From assembly GCA_973895155.1 (NCBI GenBank), contig OZ316898.1, positions 2,976,480 through 3,040,479 on the forward strand: a stretch of 64,000 bases of DNA, read 5' to 3'. The notes under the pieces are model-generated. The model saw only the letters and a list, made by a program, of their open reading frames with translations, did not search any database and was not told the origin of the DNA. The position numbers and the translations under genes are program-made. Below, piece by piece: positions 1 through 64,000 of the stretch. The DNA is from Marsupella aquatica. Lineage: Eukaryota > Plantae > Marchantiophyta. How positions within the stretch are numbered: position 1 is the first letter of the stretch; the number at the start of each line of letters is the position of its first letter.

Positions 1-173
1 AGATCGTACAATGGCATGGATTCGAGCACAACCAAGCATAAACTGACATATGAAAGGAGCAATCGTGCTGAAGAAACAGTGAAGACATCCACGCAGCTGA
101 GCTATTTGAACTGCGGAAACTTAGTGTGAGTAATAATCCACACACAGCTGAGCAAATGGAACTAAATGCTTAC

Positions 174-3100
174 TTTGCGTAAGGTGACAATGGTGTTGGA
201 GTTCGGGGCAATTCGTCTGCTGTCTTTTCGACCGTTTCTTCACTCACTTCTGTCTCAGATTCTTTCTGCCATGGCCATCGGAAAGGTTTTGGGGCCTTCT
301 TTTCGGTAAACACGTCCCCAGACGCTACCACCTGCACTTCCTTTACCTTTTCCTCTTCTGCGGCAATATTGGCTTTGGCTCCGGCCTCTTCCTTAGCCTT
401 TGCTTCAGTTTGAGTTTCAGCTTTGAGCTTCTCTTCCTCTTCCTTTGCCTTTGCTTCAGCTGCCGCCTTGACCTTTTCTTCCTCTTCCTTCAGCTTTAAC
501 CGTTCTTCCTCTCCCTTCTTCTCTGCAGCCTCTATCTTTGCACTTTCTTCTGCAGCTGCTTTGGCTTTAGCCGCATCCTTTGCTTTGTCCTCTGCCTCAA
601 CCTTCGCCTTTTTCTCTGCTTCGGCCTTCGCCTTCCTGTCTGCCTCAGCCTTTGCCGTCAGTTCGGCTTCAGCCTTAGCTGCCCGTTCTGCTTTACCAGC
701 GACCTCTGCTTCTTCAGCCTTCCGTTTCTCCTTAGCTTCAACCTTCTTAGCTTCTGCTTCTCTGATCGCCTTTATTTCTGCTTCCTTTTTGGCCTTTTCT
801 TCCGCAGCCTTGGCCTTCGCTTCTGCTACTTTCTTGGCCTGCGCTTCCGCTCTTATTGCGGCAATAATGTCCTTTCTCTCATTGTCGCTTAAGCTGCATA
901 TCCAAGTTCACTAGTTAGTGCATACTTTTCCAGGCTTGTGCCAGACTAATTACGGTCTTTACAACGAGGAAAACGGTGGAGTTGGCAAGTCTGAATCTGC
1001 CTGACGGAGAGAAATGAACTCACACTGCCACACAAAGAAGAGAGCAGCTATTCGACAGTTTCAGCTGCTAAAGGTAACAGTACAGAAATTTGTAAGACAA
1101 GAAAACTGCATCATCGTCGTTATCTCCTTATTGACGATTACGCTACGGGTGAGGTATGCGTTGGAGTGTGATAAGAACTGTTTTTAAATTGGATGGTGCA
1201 TTTGTTGAATATGAGTTTTCACTTTGAGGAATAAATGAGTTAAAGTTTGTTTTGATGACAATTGCTCAGCTAATGAGGGCAGTGTGATGAGAGAAGCGAA
1301 GGTCCGAAACATCAGGTAGAATTTAAGTCGTAAAGTTTCATCGTACGGGTAAAGTTTCAGATTGTATAGCGATTACAAATGCGAAAATCAGCCTCAACGA
1401 CAAAGATAAGCTGTTTCCTCACGCACACTCACGTCTTTCCTTCCCGAACGGCTACGAGAACGGCACCCTCGACAGCCTTCGCTTCTTTCGCAGCTTGGGC
1501 AGCTGCTTCGGCTCTGTAACGCAGTTCAGCCACTCTTTTTTCAAGTTCCTGTGTCTCTAACCGTGCCTCCTCTGCACTTTTCTTCGCTTCTTCTTCTCGT
1601 TCCTTAGCTGCAGTATATTCTCTTTGGAGTTTTTCCCGAATGGCTTGTGTCTTTGCTTGTTCTGCCGCGCGCTTCTCCTCAGCTGCTATACGCTCCTGCA
1701 GTATCATTTACTTATAATCAATTCAGGAAGGCGCAGGTACGATTTGCTACCAATCCACTTTACCAATCTTCAACAACTTCTTCCACTTATGAGTCCATTG
1801 CTAAAAAACAACACATTTGTAATCAAAGAGCCCTGGCTATAGTAACCTCTTCCTCCCGCTGTTTTGCTGCTTTCGCTTCATCTCTCTTTGCCAACTTCTC
1901 CTGTAATATGGCAACCACAACAGTCTCATAAGGCAAAGCCCGGAAAACAGGTTGCAAAAAATATTTGGCAAAAACGCCGCTCGAGCTCAAAGATAGCAAA
2001 ATACTGTGGAGCCACCTCCCTACCTCTTCCTCGGCTGCCTTCTTGGCAAACACTTTCTGTGTTGCAGCCTCTTTCTCGGCCTCAACGTCATCAATGGATG
2101 GAAGTTCAGCAAGGAGGTCTTCAATAGGGCGCAAGGGTGCTGTGGTTTCAGCAACAGCCTCCACAATTTTATTCTGTGATAGCTTCAGGTTGCTCACAAT
2201 TCCACCGATTAGCTCAGCCACCTGCATAGAACACGTGCGTTTCGATTCTATTAGGACTCGGTCACCTTCCGTTCGCTGCACTACATTTTCTCCCAAAGAA
2301 TTGGTGTCTAGTCAACTGGATCTGTAAGACCAATCCTGAAGCGAGTAAATATGAAGATCCCCCACCTGTAGGTTTGAAACTTGCCCTCCAAACCGAGAAT
2401 CAGCGATGTCGAGAAGAAGGTTATGAGTCTCCTTATAAGTATCGGTTGGCTTCTCCATTCCTCCTGGCCTTACAATCTGTAAGGATAGTCACAGCACGCT
2501 TGATCAGTAGGCTTTGATATACTCTTCTCATGTTCTCTTTACTAAGGTATATTTTCACCTGATTTGAGAATTTATGAGAATTAACGGAGAAGGGGAAACA
2601 TTGATCAGCCAACTAACGAAGGAGGTAGGCAACGAGATCTGCGAACTAACCGTGAAAGGAATGCCACTGCTTATGAGTGCATTCTCAGCTTTAGCTTTCC
2701 AAACCAGAACTCCCCAGAACAAACTGCCAAGGAGGACCCAGCAGCAAAGGTGAGTTTGAGGACGTGACGATTGAATCAAGCTGCTGCCACATACACCATA
2801 CTTCAGTTCTAACACAACCTTAGTACGGCCAGTTTAGTTGCTTACTTGAGTACAGCAGCTGGCCATCCGAACTTTTGAGTACCAAGAGAAGTCACCAACA
2901 CAAAGTGATTCACCTTTGCATCACTTGCTGCAGCAGCGCAAAGACAATCAAATTATGCGTGGTTACATAGTACAAAGTGAGTACAATCCTTTCATTCCAT
3001 TTCAATTGTTATTCAACAGTAAGCCTCCATTATTTCGAGTACTGTTGTTAAGTACTGCTTCTTTTTTTGAAATAGGAAACTATAGATAAAGCTGAGGAAC

Positions 3101-5733
3101 ATCACAGTCAGGCAGACAGAAGATGCATGACCGTCATTTTGCAGTGATACTGAGGCTCACAATCCAGTTTATAATTTGCAGCACTGATGAATAGGACTTA
3201 CCAGCATTGATAAGGTTTTCGGTAGCCTTGTAATCAATTCGGTAAGGTGCTGTAACATTCAGGGCCTCTTTCTCGCTCGCTCCAATTGCGCACACTACCA
3301 CACCAGCGTTTCCTATCGCGTCTTCTATTTCTTCCGAATTCTCTAGATCAACTTCCACCAGGTCCACTCCTGGCTCTTTCTTGGCAGACCCCAGAAATCC
3401 GAAGAGTTTCTCAGGCTGTACGAAGATGGTTCACATTGCACCGATGTCAAGAAGTTGCTTTGTTTCCAAATTTAGGTCCACAAATACTGTAGTTTCTTGA
3501 ACCGACTGAGGGGAAGAGATTGATAGACTATCCGAGCAAGAGCGAGTTCTGCGGTCCTCATTGCTAAATGGAGTCTTAAGATCGGACAAATTTTGAAAGC
3601 AAATGATCTCTTCTCGATTCTGAGCAACAAGTTTGTTGTCAAGCAAAACCAAAACCTCATTGTAGAGGTAGCATTCTCTTAATTCATAGAAGAAAGTAGA
3701 GAACGTCTCGAAGGAGTGCCTCAACAAGTTCTAATCTCTTGAAATACAGATTTTCCTTACATCCGATCCTTGCTGAGACATGAGTAACTGATCTCAGCTC
3801 TACAACTCAATTCCTGGTGGCGTGTTCAGCATTATCCTGGAAGTTTCTGGAATCAGAGATGAGCCAACAAATTCAGTGGAAATGATAGATGCTAACTTAC
3901 ACTGAAGTTCGCCCACAGATTGGGTTTCGTCTCCGGCTTCTCTTCGGGCTTGTCTGCTTCGTCTCCTCCTGCAGGCTTCCCTGCTGCAAACTGCCAAGCA
4001 GAAAACGCATTTTTGGCGCAACTCAGTTCGACTGTGAGCATTGGTGGGACCCCTATTTTTATTACTGTATATTCCGACCCCCACTCCAGATTTTGAGGGA
4101 GGAAGAGGGGGATGATGGTAGAAGGGTAGCAATTACAGGTCTGGCAGAGAAGGGAGCCGGAGGTTGGAACTAGTTCAAGGAGAAACACGAAACTCAGCGT
4201 ACAAACATACTTGAATCTGCAATCCCTGACGCCGGAGGTCGGGGGAAATTTATCTTTGGATTCAGGATTTATTACCTCCACAAGGAACTGTGCCCTCTCA
4301 ACATCTCGCACACCAGCGCGGACCGTGTATCCAAGCTGCACCAGCTCCCTGTTATGCAGCAGGGAGACACCCACGGAGAGCACAGAAATGAGATTTGTCG
4401 ATTACGCCACTCTTTCGGAAACGACGTTCAGGAAATGTGCTTCAATTCGAGCAAATCCAAGCTGAAAGGTTAACATCGTGAAGGAAGTACCTGACCGCTC
4501 GTCGACCAACTTTGCCAGTTGCTCCAGCGACGAAGACTACATTGCTATCTTTGCGGCGACTTCGTTGGCTTCCTGGAAGCTTTACAGTGCCAGGGAGCTT
4601 CTTAGTGCCGGAAAGCTTAGCAGTCCCGATCTTCTTAGTCCCGCGCCCTACAGGGGTCTCTTCGTCATCCTCGCTGGCTGGGTCTTCACCTTTCTTCAGC
4701 TTGAGCGAACCGGGTAACTTGAAGTCTGGTAAGAAGAGAACCGGAATGTACCAAACCCCCACATTTTCCCTTGAGCAATTACAACAAAATCCAACATGTA
4801 CCATAATTCTAACCAACACCATCGCCATCACAATGGACAACGGTTTCAAGATGAGTGATTGATGTCTGCAGTGGAGTAGACGGCCGGAATAATTAACGCC
4901 TACGACACACAGAAAGACAGATAGAGCACGAGAAGTGGGAGAAGACTGGTGCTTGCTAGGATTCATTCAGCGGGATAACGGCGTTTCCCAGGATTACTTC
5001 GGCTGGTTGCCACCAGGAGTTTCTCTGGAGTGTTTCAACCCTCCATTGGCGTGCAGAAGTTGTCTCCACTCCAAATGCAATCGTTTACCTAAGAACAGAG
5101 TCCCATGGACCTACAAATTTCATTTTGCAGCTCTTAATTGAAAAGTGTTCGCCAAAGATTCTGGAGGTGCACTGGACATCCTAACGTGCCCAATTCAATA
5201 GATCACTACTCTCGGTGGCAGATTGCCTTTGTCCATCCGTGATTAAATGCTTTGGGGGCACCTGTGACAAAAATGCTTTGGAGGCAATGGGTGTCAGTAA
5301 TTTATATGGCCAGAGAAGTTGGGAATTATCAGTCAGAAGTCAATCTGTTCGGAGAGACTGGGCATCAGCGATCAAATTGCCCGGAGATGATGCGGTTACA
5401 CGTAGAGAAGCGGAGAGGCGGAGACATAGGCGCACAAAGATAAGCTCTTCGTTTCATTTTCGGGTTCAACATCAACGCCCAGCGGGATAGGAAAACTGAC
5501 TCACCCAGACCAGATTTCTGAGCCTGCACTTCAACAGCAGAAGTCTTCCTTTGAGGGCGCAATGTCATCCTCTTCTCCACGCGGAATTGCCATTGTTGCT
5601 TCCCAAGAGACGATGGAATTCGACACACCCCACCGAATCTTTTCATCCCACCAGCAACTCTGCAGCCAAGCTGATAATGGGGAGCGACAGCAGCACCATG
5701 GCTGCGTCGCACCAACAGGACTTGGGACTCCAT
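174..5733 (-). CDS. TIC62: TIC62-like chloroplast NAD(P)-binding (atypical SDR) protein with long Ala/Glu/Lys helical insert; 3'-partial
   Basis: Exons (minus): 5733-5505, 4725-4491, 4348-4276, 3990-3901, 3415-3202, 2927-2846, 2723-2651, 2476-2366, 2221-2024, 1900-1847, 1695-1433, 893-174, all GT-AG and in phase. Motifs VFVAGATGKVGRRAVRELVQLGYTVRAGVR, CAIGASEKE, PYRIDYKAT, LFWGVLVWK, IVRPGGMEKPTDTYKETHN, GGQVSNLQVAEL, EAVAETTAPL match Tic62; the last visible exon ends PTPLSPYA, the start of the Tic62 FNR-binding motif; Arg/Ser-rich transit-peptide-like N-terminus. Confidence 0.92.
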
Positions 5734-8700
5734 CGACGAAAACTCCCCTCAGAAATTCTCGTCCAACAACCAAGCAGCCAGGCTCGTTTCTCGCTCAATT
5801 GCTCTGCTGGAGCTGCTATTTCATTCGGACCATACCACCTTCCAACTTCACTGACTCCAACGCGTTCACATCTGGCAGCCAGTGCAAGGCTCATGCACAA
5901 CACCATCCACGGCCTTCTCTCGGATGGAGCTGAACCCAACTAAGAAATTTTGAGCTGGGGCGAAATCTCCAGCGGCAACATCCATCCCCCGAAATCCACA
6001 GTCTGCGTATCACTTTCGGGTTGTGGGCCAGCAAACGAGAAATAGATATAGTGACGTGGCTGGCTTTCATGGCTCTGGGTGCAGGTCGGAAGCCCCGTAT
6101 TGGGTCTCAAAATGAGTACGGGTGAGGCTAGGATCGCGAACTGAGGACCACGCATCTGCAGCAATCAGGGAATTCAACGACCCAGTGAGTTTTAACTACT
6201 TTACAGACTACAGTACTGCCTGCGTTGATAGGAGTCTTTCCTAGGGTTATTTTCTCTTGGGAGCTTACTATTTACTCTGTATTGCCTACAAATTCTTTAT
6301 TTGAAGGGGAAAAGCCTTGGAGTAAGGTAACTGGCTTGCAGGTGTGAATAGCCTCTCGTTTGTTTTTACTTAATTTAATTTCTATAACAATGAAAAGTGT
6401 GACCCGTTCCCAGTTCTTCAGGCTTTTTGGCCTTTGGTTCTCCCCTTGATTGAGTCTTTTGCATGTGGGATCATGCCCCCTAGTTGGGAATCTCTTGTGT
6501 TTTGGCAGTTTGAACCTCTTCTGTTTTGGCAGTTTGAAGTATAATTTGTACGGTGCAATACATATTGAGTTTTATTGAAACACTACATATTTACAAACCA
6601 GAGCAAAACTTCCTAGAGGCGAGTTTCTCTGTACACAAACCACCCTCAAAAGTGGGTTCAGGCAAAATTCTAGAGACTGAAACAAAAGGAGTAATTGTGT
6701 GCAGGCAGGGACAGGGATCCGTCTCCATGAATGTTTCTAAAGCTGGGAGGTACAGCAGTCTAGTACGATAGGGCTGTCAGCAGTTGACTTGGGGGAAACT
6801 CCAGGGTCTATGTGCAAGCCCAATTTTCAAGTTCGTGCAAAAAGTATTGTAACCAGGTCAGCTCCTGGAGGTCACTTTGGTCACAAGGAGATTGGCTGAA
6901 TCTTCTTCCGCCCCTCCTTCACTTTACGCCCTCACCTTCTCTCGCACTACCTTAGCGCTGTAATTTCCTTGTATGCCTCGAACTTTCCTTGTGTGCCCCT
7001 AATGGATGTACTGTTCCTAACGACCCTACCTTGGGATACAGGACCAAGTTTGGGGATCACAGCACTATTGACTCGTCATTCAGTCAATAACTTGGTTCTC
7101 ATAAAAAAATGTGTAAAAACTGGTCAACTCTAGTACAAAATAAATATGTAAGCAAGCGAGGATTTGACACTAGATATCCGGAGGTGTAAAATAAGCTGCA
7201 ACGAAAAGCGAAATTATCCTGTACTTAATCCATTCTATTCGGTTACTAACCTTATATGAAAACAGAGATTGTGATAAAAGTTTTGAAAGATTAGAAATGA
7301 GGAGATCTGAGCAACGTGCAGGGAGAGGAGGATTCATTATTGCTCTGTGTTATGAACTATCCAGCATACCTTACCTCTCAGCCACCCCATGTGGCAAAAG
7401 CACAGCTGACACATTGAGATGGCCTGAAATGGGGCCCTGTAGGGCTGCTAAATGTGTATGTTCCTCACTGACCTGGTCTAAGAGCAGATATGTGGGAATC
7501 AATACAACCTGGATCCTACCAGGATGCTACTGGAACCAGATTGAATTGCCTGCGGTTCGACGCAGAGGTACTCCTCTAGTAAAAAGTCGTAGATTAGTAC
7601 ATGGGAATCAACTCAAGGCACACCTAGGATTGGAAGACACTCGAAAAGTGCACACACATCAGCCACACACGTCAACACAAGGAAACAATACCAGGATTAT
7701 CAGCTTATGGATAGGATGTATGTCTTACATGATTGCTCAACTCCCTACAATAAGGTATATACCTCCGCAACTCATCTTCGACTATCCCCTACTTTTGCTC
7801 AAGCTACCGGTTTCTGAACACTTCCTCTGATGGGATCCATCTGATTTGACCGATAGAAAAATGTACACAATACCTGAAGTGGACCACAACAACAACACAA
7901 AAATGATCATCCAGCAGTCACACATACATTGTATCAAAGCAGTCAAGAAGGTCATCGAACAGTATAGTCTGCAGGAAGCGAGAAAGAAAAGACAACATCA
8001 AGCAATTCAATCTCTTCATGTTAGAGTTCGCAAACTCAAACTACAGAATGATCATCGGCGACTACAACTACAATTTAAAGTCCAACAGCTGAACACCAGG
8101 TCAGCAAAAATCTAGCGCTGTTACAGATATTGACCAATCACATTGCAGAGAACGGCAGTAGCTCGTGACCAAGACAGAAATCAGTTTCATTTGTATATAC
8201 CAGAGAACTTCGATCACTCTTTTTCCTTCATCACAAGCTTTGTGATAGCAATTTTTTTATTAACGGTGAGTAGAAGAATGCCTTCCTTGAGGCAAAGAAT
8301 ACTCTAGGCAGCCTCTAATGATAAAACAGCAAAACTCAGCTCTTCTAAGTGACACACTGATGGACTTCCTACATTCACTCAATGGCTCAATGTATTTCGA
8401 TCCCGTTCCTTAACCAATGAGTGCAGGAGACTGGCAGCCGAAGCTCAACTGCTCCACATCGAAGATTACTGCATCCATAACAATCTGGTGCCTTGAGCAT
8501 CTTTGACTGCAACATAGGGTGTCAGGTTTTCCAAATTTAAATCTTACAATTATTAACACAACCATGGTATTTATAGCATTGTCTACGACAAATCCACACT
8601 AGCAATAGATGCATAGAAATTAATTCATTTTCATTTACTTTCACGAAAGCCTCGCAAACTCGAGCTCTCCGGGAATTTCTGAGAGCAACTCATCAGGCGT

Positions 8701-8924
8701 GGGATAAGATATCCATCCAACGAAAAACCTCTGGTAAACAATAACATCCTAGCTAAGTCTTATTGAACAACTAGAATTACCGGCAATCCACTATTGAGCC
8801 TTAATTGAGAACTAGGAGCGCATCAATTCACTTTCTACTTTACATGCCCCTCTATGATGTTGCCTACCCTCCCATCCCGATTGACCTGTCCCATCATAAG
8901 TAGATAAAGGAACCAAACCAGCAT

Positions 8925-8996
8925 CTATGAGATGGCTTGAGTAAGAATATGGGTAATAGATCCAGCCTCCTCTTGCTCTTTTTCAAACATAGTATC
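8925..8996 (-). CDS. AP1S: Duplicated alternative terminal coding exon of the AP-1 sigma gene
   Basis: Pyrimidine-rich acceptor (ttatcttcctcctctgcag), then 72 nt in phase 0 encoding DTMFEKEQEEAGSITHILTQAIS*, colinear with exon 9144-9073 ([23 protein letters not shown]). Confidence 0.75.
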   Translation of the reverse strand, partial: DTMFEKEQEEAGSITHILTQAIS

Positions 8997-9072
8997 CTGC
9001 AGAGGAGGAAGATAATGTGAAAAGCCAGGTTTCAATATCCTCTCACACAAAGTGTACTAACTAAGCACTACT

Positions 9073-11825
9073 CTACTTTGTGGCTTGTGCAATCATATTG
9101 GAGAGAGACCCAGCTTGCTCCTTGGCATTCTCAATCAAAGTGTCCTGCAGAAATTACCCAGTAATTGTAAAGCGTTATTGTCAAATCATCCATAAAACTA
9201 CCACCCAACCAAATCTGCTAAAATGGTAGTAGCGTGTGCCATAAAGATACAGTACTATGAACGGGACCTATTCTTTCAGCCTGAATAGCAACCGGGCATT
9301 TCAGTGTGAGCTTTGAGAATCCAGACGACTACAAACTAAAATTCTGTGCCACTTACTAAAATTTTGTTGCCACGGACCAGTTTCAGTTACAATCAACATC
9401 CACATCATTACACAGGTTCATAAAAAATGAAGGAGATTCGCAGGAATTAACACTATTTAAAATTACCTGTGCTGCAATTACGCGTGCAACTGACTTCTTA
9501 CTTGACTCTTGCAATTCTCCCGCAATTAACACCTCGTCGAGTATATAGTAAGCCTTCAATAACAACAACAGTTAGCCTTCGCTATGTGGTGACAATAGAT
9601 TCTATTGCAGGTCCACGAAGTTCAAAACAACAACCTCTACAACCAGAAAAGAATAGTATTTGAGGTGTCGGTGCTGTATCTCAAAGTCACCTCTCACCAA
9701 TTGGTTCCCAATAGCTCACGAATATTGTTAGGTGCTCCGACTACTTTGCTAGTTCCAACGTCGTTCACAACAAGAAAGCAAAGACACGGTCTTGTCCACC
9801 CAAACACTTCAAGAATCAAAGTCTATTTGGTATAAACAACGCAAAGATCAATCTTTTACGACGGAGTAAGTAGATCCTATCGAAAACCAGCTGCTTCAAC
9901 AGTCGCCAATCCCGAGAATCCGTAGCCAAATCGCTGCCCCAACATTAAATAGTTCAAAAAGGCTGAGAGTCGGTTCGAGGCAAACCTTGTGAAAGTTGAA
10001 GATGAGATCTAACTCACAAACCTGCCACAAAACCAAAGGATTGCCCGGATGCATGAGATCATATCAAAGCTCAGCTCTCGAGACATGTGAATGCTTGACA
10101 ACGGTCTTGGTATACAGAGAGCACAATAAAATCACCATTCAGAAATACACTCATAATATCCAAATGATCCACAGAGCAGTTACTTAGTTTCCATAAGGGT
10201 AATAAGAGCAGTTGTTAATTGTGTTAGCATATAATGGACCTGGATTTCAAACTTTGAGCAGAACCAGTGCATTTAACGCCACTGGCAACCTGGCTCCACC
10301 GACAGACTGTGGATACTAAAGGTGTGCAGTCATTAAGCCCCATTTGAGATGACCTTGATTACAGATATTAGTGTATAGACGGTACAGCTTCAGGTGATTC
10401 CCCTCTTCAATCGAAATTTGAGTCAAACCAACTGATAAGTCCTTGTTAAAGATTCCACTCTACCATTAAAAATGTTACTAACTTTCCAGCAAATTCAACA
10501 GACTGATCAACAACAAACAGATACTATTCATCGGGTAGAACCTGCACCATCTCAACAGCCTGAAGCGGCGACAAGAAGAAGAGATGCTTACATTGCCAAA
10601 ATATCGATCCAAAATCTCCACAAAATGATGAATGATCTCAAGTGTCTCCAATTCATTGTCTTCCGCATCAATACACATACAGAAGTACAGGCTTGCATAT
10701 CTGTGTACATGGTGGAACAATCAAATAGATTACAGAGGACCGAACCTCAGATCTCAACTCTCCATTTTCATCCAACCTTGATAGGAAGCCTGTTCAGCAT
10801 CTCTAAAGTATAATTCAATGGCGGTTGGGTCGCAAGCTGAACAAATTAATGTGTTAAATGAAAATTGAAACACTCTAGCACTTCACATGGGGGGACTCCA
10901 AAACTTCCGTGGCAGTTAGGGAACTTGTTTCCCTATGAGGTAAGTCCATTAGCAACTGTCACAGATAGTACGACTTAACAGCGAAACAAGAAATTAAGGA
11001 CTGATGAACTATCTGTGTGAACCAGTGAATGAAACCCACCGTTTATAAATGACTTTGAGACCCCGCCATTCCACGAAGTTACAAAGCTTGGAACCTCTGC
11101 TCAGGATAACTCCACTCAGCTCGCGGATGACCTAATGGCATTCATAGAGTAGAGGTGGTGAGAAAACCTCAATCTCTTCTCGGCCAGAAAGATCGCCTAA
11201 GACCAGCCGTTTGTCCACAACTTTCAAGGGGAACAACCAATCTTTAGAGCTGAGTAGCTTTTCTATTGGACCAGATATGTCCACCCTGGAGAACCCTTAG
11301 TCATGATAAACGAAAAGATGCTCAAGAACTTGGATACATAAAATATCTTTAACAAGACTGTTACACGAATCAACCATTGCACATTTCAGGAACAGCAACA
11401 TCCTCATGTGTGAAAAGGGCTACACAAGCGCCAGAAACAGTCACCACAAACAACGACACAATGCTTCTCATGCATTGTCGGTGCTCGACTCTTGATTACC
11501 TTTGTCCTCTCTTTCTGCGTATAAGGAGAGTACCACTTCGTCAACCTAACCTTTCCCTGCCGGCTTATCAGCAATACAAACTGAATCTGCCACACGTAAA
11601 ACACAAATAATAAGAGATCGTTCCCTCATCGGCAGTGAAAATGTTGATCAGTTCAATAACAATTGACTATAGTCATGTTCATTTCGTAGCAACTATCCGG
11701 GGGGAGACAATGTGCAATCACATTCAACTTTCGATTTCGGTGACGATTACCAATACCAATAGTACACCACACGGCTAAAAGAAACAACCTGAATACAAAG
11801 AGCAGGTCTCAGAATTACTCACCAT
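9073..11825 (-). CDS. AP1S: AP-1 clathrin adaptor complex sigma subunit
   Basis: Exons: 11825-11823 (ATG), 11586-11500, 11131-11040, 10700-10592, 10021-9986, 9553-9467, 9144-9073. Protein [20 protein letters not shown]...[10 protein letters not shown]...[55 protein letters not shown]...[23 protein letters not shown]. Confidence 0.96.
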
Positions 11826-11977
11826 CGTGATTGTGAGCGTCCCAAGCAGACCTTCGTGTTCAACTCGTGCACTTCAGTTCCTGTTGTCCCCTTGGTGATC
11901 CAACGTCACTCCTCAACCGGACCTCCTCCTCCCTCCCAGTGCACAATAAAGAAAATCTCCAATTGAACAAAACTCGA

Positions 11978-12203
11978 GCGGATCGATCGAATGATGGCTC
12001 CAATAGATTGCACTCAGCGGATTGATCGAAAAAAAAACTCAAACAGAGCGCACTCAGGCGGATTGATCGAAAAAAAAACTCAAACAGAGCGCAGTCAAGC
12101 GGATTGATCGAACCAAAACACCGACAGAGTAACTCTTCAGCGGATTGATCGAATCCGTCGCCTCTCTACATTACAATCCACCTGGTCAAGCGGATTCTGA
12201 ACG
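11978..12203. repeat. ~41-bp periodic array with conserved core GCGGATTGATCGAA, upstream of the AP1S start codon
   Basis: Cores at ~11978, 12017, 12058, 12099, 12140, 12190 (first and last degenerate). Confidence 0.85.
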
Positions 12204-12481
12204 ATGATGTTCGTCGTTTCGTCCTCGGTCTCAGCCCGACACCGAGTCGTGGAGCTTCGTCTGGGAGATCGATTTCGATCTACCATCGAAAGCATAATAA
12301 TTTCGGCAAAAGGGCTCTTGATGGTCGGGCGTCCGCAAGGCGTCTTCGAGGGAGAACGAGACACTTTGAGCGAGGACGAACGTAGGTGCGCCCATGGAAC
12401 CCGGTTGCTCGGAGGCCAGGGTCGAGGGCAAGAGGGCCAAAGGGGGCGCGGCAAGGTATTTTTTAGAGCCCCTCTAGTTTC

Positions 12482-13208
12482 GTATAGGCTAATGACGGTT
12501 TGGTGGGGTTATTAGGGTAGCATGTAACCCGTGACTAGAAAGTGACTAAATGTTGATCACTAGAAAGTGACTAAATGTTGATCACTAGAAAGTGACTAAA
12601 TGTTGATCCACAACAGGCTGGAAGTTTTAGAAGTTTTAGTTTTTCTGAGCTTTGTGGGAACAGGTTTCAGATTAGAACCCCAGCCCGAAGAGTCATTATC
12701 ATAAGTAATCTTTTGCCCGGAATTCAGATAGCAATTTTAAACTATAATGGAGGTTTGGGTAGACGTTCCAGCCTGAACACTTCTCCCAAAAAAACTCAAA
12801 AAAGCTTCTCAACTGTGAGATCCTTTTCACTTTCTGGTCACAAGGTTACCCGTTAGTAATCCAGACCAGACTGCTATAATCCTATACACAATGCTCTCAC
12901 ACTTGGGGAGTTATTTCCCAAAATTCTTGATGGCAACAAACTTTCTCATACTAATAAATTTGGTATACAAGAAAGGTTATCCATGTGTAACCATGTCTAG
13001 AGGTACTTGCTATTTCCATAATCTCTTGCTCGGAAAGTCATGATTGTTAAATTTTCTCCGTACTCTAGGATTGGTCTGGGCTGGGGTTCTATTCTCAATG
13101 TTGTTCCCAAAATGCTCAAAAAAGCTTCCTGGTTTCCGCCTATCAACCTTTTTTCACTTTCTGGTCACAGCCTAGTAACCCCATGCCCAGACTGTCATCA
13201 TCTCATAC
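12482..13208. mobile_element. Cluster of three short TIR elements (MITE family A, GTA...TAC ends)
   Basis: Copies at ~12482-12703 (inverted), ~12742-12887 and ~13060-13208 share cactttctggtcac cores and ~35-bp imperfect TIRs (gtata..atgac.gtttgggctggggtt.tag); related to 23216-23846. Confidence 0.6.
12534..12608. repeat. Perfect 25-bp tandem repeat x3
   Basis: actagaaagtgactaaatgttgatc three times, inside a family A copy. Confidence 0.95.
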
Positions 13209-15058
13209 CTAAATGGGCAGGGAACTTTTGGCAAGAAAGTGCAAACTCACTTCAAGAGAGGCACATCTTATACTGCCAGTGTCTGGAGTCATTGGGTGAC
13301 ATCTACTTAAACCACACTACAATGGCAGGTTTACAAAAAGCATAAATTCTTTTAAGCAAAACACAAAAACAATTGGTCCCACTCTACAAGAAGTCTAGCT
13401 GTGGAGGTTCTACTGTAGCGTACAGTACCATAGAGTTATCCCGGCAAAATGATAATTATGTTCATTTTTGCAAACAACTTTTAATTTCATTGTCACTAAA
13501 GATGTTCAATTTACAATGTTGCCATAGTTACGGTTTTCATGTGTTGTTACCCTGGTTAGGTTGGTGAAATTGTCATCCATGTATGAACTGTGGAATATTT
13601 ATAAATACACAAATAAATGTGTCAATGTGAACATCTTAAGTGGCAAAATAGTTAGAAGTTGTTTCCATAGATAACTCAACACCAATATGTTATTCTCATT
13701 TTGTTGCTTAGAATATTTTAAAAAATACATTTTAAAGTTTTCAGGAGATTTCACAAGGAACCAAAATATTTACTGTAGTTAGTCTAGCTCAATGGTTTAA
13801 TTTAGTAGCTAATCATTTACTTATGTCAATTCTTTGGAGGTGTCAAAAGGACCCAGTATTTTGTCACTCAAGCCCAAAATTTCACTAACACTTCTTTCTT
13901 TGCTTTAAACCACAACTCCTGGTATTTAAGGACCTTTGCCGTGCAACCGGGGGTCCTTTCATTCTGTACTCTGCTGCCCAGGCCCACCCACCCTGCTGCC
14001 CGAGCCCACCGTCCCGCAATGCTCCGGGCCTCACCTTCCTGACGTGCTACATTTGCTTGTGATCGTATGCTAGTCCTGGGCTCCCTCTCCTGTGCTTATC
14101 CTGTGAAGGACTCCACGATTTCACAAAGAAATTTAATTTTTTGCACGAATGTTTAGGAATTGCATCCTGCCAGTTGTGTTGTCCCTTCGTCCTCCATGGA
14201 GGATGCTTCAAAGTTGTCATCCTCCATGACGGATGCATCAAGGTTGCTGTCCTCCCGTCCGCCTCCATGCCCAGTGCTCAATAGGTAAGGAGAAGTTGTG
14301 GCATAAAGCCTGCAGCTCGATGTAGGTTCTCACAATGTCTTCGTTCCACTTTCTTGACGTCTGAAGTTTGTGCAATTGAAGTGACGAAGGTCCCATCTAG
14401 CTTGTAGTTGTCCAAAGTTGTCGTGTTTTTGTGAAGGGCAATCTACAATCTAGACTCTCAGGTGATCAGCCGCTGACAATTCTTGAAGCTATTTCTCTTG
14501 CTTGGTTGCTTTGTGTCGATGCATCGTTGCTTTTATGAAGTTCTTTCATTCAGGAGTGGGATGATAATTATATAAGGACAGTGAGTTACACTGTGAGAAG
14601 GAAGAGTGAGGATTGTCGATTTTCCCATGGTCTCTCGGGTGGGTTTGACAAGAGAGCAAAGGAAATGGCCTGTGATTTCTCTTTTTTAGTTACATACACC
14701 ATGATACGGGGATGAAGCTCTTGGAGTTATCTCTCACAAAACTCCTGAAATAAAGACTTCATTACATCCAAGATGCCTCTAGTACCTGACTAGAGGCGAA
14801 GAAGTCGTTGCTTGAGAGCCTAGAGGCAAGGATTGATGAGGGCGTGGCGATCCTCACAACTCATATAGATTCCTATTTCGCAGTCATTCAAAGCCACTAT
14901 ACAATGATGGCTTCCTTTTCTTACATCTCTTGTGAGAAAATCTGTCATACTATGATTTGTTTTTTTCTGAGATATCTCTTGAGAAACCAGTGACAGTATG
15001 ATTCGTTACTTTTCTTAGGTACTTTGATAGATATAAGGAAAGTCTCTCGATGCAGGTT

Positions 15059-15156
15059 CTCACCATGAACCAAAACTTTCCTGATATCAAGCTGCATAGA
15101 TCTCTCCTCACCATGAACCAAAACTTTCCTGATATCAAGCTGCATAGATCTCTCCT
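15059..15156. repeat. Perfect 48-bp tandem duplication
   Basis: ctcaccatgaaccaaaactttcctgatatcaagctgcatagatctctc x2. Confidence 0.95.
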
Positions 15157-15534
15157 GAGAAATCAGAGTGAAATTATCTCTTTGTAGCCCAAATTGGTTA
15201 TCATCCAATCCAAGCCAATGTCGCCAGCTTATGCCAAGAGCTTTGCTGTGAGAATGCAGGTTTTCCTTTAGATTTATCATTATCCAATTCTACCAACATT
15301 GCAGCCATTTGTAATGCCTTATTCGAGATATTGATTAGGAGTTACATTAATGATGTGTTTGGTTGTGATGATTTGTGACCTTTCACATGGTATATGAAAA
15401 ACTAAATTTCTTTATCATTTGTCTGTTTATGTAGTGAAGGCATACACTCCTAAAGGGCAACCAAATATCCACATCCCTAGAATTTATTTCAAAATAATAA
15501 GAACTTTCATACAATAATGGCTCTCGGAGATTAC

Positions 15535-15976
15535 CTCGAACCACCTCATGAGGTCTATGGTGTGATGAGCTGGGTCTGGATCCAAGGTCTGTGCTATGGC
15601 TACACCGGATGGACCTCCCTGGTCAACAGGTGCCTCGTGCACCAAAGCGTCTTGCACAATAAATGTTGCCTCCGCTGCACGCCACCTCCTCAAGTGCTCG
15701 ATGCGCTCACGTGACATGTCAAGTAACCAGTGTATAATCATAGCATGTGTCGTGTCAGGATCATCGCCCAATAAGAGCCTCAACTCCTCCCACGCATCCC
15801 ATCGCTCAAGTGGGACCCAGATCGCAGGCTTGGCATCTGGTCTCCTTCTCTTTTTGTAATCTATGACATCACTGGGATACTTTGGTCTTGGAGGACCACC
15901 ATCCCGAGGAGGACATCTACGATGGGCAGTAGGAAGGTCAGGTGGCTCACCCCCCGGCTCACCAGGAGTACTCATA
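15535..15976 (-). pseudogene. Exon of a probable DNA-transposon-derived gene (MSTPGEPGG...WDAWEELRLLLG...HWLLD)
   Basis: Open ~147-codon stretch with acceptor (ttttag, ~15988) just upstream of the ATG and donor GAG|GTAAT at 15534; basic KKRRR segment; no intact downstream exons found. Confidence 0.4.
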
Positions 15977-17394
15977 GTGTCACTACCTAAAAAGAAAGAA
16001 ACAGCAAAATGAAGACCAAATGCCAAGCCCCTCCAGTGACTAAGGAAACAAAGAGCAAACAAAATATATGAAATGGTCCCTAACTAATCGAATGTGCAAC
16101 CTATCTCATTGCACAAATGAACTAATGGTCTTGAACTTCTTCATTTATGATCCATACCCCCCCTCACCATTGGACACTAGTCTCCCATTGGGTATCATAA
16201 AATGCCTTAGATCATTGGGAGGCGTTGGATTTTAGATCCAAGGGCCCTATACCATACCCAACCACAACACATGATTTAACCATAAAAGTGGTCAAAGTCA
16301 AGGCTCGAGCTCAAGAGCTCCTCTGTACCAGCCAAATACACTAACCACCAGGCCACCAAGGCTGATGTACTAAGCCAAATTATAAATTATACAAGAACAT
16401 AAAATAAGAGTTTGGTGGGGTCGTGCTGCAACTGTTGCCCGGAACGCTGCCCAACTAATTCAAAATTCAAAAATTTAGCCTGGACCAATCAGAATTCATG
16501 GAAATTGAATTGGTCCTTCCGGGCTTTTTTTGGCTCAATACTTTCTGCGATTTTTCCCAGTCATAGATCTCCTCTAGATCTTTCAGCTGATCCCAAGGTT
16601 TCATCGAACGGTGCAGTATCAGTGTCATGGCGAGTCAAAATCGCTCGGCCGAAAAGAGTCGCACTGTCCCAGAAAAAGGCCCGACACTTGATTCAGTTCA
16701 TTAATGCTGGCTCCGGGTTACCCGAAGTTCTTTATACTAGGATTTGCGGTCTAATTCTTTCAAGGTTTCACAACCCAGGATGACACCCCAAGCCCGCACT
16801 TATCCACAGTATGCACTTTGTATAAATGCATGGGATATCATTTATGTTGCTCTCTGTATGTTGCATCGTTGCACTACCTATAGGTGCATGTGACATAGTT
16901 TATGCACTTCCCATATGCATTTTCAGGACATACATAGGAGACTTTTCATACCCCGAGCTCTCATATTGCATGATTCAACTGGATAAGTGCATAAAACTAC
17001 TTTTAAGTAATTGACTGTTGCGCTTATCAATAAATGCTCCTTCTATATATGCATTGGAGTAACTGATCAATGCATGGATACACTTATTGACAAAAATGCA
17101 CTAATGTATTTATCATTTAGTGAGGGTAGACATGCTCTTATGCAAACTGCAATTTTTTGGTGCATTTACTAAGAAAATTGTTATAGCCCCAATTTTGTTC
17201 AGTCTTATGATGGGCCCTTAAATGGCCCCAGACCTTAGTCTCCAGTGTGTATTGTCTGCTATGTATTCTCTGTTGTGTATTGTCAGAAGAGTCGCGAATG
17301 CATAGTGTTCAACTTCTTGTGATCTCAAACCTTTGGGCACAAGCCTGAGAATATAATTAGAGGATTACATTGTTGGTCAGTACTTAAATCACAA

Positions 17395-17695
17395 CTACCT
17401 TTGATTACCTTGAAGAGAAAGTAGTCAAAACATTATGGTGATCCTGAGTACTAGCATGGCATCTTGATGTCTTTGCTCAAGGTAGTCAAGTTGTCAAATT
17501 ACCGAGGAAACCGGTTTGGTGATGCAATTGAAACCGGCTGCAGACGGTAAGGAAACCATATACAAGCCACATTTCAGTCAAAAGTGTAAACAATATTATC
17601 TGAGTCAGTTAAAATGTTTTGAGCACATCCATCCAAGCTTTGCCAGTCCATTTGGGCATAGACAAAGGTGGAGGTCCATCCTAGCTTTACTTTCC
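17395..17695 (+). repeat. Dispersed ~300-bp repeat, copy 1 (copy 2 at ~58903-59228)
   Basis: Shared blocks ctttgattacctt, tcaagttgtcaa, aattgaaaccggct, aaaagtgtaaacaatattatctgag, gtggaggtc in the same order. Confidence 0.85.
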
Positions 17696-18749
17696 AGATT
17701 TCCCCTTTGAAACTTAGAAAAAACTGAAAATTGACCATATTTGAGACACTACTCGAGGACTACATGGCTGGTTTTGCACTTAAATCACCACTAGCCATGA
17801 CAAAAACCTTGGTGACACCAGGTTTCACCATAAATAGTTGTGGCACGTTTCCCAAGACCTCTAACCCCGAGAACTACCCTCAACCGATCGTAAACCACTT
17901 GCTTATGTCCGTCCTCTTTCCTTATGGCAGCTATTCGGCTTGGAAACGCAATACTCTCCTTCGATCCACACTTACCGGACCGATTCTTTCACTGGACTTG
18001 TGAATTGTGCACAACTGAGACACCTAATTCCTCTTTAACTTCTTCAGGTATATTTGTATTCCGCCCCCGGAATGTACCTCTACGGCTTAATTTCTTAAGC
18101 CGGCTGAAGGTCTTTTTCAGACTGACTCAACCCACACTTCACCGACTAACACTCTCAATCCTCACTTTTCTCTCAGAGTTTGATTGGGCAGTCTCCAATC
18201 AAGACAATGCGATTGTATTTTGCTCAACAGTTCACCCTATCTGACTCAAATCGATCAAGCAACAGATATCATAACACTCAACTTCTTGGATGGCAAGAAT
18301 CTGCGAACTATGCAACGAGGCCAACTCAATTCAAACAATTGCTCAGAAATCCAAGGGAACTGGTGGTTTACTGATACCCTGCGGTCTAGATTTAGCCGAG
18401 AGCTTCCTGTGTTTACAACAATATAGATTAACACTAAAGCCTTGACTAAGAAAAAGCCCCCGAAGCCACGCTGCCCAGGTTTTTATCCTTGCAGCGCATT
18501 CAGGAAAAAAAACAAACGGAAATCCTAACCACCACACACGGCCTTCCACCGCGATAATCCTACAAAAAAAACTATCACCTAAAAACTTGAATAGCCCGGA
18601 ACCCTGTGTGAACCGAGCATCAACTACTACCTAAGCCGACAGGGCGCTACTTGCCCTGTCCCATCCTACAACGGCCGCGCCCTTCTGGCCCAAGCCCTTC
18701 TCCTGCCGCCACATCCTCCTTCCAACCGATGACTGGCCCTCCTTAATTG

Positions 18750-21700
18750 TCAGATGACCGGGGGTAAGTCCGAATTTTCCGACTCTGCACCTTCTCCTGC
18801 CATCGGCCCCGGCCTGACCCCTTCGGCTTATGGTTTGCCGGCCCCGACATCGGTCTCGGCATCGGCATCCGCATCCGCATCCTCCTAGGAAACGGCTTGG
18901 AGAGCCTTTGCCTTAACTTCCTCAATCCAAGCCTTTTCCCCGATGCGCTCGGTCTCGATAACCCACGGTTTCACGTTCTGTGCGTCCATAGAAGCAGTAC
19001 CATCATCTAAACCTGTTACCGCAGCTCCAAGTTGATCCACAGTACTTACCTCTACCACCGCTTCCTTCAGGGCCACAGTACCACAAATGTGAGCAGCCAT
19101 GCTCTCAACTTCCTCCGGAGTGGCTTTAAGGGTTTTAACTTTATTATCACCTGGCCCCATGAACATCTTTGCCAAGTCTGCCACCAACTGCATGGCTTTG
19201 CCCCCAGTCACGCTTGACAACAGGGAGCTTGGCTTCGGCTTCGGCTTCACTATATTTCCGCCTACCATACTACTGTCGGGAAGCCTTTCAGTTGGTGACC
19301 CATATCCCGCTTCGGCATACTTCTTCAATTTCTGCGTTTGATTGTCGGCACGCCTCTGTAGCCCGATCATCTTATCCTTGGCCTCCTCCAATTCCTGAGA
19401 TACGTCTTCAACTTCATCGTTAAGCCGTAGTATCTCGGCCCTGGCCGTCTTCAACTCCTCATTTAAGATCTGCACGATCTCCAACTCTTGCTTATCTACG
19501 GCTGCTTTCAAGGAGTCATTGATACCTTCCAGTTTTGTGACCTCGTTCGTCCCTCGGGGGTTTCACTTCCACAAAAATGGCATATCACGTGCGACGAAGG
19601 ATAGGGTCATTTTATTGGTTCTAAGGGAAGACTTTAGAATTTTTGTAGAAGAACAATAGGGTCTTTTAAATTCAATTTTGAGACTTATAAGAACATTAGG
19701 GTCTTTTTAATCCAATTTTTAGAATATTCCAAGAATATTCCAACTTTATAGGGGTTAAAAAATTAAAAAAATTCTTACATTTTAGAGGGTCCGAGGCCTA
19801 AAAACGTCGCAAGCGATGGGGAGGTCCCCATATAGTGAGACCCCTGAGGTTCGTCCATGCCTGCTTTGTCCTGGTTAGCTCCTCCTGAAGCTCCTTGCGT
19901 ATCTGTTGAACCCGGTTTAGGTGATCATTGGCCGCCGTGCACATGGCGTCATCATGCTTCTCACGCATGGTCTCCAACCGGTCGAGTAACTTATCATACT
20001 TCCTTTGGGCTTCTGCCAAGGCCTTTTCGCTCTGGGTGGCCTGCTCCTTAGCCGTCTTTCTGAGCCTCTCAACTTGGCGATTTAAACCCTGTACTTCTAC
20101 TTTTGAATCGGCTAACTCCAGCTCTATCTTCGTTAACTTTTCCTTGATCTGCTGGTTATCCAATTGGTAGTTTTCCAATTGGTTGTTTGCCACTTCCAAT
20201 GCTGCCTAGCCAAGAGATCCTGCTGAGTTGGTTGACCAGACTTTGTCTTAGCAACTTCGGCCTCCATGGAGCGAAGCCGAGCGATTACTTCCTCCTTCTT
20301 TAATCGCTCCAATGTCATTGCCTCCTCCAGTCTCGTCTGATCAACCATTTCTTTTCTAAGAAATGGCCCGGATTCCAACTCGTTGCCGAAGATTTCTAAG
20401 GCTAAGAGTCCACACATGTCTCCATACTCCTTAGCCCGATTTCTTGCATAGTTTGACCTCCAAGGTGATACTGGCATCTGCCATCGAGGTCGTCTCTCCC
20501 AAGCTTCTGCCCGTAATTGGTCAAAGTCAGTGAGAGGTTCGGCTTGCCTCTCACTAAGCCGGCTTATTCCTTCCGGCCACTCTCCTCCTGGTAGCTGGCA
20601 TTCGTGTTCTGCATTCCGGGCCCCCCACTCCTTAATCTTCTCATGTAGCCCGACTTCAGCTTCCTTCATCTTGTCGAATTCCAATGGCGTCACATCTGGT
20701 GGAGGAGATTCTGGCGTTTTTTGGTCCTCTGGTTTGCCATAGAAGACTGCGGGAAGTCTTCTACAAAACCTTCCCATCGTTCTAACTCCTGGGACCGGCC
20801 TCTCCCCATGATCGACATAGTCATCGTCGTAATCATCCACATTGACCTGACTACCTAACATGCCGGCCTCTCCTCCAAAGCCCCCAATCTCTTCCTCTGA
20901 AAATTGTTGGGCTGTTGCTGGTTGACCTTCCTCCACAGATCCGTTCACTTGGGCTCTGTTAGAAGCTTTTACTACCGGCCTCTCCTGGCCTCGGCTTACC
21001 TCCTCATCTGTCTCCGAATCCATTCACTCGTCATATTTCTTTCTCTCTTCGGCAGTCATCTTCCTCTCTACCAACTGGATGCCTGCATATGGATTATTGC
21101 GAGTAGGCCGGCGTAACGGATTTCTCACTACATCATATGTTACTACCTCTGGCTCCTTGATAGGGGAATGCTCCCGTTCTCGTGTTGCCTGTGTTGCCGA
21201 CCTCCTCCCGTGGCGTCGTATGTTTAGAGGCTCCTCGTCCTCCTCCACTTCCTCAAGTGGTGCAGTGATCTGCATCCGCTCCTGCATAGGCAACACTGGT
21301 GCAAAAGACTGGCTTCTTGCATATCGACAAAGTAATTGCAGATGGTACCCTAGTCTGGATACCGCTCCCTCCCCAATGCTCTGCTTCTCTTCGTTTAATG
21401 CCTTCTTCAGCTGCATTAAGAGGTAGCCGTTGTAGTCTCGGCTTGCATCGATATTCTCTACCAAAAATACCTAGGCTTTGCCGATTTCTGCTCTCGGCAA
21501 GGTACAATGCAATGTGACTCTCAAGAAATCAATCAGCTGCCCTATATGCGGGTTGGTACATTGATTCTTGAAAAACCCATTCTTAGTGGAAGGCCCTGGA
21601 AATGACCTGAACTGGTCGTCCGACAACATCTTCCTCTGCTCCACCTTTGTCTTCCTTCCTGTTGGTAAAGCGAACACGGCTTCGATAAGCGCAGGTGTTA

Positions 21701-22590
21701 ATTCGAACACCTTTCCATACAACAACGTTGTGTTAGAAGAAGCCTCCCAGCATCCCACGAAGTCCAACAGATCCTCCTCCGGTATGTCTACCATTCTCCA
21801 GGGCAACCTGACAAAGCCCTCCAACCCAGTGTCATTCATATATCCTGCATATTTGTTATCCTGAACGGCACTGAAGACCTCATCCTCATCTCTTGCGAAC
21901 TGTAATTGTAAATCGGCAGGTAACCTGTTCGCTCACCCTGTCATGTTTTTATCTTCTACAGCCCGATCTCTAATTGGCCCGGATTCCATCTTGATTGGTC
22001 TTTCCGACCTAGTTCGCTTTGCTGGAGTTGCAGATGCCGAACCTGCCTTGCGCTTCATCTCTTCAGCGCCTGAATACTCCCCAAGAATAGCTGCCTTTGT
22101 CCACTTCGCAGTGTGACCCTTCAATTCCCAAAGTGGTTGCCCGACATTCTTGATTGCCTCCCTGATCCCCATGACCTTATTCTCCCGATTTAGCAATTCG
22201 TCAAGCTCCGCACTGGTGGGTGTCCACGAGAACTTTTCCAACACCTCCTCCGTATCTACGAATGCTGATTTGTGAATTCCACACAATCGCGCAAGCTCTG
22301 CTCGTTCTCTGGCTGCGCGCTCTGGCTCAACGTCTTCATACGTAGGTATCAGCTGCCTTGCTTCTTCAAGCAAACAGCCCCAAAACTTCCCTGCCTGATT
22401 CACCGTGTTCATTCCACCGAATGCCAAGAACTTGCACAATTTCTCAAACCACCTCCCCCGTTCGATCGGCAGCTGATTCCACCTCCCTAGGTTGATCGAA
22501 CAAGCAATTGCACTAGTGTACAGAGTGTCGGTCCCCTCCCTACAAAGCCGGCTCCTGATGGCTTGCGTGATCAAGCCCTGATTAGGTCAT
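18750..22590 (-). pseudogene. Decayed ~1,250-codon TE accessory ORF (plant transposon protein-like domain plus long coiled coil)
   Basis: Track ORFs 21933-22574, 21471-21839, 21024-21464 and 20133-21023 share one frame, separated only by single stops; 1-nt frameshift near 20205; 19798-20199 and 18885-19511 rejoin (TKQAWTN|EVTKLEG) when the MITE and one TSD are removed. GLEGFVRLPW...LLDFVGCWE...LYGKVFELTPALIEAVFALP resembles Athila/Tat-type accessory-ORF domains. Confidence 0.75.
19553..19848. mobile_element. hAT-type MITE (family B), 296 bp, perfect 8-bp TSD
   Basis: TIRs CTCGGGGGTTTCACT / AGTGAGACCCCTGAG (13/15); TSD gttcgtcc at 19545-19552 and 19849-19856; AT-rich interior. Confidence 0.93.
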
Positions 22591-22873
22591 AACCCTAATC
22601 CCACTTAATTGCGACCGTTGGATCAGATCCCATCACAATTTCCCCCGAACATATTGCAATCGGCTTTGATCTTTATAACTCCCTAATTATATCTACCTAA
22701 TCTTTATTTAGCCATTATTTTAGGCTTAACTAAGTACTTCGTGATCCTGGCACGGCATCACAATAGTATCTTTTATTGAATTTGTGGAGCAATATGGAAC
22801 TAGAGAGGAGAAGAATAAAAAGAAAGTGAACAAAGGAAAAATCTCTTATATGGCTAGTGCTAGTTTAACCTTG

Positions 22874-23145
22874 GAAAGTGCCTCCAATTTGTTTTCTGTG
22901 CATAGGATTCTGCACATATGATTCTGAAAAATATAGTGTAAGGTTACCTGTTTGTAACCGTTTCTACTAGGTGTTACTATTTCCACATCCCTGTGCCCAG
23001 CAAGTCTTACCCAGTAATCTTTTTTTTGAGCAGGAATTATTGGCTGAACTTCACTTCAGCTTTGGTGGTGGGGGGCCTGAAAGTGCCTCCAATTTTTTTT
23101 CTACGCATAGGATTCTGCACATATGATTCTGAAAAATATAGTGTA
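22874..23145. repeat. ~67-bp direct repeat pair
   Basis: gaaagtgcctccaattt...gcataggattctgcacatatgattctgaaaaatatagtgta at 22874-22940 and 23079-23145. Confidence 0.9.
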
Positions 23146-23215
23146 CAATACTAAAAAGAGTACATTTGTAACAGTTTGGCTTTTGTGACCAAACCTCTTT
23201 GGTCATGGCCCTGGT

Positions 23216-23846
23216 GTATAATTATGACTGTTTGGGCTGAGGTTCTAGTCTGAAACCTATTCCCACAAAGCTAAGGAAAAGAAAACTACTAGGTGTCTGA
23301 TTTGAACTCATGACCTCAATGACTGGACTCCTCTACCACTACATCACATAGATGTATTGAACACATTATGTACCTTAATTGGACTTAACATAGAAATCAT
23401 TCTCACATTTCCATGACCAAAAACCTCCTCTGGGCCCGGGCCTCCCTATCCTGGGCACAAAGTTTGAGATCAATGCGCTTCAATTCACATGCTCTTCATA
23501 ATTGCAAGTTTTATAGTTACCTTATATTTGTATTATTTTATGCAAAATTTGTATTTTAGTAAATTTAGAAATGATAATATAACTTACTTTTTAAATAGTT
23601 TTCAATAAATTAAAATGGTGAAGCACTAGAATGATGTAGCTATATCTGAAACCCCTGTTCCACAAAGCTAAGGAGAGATTAGGGGGCTGACTCTGGTCAG
23701 CATTTACTCACTTTCTGGTCACAAGGGTTAAAGACACAAAGCTAAAGAGAGATTAGGGGCTAACTCTGGTCAGCATTTACTCACTTTCTGGACACAAGGG
23801 TTAAAGACTAGTAACACAGACCCAAGCACTCAATTATACCCTATAC
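23216..23846. mobile_element. MITE family A copy, interrupted and internally duplicated
   Basis: 23220-23285 is the reverse complement of 12632-12698; the ~75-bp unit (cacaaagctaa...ctctggtcagcatttactcactttctgg...gggttaaagac) is duplicated at 23660-23810; ends ...cctatac. Confidence 0.65.
23292..23348 (-). mobile_element. tRNA-derived SINE-like head remnant
   Basis: Minus strand reads gtgatgtagtggtagag...gaggtcatgagttcaaatcagacacc: A-box-like and B-box-like (GTTCAAATC) motifs, but no full cloverleaf. Confidence 0.45.
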
Positions 23847-24049
23847 TTTTGGAATCATATGAAGCAGTTTGAAACTGAACTTTAGGAAGCTTGAACTTGG
23901 TTACGGTAGAATCGTCGTGGTTTTCGATGGTTTAGCGTTCCTAGTCGTTGGGACTTGCTGTACAGAGCAGCAGACGTCTTCTCGGATGCACCGTATTTGA
24001 AAATGTAGGTGCGCCTTCGTGAGAAGAAGCGCTACGGATGCAGCAGCAG

Positions 24050-24960
24050 AAGGCTGTGGAGCTCACTGAGAAGACGGGTTCTGCTGTTGTGGTCTGGTGA
24101 AGCTCCGAAGATGGCAGTGCGGTGAAGGGTACGCGTCCTGATCGTGGAGTTTTTCTTCACTGATTGCGTTTGGAATTTCGAAGGCGGAATGCCTGTGTAC
24201 TGCTTGGCGTTCATCGACGATAGCTTTCGACTTTCGAGGTGCAAGCAGACGGAATTCGCCCGAGGCCAGGCCGGGAGAGGGATCCCGAAGACGGGTTGTG
24301 CCGTTGTGGTTGGGAGAAGTCTCTGATCGTGGAGTTTTTCTTCCGTGATGCGTTTGCAATTTCGAAGGAGCAATGTATGTGTACTGCTTTGTGTCCATCT
24401 ACAATAACTTTCGACTTTCGGCGCAAGCGAAAGGAATTCGAAGGAGGCCGGGCCGGGAGAGGGATCCCGAAGACGGATTGTGAGGTCTGGAGAAGTTCGG
24501 AGGAGGACAATGTGGTGAAGGGTACACGTCCCCTGGTCGTGGAGTTTTCTTCCCCGATGTAATTGGAATTTCGAAGGAGCGCCACGACGGGAGAGGGATT
24601 TTGCCGTGAAACAAGAGGAACGTAGCTAGGCGTTAGGAAGGCTGGTCAGAGTAGGCTGTGGAGCTCCCAGAGAGCGCTTCTTTTCTGTAGAACTAAGCAG
24701 GATGGCAATTTTGTGAGGAGTACACTCTTCTGCTCGTTCGTGGTTGATAGGGAAGACAGTGGAGGTAGGAAGGTGATACAAATTGATCTTTCTGCATAGT
24801 CGAGAAAGGGCCAGGCGGGGAGAGAGACTAGCTAGAACGGAGGCTACCAAGAAAGGCTCGTTGGAGCAGGCTGTGGAGCTCCCAGGAAGGTGTTCTGGTC
24901 TGGAGAGGTTTGGAGGACTGCAATGTGGTGAGGTATACGCGTCCCTGGTCGTGGTTGACA
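24050..24960. repeat. Degenerate GC-rich ~180-200-bp repeat array upstream of the coiled-coil gene
   Basis: Recurrent modules ggtgaagggtac.cgtcc..(g)tcgtggagttttt?cttc (24121, 24325, 24514, 24927), ggccgggagagggatcccgaagacgg (24269, 24450) and ggctgtggagctc (24051, 24654, 24869). Confidence 0.8.
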
Positions 24961-25597
24961 GGGACTTCAGTGGAAGTTAGCGAAGCTGATCCAAAAGAGA
25001 AATAGGCCGCTTGAGCAGCAGCAGGTTTCAGTTGGACGGTTTATATGCGTGATTGAATAATAGAGGCGAATTTTACCAGCTCGGAAAACTCTTCTGGCGA
25101 GTACAGATAGCTGGGTATGCATTTTAGTCTGCTACATTTCTGAGCTGCATCGGGGAAGAGGAGAAGACTGTCTTCTGAGCTTGACCGAGGAGGCTACCTT
25201 TGTATTCAGCGATGGCTTTCCTGCCAGTTGCAAAGGTCGAAGTGCTCAAGAAGCGCGTGCTACAAGTTTCCCTTGGTAAAATGGAATTTAAAATTTTGAC
25301 ACGGTAGTCTGGCACATTGCGATGGACCTTTTTCTGGACTGCTGTTATCCCTATGATGAGGTCGCTCTCACGGCGTCACGGCATGACATGCACGAATAAA
25401 GTTGTGAATTTCTCCGGTGGAAAAATCTTACTCAGTTACTCGGTTCGTGTTAGTCGATTTTCAAGCAGCGCGCTGGGATAGCTGTAGAGAAAGCTGTGTT
25501 TGACGTTCCGACAGTAGTGTTTCATTAGGATAATTCCTTCCAGTTAGACTAGGAAAGAAAAGCGTTGCGACGTTCATCCCTGGTTTGCCTCGAATAG

Positions 25598-28500
25598 ATG
25601 GAAGGAGGTGTCATGGGAGAACTAAGGGTGTGTCAGGAGGAAAAGGATATACTGAAACAGAAGCTTCACATTCACCTTGATCGCTGGACACTCGACAAGA
25701 TCAGATTTGAAGAAATGGCAGCAAAAGTAAGAGAGTTATGACCCTCCTATCAGCTTTTTGTGGGTGCAAGGTTGTGCGTAGGAAATCTTCTGGTCCCAGC
25801 CATCGAGATAACTTACTTACTTCAATTCATTTTCCTATCAAACACGAAATTCTCTGTTGTCTACGTCTTGAATTTATAGACTTGAGTTTATTACACAAAA
25901 AGGGCCAAACAAAGTATAATGAAGGAAAATTAACGAGGTCCAGTATTGAAGAGTCTGGTCGTGTTGATCCAACTTCACGCAGGCAGCAAGAGAAATTGGT
26001 CTCAAAGAAGCTGAGAAAAGCTATGCAACAGCTCTGAGGGAGATGCGCCTCGGTTCACAGCAACAGCAACTGCTGGTTCTGAAAATGAAACTAGGTTTAA
26101 CTTCTATTCTCATGACGGTTTGTTTTCTTAAAGCAATTTCGTTCAACTTGTGTATTATGGGTGCTGCAGCTATTCTAAAGTGAATTACAAGAGTCCCAAA
26201 TTACTGCCAAAATTCTTTTTTATTACTGACCATCCGGAGTAGTTGCCTCTCTGATTTCTTTAACCATTTCATCCCAGACTCGGCACTGGAGGACATGGAG
26301 TTGACGGAAATCAGGTTTTCTGCTCTCAAGTCTCAGTTACAAGAAGAGAGGGTATGTCATAGCTCTCTTATGCATGCTCTGCCTTTCACACACATTCAGT
26401 TGTATTCTTGCTGCAGTGCACGATTTACATCTTGACTCTTATCTACTCCACGTGACAGAATTGGAATGACTCGATGGAGGAAACTATGCGGGGGATGAAG
26501 GCAAGGTTTGCAAAGAAGTTGGCTAGGGAAAAATCTAAGCTCGTGATAGAAACTGACAGGAAGGTAAAACAACTCCAGAAGTTATTGGATGACAGGGCGC
26601 AAAATCACAAGGCAGAAGTCGAACAGATCGAGGGAAAACATGCTCTGTCTGTTACTCAGCTGAAGGAAGACATCGAGCACCTAGTCTCCCGAGATGCTGA
26701 CGCGAAGTCACAACAGCTTCAGCGGAGTCTAGACAGGAAACAGCTGCAGGCACTAGCACGGGAGAGAGACCATCTTAGAGGTGAACTGGAGAAGTGGAAC
26801 TCGCGTCAGAACGAGATGCAGGCGATTAAGGACGAAAGGGACAGACTATCTGCGGAAAAAGATCGTTTCATCTCACGCGAGCAAGAAACGGAAGAACTGT
26901 TGAAAGAGAGAGATCGACTGAACGCGCAACTGGAGGACTTCATCTCATCCGGCAAAGATCATGAGTTGGTGAAGGACAGGAATATGTTGAAACATGAACT
27001 TGACCTAAGCAAGGCTCAGCGACAAGACGAAGTTAGTGCTCTTATTAGAGAAAGAGATTTCGTTTGGAGTCAGATGAAAAATTTGGACGAAGACTATGAG
27101 AACCGAATCAAGAAATTGTCAGAGCAGAATATGCAAGACAGACAAGAAATTGCCAGATTGAAGAATGAGATTAAACAAGCGAGTGTCGGGAATAATGAGA
27201 TGATGGTTGAGATGACAATCCTTAAGCTGGAAGTTAAGCGAGTAGAGGAGCTAGCAATCCAGAAGCAACGCGCCCTCGAAGCAGAGTTGCAAGAGCTCCA
27301 GTCCAATTTGGAAAGAGTGAAGGAAGAGAAGGAGACTTTAATTGCTGCCGCGTTGAAGAAAGAGTCTGTTCTGTTAGAATTGTCGTATCGAAAGGAGACC
27401 TTGGAGAGACAGTTGGAATGTTCTTATCAAGAACATGGAACCGGGACAGTTGGTGATGGTGTCAAGGAGGTGCCGGAGGTCCTGAATGCCGGAGACAGCC
27501 CTACTCTGGTATGATCATCGATCGTTTGAAGTTCTTTTTCTGGGAGACAGAAAGGGTCAGGCTGCCCCTTCTTGTTTCACTGGTCCTACATACGTGATGA
27601 AAGGTCTTGTGTAATTTTACCGTTCTTCTTAGTTTCTGCCGTCAATCACGTCGTTCGGGCTTGTTCTTGCACTTACGAGGTGAAGTAATTGCGGACTGAC
27701 TCTTTCAGGACCACGACATAATCGAGAGCCAACTTGAGCAAGCCACACAGGTTCATGGGGACGAAGAGAAAAAGTCCGCCCCGTCTGTGGAAGATCTAAG
27801 ACGCGAAAATGAAAATCTACGACGGGAGACCGAAAATCTCAAAGTACTTTATGCCGAACTGGAAGACGCCCTACGTAAAAAATCTCAGGTAAAAATTGAC
27901 AACTATTTTCTCTGGGGGAGTATCAAAGTGATTGGAAACTGTAATGATCTTTGTATGTGTCTGTTCTTCCTCAGAAGCCTGCTAAGGTTACAAATAAGGC
28001 AAACCATCGTGATCCAACAAGTCGCAATCTAAAAGTGGAGCTAGAGGCGGCCGCCACTTCCTGTCCAGCCGATGACAGTCCTCTCACGGAAGGACACGTC
28101 CGAAAACCAGTGAGCTTCCATCTCATTTTAGAAAATTAGCGTTTTTGCTTATAGATTAGAACACCGCACAGGAACCTCGACGGTTTCTCTACACTTAGCT
28201 TTGAATCGCAATTTTCGTTCAGGTTATTTGTCTCAGTCCCTATGATTTTGACATCTTGGTCATTGGATGGACAGAAGAATAGCCCTGGCAACCAGAAACT
28301 GGGCCCGGGCTCAAATTCAACTCAACGGAAGAGTAAAGGCGCCTCCAGCAAGTCTAGTCGAGAAGAGGGTCGTTCGTCAGAGCAGTTGAAAATTTATAAA
28401 AGGAATACAAGAAGGCTTAAGAGAATGCCGACTAACGGCAAAAATCCTTCAGACGAGGTAAGTGACTGAATTGAGAGTCAAATGTGCTTCACTTTTCATT

Positions 28501-29802
28501 TATGTCCGAGTCTGCTCAACCCTGTCTACATAACGACCAACAAGCGAAAATGTTCTTCCAAGATTGCTATTGTGCTGTTCTAGCTAGTCAGAGTAGTCTT
28601 TTGCATCGTCCAGATTCAAAAGTTATTGTGACTGTCATGAGGATCCAGGAGTTTTTCTAGGGGCCTGATCTTTTCTGTTTTGAACAGTCTCTAGTTCATA
28701 AGAGAATGAAGATGGCAAAAGTCTTTTGTCAGAGTCAGTCGGAGTTGGGTTGTTTGAGTTGAATTCTAGAGATAGGAGCTCGAGGAGCGATCAACAGCCT
28801 CCGCTGAGATGATATATTGACTGAGACATCTGCTTCGTCAAATGTGCTGAGATTGCCATTTTGGTTTCGTCACGGCTTGGAATTGTCACGGACTAATTAC
28901 TGGTTTAAAAAGTTCGCTTTCAAGATGTACCTTCTCCATGAGATTGACTGATGACTTGATCTCCCAGAATGCCATCGTTCCGTCCCCAAAGAAGTTGAGG
29001 CCGAGGACTCGAGTTGACTATTCAGATTCATTGGGTAATGCCGATGGCAAAAATGGTCAAGCGCCAGTGAAGAAGAGGAGAAGAGTTGAAGATGAAAACT
29101 TCGAATCAACCCAGGTGACTTAGAGCTATACTGTAACCATGCTTGCGTCACAAATTAGTGGGAACCAGAGGCAGTAATGATAATGATAATTATATATACA
29201 TACACCTAGGTCCGGAAAGCAACGCTTCGATCTTCTGCAATATCGTGAACGAGGCATTTCCGAGAGGTGGTTTTAGTTTTAGAGTCTCTTTTTTCTCTCT
29301 ATATTTCCTATTTAGACCACCATTCCAACTCTCCTCCACAACCAAAACCCCCAGGTTGAGATATGGGTGCAATGCAACCATCACCTGGTATGCTTTCTTA
29401 TCATTCGGTGTTGTAAGAGTGTTGATGTTAACCCTGCCTGCTTACGAGACAATTCGAAGCTTAATAGTAACCGATTTCAGAGTGCGGAACAGTCGGCAAG
29501 CTTTGCTTGAGGATGTTAACTTGATGTGCTCTCCTTCGTATGTTGTAGTTAGCAGGATCGCTAATGGTTTGTTTGCGATCTTGCAGAATGAAAGGCCTCC
29601 TCTTCATACGCTTCATCACAACCAAAGGAGCAGCACCAAATCAGTAGGTCGGACATCATCGTCGAGCAAGGACCCACTTCCTGTGTCTTCCAAGAAGTCA
29701 CTTGTCGGGTCGCCTACTAAAACTAGCAAAGGGATGGTCAACTACTTCTCAGCTGCATTTCATGTACCCAAACTCAAAACACCTGTGCATTTGAGGACTT
29801 GA
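25598..29802 (+). CDS. Uncharacterised ~741-aa coiled-coil protein with basic disordered tail and NLS-like motif
   Basis: In-phase GT-AG exons: 25598-25726, 25983-26094, 26278-26351, 26459-27508, 27709-27888, 27975-28109, 28275-28457, 28968-29114, 29587-29802. Heptad-rich E/K/L/Q region over ~420 aa; PVKKRRRVE in the tail. Start codon and some tail exons are uncertain. Confidence 0.72.
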
Positions 29803-30907
29803 AAATGGCCGGTAAGGTAAAGATTATTGTTCCTGCAGTTTGCAAGGGAATGCCCACGCAAGCCTAGTCGCAATGCTGAAGCTATGTAAGATGAGTTTAA
29901 TGAGTCAAATGCTTCTTGATGTAGTCTTTCTGGAAAAATCCATTGCACCCCATCAGGCTTCCTTCTCTCAATTTCACTTGTATCCACAAGTTGAATGTCT
30001 CATCAGACATGTTGTATAAGAGTGTGGTCTGAGTTCTAAGAACTTCATCTCTCCCTTATCTTCTTTTGCTTAAGGGACAACAATCTTTGTTGATTGTGCT
30101 AACCATTGTATAGAGTGAGTCTATCTGGGAGTCTATCTGGGTAGTTTATTGTCAACCTTGGTTCACATGATTTTCCCCATCTTCCAATGATGTTCTTCAA
30201 AATTCAGATCATTTACACTTAACATGTCTAACAAAACTTTCAACTTGTGAATACAAGTCTATGAAAATCAAGAGGAAACTAAAATAATAGTGCACAGTAG
30301 GTTCCTCCAGAATGACCTTATAAAGAAAGATTTGCCTCATTGACTTAGACAAGCATAGTCTTTATCTGTCCAGAGAGCAAGACCCTGTGTGAACTCAATC
30401 CACCACATCGTTCACAGCAAGAGCATCCACCTCACACAAGAGGGGGCAAGAAGCATTCATTTCAGGACATTTATTCATCCATCAATAATAAGGGAGTTGT
30501 ACACGAGATAATGACATTTAGCTGATATTGTAGCTTGCAATTGTAGCAGCAGAAAGGCTCCCTCGACCTACCTCGCCTAAAACTACCCTGATTACCCCCA
30601 CCTTGAATGTAAACAAAGATGCAAAGGAAAACCAACACCTAGCATAAAGAAGGATTCCATGCAATTTCTTTTTCATGTTGCCCCCATCCCTGTTTTTGTT
30701 TGCGTCCTCACTTTTTGTGGACTCACCCGCTTTCAGTTATACCCTCAGCTATAGTCACTGTCTAGAGTGAATGTCTAGAGGCTTAAGACTAGACAGTAGG
30801 CCAGGGAATAACTTTTGATTGTGTGTCATTAGTTAGATTCCTCAACTCTCCTAGTCCAGATCTTACATTGTGTCCTAGGTTCGATTTGTTTATCCACAGC
30901 CACTGCG

Positions 30908-31032
30908 CAATTCTTACTAGGCCTGCTAACGAAGCAATTTCACATCAGCCAATTCTTACTAGGCCTGCTAACGAAGCAATTTCACATCAGGCAATTCTAA
31001 CTAGGCCTGCTAGCCAAGCAATTTCACATCAG
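30908..31032. repeat. 42-bp tandem repeat x3
   Basis: caattcttactaggcctgctaacgaagcaatttcacatcag(c/g). Confidence 0.93.
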
Positions 31033-34000
31033 GTTCAATGTTGGAGGTTTACTCAGTGAACTTCCTTTCTCACAAATTCACCAGAACAGGAGTTCAATAT
31101 ATCCTGGAATTCCAAACCAACTTGCAGGGGTGAGTGGGAGAGAGGAAATCCGGTGGAGTAAACATCAGAGTTATCAAATGAAGAAACATTTGTTCCCTTC
31201 TCACAAGAGTGTTGCTTCACACATTGCACAAAACAAAGCAACTTGTGTCCAAACTCAAAGAAGCAACCAAAAATATATATATCAACTAATGTTCAGCAAA
31301 GGAATTTTTTGGCAAGGATAGGGTGGCAAAGGAGTTGACAAATGCAGATTGAAATGTGTGCTAAATATTAGGAAACAAACAGCAATCCAAACTTAGAGTG
31401 CTTGACGAATCTTACTACAAAAGTGCCAACTGAAATGTACTTTTAAGAGCCTGGGTCTACTTAGAATGAAGCCTCTAGACCATAACTCCATGGCCATCAT
31501 GTGCATGGAAAAATTCATGTGCATGGGAAAAACTCATGACTATGATGTATGTCAAATGGTATATGCAGGTTTTTTGTGATAATTTCTAAGAAATACATTC
31601 CAAAAAATGGGCACTATGGCCCCACCACAACATATGTGCATAGAAAGAAGGATGTGCATACAAAGAGGGATGTGCATACAAAGGAGAATAGTATATTATA
31701 TATGGTTATTAAACTGATGGGTTTCTTTATCATTTCATTACCCTTCAAAATATGTGAATAGATAATATATTTTGGTAACACTTTATTGTCCTCTCCGCTA
31801 TTCACGTTCAAAGAACAGGTAGTCAGGGCTATTCAAATTGAAAGCAGTTGTATAGGAAAAAGTTGTGGGGTGAAATGGCAGGAGGGGATCGATGAGGGAG
31901 CATTCAAGCACACTGTCCCTCGACTGCACATTTGGAGCAAGAGCATTGAAGCAGACTATCCCTCAACTCCATGGAGAAGGAAGTGATTGTTGCTTGTAGG
32001 CCTGCCCTCCACTCCAACTACAAAATTAGGCTTCTCTTCTGAAGAGAGGATGCAGCAGACTCAATGCCTTGATCCGGTGCATCTTCGACACGTGCCTTGC
32101 TGGCCCACATGGAACCTCATGCATGGAACCCCTTACCCCAACTTGGGTTACAAGCAGCATCACCTTGCTTGAACAAGTATACTCCCCCTATCCATGTACT
32201 TATTGTCCCTATACCTGATTTTACTAGATTTATGGTTTATAAGATGGATCTTAAAACTAGCAGCAAACTCTATGACTATTGTATGCATATATGGAGGGAG
32301 GGTACATTTGGAAATTTAAAGGAGCTATGGGAAGTGTTTTTCCCCCAAAAACCTTTGTTCCATCTCCAAGCTCTCCAAGGCGCCTTCAATCGTCTAGAAT
32401 CTTGGGCAAGATTGAAATAGTTTGCTGCCTCAAGATACAATCTATTATGAAACACTAACTGAGCTACAGGCATGGGGTCCAGAGCTTTACTAGGCAATTA
32501 AAGACTAACTCACCTACAGACACATTCTTTAAATCACCACTATCAAAATAGATGCTACCATGAACGATAGATAGAACCCAAGCAAAGTCATTTTGAGTCT
32601 CCTCAAACTAACTTGTCCCTATCTCCCAACTGGCTCTATAAAAATCAGCCTAACTTCCACTCATTGACCAAGTCCTTCTAGTAAATATAGTAGTAACACA
32701 TCTAACCGTAACTAAACACCTGACTATGACTAGACTAACTGAGGTAACATAGTAACTCTTAAGAGTAAATCTCCAACACAAATCTCTGAATAGAAAAAAG
32801 AAAACAACATTGAATGATGCTTCCTTAGAAATTGCACAAACAAAAATGACAGCCACACCCAAAGCTAGACTTGCCTCCTTGCACTACAGCAACACTAGAA
32901 ATACCTTGGATGGAGAATGCAAAACGAGCCTCCAAAAAGCCATGTTTGACCACGGATTCCTTGTGCTAAAACAGACTGGGCAGTCTAACCAAAAGAGGCT
33001 GCAGGCAGTAATTCTCATGTTTACAGGTCACATTTAAGTGACTGCTTAGCGTGCCATCTCAACACTTTTTCAGGTTTGGCATGTATTCATCTGAGCTTCA
33101 CAACAACCCCCTCATTCCATCCAGACTTCATTTTCAAATGTATAAATCAAACTTGCATTTTTTGTACCATTGCAAAGCACTAACTTGGCACATTTTCTCA
33201 TATTTATTTTTAAGAATATTTGGCTGAAAGTTAGTTGGGGCATGGGAGAGAGGAACTCAATGTCTCAACTGCCATTGCCCTTAACAACATGGCCTGAACA
33301 AATCTTGTATGTGATTCACATCATTGCACACCATGCCTGGACAATAATCACATTCCATCCATAACACTAAGTATGCAAGAGTGCACAATAGGGCTTCTTA
33401 TTCTTTCAAGTGAACTTCAGGTGACCTGCTCCAAAAGGTCACCCCCCCCAACAAAAAAAAACAAATCACACACCAAACAATATTTGCAATGGAATGAAAC
33501 ATGGGGTGACGTGGTTGCTATGGGTTCACAACATAACTATTGTGGGGTCCTGTGCAAGGATTTTTTAATCTAATTTTGAGTTATTTTCTATTAATTTTAT
33601 AAAATAAATAACATCCGCTCTATGGTGCGTCTGTTTACCCTGCGCCAACATGTTTTTTTACAAATGTTCTCAGTAGTTTGCTCAATGGGCAGTTCACACA
33701 AAGATGCCACGCGTCACTTCATGATTTGCCTGTGTGCAAAGACATGATTAGAAAAGCGGCACACGAGAAGTCAGAGTGTTTAATTTTTGCCTATTGTAAC
33801 CAAAAACATTTGAGGTATAAGGGGATGTCAGGCACATATGCGTATGATTGTATGAATCATCAAATTCAATCTGATGATGTGAATTTATCACGGGAATAAC
33901 TAGGCTAGTCAAGTTTGGTTGTCGCCACTTAGCCACCAGTTTAATGTGTATTAGTACTTTTCAATACGGGTATCTTTAAAGACCTCAAACTTCTTTCCTT

Positions 34001-34452
34001 TGAGAGAGGAGTAATCTCTAATCTTCATTAAGTATTTGATTTTGACTGGACTAGCTATGCTTACATAGTAACTCTAGATCCAAGAAAATATGCCCAAGAG
34101 GACTCAGGTCAGATTTAGAGCACACCCTAGCTTGCCAAGCTTGAGTGTTATGAGACTTGGACAAAAAATTGCCAACACAAATAAGGCAAAAATAAACTTG
34201 GGTCTATGCCCAATGATCCATGGCCTCTTTAGGAGGCTACTGGCAATAATCACCAAGGGTGGTCTAATTCCCTCAGGTTTTTTTAAAGCCTCCTAGGGTT
34301 ACCTCTCAGGGCCATGGGTTTACACCGACTCCTTGGTGTGACACTCTGTACGTGTAAAAGAAGGGTGGAGTAGCGATAAAGGACAGATCGTCCGACCGAA
34401 TCGGGAGCCGTCAGATGGAAATCGCATCGCACGGCCTCAGGTCACCCTCTGC

Positions 34453-34475
34453 TGGCCCGAAGCCCTAACCCTAAT
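34453..34475 (+). promoter_or_regulatory. Telo-box-like and site II-like motifs in the RPS4 promoter
   Basis: tggcccgaagccctaaccctaat ~200 bp upstream of the ATG; this pairing is typical of plant ribosomal protein promoters. Confidence 0.5.
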
Positions 34476-34666
34476 TGTATGTTTGTTCGGTATCGCTTTA
34501 CCTCTCTTCTCGTTTTGACAAAAGTTGCGAAGTCCCTCGAGACTCTTCCTTTCGTGCTGCTGGCCCCCGCAGAAGCAAAGCAGTCGCAGCAGCAGGACAT
34601 CGAGAGTAGGAGCGGAGGTCGAAGGAAGATTGTCTGTGCGTTGCGGTTCTCAGCCTCTTCGCAACC

Positions 34667-36166
<1,500 letters not shown>

Positions 36167-39100
36167 TTTTTGTTATCTGGTGGTTGAGGGTATTTGCAGG
36201 GCTCAGAGTTTTGTAATGCAGCTATTCCGGGCCCTCGCTCTTCTTAGTAGGGCTGGTGACCCTCGGCTTGATGTTAGGGTTAGTGATCCCGACTCTAGAC
36301 AGCTTCTGTCACACTTGAATATTTTTAACAGATTCTGTCACACCTGAATATTTGTAGAGTGCGCAGTGCTTTGTGAGCAAGTTGATAACGAAATGTTTTG
36401 AATTCTTCGGAGTTTTTGTGATCTACGGATACGGTATTCTGACAGATCTGTTCGGATTCTCAACAACTCACCATAATAATGACCAACAAACTCTATATCT
36501 CTATCAGAAGTTTGCTTTCGAGGTCCCGTTGGTCGCTTTAACAGCCCCATTTTCAGATCGTCAGCTCTTCTCGTCTTCTTCGCCATGTGGGTGGGATGAA
36601 TTGGGCGGATGGAGGAAAGCTGAGGGGCAGTGGAAATAGCTGTTAGATATTGACCCAGTAATTCGTCTGAGTTTAAACGTCGGCAAATCGCACGTTGTCG
36701 GTCAAATAATTTTCTAAGACCCTCTCATGAACGAACTGTGTACCATTAGAATCTTTCGTTGGCTCTTTCGGTCCAGCACTACCATCAGAGATGCGGACTA
36801 TCGATCAAGTTTCCAAAAGTTTTACCAGGCTGGGTTCTAATTCGGAGGACTCACCCTCCGCCATCTTGTCATGATATCCTGATCTCCCCGAGTTCAATTT
36901 AACCATGATCCCGTAGTGAGATGCAGAAATGGTTTTGCGTATTGAATCCTTGCAACTGATTGGACTCGGAAAAGTTACTCCGTATCTATAGAAGCATGGT
37001 TATTGCTGGGAAGTTCGTTTTAGTATCCTGGATCATGCAACATCTCTTAGCTTAAGTTTGGATCTGTTTGGAGGAATCTGCGACTTCATCTTCTGTTGGG
37101 CATTTCAGAATGTTAGGTTTATGGTGTTTGTCAATGTGGTTCAAATAATGCGGACAGTCCTGTTATCTCAGTCTTTTTCTTTGATATGTAGTTGGCATCC
37201 TCTTGTTTTCCTCAGGTCAGGTATGTTATTATGGTCTTTGTCCTAACCGAATGGATGGCAAGAATAGTCCTGCGATTTGCTCTTCTATGAAGAATTGATT
37301 TATCTTATAAATTTACTTGGCTCTTAGATTGTGCTTACTTCACCCGGAACTAGGAACAGACCTGGTGGCCTTTTTAAATTTTAAAGACATTCGGAGCCAG
37401 AGCCTATGCTAGAGGTCCTTTTCGGAAGAGTAGTTTAAAATGAAAGGCTTTCGTTCGCCTGAACGTACGCAGATCATTTCGCACATAAGGGATTTTAATT
37501 GCAACACGTTACAATATACTCGTCTGCGAATTTCTTCTTTCCCTTGTATCAAAGAGGAACATTCCCCTGAGATCATGTAAGTATCCAACATCGATAGGAA
37601 GGAGCAATTAATTGTGAACATGGGCATAAATGTATACTTTTCCTACAAAACACAAACCCAAATGTGTAAGATTTTCTCCCCAATCTGTTTATTACAACTT
37701 GGTTCCCTGACTTGCTGTTTTAATTGATCTCCACACTTTTAGTTGTAGACATTTGGTTTAGTTGACCTCCCGGCCTTTTTTAGGAGACTTGTGGGGAGAG
37801 ACTATGAACCAGGTTGAGGTCTGATGAAACGGACTCCTACATGATCATATCTTTCCAATGTCCCCCGAGTTACCATGGATGGGTCCTTTGGTTGATCGTA
37901 CAGGTTTACTTTTCAAGAAGTGTCTATGTATCCAATGGAACAGCTCTCCATGATTGTGAGAGATTAAGTTGACTATAGTCAACTGATCCCCTTACCTGGT
38001 GCACCCGATGCGACCACCACCAACAGGAAGACTTGATACACTGCATATGGAGCTGCCCGGTCTCAGCAGTGGTCTGGCAGTGGGTGCACTTCGTACTGCA
38101 AAACACAGCCATCACTAGGAGCATCTTGATTCATCGTCAACCAGCTCACATTTTTGTTGGTCTCCTCTTCCTGAGGTGTAGGACATACCTGAAAAATTAT
38201 GGCACACCCTAAGGCAATCGTTTGCTGGAACCTATGGAAAGATCGCAGCTCGCACTTCTTGGAGCTCACCAGATCGCTAGCAGTGGCAGTCATTCACAAG
38301 TCTTGGCATAGGCTTGGAATTTACCTTTGTAAGGATTGGGCCCAACATCATTGAAGGATAAGGGCTGGTAAATCCACTTCTGCAGAGGCTCTCGGTAACA
38401 TGTCCTGTACATGAGGAAATTCTGCAAGTTACACCTGTCCCCCCCACGTCCCCCGTGAACTTCCTTACCTTTCAGGAGTTGAAGTGACAATGCAGGCTAG
38501 ACTGATAGTATTGGTTATTATCATGGACCCCCTGTTAGGTACCCCGCCGGTTCCTTTTCATTGGCCGGTCTTTTGGAGTGTCGCTCCTGCTATGGTGGTT
38601 AAATTTCTAGTTTACCATGACTTAGAGTGTCGGGCCTAAATGATTGTCATGAGCATTCGATCTAGACAAATCATGGCTTGAGTGAATGATTGTCATGGCC
38701 CAAATGATTTGAGGTTGGATTCGTTACTTGTTTAGGGATGGATCCGCTAGTCTTGACAAATGGATTGTCAAACAAATGAAGTAGTTGTTGGACTATTTGT
38801 GATGTAGTCCCGCTCCTCTGGTTGAACTGTTCTATGTCATTTAATCTTGACAAATTGACTATTGGACGGATAAAGTAGTCCCGTACGTGGGCTCCTCCCC
38901 CAGCTCCTCCATAAGGTTTCCTCAGTTTGCTCGTTTCATATTCTCCGGATGCACAGTACTCCTGAAATTGCACTCCCCCACTTTGACTTTGAACTGTGAC
39001 ACAAAGCTAAACAGCATTTAGATTTCAAATGTTCAAGACTCCTAGTACTTTCAAAAATTATAAGCCTCTGTAATCCCAGTTTATTTTGAAACAAGGAACA

Positions 39101-39259
39101 TGAATCTATTTTGGGCAAAACTCTCACTTCATTATCAGCCGACTACCTGATCATCTGGTACTAGGACTTTCTATGATGCATGTTGCTAACCACCCGCACA
39201 ACTTTAAAAATTAAAGCCTGCCAACTATTGCACTGTGAAGGGCTTCTTTGCGAATCAGA

Positions 39260-39490
39260 GACACATCAACTCGAATGTGATGTTTGACTGAGAATATATA
39301 TTCCACAATGAGAACACTAATGTCATCTCAATTTGGTACATTCTACCATTAGAACACCGTTCTCCAGTCAATGCACCCCCAAATGCACCAAAGACCTACT
39401 ATTCGGAATATCATTATTTAGCATGGGCACTTGCATGTCTTAGGAATCCATTATCAATTTCCATGATCTCCAATATCGTGCAAACACTTT
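39260..39490 (-). repeat. Dispersed repeat, inverted partner of ~42625-42810
   Basis: Reverse complement shares taggtctttggtgc, tgactggagaac, taatggtag, taccaaattgag, gtcaaacatca, gagttgatgtgt with 42670-42810. Confidence 0.8.
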
Positions 39491-39605
39491 CACCAGCATT
39501 CAACATAGCATCATGCAACTTGTCCTCTCGTCAGCATTCAACACAACAATTCAGCACAACATTGTGCAACTCATCCTCACTCAATACTTGGTGAAGAAGA
39601 TCAAA

Positions 39606-39906
39606 CTCGGGGGTTTCACTTCCACAAAAATGGCACATCACATGCGATGAAATATAGGGTCATTTTATTGGTTCAATGGGAAGACTTAAGAATTTTTTTT
39701 CAAAGAACAAGAGGGTTTTTTAAATCAAATTTTGAGACTTATAAGAACATTAGGGTACTTTCAGCAAAATTTTGGGAATATTCCAAGAATATTCTAATTT
39801 TATAAGGGTTGAAAAATAAATAAATAAATTCTTACATTTTAGGGGGTCCAAGGCCAAAAAACGTCATAGATGATGGGGAGGCATCCATATAGTGAGACCC
39901 CCTAAG
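39606..39906. mobile_element. hAT-type MITE family B, second copy
   Basis: Colinear with 19553-19848 over its full length (ctcgggggtttcacttccacaaaaatggca...catatagtgagaccccctaag); no clear TSD. Confidence 0.9.
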
Positions 39907-41901
39907 CTTCGTGTATTCATGAAGCTTGTGCATCCAAAAGCTTCATGAATTCATGAACCTATTTTCAAGATTCATTAATCTTGATCCAAGATTTTTTTTC
40001 ATGAATTCATGAAGGGAATCTGGCATCATGTTCAAGAATCTTGAAAAGAGAGAAAAAATTGCATACAAACATAAAGAAAATGATGAAAAGAAAGTCTACT
40101 CAAGACAAAGAAAATGACAAAAAAATGAACAAAAAATTATTCAATTAAGACAAAAAGAGTTATAGATGAAGAATTTTACAAGGAACACAAACTCAAATAA
40201 TGACATAGAGAGTAATGAACGATTATTTTGGAATAAAGTACAAGAAAACATCAACTCCAATAAAAACAAAAAGTATTATAAATGCTAGGAAAACTTTGGT
40301 ATTTTACTATGCAAGGTTTGAATTAAAAATTAAGAATGAAGTTTCTTTCTAAGTGAATGCAAATAGTATTCCAATCCACTAAAACTTATGTGAACATTAG
40401 AGATTTGGGAATAAGATAGTTGGAGTAATTATTGCTACTTAGAGTTTGTTGAGATTCAAAAATATTAAAATGATTAACTCATGAATTCATGAATCATTTC
40501 TAAAAGAGGGTCATACTTTAAAAATAATAAATTTGTAATTGGTTTGTGTGAGATAGATTAAAGACAAACAGTTCATTACAAGACTCATTTGAAATTTCTA
40601 GTGTATATTTGAAATGTTTTAGATATTTCTGATTCCAATCAATTTTAAGATGGTATTTTAAGGATAAATTAGACAAATGATCTCTTGAACATGTGCAAGT
40701 GTAAATTGTAAAGATTGAAATAGATCATACGAAGATTAAAAATTTAGTATGGTGCATTTTATGTTTTTAATGGTTCATATTGATAACATATTTCGGGCAT
40801 TTTTTCCATCCACGAAGATTTTGCAAAGAAAGGGATAGTTTTTAGGTTCATTTTGGGACATTTTTGAGCTTTTTGAGCAAAAGTTCTTTTAGTTTGGACT
40901 TATTACCCATCCTTTTTGGCTCCTTGTTAACTTAGTGAACACCCCATGTTGTCTCCCCTCCCCTAACTCCTCAACGCCCCCAAGGCCACCTCAGGGGCGA
41001 CCTTTCAAACATGGAAAGGTTCATCTGCCAAGTTGGCGTCGTCAAAGATGTCTAGACACATCTGTGCCTCCACTCTTGTAAAATGATTGGGCTCCAGCTT
41101 GAGCCTGAGTTTAGATCACACTTCCTGGGGGCGTCTAGCATTGCCTCAACCACTCTTGTGAAATACTTTGGCTCGAGATGTTTAAATAACGTTTCCCCCC
41201 AAGCCATGCATCCTGCTTGTCTAATGCAGGCAAGCGATCCGACAACTTCACGATGATGTGCAAGTTGAAATTATCATTCTTGAACCTTCTATTTTTGTTC
41301 TCAAGCTGAAGCTTCTCTGATCAGAATTGCTCTATTTTAGTCAAATAAAGCTCACATTGTAGGATGGAAACCACTTGGAACCTTGATTTGTATGATTTTA
41401 CTAATTTCTTCATGATTTTACACAAATGCAAAAAGTTTTGGAAGTATTGGGTAACATGTACATGTGTACAATTGATATTTGGACTCCTCAGAGTATTCAA
41501 CTCCCTAAAAAAATCTTCTATACAAAGAGATCCCATTGTTGCTTTCACCTTTGTGAGAGTAATCTTGATAAGGAGTCGCCTTTGCAAGAATGAAATTGAT
41601 AACAAGAAGAGCAGAATTTGTTATGCTATAGCCAGAGAATTGAATGTGGAGGAGCAAGAGGAAATTGAACAAGCAAACCTCTGAAGCATATGCTTTCCTT
41701 TCTATCTGATAAAATGCAGGAGAACAGAACGCATGAAGAGTATACTGGTCATATAGCTACGTCATTGACTCAATTCTCAATTGTGTAACACCATACTTTG
41801 GACCTGAAGTTGTGGTTTAAAGCGCCACTATCTATGTCAAACCTGGATCCACCAGGTTTCACCATTTTTAGTTACCTTTTCCTGAAGTTGTGGAGCAATT
41901 C

Positions 41902-42187
41902 CTCGGGGGTTTGACTATCAAAAATCTTAGTAACCACGTGCGATCCAAAATAGTATTTTTCATAGAAATTAGCTAAATTTTAAAAAAACGGAGGAAACAA
42001 AAGAAGGTAGTATAAACCCATATTTGTAAAATATTCTCCAATACATACATTTTATAAAGTAAAAAAGGTCATTAATATTGAAAATGGATAATATTTTTTG
42101 GAATATTCCTGTTATAAAATAGGTGTGTTTATATTAGGCTAAGATTGCACGTGGTACTCCAAAATATACACTAAGTAACCCCCCGAG
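41902..42187. mobile_element. MITE with family B-like TIRs but a different interior
   Basis: ctcgggggtttgact...cacgtgcgatc / gattgcacgtg...agtaaccccccgag; degenerate flanks agcaattc / gcaaaatc. Confidence 0.75.
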
Positions 42188-42624
42188 GCAAAATCTCACC
42201 CTAGAGGAGAGAAATGTGAAAAAATGATAAGTTTTGGACACTTCTTTTTATATGAAATTGGTGGTTTAACCACCCTTTGTTTTAGAACCATAAGTCTAGT
42301 ATCGAAATCCAAAGACATACATCGGACTCAAATTGTATAAATATGTGTACTATAAGTACATCATCTTGTAGGAATTATACCAGTTATGCTTTCATCTCAG
42401 GAAGAGTGTCATTGATCTCAGGAAGTGTGCAAGTTTTATTATCTTAGCCTGAGAGGATTGAAAGCCCACCAGAATTAGTTGTTAACAATTTAGTGTCTTA
42501 AGCGTGCAAGTTTTATTAGTTGGGCTGACCCGTTTCCTGATTCCCTAAAGTATTTCTCACAATGTTGGGGAATCATGTAAATTGATAATGGATACCTGGT
42601 AGATGGAGTCTCATTCATCCTTGA

Positions 42625-42810
42625 ATGTATTTATCACGATCATGTTGGGGCGTCATGAAAATTGGTAATGGTGTTCCGAGTAATAGGTCTTTGGTGCTCT
42701 GACTGGAGAACTGTGTTGTAATGGTAGTACATACCAAATTGAGGTGGCAATGGTGTTTAAACAGTGGAATGTATATACCACGTCAAACATCATATTGGAG
42801 TTGATGTGTT
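42625..42810 (+). repeat. Dispersed repeat, inverted partner of ~39260-39490
   Basis: See partner feature. Confidence 0.8.
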
Positions 42811-43234
42811 GTTGCAGTGTCTCACACAGGAGGGCAATGGAGAAAGGGAGGAGACTAAGGGAGGGCATGGGGGAGGGAAAAATAAAATCTGGTGCCGTGA
42901 CACTGGCTTTGGTGATGCGCAGACACTGTTGGCCATCTTGCAGTCCACCGTGCTAAAGTATACAGTAAAGTTCTGTTTTAGAGGACATTATGTTCCCAGA
43001 ATGCCTTTGAAAATACAAAGGGGAAATCACAAAGGGCATTACACACGTAGCAGTAAGAGACCCCAAAATGTGACAAATTTTCACCAAAGGAGGTCTATGC
43101 TCCCAGAATGCCCCCAAAAAATACAATGGGAAAAATCATGAAGGGCAATCACCAGTGCACCTATAGAAAGCTACAGGTAACCCATAGCTCTCATTCTAAA
43201 GTTCAGAGGTTCAGAAATGGGCTTGAATTCCACT

Positions 43235-43632
43235 GAGTGCATAACCTTTTATTGGCAATTGCTACCTCTTATGGTGAGAAACTATTCACCACATGATAGG
43301 AATGAATAGTAATGAGGGAGGGAAAAGTCTTTTATATGGGAAGGTGGCGAGTGCATAACCTTTTATTGGCAATTGCTTCACCTCTGTTGGGAGAGATATG
43401 CTTAGTAGACCCCCTTCTGGAAAAAGTTTGCTTTATCAACCCCCTGATACTTTTCCCCAACCTGGGCCGTTGATGGACCTTTCGATCTCAGAACTGGACT
43501 GTTGATAGACCTCAGGAGGTAACAAGTTTCATTTTAGGGGTCGATCAAGCAAATATCTCCCTCTGATGGTGAGAAACTATTCACCACAGGACAAGAATGA
43601 ACAGTAGTGAGGGACTTTTATATGGGCAGGTG
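43235..43632. repeat. ~115-bp tandem duplication, second copy split by a MITE
   Basis: gagtgcataaccttttattggcaattgct at 43235 and 43349; atggtgagaaactattcaccaca at 43271 and 43566. Confidence 0.88.
43390..43560. mobile_element. 171-bp MITE (family C) with 8-9-bp TSD
   Basis: TIRs ggagagatatgcttagtagacccc / ggggtcgatcaagcaaatatctcc; TSD ctctgttg / ctctgatg; the empty site is visible in the upstream duplicate. Confidence 0.85.
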
Positions 43633-44833
43633 TGGTTTTTTAGTGACAAATTTAATCCAAAGAGCTTTTAAGTAGGTTGTCATTAAAGATAATCTAATTG
43701 AAAATATTGTCACTATTGTTTTTGTATTTATAAAAATGTCACCATTTTCTATATGAATGACAAGTTCAGTAAGATAAAGAGGGGAACTATATAGGAGAAA
43801 TGTGACATTTTTGTAAATACAAAACATAAGTGGCAATACTGCAAATTCAAACATCAAAAGATGTTCTACCGAAAGGAGGTCGAATTCTCGACGTTAAAAA
43901 ATATACTGTTGCGAAGCTCGCTGTGATCCTTCCGTTCTCGTTCTCGGCCGTCACTTTTAACAGAAATGGTCTAGAACGATGGCTGAGCTGACGAAGCCAC
44001 CAATTCAGGATGAGCTATACCTCCCGTGCCGTAGGATCCAAAATTGCGCCGAACGATCTCTTCCCAATTCGTGGAATTTTCACCGAATCCAATTCTCCTT
44101 CGAGACACCACCAATTATTACTAAAAGGCTGTGCTGCAGTCCCAGATATGGAGGTCGACTCCCATCCGAGGTCACCTGCTTCGTCCGGGCCTTCTTATAA
44201 AATTTGTGGAAGACGCCCGAGCGCAACTGTTGGTCTAGTACTGTAGTTCTGTATCGCAAGCGGAGGAAGGAGCAGAATTGTAATAGAGGATGTTGTTTCT
44301 CACGACGGTACGTGCTCCTGGATTGGCATCATTGTCGATAAGAGCGGTGGAAAGACCCGTGCTTCATATTTGTGAGACAAGGGCGTCAACACAGCTGAGC
44401 TGCGCGGCGAGAGATTGTTCCAATCTTCCACACGTGGTTGCAATCAGAAGTGCTGCGAAAGGGTACCTGGAGTCAGCTGAAGAGAGGTAGATTTCGCTCT
44501 GGATGGTGATGATGATGGTGATTGCAATTCTTCCCCCGCGAGATAGGTGTCTAATGCTGGAATCGTTCAGACAGGGACGAGAATCTGAAGTGTGGCAGAG
44601 TTGTAGATCTGGTTGGTCCCGAGTTGAGGTCAGTAGAGGTTGGCCCTGCGTTGCCTCGCGATTTGGGGGAATCGAGGTATTCCATGCCCGCTCGTCGTGA
44701 GGTCTTCGCCATTTCACCGGCCTGGATAACGTATGCTGCCACTCTTATATGCAGGAATTGCCATAGATCGCGGCTAGGGATCTGGACGGGAAACGAGAGG
44801 CGATTCGGAAGAGTGAGCGGGAGTAAGTTGTGG

Positions 44834-47800
44834 ATGATGGCGAGTGGGCAGCCACAGCAGCGCAGGTATATCAGAGCCTCCTCCGCCACGTCGCGGAGGA
44901 GAAACACCACCACGGTGAACCTTCTGCAATTTTGCTTCGTGTTTCTCCTGCTGGCTCCTCTGGCCTTGCTCTTGTACAGAAGCAAATCTCTGCATCTGCT
45001 TATGTCGGGAAATCATGATGCCGACAGTGTCGGAGGGGACTCCGCTTCAGATGCGCCGAAAATTAGCAAACCAAGGCTTGTTGTGAAAAAGGTGTTGGCT
45101 GTGGAACAGCCAGAAGGTGAAGGTGCTCGTGTGAGGCGGAGCATTGGCCGGTAAGAATTTGGATTCGCCCGCTAGTTAATCCTTTTTAGTTAGCTCTTTG
45201 CATGAAGTTGTGGACACATACTCCACGCAAATCTTTTTGGTCGACTACCCACGCATTAGCTAATCTGGGACTTGATTAGAACGTAGGGGCCGCCGGGTAG
45301 TGTAGAGGGAGAGGGAAGCAGGATGCAGTTCATGTTGTCTGTTAGTTGTGAAGAGTGTAGATAATTATAGGAAAAGTTCTTTCTATTTTATTTTGGCCAT
45401 AGTTGACACTTATCTAGACCTCTGGGGTAGACATGGAGCAGGTGTTGAAATTGTATGGTGTGGATGCTTGATAATTAGGAGTCAGAAATGATTCGATTTC
45501 GTTCCTCGAGGAACTGACTTTTAAGCTGTGGTGAACAGGCCAGAGTTGAAGACCCTGGATCCATTTCTTATGCTCGACTACTTCGCAGGTAGGAGTTTTC
45601 TCTGATTGAAAGTGCAGAATCTGCCGCTTGCTGCAGTTACTAACAGCCCATTGGTGTGTCACTTGGGCACCGTCAGCGCCCTCGTACTAATGCTATCTTG
45701 AGTCGCTTGTTTAATCCGTCCCAAACTCAAATATTTATTTTAAGAATACTTAACATGAGTCAATTGCTTCAACACTCCGTCGTTCACTTCTGTAGATAAG
45801 TTGGCTGCAACTTTGTGTCCCGCTTTAGAGTTTTGGCTGTAAGGCTTGTCCTGATTTTAGATTGGGGAGAACGCTGTCGCAGGCGTTCTAGTTACAAGAA
45901 ATGGGAACTTTGAAATATTCATTCGGATATGTATAACACACTTGGTGCGGGACATGTTGATACCGTATGGGAACCGAAAAATATTTATGGGATATTGGAT
46001 GGGATGTGATCTCGTACTCGGCATCTGACATTTATGTACGATGAGTCTTTAGCTTCTGTCACCGTGACTAGTGTCGCAGACTAATGTTGTGATGACCATC
46101 ATATCTTTTAGATCTTATTAATATCTATGTTTTTTTCCCCTTGCAGCTAAACCTCCCGGTGGATTTCCCGATCATCCTCATCGAGGTTTGTGTCTCTGCC
46201 TATCTAACCGTAGAATCTTTGATGAATTTATGACATAATCCAGAGACAAACATCTCTAATCGTATCCCTTGATGTATTTCATTTCAAGGCTCACAGTTTG
46301 TGCTTCAAGTTCACATCTATTGCAGTCTTGTCACTGGATGTTTGACAAAGTGTATACTCATCACATGAATTGAAGGCTAATTTTTATACTAAATGCAGGT
46401 TTTGAAACGGTTACCTACATGCTCGAGGTAATTTCTTAGATCAAAACTGTCAATAAGTTGCTTCCTTGTGGTCCGTGAAGCTTCCATGTTGCTTTCATTG
46501 GAAAAATTTTCGGATTTTGCTTTTTGAAGCAGGATGATAAGTTAGAAAGTAATGCAAGCTTGTCTTGGGATTGTCGCAGGGAGCATTTTCCCACCAGGAT
46601 TTTGCTGGGCACAAAGGCATAATTCGCCCGGGTGACCTGCAGGTCTTTTCTCTCTTCCTTTAAAGTGTCTTAAGTGTCTTAAGTGTATTCTGTGGGTCAC
46701 AGGCTCTCTGTAGGAAAATTGTTGAGCTACCAGCGCCTTTAGTCCGCCCAGATATTTCCAATTCGTGATATCCTCTACAAACTTTGAGTTACATCCTCGT
46801 TGCTGAATAATGAGTGCAATAGTTTCCGTCGCCGAGTTCGTTTTTAAGGTATCCCGTGGATTGGCAATCCCATGTATTTTAGTGGAATCCCATTCCCTCT
46901 CCTTCCCTAAACAAAGAACAAGTGAAGCTCCCGAAGCATTTTAAACACTGTCTGTGCTTTTGCGATCGACGTGAAGGCCCATCTGTAAATGTAATTGGAC
47001 TTCCCCCGTGGAATAGAATTGCCGTATGAAAGACTTCTTTGCATTTTTGCTACGATGTCGTCGTACGTTTTTGTTTTATTATTCTATTGGGGCCTCTTTT
47101 TGCACTTTTGGTCCATCCTTAGTTCCATAAACCTCACTACTCCTGCTCTTTAGAATTTTAGTCTAAATTTTTAGTATCTTTTCAGCTAGTAAAGTAAGAA
47201 ATTCGGCACGTGGATGTAGATATCCATCCTGTCCTGAAAATCGTGGCGAGAGAGAAGTGACGGTATGTGGCCCCCGGAAACTACGTTACCATTGGCGGAC
47301 TTTACTTACACTTAAATCTTTCTCACCCGTAAAGCGTGTACTAAAACTCTCGCAATGTGCACAGTGGATGACGGCGGGGAGGGGAATTGTGCATTGTGAG
47401 ATGCCAGCAACAAAGGGACTTCAGCGTGGCCTCCAGCTTTGGGTGAATCTCCCGAAGTCACATAAGATGTAAGTACATGACTGGTCATCCTATGTGGTAA
47501 CATAAATTCTTTGATCTGTTCTTGATTCCAGATCATTGTGCATTTGCTGGACATCCATCTGCCGGTGGCTCTTGTTATTGTTCTTTTTAATGCGATTTCT
47601 CGTGAGGGAAATGTAGATATGTCAACATAAAGAACTCACTTGTGCTGCACGTGGGCCTCATTTCTTTCCAATAAGGGTGGTAGTAGTACACAACCAGGAA
47701 CAAATCAGTTCTCATGACACAACATGTTTGCATCTGAATGCAACTATTAGTGCCCTGCGTCATTTACTGATCAGCTATTCTAGGTGAGACCCGTACCTCA

Positions 47801-48338
47801 ATCTGGTGGCCTGACTGTCCTTTTTTTCAGGGTGGAACCTAACTATCAGGAACTGGCGAGTAAGGATATTCCTAGGGTGGAGAAAGATGGTGTAAAGGTG
47901 GTCGTCATTGCAGGGGAGTCGTATGGGATTAAGTCTCCAGTTTACACAATAACTCCGACTATGTACCTTGACTTCTATCTGGAGCCCGGGGCAGAGGTTC
48001 ATCAAGCAATTCCCGAGGGCTGGAATGCCTTTATTTATATTCTAGAAGGAAGTCTCACAATTGGAACCAAGGATTCAGCTCCAATAGATGCACATCATAC
48101 TGTGAAGCTGGGGCCTGGCGATGGGGTATCGGTTTGGAACACAAGCAATGGGAAGTCTCAATTTGTACTCATTGGTGGTGAGCCCATCAACGAACCTGTA
48201 GCTCAGTATGGGCCTTTCGTTATGAACACACAAGATGAACTTAGGCAAGCAGTGTATGACTTCCAAACTGGACGAAATGGGTTCGAGAAAGCTAGGTCAT
48301 GGCAATCTTCTCATGTGGAGATGGTAGACCACTTGTAA
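44834..48338 (+). CDS. Pirin-like bicupin protein with N-terminal hydrophobic extension
   Basis: Exons 44834 (alternative ATGs 44683, 45002)-45150, 45539-45588, 46147-46185, 46399-46427, 46580-46642, 47365-47468, 47831-48338; motifs [86 protein letters not shown]. Confidence 0.95.
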
Positions 48339-49954
48339 TTGTACTCTAAGCGGACATCACTAAGATTGACAGAGATGTGATGTTGGGGAGTGGAAGGTAC
48401 AATCTCCAATTCTGGACAGGTCACAAATGGTCATTGAAATCCTTGTTCATACCATCGGCAAACTCGCCTCTGGAGGTGTTCGTATTAGGAATAGGTAGTT
48501 ATTGTGTGTAATTTGATCCACAATATGCTGTGCCTTCTCTTCCTGGGTCGAGGTAGGTATTATGTCTGACCTCCAGTTGGAGTTGACTGGAATAGTTTCC
48601 GCAATTACAAATCTGGGGAAGTTTGTTGACTTGTACACTAGCTCAAATATAAGTCTCAAATTATATATTTGGGATTAGCAGGGGCTCATCGGACTTGATG
48701 GGGTCCTCAATCACTGCTGCTCGGCCAATCACTCTATGACGAGTAGATTCACAATGTGACATACTGTGCTGTGTAATGTAATCGATTGTCGTGTTACCTG
48801 TGGCATAATAATAACCAATTTACTACTGGCGGGGTCGTTGCTAGAGGGGGTCGGTACAGTCTATGTTTTGGTTACCTCCTTGCGCAAGCTTCTAATTAAT
48901 GGCACTCATCGCAATACTGATCGATATTTGTCACTTGTCAATTCTAAGATCTCGACTGAATTCTTGGGATTACGAGGGATTACGAACTGCTCGTCTGGTG
49001 TTTGGTTAGCGAAGTAAGTTTGATGAAGGGACTGATGTGCCGTGCATTATTTGAAAGATTTTGAGAATGTTCCTCCAGCAAGTACGTGTTGAGCCCGTCT
49101 GTGTAACTGAGACACTGACGCTTCTGTTGTGGTCAAAGATGATCGACTTCGTTCTCAATCGTCGAGCTTACTCTGTAACGTACGTACACATTGATAGCTG
49201 GGAAATATGTGCCTCAGTAGACAATTGAGTTTGTTCTCAGTGCAACATCTTTTGAGCTCCTCTCTCTGAAATGCGAACTCTTTGCACTCAAGATTTATTT
49301 GATATTCCGTTTCCCAACTTGGCTGAGTTTTTGTAGTTTGGGCCAAGTTTCTATTCTGTTATTTGATAGAAGAGTGGACACACTCTCGTCCACTCTCCTC
49401 AGAAATTCTCTAGTGGTGCTCGATAAATGTCAACAGCGTAGATCTAACATCTTCAAAATTTCACTCAATTGTAGTGCACAATTGACCGTGATAGCAGCAA
49501 TACTTTCTGTCGCGGCTGGGTACAAACAAACTATGAGACGGTTTCAAGAAAATGATTGGACCAAAATCTGATCCAATCTCACTTATTTTTGCTCGCATTA
49601 ACTTACAATCCAGTCGAATGGAAATTCATCGACGAAAAGATTAACCGAGTGTCATATATAAGTTCCCAACAAGCTCCCAACACAGATTTAAAAATATTTT
49701 TTCAAAGAAAAGCGCCTTAGTGGTAATCTCCTCTGCATCTGGCACTATGCACGTCTCTAATTACCTTGCGTTGATAATCTCGCCTGAATCGCATCAGAAA
49801 TTTGGATCTCTCCTCAGAATTCTTGCTTACACTCCCATCTTAAATCTGAGTATCAAGATGGCTAGAGTTGGCACGAGCTTGCTAGAGAACAAACCCTCAA
49901 ATCAGTTTAATATGTGGAGCTTTCGTATATAAAATTTGAATTTTTTTTTTTTTT

Positions 49955-50915
49955 CTGCACAGGTTCGGGCGCTCACTGAAAATTTCATTCTCTGGGCCCT
50001 GGCCGAGGAAGACCACCCGCTACGGCGCATACTTCAGTACAAAATCAAGATGTTGTCAAAGCGGAAGTGGGGAACTGAGGATTTCTCCTGGGTGGTCTCA
50101 CAGTGCCATACGCTACCTAAGGATGGATCACAGGTCTGGCGCAACATCTGTAACGGTTGGAATGTGATCAAGAAGAATCTCAGGCATACGGCTCCTGGCC
50201 ACTTGGAGGGGTGGCTGCATCTCCCCCTCTGGAGACCCCACCTCAATCACATCCAACCCAGCCAAGCTAAGTGTTCGCGAAACCCTCAGAGAAGGATATT
50301 CAGGGCAGGGTTTGTACACATGAAGGACGTGCTAGGAGTTGGTGGCGAGTTCCTAAGGTGGGAGGATGGTCCAAGCAGGTTGCTACCGGGCAACTGCGCC
50401 CATGCGTACAGGAAATTGATTGAGAATTTGGTCAGTGTACCCGAACTCCACCGGGACCCTAGGCAGCAGATCCCAGTGTTCATGGAAGCTAAGCTTCCCT
50501 GCGGAACCCTATTCATCTGAGAATTCAAGGTACAATGCAATCACATCACATCATGCTGGCAGCAGTTTTGTGACATTTCCACACCAGTCAGAACATTCAA
50601 GGTCATGAATGGGGTCCTGCATAAGATTGCTACATCAGCCCCCCCCATCAGACACAACCTTACATCGTGTGGTGACCAGATCACACAGGACCACTGGCCC
50701 CCATCACTTGCGCATTGGGTGACCAACCAATCTATTGGCTATGCTACTCCTTTCCTGGAGACTAACACTGCTCATCTCAGGGAGATCCAGGGCCCACTTA
50801 GGACAACAACTCACAAGGCGGTAAGGAAGTGGGCAATTCAACTGAATTGGACCCCCAACCTGAAGATGTTGTGGGCTAATACTTGGATTCCTTACAGGGC
50901 TGAGAAAATTGTACA
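49955..50915 (+). mobile_element. LINE (non-LTR retrotransposon) ORF2 3' fragment, degenerate
   Basis: Trp-rich post-RT region (GSQVWRNICNGWNVIKK, LPLWRPH, VRKWAIQLNW...LWANTW) with stops/frameshifts; preceded by a T-tract and ending in a ctgagaaaattgt duplication. Confidence 0.7.
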
Positions 50916-51883
50916 GTACTGAGAAAATTGTGGAGTATCCTCCTAGTCCAGCAGAATGCCATACAAAGTGCACAACCAAGGGCAACGGGCCCAGAAACTT
51001 CACTTTGGATAGAGAATAAAATAAACAAACATTTTAATTCAACTATACTGTCTGCGAATACCTGTCATTTAATTGCAACAGCTGCCAAATGCGATATATT
51101 TTTTGCCTTTCTTTTGCGAGTGCTGACTGCGGGCATACTAAGGGCTGCTACATGCAAGTTAGACCTACTGTATTTACTCATGGTTTTCCATCACTTATGC
51201 TGACTGGCCTAGTTTGACACGCTTTATTACAACCCATAAGCCTCCCATGGCCATGCATTAGCCTACTCCACAAGCTTGGAGATACGACTAGTAGCCGTCT
51301 CAACGCCATGGGTCATTATACTCCACAGGAGTTCCAAGCAAGGTGATTTTTTGTCGTAAAAATTTGCCAAAGTATTCCACTTGAATCATTCCCCACTTCT
51401 TGGCTAAAATTAGCTTGTTTTTCATTCCCAGTTTTCCACTACTGGTCCCTGAGCCACAATAAGACAGTTCTCCTCTAGTAGACGTAGATTTAATGCCAGT
51501 AAGTAAATTTATTTGAGGTCCATTAGCCACAATCTGATGGCTCTCCTTAAATCTAGGGAGATCTACTGTTCAAGGAATAAATCTAGTAGACGTATGTAAG
51601 GGATATTCAGAGCCATTCGCCAAATTTAAAGGCTTGATAGACGACAAAGTTGGTCTTCCAAACCCAAATGGACCACATTTCCCTGAATTTGAGTTTAGTA
51701 TAAGAGCTTGATATTAGTAAATTTAATTATTTTTTAGCTTTTTGGGATATGCTAGAGGAGTACACTTCCATCAAAGTGACTGAATTTTTGGCCATTTTGG
51801 TTGAAATTAATGACAAGGGGTAATTTTGTTAAATTAATTTTCATTGTGTTAACATGAACTATTTAAGCTGTGTTTTCTATGTC

Positions 51884-52388
51884 TCCTCTTTCTCTAGTAG
51901 TGTTGCTGGTGCAAATCTAGATATTATTTCAGGACTCATAATCATCAAATTATGGGCCTCAAACTCACCTGACCACCAAAATGTTTTTTTTCCCTCTTTC
52001 TCTAGTTGCCCTGCAGAACTACATATTATTTTAGCACTCATAATCGTCAAATTATGGGCCCCAAACTCACATAACACCAAAATGTTTTTTTCCTCTTTCT
52101 CTAGTTGCCCTACAGGTGCAAAACTACATATTATTTTAGGACTCATAATCATCAAATTATGGGCCCCAAACTTCCATGACCACCAAGATGTTTTTTCCTC
52201 TTTCTGTAGTTGCCCTGCAGGTGCCAAAACTATATATTATTGTAGGACTCATAATCATCAAATTATGGGCCCCAAACTCCCATGAGCACCAAGATGTTTT
52301 TTCCTCTTTCTGTAGTTGCCCGGCAGGTGCCAAAACTATATATTATTTTAGGACTCATAATCATCAAATTATGGGCCCCAAACTCCCC
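51884..52388. repeat. ~105-bp satellite-like tandem repeat, ~5 copies
   Basis: Unit tcctctttct(c/g)tagttgccc...tattattttaggactcataatcatcaaattatgggccccaaactc...accaagatgttttt. Confidence 0.95.
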
Positions 52389-52401
52389 ATGTGCCACCGT
52401 G

Positions 52402-52505
52402 TGGCCAACATTGTGGTCAGTGCTGGGTTCAGTTTTTCCATTAGCCACAATCTGTGGTCCAACATGGTGGTCAGTCCTGGCTTCAGTCTCTCCATTAGCC
52501 ACAAT
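52402..52505. repeat. ~55-bp tandem duplication
   Basis: ccaacat.gtggtcagt.ctgg.ttcagt.t.tccattagccacaat x2; ccattagccacaatctg also at ~51520. Confidence 0.85.
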
Positions 52506-54641
52506 GTGACAGTTCTACTTTGTTATATATAGGGAGATCTAATGGTCAGGAATATGTATGTGAAGAATTTGTTTAAGGAATGTTCTGACCATCATTTGCC
52601 AGAAGTCTGAACTTGGAGGCGATCTTGTTGAAGAGTATGTCAGAAAAGCTTCCCCCCAATCCGCATCAGCAGAGGACTTCTCCACCACATTATTTTATCC
52701 ATCTCTGATCACTGAACAACCTTGGCACAGCTTAGCTTCAGAACGATGTCATAATTGTAATCCTTTCCGATCGGCTACTTACATCGGAGTACTTTCTCGG
52801 AACGTGCATGCTTAGAACCTGGGTAATCAATCAAGGATTTAATCGAGGACCATCGCCTTTCAAGTTTTTATTTCATCCAATCCACGCAAGCGAAGCACTT
52901 TTCCCGAGCAAAAGCAGTCATGATCCCCCGATAATAGGAGTGTGGCGACCATCTACTCTACTCTAGTCTACTCTAGCACGGGACCCAATCGAGGAAGAAT
53001 TAATAACAATGCCTCCATGGATCCATCCTGGCCGAGCTTTACTAACGACTGTGGATTACGTAGCTGTGGTACCGTCCACTAGCTGGCAATTCGTTCAGTT
53101 CACATGAGCAGAAGGTGACTGACCACAATTCAGCAGTACGACGATGCTGGTCGGTGTTACATACTTACATTCTATAGACGACAGTGCACAAATCACAGCG
53201 CAGCTGCTGCTGCTGCTGCTGGTCGAGGACTTCACATGACATGACATGAGAGACAAGAGGTATCAAAGGACAATGCGTGCACAGATCGATGACAGGCGGC
53301 CATACTAGCCCGTAGCTTGTAGGTCTGCAGTGATGAGACCGATCTCAAGAACGCATCATGGAAGAAGCATTCATGGATCGCTCTGGTTCCCGTCTTCCGA
53401 TCGGGCGAACTACCGGTCCACGAAGCAGTTTGCATGATGACGCGCCGTACAGTATTATACACCTTTGTCAACATTATTTGCTGCTCATTTTCAATTGCTT
53501 CATGCAACCAATTCATCGTTGCGGCAGTAAGCTAGGATTATAAGAATTGCCCCATCCTATTTAATCCGGCCTGCTATATAGTGGAACAGAGTTCGCCCCC
53601 CGTGCATCTGAAATAGAAGTAAAGCTGGAGAATGCGGGCGGTTGATTTCTTATACATCATGTGAGAGCGTCGCCCTTAAATTCGAAATAGTGAGTGCTAA
53701 GCATGCAAAATTTCAACCCGTTACCAAGGATAAGAGATAGTTCCCTGAGAACTGAAACTCTTACCAGAAATTGGCTTATTAACAATGGATGCATTCGACT
53801 TCTTTAGTTCCATGTTTAGGCCTTGCTGTAGTTGAGGAGCTAATCTAATCCGGAGTGAGCATTTGTGATTGACCTTCAAAGATGACAAATAGACGAATCC
53901 AACCATATCCAGCTTCGCAAACATGGGCGTGTCAAATAACGAAACTAACTGTTGTAGCGCCGCGTCCCAGGACTTCTAACTACTAGGAAGAATGATGTAC
54001 ATCCCAATGTACCTTCCGACACTACTTGAGCTTCCTCCGAGGATAAAAGGTACCAACGAGATGGAAAGTACTTGTCAGCCTGTCAGCAAGGTTTCTTGAT
54101 AAGGAGTGTATCTTAAGACAGTACACGTCCCAACAGTCCGGATCGATTACTCCCTTTCGATCACCGACTGTTTAATTAAGTGTGTACACGAGAGGAGCCA
54201 CGTCCGAAGGCTACACAAGTACAGCACTCACACTATCCGACTCGTGCATCCTCCAGCCTGTGGTCGGGAATTGCCGTTTTGTAATGCTGTTCTAGCAGAC
54301 GGGGATGGAGCTCTTGGTGAATCGTTGCCTAACGAGGGCGAAACGCTGACAGCTCTGCTGACCGGACAGGCTGCTGGGTACTGTAGATGAAGGGATGAAG
54401 GGCATCGGGAGACAACGAGACAATTGCAACTGGAAGTATCCACCAATAGTCATGCATGTGCAGACAATGTAATTCTAATTTGACAATTGCTATCGTTGTA
54501 AAAGCCACCCGATCCGTACGCATCCATCAATACTATGAACAGAATCATGAGTGTGACACTAGCTACAGGTCAGTAGCGATCCTTGGGAGAGGTACTCCAA
54601 GGGGACGAGGGATTCGGATATAGTTAATATGTCCACATGAT

Positions 54642-54727
54642 GGTCTGCTTTCCAGTTGTTCGACTTTTTCAAGAACATCTTCAAGGTCTGCTTTCCAGTT
54701 GTTCGACTTTTTCAAGAACATCTTCAA
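54642..54727. repeat. Perfect 43-bp tandem duplication
   Basis: ggtctgctttccagttgttcgactttttcaagaacatcttcaa x2. Confidence 0.95.
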
Positions 54728-54869
54728 CACAAACAAAAAGGCCAGGACCAGCATCTTTCATCCGAACTCTGGTGTAATGCCAGAGGCCGGGAAGTATCAC
54801 CAACCTGCAATGTGCTCAACCAAACACCGCAATAAGTGACTGCAAAATGGTTAACCACACTACCACAGT

Positions 54870-55130
54870 CTGTACAATTGCGGAGTTGAATTCAACTTGT
54901 TAACAGCCAGGCAGAGTGCCGCTCGTTCCAGACCATTCAATCTAAATTCATTGAAAATTTGCTGAAATGTGTACTTCCGACGTTGAATTACACCATCGAC
55001 AGCCACGCACAATGCGGCTCTCAATCTATCTTGAGACGCACATTGAAATCTGATATGAAATGTATATATACTTCCGAGGTTGAATTCAACCATCCACAGC
55101 CTCACAGAGAGCGGCATTTGCTCATCTTGA
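54870..55130. repeat. Degenerate ~95-bp triplication
   Basis: gttgaatt..a......acagcc...cg.ct motif at ~54885, 54982 and 55078. Confidence 0.65.
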
Positions 55131-55603
55131 GACCCCGCATCAAGTGCAGGATGCATACGGCTACTATACTAAGGGTAATGTGTAGAAAAGAATGAAATAC
55201 ATAATTATGTACTAGATTCATCCGGCGTCAGATCAAACGAAACACCCTCCTAATTCCGTCCGACTCATTCCAAAGGTTGAAGTTCCTTGGAGGCTTTGCA
55301 TCAGATGCATGGCAACACAGTATCTGAGGGGGTTTATGGTTCTACGACTAGCTCGCAAGACTCTAGCACCCACAAGTCAAGCAGTGAAGTGACAATTGTA
55401 GGGGATCCACGGGACACCGCATAAAGTAAAGATCTCACTCCAAAGGTCGAAGACAAAAGTGACCGTCGTCGCTTTACAAAGAATTTGCCTTGCAATTAGA
55501 GAAAATGAGCAAGATGAGAGCTAGATTACAAAGGTGGCGACGTAATAATGCTAAAAATAATAGGGGATGGTGATGGATGAGTTCAGGTTCCAATTTCATG
55601 TCG

Positions 55604-57634
55604 TTATTGCTGCAATTGACCAAGTTTCTCCTCCTGCTGAACCAGAAGGACGCCAGTCTCTTCGTCACTTGCCATAGCTATGCTCTTGAGAGACGATGGC
55701 GGCTCGTACATCTCGACCACAGTGCTCAAGTCACTACTCCGCCCGGCGAGCTGCTTCGCTCTGAGAGCTTCGAACAACCAATCTGTTCGTAGCACAACGA
55801 AGAGAACCGAAATTGCACACGCTGCCTGTGCAGCCAATAGACCGTACCATAAACCTTCAAAGCCAACCTTCCAAGTGAAGGCCATCGCAACGGCCACTGG
55901 TGTACCCACAAAGTAAAAAGATCCCAAGTTTATCCTCGCGCCAACGGCAGGCCTCGCGCTCCCTCGTAGTACTCCGCAACCTGTGGTTTGCGGACAGTTC
56001 CCGAGCTCGCAGAGCCCTATTAGTGGCATCGCAGCAGCAGTCAATGCCAATACTTTCTCATTATCGGTAAATATAAGTCCCCATTTGTTCCGAAAGAGGG
56101 TCGTCCAGATGACATTTATCACTGCGAAAATCACAGCTCCAATCAAAGCAACTAGGGAGGCAATCCTAGCCTTCCCCGGTCTATTTGCCCCGAGCTCATT
56201 CCCTACCCTTGTGGACACAGAAGAGCTCAAAGCCAGCGGAAGAGTATACATGAGAGACGTGGTCTGAATCAGGATGGCTGTAGTGGCGACTGCAATTTGA
56301 GGGTCGGGAAGGTAGCCAGCCAGAAGAGTTATGATTTCGTACCACCACCATTCCAGGCATATTGCACAGCAGCTCGGAAGTGCCAAGCCCAGCAGCGGCC
56401 ACCATTCCCTCAAACAGTCGTAAGACCAAGGCACCCAAGTTCGTTTGTAGACACCGGAGAACCACAAGTAGCTGAGGAGAAAAAGAACCATGTTGAAGTT
56501 TGTCCATACTGCCGCAATCGCCACACCGGGAACCCCGAGGTTCAGAACAAACACCAGGAAAAAATTGAGAGGCATGTGAATCAACACTGCTAGAAGGGAA
56601 CACCACATCATTGGAGTGGTAATGCCTTGTGACCGGAGATATACCCTGAGTGGTTGCAAAATGCTGTTCACCACAAGGTCCGGAAGAGAAAATAGGCAGA
56701 AAGTACTTGCAACCGCCGTGATTTCACTATCCTGTCCTAACGAAGTGAGTATTCTCTCCAAATTGATCCACAGAAAGCTAATAGGAATGCATGATGAAAG
56801 AAGAATTAGAATCGTCCGCTGCAGGCTAAGACCGATCAGAGACCAATTCTTGGACCCATATGCTTGCCCACAAACAGGATCCATCCCAGATGCCAGGCCA
56901 AACAGAACGGAGTAGCCTGTGATGTTCGTAAACCCGATCGAAAGCGCTCCTCCAGCTAGTTCCAGACCCCCTAGTCGCCCAAGGCAAAGAACTGAAACCA
57001 TCGATCGAAGATAGACCACAAAATTTACTGTAGCAACCGGTACGGCAATGTTCGCCAACTCCTTCACCTCCTCCAGAATCTACATGTTCAGCAAAACAAA
57101 GTAAGAATATGGCAACTAAGCGGCAATGGAAGGTGGCGATATTCGGAAACCTTGTTACAAAAGAAGGTACAACACCACAATGAAACCAACACAGCCTTCC
57201 AAACATCCTAAGATTCATGATACTCGATTCATAGCTCTAATTCGGAACGAAAGACAGATGCAGTGACGATTCATAGTCGCAAGGGAGGAATGTAGATTAT
57301 TGAATCGGGAATGGCAAGAATTCACAAGAAATTCGAAGAGCAGTAAGACATGTCGCGAACGTTACTATCTCTAACAGACTGCCGCACTAAAAGAATCACA
57401 TCGGTTGTATTCGCTGGCAACGTATCATTTATCAATGGACAATGTCTCGTATGAGGTCCATAGTCTTGGACAGTGTAAGTTATCTTTCTGTCGGTTCAGT
57501 TCAAGTCAGTTCAGTGCAGTGGGTACCTGAAGGAGGGAAGGACACTTATTCAGGACCAGAGCTTCATCGCACTCGTCCTCATTCGGAGGAGGACCCTCGG
57601 AATGAGGCAATTTTCGGTGGTGCTGAGTTCCCAT
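55604..57634 (-). CDS. MATE efflux transporter, DTX48-56 clade, most like DTX54/BIGE1
   Basis: Exon 1 57634-57527 (MGTQHHRK...NKCPSLLQ), exon 2 57079-55604; motifs LGRLGGLELAGGALSIGFTNITGYSV, CLEWWWYEI, STRVGNELGANRP, LCELGNCPQTTGCGVLRGSARP, INLGSFYFVGTPVA. Confidence 0.95.
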
Positions 57635-58902
57635 TTAAGCAGACTCACCGTGCTGATACCTGCCCTGTCCTTCCTGACTCGTTTAAGCCCTTTATACAAC
57701 TGATCGTTGTCGAAGGTCTGAACACAACTCATAGATTTTGCCAACATTTTCGACAGAAGTTCCTCCCAGCACAGCTTCAGAGCTTGGTGCTGTGGTCATC
57801 TTCACCAAATTAAAAAGCGCCTCTCCACCCCCCGACCTCGACTTTTAGACAACAAAGATCAGCAAGCAACTACTCTACCAACAGCGGCAGCTAACCACTC
57901 GCTCACTCACTCCGTGTCAACTCCTCCAGTCCGTCTCAACCCGATTCTGCTATTGACAGCAACACCGAATCCACTCTACTACCCTCTCAGTCTCCAGACT
58001 GCCGCTTCGCTTTCGGCTCCGGCCTCATCACAACAGTGCACCCTCTGTCGTTGCGCCCGCGTGATATTGACTACTGGAATCCGCTGTAAGAATTGAAGGA
58101 GGCTCTCTTCTGGTAGTCTTGCCCTTCCTTAAGAAGCTTCCCTCTCGATGTGCAAGAGGCCAGAAAAGATTTCGAAGCAAGTGAACTCTTCCTTTATTTG
58201 TAAGTTTGGCCCAAATGAATACATTCAGGGCGCATCAACTGAGATGGGCTGTCAGCATGACGCAAACCAGAGCTTGAAGAGTGGCGAAATTGCAGCAGAG
58301 ACGACGAACTATAAACTTCTTCATCTTCTGGTGGAGATCCTTTATTATCCGCAGAATAGGAATTCAAGTCATCAGCTGGAGCTGAGACGAGCAGACCCGA
58401 AAGATGCGACCCAGAGATTTGAAGAGTGGCGAAGATGTGGCGATTGGTCATGAAACTATAAACCGATCATGATTTTGTCTGCGGTCTTCTATTTTGGCAT
58501 TTCTCACGCGATTCTTTCTTTATTGCGCCTCCGTCTGCCGTTCTAGACCTACCAGGTATGCCGACCGAGCCTATGCTCCGAGAGACCGAGCCTCCGTACC
58601 CGTAGCTTCGCGACGCTCGAGCCTACGCGCTTGTGCCACCATCGTCTTTCCCACGTCCACGTCATTTTCACCTTTCTATAGTTACTTACCTTTGGGCATT
58701 GGGCTTCGCGGTACGGTAACGGTGAATTGGAGTACAGTAAAAAAGCGTCATTCCTTTCCGGAGCATGTTGAGGTTTTTTTTAAGTCCTGTTAATCCTATA
58801 TATCCCTAAAATGTGAATATATAGGGTGTATTATGGAAACTTATAGCTCTCGTTGTTTTTTACATCAAAAAGAAAAAACACCAGTCACAAATTGTAGTTA
58901 AT

Positions 58903-59228
58903 GACTTTGATTACCTTAGGGAGAAAATAATCAAGACATCAATGTGATCTTGAGTAATGAGATATATCTTGACATGTTTCAGTTTCAAGGTCATCAAGTT
59001 GTCAAGTTTACCCAGTAAACCAATTCAATAATGTAATTGAAACCGGCTACAAATGGTAAAGAGAATGTTAACAAGTCACATTCAGTGAAAAGTGTAAACA
59101 ATATTATCTGAGGCAATGTAAGTGTGCTGAGCAAGTCTATCCAAGCCTTGTCAGTTCAGCTGGGCTTCTGCTGGGCTTCTCGCTGGGCTTCACATACAAA
59201 GTGGAGGTCTATGCGAGCTTTAGTTTAG
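58903..59228 (+). repeat. Dispersed ~300-bp repeat, copy 2
   Basis: Homologous to 17395-17695; contains an extra (gctgggcttc)x3 expansion. Confidence 0.85.
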
Positions 59229-60670
59229 TATATTATGTCACTTCATACCATTATAGACCAATATATGTATATATATATAGTTTTTAAATCATTCTAAATA
59301 TATATATATGACTGTCTATTTTTTATCTGCATTTTTTGGGACTCCCAGCAGAATAAGGGAATATAGAGCCCGATGGATGGAGTGATTTGTTCTCAAGGCC
59401 AAGATGGGTTCCCAAATAGACTGCCAGAAAATATGTGAAATGCTCGGATAGCCCTTTTATAATTTTGATTGAAATGTGACTAGCTTGGATATAGACTCCT
59501 GACCATTTACAGTCAATTTCAATTAGTTTGCTCAGTAAAAGTCATTGCTCATGGCCAAACTACTTAGAACTTGCTTTTAAAAGCTGGACTGCCCTTGTCA
59601 AAAGTGATAATAAGTTGCTCATGACCAAAGCAATCTGGGAATATGCTCTAAGGTCCTGAAACAAGGGAGATATGGAGCCAATTTTGTTAGGACTCCAATG
59701 TTTAGTCCCTAGCAAAATCCTGTACGCACAGGAAGAAAAACACCTGTATGTTTTGCTCTGGATTCAACTATACAACACAGCTGGAACAGCGACCCATCAT
59801 AAGTATTTACATAGTATGTTGGTCAAAGCTTGATCAGCCCTAAACAAGACAGATAAAATAAGATATTTCTAATACAAGATACATTTTATAAAATAAAAGT
59901 TATCACTTAAATTTCAAAAAATGAATATTTATAGGATATTCATTTTATTAAACTAAGGACATGCTAATCACCTCATGATTGCATTTGGTATCCTGATCAC
60001 TCTCACCCGGTTGACCACCAATGAGGGAGAGGTTCCATGAGGTGCCTGTCCCAACAAGCTAAGTCCACCCACCTTGGGCCTTCTGTTATGGACAATTTCC
60101 ATCCCTCAATAACAATTAGGGCGTGTCAAAACTGACTTCTACCAGAAAATTGTGGGTATCAAATACAGGTCCGATGAGTTTACGGTGGCCATAAAAAAAC
60201 CCAGAAATATTAAATTCAAACAAATTAACTTAAATACACACGCTCAACACTGGACTGAAACTATTCACACACACCCGTCTTTCAATTTCCACTCCTCACC
60301 TCAAATGCAGTGCAACCGAGTATTGTAAGAGCAAGGTTCCATGTGCCAGTGGTAATTGAGCAAGTACACTCTCTCTCCCACCCCCTGCCCACATGTGTTC
60401 TGTACACAAGATAAGAATTGCATTGATTACTACAGTTCAGGGCCAATAAGAACGTAGAGTGGCTTTACAAGACATGGGCCCTTGAAATTCAAGCCTCAAT
60501 GGACCTCCACGTTTGGCAAAAGAGTCAGATACATATTTCCAACCCACACTGACTGCAGCAAAAGCCTCCTTTTGCTCATATAGTACGATTTACACTTAAG
60601 TGAAATGTGGCAACCAAGAGAGTCATCTTTGGAATTTTTTGTCTCTCAGTTCTGAATGAAATTTGACAAT

Positions 60671-60803
60671 ATGTTTCCAAGGGTGTTCACGGGAAAGATC
60701 TTTCCGAGCCCGGTCTACAGAAGCCAAGAAAACAAGATTCCATTGGATGTGAAGGGGGATACTTAAATGTCAAAGTTAGCTGTGTGAACACCGTTGGAAA
60801 CAT
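60671..60803. repeat. Short inverted repeat / hairpin
   Basis: atgtttccaagggtgttcac ... gtgaacaccgttggaaacat (19/20 complementary). Confidence 0.8.
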
Positions 60804-62933
60804 GAAATGTGGACAGTGAATGCTCTTTACAAATTCATAAGCCTTTCAATTCTTCATAAAAAGGAGAGATTTTACATTTTCTGGGAAGATCTTTCCAAGT
60901 GGCTTAAATAGCCCAAGAAGAGCCAGTCCCCCTGGAGAGAAAGGGAGATATTGAAAGAAACTTTTGGAGACCAGACAGTGTATGGGAGTTGTGCCTCCCT
61001 GGCTCAGCCCATGGGAGCACCAGTTTCTGTGCCCTTGTTTATTTTATCTCCTCTCAGATTAAATATGAACCATATGAAGAGTGGAAATTGCTATAATTGG
61101 ATTTACAAGAATTAAGGGTCCATTTAGATATGGTGTCCCCTTATCCTCCATGGCAAACAAAGGCCTCAAATAAATGCACATGTGTACTCGTTATTTTGTT
61201 TTTGTCTAAAAAATTTCAGTGCCTCTAAAGGTCCAAACATTTACAGACTTTGTTTCCTTCGTTCTCATTCAAAGTAAAAGAAAACACCAAAATGTATAAT
61301 TCAGTGAAAAACAAAGTAGATGAAAGGAAAAGAGGTCGGAAGAGGACAAACACTTAACCAGAAAAAAGGAAAGAGAGATACATTTATCGAAATTCATGTC
61401 TACCTCTACAGTAGACATGAGGTAGGAGTCTACCTCTACAATAGAACAAGGAGTGTTTACTCGAATTGGCTTTTGTGCAAAGAAAGTCACAAGCACCCCC
61501 TACTGCTCGTATTAGTGCCATCCTCAGAGCTTTGAGGTCAGAGAGTTCACTTTAGTACCCCTCAGGTCTGTGCGACATTGGGCAGCAGATGCAATTCCTA
61601 ACGACCTTCTCCCAGACAATTATTTTGCGGCATTCTCACAAATTGCCCCTCGTATTCTGTTTGCCATGGTACTGTGGTAGTACCGGTGGGTATGGTATGT
61701 CAACGATACAAAGCAGTACGATGACTAGCGTTGTACTGACTACAGTACCTACGTTCAAATCTTCAACGACTTGCAGTATGGACATTCAATTCTCGGATTG
61801 TCGCACCGGTAATTGTACTTGCGGTATGGACATTTCATCGAGAGCAGAGCTGCATGTGGGCTGTGCATCGGTCGATTAGATTATTATTGGAAACTAGACT
61901 CGCAACATAGTACCAGGACTGCGCTTTGATTGATTTTGATTGATAATAGAATTCCGAAATGCGTAGCTACAGGGTTCTACGAAAAGCTGCTATCGGTCGT
62001 TGCGTTGCTGCCGAGCTTTGTTCACATATCTTTGTTACCACGCCCACTCGAATCTCGATCCAGCAGCTCAAACAAAGCCGGTGACGTTGATAGTGACTGA
62101 CTGAACCGCCACATAATTAAGTGCAACATCGAACGCAGCTCTGTCTCCAGGTGCTGCTAAACTTCCAACCTAAACCCCTTCTGTACTGAAAGGAATTGTT
62201 CGGTCCAGATAGATTTTTTCCTCGAAAGAAGAACTTACCAACGACAAAAATCCAGAGCGGCCAGCAAGTTTTATGCAATATAAATCTCTCCAGAACTGCC
62301 ACGCCCCTCCATGCGCGCGTTGCAGAGTCGAATGAAGTGGCAGACGAGGCGACCATACTGTACAGCAGGTGCGATCTCATGCCATCACCACATTCAGATT
62401 CATTCAGATTCATTTCACCTCGTCTGCAACTTGATTCGATTGTCGGGACATTGCGATCTCAGCATGTGGTGGAACAGCAATATATGACTTCCTGGGTTGT
62501 TTGTACGGCGGAGAAACGAAATTTAGTGACGATGTTTCTCTTCTGCTGCTCATTGATTGCCCTCGCAACTGTCGAAAGTCTACAGCGAAAAGTCTTCGAA
62601 TTCTGAACATCAATGTCTGTTATACATGGATAGGGGTCCTTAAAAAACGTTTACTTACGGAGTTTATTTCATTCAAACAAGTTTTTACAGCTCGCTACTT
62701 TAGTTTCCGACCTCCACTGAAGCGTGTCAATCAGAGTACATCTAGAATATAAGACTTTACAGATGAATGCGTTTCATTGCAGAATATTTTATCAATATGA
62801 ACCACTAGGCTCACATCAAAGAATGAACAGGTACCGAAGTACAGCAGGTGCGATCTCATGTCATCACTAATTAAGAATTCAACTACCCATCATGGGCCGC
62901 AAAAGTGCCGAACAACTTCACTAGCACGGGGCA

Positions 62934-63418
62934 GGCAGGCTGAGAATGGCAACCCTCTCTTTCTAAAATCCCACTTACCGACGCCCCAAATGGCTCAGGC
63001 TGAGAATGGCAGCCCTCTCTTTCTAAAATCCCACTTACCAACGTCTCATATGGCACAGGCTGTGAATGGCAGCCCTCTCTTTCTAAAATCCCACTTACCA
63101 ACTCCCAAATGGCGCAGGCTGAGAATGGCAGCCCTCTCTTTCTAAAATCCCACTTACCAACTCCCCAAATGGCCCATGCTAATGGCAGCCCTCTCTTTCT
63201 AAAATCCCGCTTACCAACTCCCCAAATGGCAGTGTTTAGTGATCCAGGTTATGGCACAGTCTGAGAATGGCAGCCCTCTCTTTCTAAAAACCCCCTTACC
63301 TACGTCCCAAATACCAATGTTTCAAATGGCAGCCATAGGCTGAGAATGACAGCCATCTCTTTCTAAAATCCCACTTACCAACGTCCCAAATGGCGTCCCA
63401 AATGGCGTCCCAAATGGC
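62934..63418. repeat. ~59-60-bp tandem minisatellite, ~7 copies, ending in a 12-bp x3 repeat
   Basis: caggctgagaatggcagccctctctttctaaaatcccacttaccaac.cccaaatggc; terminal cgtcccaaatgg x3. Confidence 0.95.
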
Positions 63419-64000
63419 TCAGTTCGGTGCTCTGCTTTTGGAGGGGTTCCCCAATTTCCAGAAGTGCCGCGGGGGCGGAGCTGCAATGGGAAGGAAGAAG
63501 GTACTGTTGGCTACTAAGAATTGAAAGGACGGATTACTGCAGCTGGACCGGTGGGGGTAGGCTGGACCTCGATTATTACATTGAATGGATGGATGAAGGC
63601 AAGAAGAGATTAGAATAGAGGGACACGGGGTGGGTCAGTTGAGAGGGAGATTCCTGCAAATCAAGTCGATGAATGGATAGAACTGATGAATAATGTGGGA
63701 CGATGAATAATGGGGGAGGGAGGGGGCGAGAGAAATAGGAATATAAGATGCATCTCTGCAAGCGTTGGACTTGTGTAATCTGTCGGTCCTTTTCCAGTAA
63801 ACTGATCTCTTCGCTCTTCTCTCACAAGCATTGTACTGGATTGATTGGATTCCCCCATGAATGATTGCAAAACCTTTTTGAAAAGATCATGCACAATCAT
63901 TTCGTAAGAAGGCAGAAACGAATCCAACGAGGCGCCGTGTGTTTGAGAGCCCCTCTCCTACTGTATGGCTTGCTGTCCTACTCCATGCCAACAAGGTCAC

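Follow-up and report, generated by a model that had tools for sequence, protein, structure and literature searches.

The closest known arrangement to the one reported here is that of KRAS, where exons 4A and 4B are homologous alternative last coding exons (PMC9882654). The AP-1 sigma gene analyzed in this work resembles KRAS in having two related terminal coding exons in tandem with their own stops, here named 7a and 7b, and in the encoding of C-terminal tails of ~20 amino acids on an unchanged core domain. In both genes, inclusion of the upstream copy leaves the downstream copy as 3′UTR, and one form is dominant. The two cases differ in that both junctions of KRAS are documented and conserved for >400 My, whereas the 7b junction was unobserved here. 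Moreover, KRAS 4A behaves as a cassette exon and has a donor of its own, whereas 7a is without a donor and the choice would lie between two acceptors, and the duplication described here occurred in situ, in a plant, and is lineage-restricted.

Tandem exon duplication giving mutually exclusive exons was reportedly described by Kondrashov and Koonin in 2001 and by Letunic and colleagues in 2002, mainly in animals. With this class (see also PMC6071210) the locus shares a local single-exon duplication, equal length and phase, and a moderate divergence between the copies; the classical pairs are, however, internal and often under the control of competing RNA structures, whereas the present pair is terminal. 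No inverted repeats around the 7a and 7b acceptors were found in a repeat search. Mutually exclusive exons, strictly defined, are internal and carry both an acceptor and a donor, with exactly one of them being included; 7a and 7b fall outside this definition, as they are terminal, 7a has no donor, and the sequence after the 7a stop is unspliced in the mRNAs. Small-subunit diversity giving AP-1 complexes with different properties is also described for vertebrates, where the sigma1A, B, and C paralogues AP1S1-3 diversify the AP-1 small subunit (PMC4944158). These are separate genes, whereas a single gene could here vary at most the last 23 residues of its product.

The AP-1 sigma gene and its tandem terminal exons

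The stretch of DNA analyzed, hereafter the window, is 64 kb long and carries on its minus strand a complete AP-1 sigma gene of seven exons (Table 1), which codes for the small subunit of the AP-1 vesicle-coat adaptor. The product gave a full-length domain match to Clat_adaptor_s (PF01217), with exons 2, 3, 4, and 6 matching in Pfam and the last exon lying beyond the end of the model. The exon peptides are identical to Sphagnum AP1S at 148 of 159 residues and to P0279, the closest relative among the matches listed, at 151 of 159. On such protein similarity the species is placed as a bryophyte. P0279 was reached from exon 4 by way of plant AP1S proteins and the Sphagnum cluster of which it is a member, and led in turn to L003, a spliced mRNA contig from a JGI sample of a related species, which carries P0279. 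Transcript contigs were also available from X1, the one RNA-like run listed for this DNA, which comes from a close relative (organism A), carries a label that is itself a guess, and behaves as RNA; organism A differs from the window by ~7% in the untranslated part. L009 is a 5.1-kb syntenic genomic contig from another, more distant relative.

Table 1. Features of the AP-1 sigma gene in window coordinates, with the identity of the 3′ part to L003 (alignment A1).
Feature	Positions	Strand	Evidence and remarks	Identity to L003
Exon 1, end (start codon only)	11823..11825	-	Sequence; X1 joint 11586/11823, GT..AG	
Intron 1	11587-11822	-	Begins straight after the ATG; 236 nt	
Exon 2	11500..11586	-	Pfam PF01217 positions 2-30; X1 joints	
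Exon 3	11040..11131	-	PF01217 positions 32-60; X1 joints 11129/11498 and 10700/11040	
Exon 4	10592..10700	-	PF01217 positions 62-97, E 5e-13; X1 joint 10019/10590	
Exon 5	9986..10021	-	L009 peptide identical	
Exon 6	9467..9553	-	PF01217 positions 111-135; donor GT 9466-9465; X1 joint to 9144	
Exon 7a, coding part (canonical 23-aa sigma1 tail and TAG)	9073..9144	-	X1 joint 9143/9466; L003 mRNA	94%, 5-nt gap near stop
7a-7b spacer, 5′ part	9027..9072	-	Weakly conserved; 31/45 identical to L003	69%, gapped
Polypyrimidine tract and CTGCAG acceptor of 7b	8997..9026	-	27/30 identical to L003	90% over 30 nt, no gaps
Exon 7b (diverged 7a copy, 23 codons and TAG, same register)	8925..8996	-	Within the 3′UTR of the 7a-type mRNA	81%, no gaps
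Rest of 7a-type 3′UTR, at least this far	8331..8924	-	X1 contig record 1 unbroken 9147-8331; many gaps to L003	54-76% in seven 72-nt blocks after 7b, gaps in each

Among the AP1S models deposited for Sphagnum, several begin with unusual N-terminal extensions that replace the normal start, possibly the result of gene predictors overlooking an ATG-only exon of this type. Upstream of the coding region, the 5′UTR contains tandem copies of a ~45-nt unit (a 'cgatcaatccgc...' motif, then a T run) at 11980-12170. A 73-nt stretch of this repeat is replaced by 32 other letters in the transcript of organism A, so that its copy number or sequence varies between relatives. Three head-to-tail copies of a ~25-nt unit ('gatcaacatttagtcactttctagt') are found farther upstream at 12540-12640, likely in the promoter region.

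An earlier note on this DNA had described two 72-nt phase-0 stretches at the end of the gene, each with a CTGCAG acceptor and with a TAG at the same position, and our translations of the two match it exactly. Both are in phase 0 because exon 6 closes on a complete codon. The in-register comparison reproduced the hand-counted identity of 47/72 nt and 9/23 amino acids without indels, as well as the 76-nt spacer between 7a (9144-9073) and 7b (8996-8925) and the unrelated flanks, which outside the CTGCAG are identical at 19 of 40 positions upstream and 14 of 40 downstream. On either strand of the window, the second-best ungapped 72-nt match to 7a reaches only 38/72, and the likeness of 7a and 7b is therefore beyond chance. 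A repeat search picked up the two independently, as a direct repeat of 71 nt with 72% identity and 148-nt spacing. Read from the sequence, pyrimidines occupy ~22 of the 28 positions upstream of the 7b acceptor and ~17 of 28 upstream of that of 7a. Thus, 7a and 7b form a tandem homologous exon pair of equal length and phase, each member with an acceptor and a stop. A coincidental likeness or an error of assembly is effectively refuted by the distance to the window-wide maximum, by contigs with identical DNA from two studies (four independent runs), and by the same arrangement in L003.

The sigma1 tail and the use of 7a and 7b in transcripts

The tail encoded by 7a is the streptophyte consensus, almost invariant in a comparison of 35 AP1S proteins of streptophytes, charophyte algae and flowering plants included, and is the C-terminal extension past the ~142-aa core that is typical of sigma1 and missing in sigma2. 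The nearest PDB chains are sigma1A (1w63) and sigma1C. The tail is a peripheral extension, since the solved AP-1 cores align with P0279 only up to residue 146, and both the AP-2 sigma chains (142 aa) and one sigma1C structure construct, which is without the tail, end at 142. AlphaFold models the sigma1 tail as a helix with modest confidence (pLDDT 54-76). Exon 7b retains the first residues of the tail, EAGS[I/L] at its center, and the spacing of hydrophobic residues, and is altered at the near-invariant canonical residues K8, N16, A19, T22, and K23. Our searches found no description of a function for the sigma1 tail, and we know of none.

The X1 contigs jump all predicted introns with GT..AG ends, including that from 9467 to 9144, which confirms the predicted gene structure and shows that 7a is used. 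At the joint of exon 6 and 7a (9143/9466) the contig depth in X1 is 338. The contig of X1 record 1 (911 nt) runs uninterrupted from the first bases of 7a through the stop, the spacer, and 7b to 8331, with 28 inserted letters relative to the window. In L003, too, exon 6 is spliced to 7a, and the mRNA continues through a 7b copy 70 nt past the stop. The earlier note had proposed that one gene makes two sigma1 isoforms by a choice between these acceptors. A junction from exon 6 to 7b (9467 to 8996) was present neither in the X1 contigs nor in L003, the transcript assemblies of two relatives, and in both exon 6 is joined to 7a. Of that proposal, a second isoform is plausible and was unobserved in these assemblies; an old duplication of the terminal exon, with a constrained 7b that is intact and has kept its acceptor in L003, is supported. 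Because both assemblies carry 7b unspliced within the 3′UTR, the use of 7b is minor at most in those samples. Assembled contigs lose rare variants, and what is excluded in those samples is consequently a major 7b form, not a minor or conditional one.

In protein searches, with the exons queried one at a time, the 283 AP1S relatives fetched include no 7b-type tail, for which the earlier note had proposed a search of proteomes, nor did the two AP1S searches list any protein of the window itself. A 41-aa open reading frame over 7b gave zero protein candidates in a search whose length rule puts full-length 7b isoforms out of reach. Metagenome scans with degenerate 7b coding patterns gave first no match and then four chance bacterial matches (L005-L008), in a collection that is also without L003. 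We also considered, and rejected, an intron within the 3′UTR that would pair a donor at the stop of 7a with the acceptor of 7b; it would be a mere 79 nt long, with a weak donor and an out-of-frame junction, and the joint is absent from the X1 listing.

Distribution and conservation of 7b

The contig L009 represents the same locus, since its downstream gene matches the window at 3421-3200 on the same relative strand. This neighbor of AP1S is an NAD_binding_10/TIC62-like gene (window 3200-3421, syntenic with L009:4686-5123) with 66% identity over 76 aa and conserved orientation. The 7a peptide of L009 is identical to that of the window, and the third codon positions differ at 15 of 24, which makes L009 a much more distant relative. 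Nothing similar to 7b or its acceptor was found downstream of 7a in L009, and a second copy of the terminal exon was also absent in Physcomitrium patens (L004), Sphagnum (L001), and a transcript of another plant (L002). From these comparisons the duplication appears limited to one lineage, or lost elsewhere. Its absence from Physcomitrium, Sphagnum, and the syntenic L009 points to 7b as a young, lineage-restricted feature and no general plant solution; the near-saturated synonymous divergence between 7a and 7b makes the duplication old relative to the split between the window and L003. The suggestion in the earlier note that 7b may stand in for missing sigma1 paralogues is not supported, in view of this distribution and of a second AP1S-like spliced contig in X1 (record 4). 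The latter covers window 10590-11130, is ~92% identical in exon 4, and is a paralogue, a homeologue, or derived from a second species in the sample.

L003 contains an intact 7b orthologue at 702-773, with 23 codons and TAG in the same register. Both copies are thus conserved as open frames in L003, the one other species in which the letters of 7b are readable; the organism A contig spans the same stretch. Between window and L003, 7b is identical at 58/72 nt and 17/23 amino acids, and 7a at 22/23 amino acids. Together, the acceptor and 7b show 17 mismatches in 102 gap-free nt, against a background of 172 mismatches in 511 (34%) and 11 gap events in the remaining 3′ region (binomial P ~1e-4), and of the 559 possible 102-nt blocks past the 7a stop they rank first. 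These nucleotide comparisons are good evidence that 7b is under constraint. The main mRNA has a long 3′UTR of at least ~740 nt, which contains several other short blocks conserved in L003, e.g., at ~8840-8825 and ~8700-8685.

Whether the constraint acts on the protein was addressed with tests on only 69 nt from two species, and thus on very few sites, and the results are suggestive only. Between species, omega (Nei-Gojobori) is 0.08 for 7a and ~0.37 for 7b (Fisher p 0.06); the comparison of 7a with 7b gives 0.24 (p 0.01). The earlier note had held that selection kept the copies; omega values below 1 for 7b between species and between copies agree with this in direction, at very few sites and with a p of 0.06 for 7b. 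The omega of 7b is 4-5 times that of 7a, as is expected under decay as well as under a new role. Only 3 of 25 differences between 7a and 7b fall at second codon positions, for which the naive P of 0.004 becomes an estimated ~0.08 when the synonymous changes of 7a itself are allowed for. The six replacements in 7b between window and L003 (positions 7, 9, 15, 16, 20, and 23) spare the hydrophobic positions 3, 4, 11, 14, 17, 18, 21, and 22, which are common to 7a.

Interpretation of the distal copy

The tandem duplication of the terminal exon is real, lineage-specific, and under some constraint. The account we favor, and to which we give an even chance, is that the distal copy of this lineage-specific duplication has been retained for minor or conditional use as an alternative terminal exon. 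In a restricted lineage, this bryophyte AP-1 sigma gene underwent a tandem duplication of its last coding exon; the proximal 7a encodes the very conserved canonical tail and is the terminal exon of the main mRNA, and the distal 7b, 76 nt beyond the 7a stop, lies within the 3′UTR. The distal copy has kept a pyrimidine-rich phase-0 3′ splice site, an open frame equal in length to that of 7a, and the position of the stop. Since nothing past the 7a stop is better conserved between the species than this splice site, frame, and stop, the most likely mechanism would be that the distal acceptor is used occasionally or conditionally. The exon 6 donor (9466) would then pair with the AG at 8997, 7a and the spacer would leave in a 470-nt intron, and the product would be a sigma1 in which the last 23 residues give way to a related tail, probably a helix, that has the hydrophobic spacing of 7a and different exposed residues. 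The use of 7b and any effect on AP-1 are inferred. More tentatively, 7b may be regulated, so that one gene would give AP-1 two small subunits differing only in a 23-residue C-terminal helix and thereby change a partner or cargo interaction of the otherwise nearly invariant sigma1 tail; this further step we regard as somewhat doubtful.

Rather unlikely, to our judgment, is that 7b is an unused relic, never or no longer recruited and slowly decaying in the 3′UTR, with its intact frame in two species owing to luck and a short divergence time. Such a fate would agree with the presence of only 7a-type mRNAs in X1 and L003, with the deviation of 7b from near-invariant tail residues, and with its absence from L009, Physcomitrium, and Sphagnum. 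Nor is the preserved frame in itself demanding; in a random simulation an open frame with its stop outlasts 14 substitutions in ~33% of cases, and the probability of 102 gap-free nt is ~0.13. Evidence against a decaying copy comes from a block of 7b and acceptor that is conserved significantly above the surrounding UTR and ranks first there, from an omega below 1 in both comparisons, and from a polypyrimidine tract that exceeds the 7a tract in strength and has hardly changed between the species. We consider it improbable, and more so than decay, that the block was kept for a noncoding reason, as a 3′UTR element acting in stability, localization, or polyadenylation, or through regulated splicing that alters the mRNA and not the protein. 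The strongest signal is indeed nucleotide conservation, which does not require translation, and the 3′UTR is long with further conserved blocks; but the substitutions tend to avoid second codon positions and hydrophobic residues, the frame has retained its length and the position of its stop, and no inverted repeat or competing structure was found near the two acceptors.

If 7b is unused, the locus would provide a dated example of a duplicated exon lingering in a 3′UTR. If 7b is instead a regulated terminal exon, plants would have a case of homologous last exons in the style of KRAS4A/4B, and one that offers a natural handle on the role of the sigma1 tail. A second, different tail kept in the lineage as a splice option would be a natural experiment on the function of that tail and would add a rare plant case to the isoform diversity arising from exon duplication.
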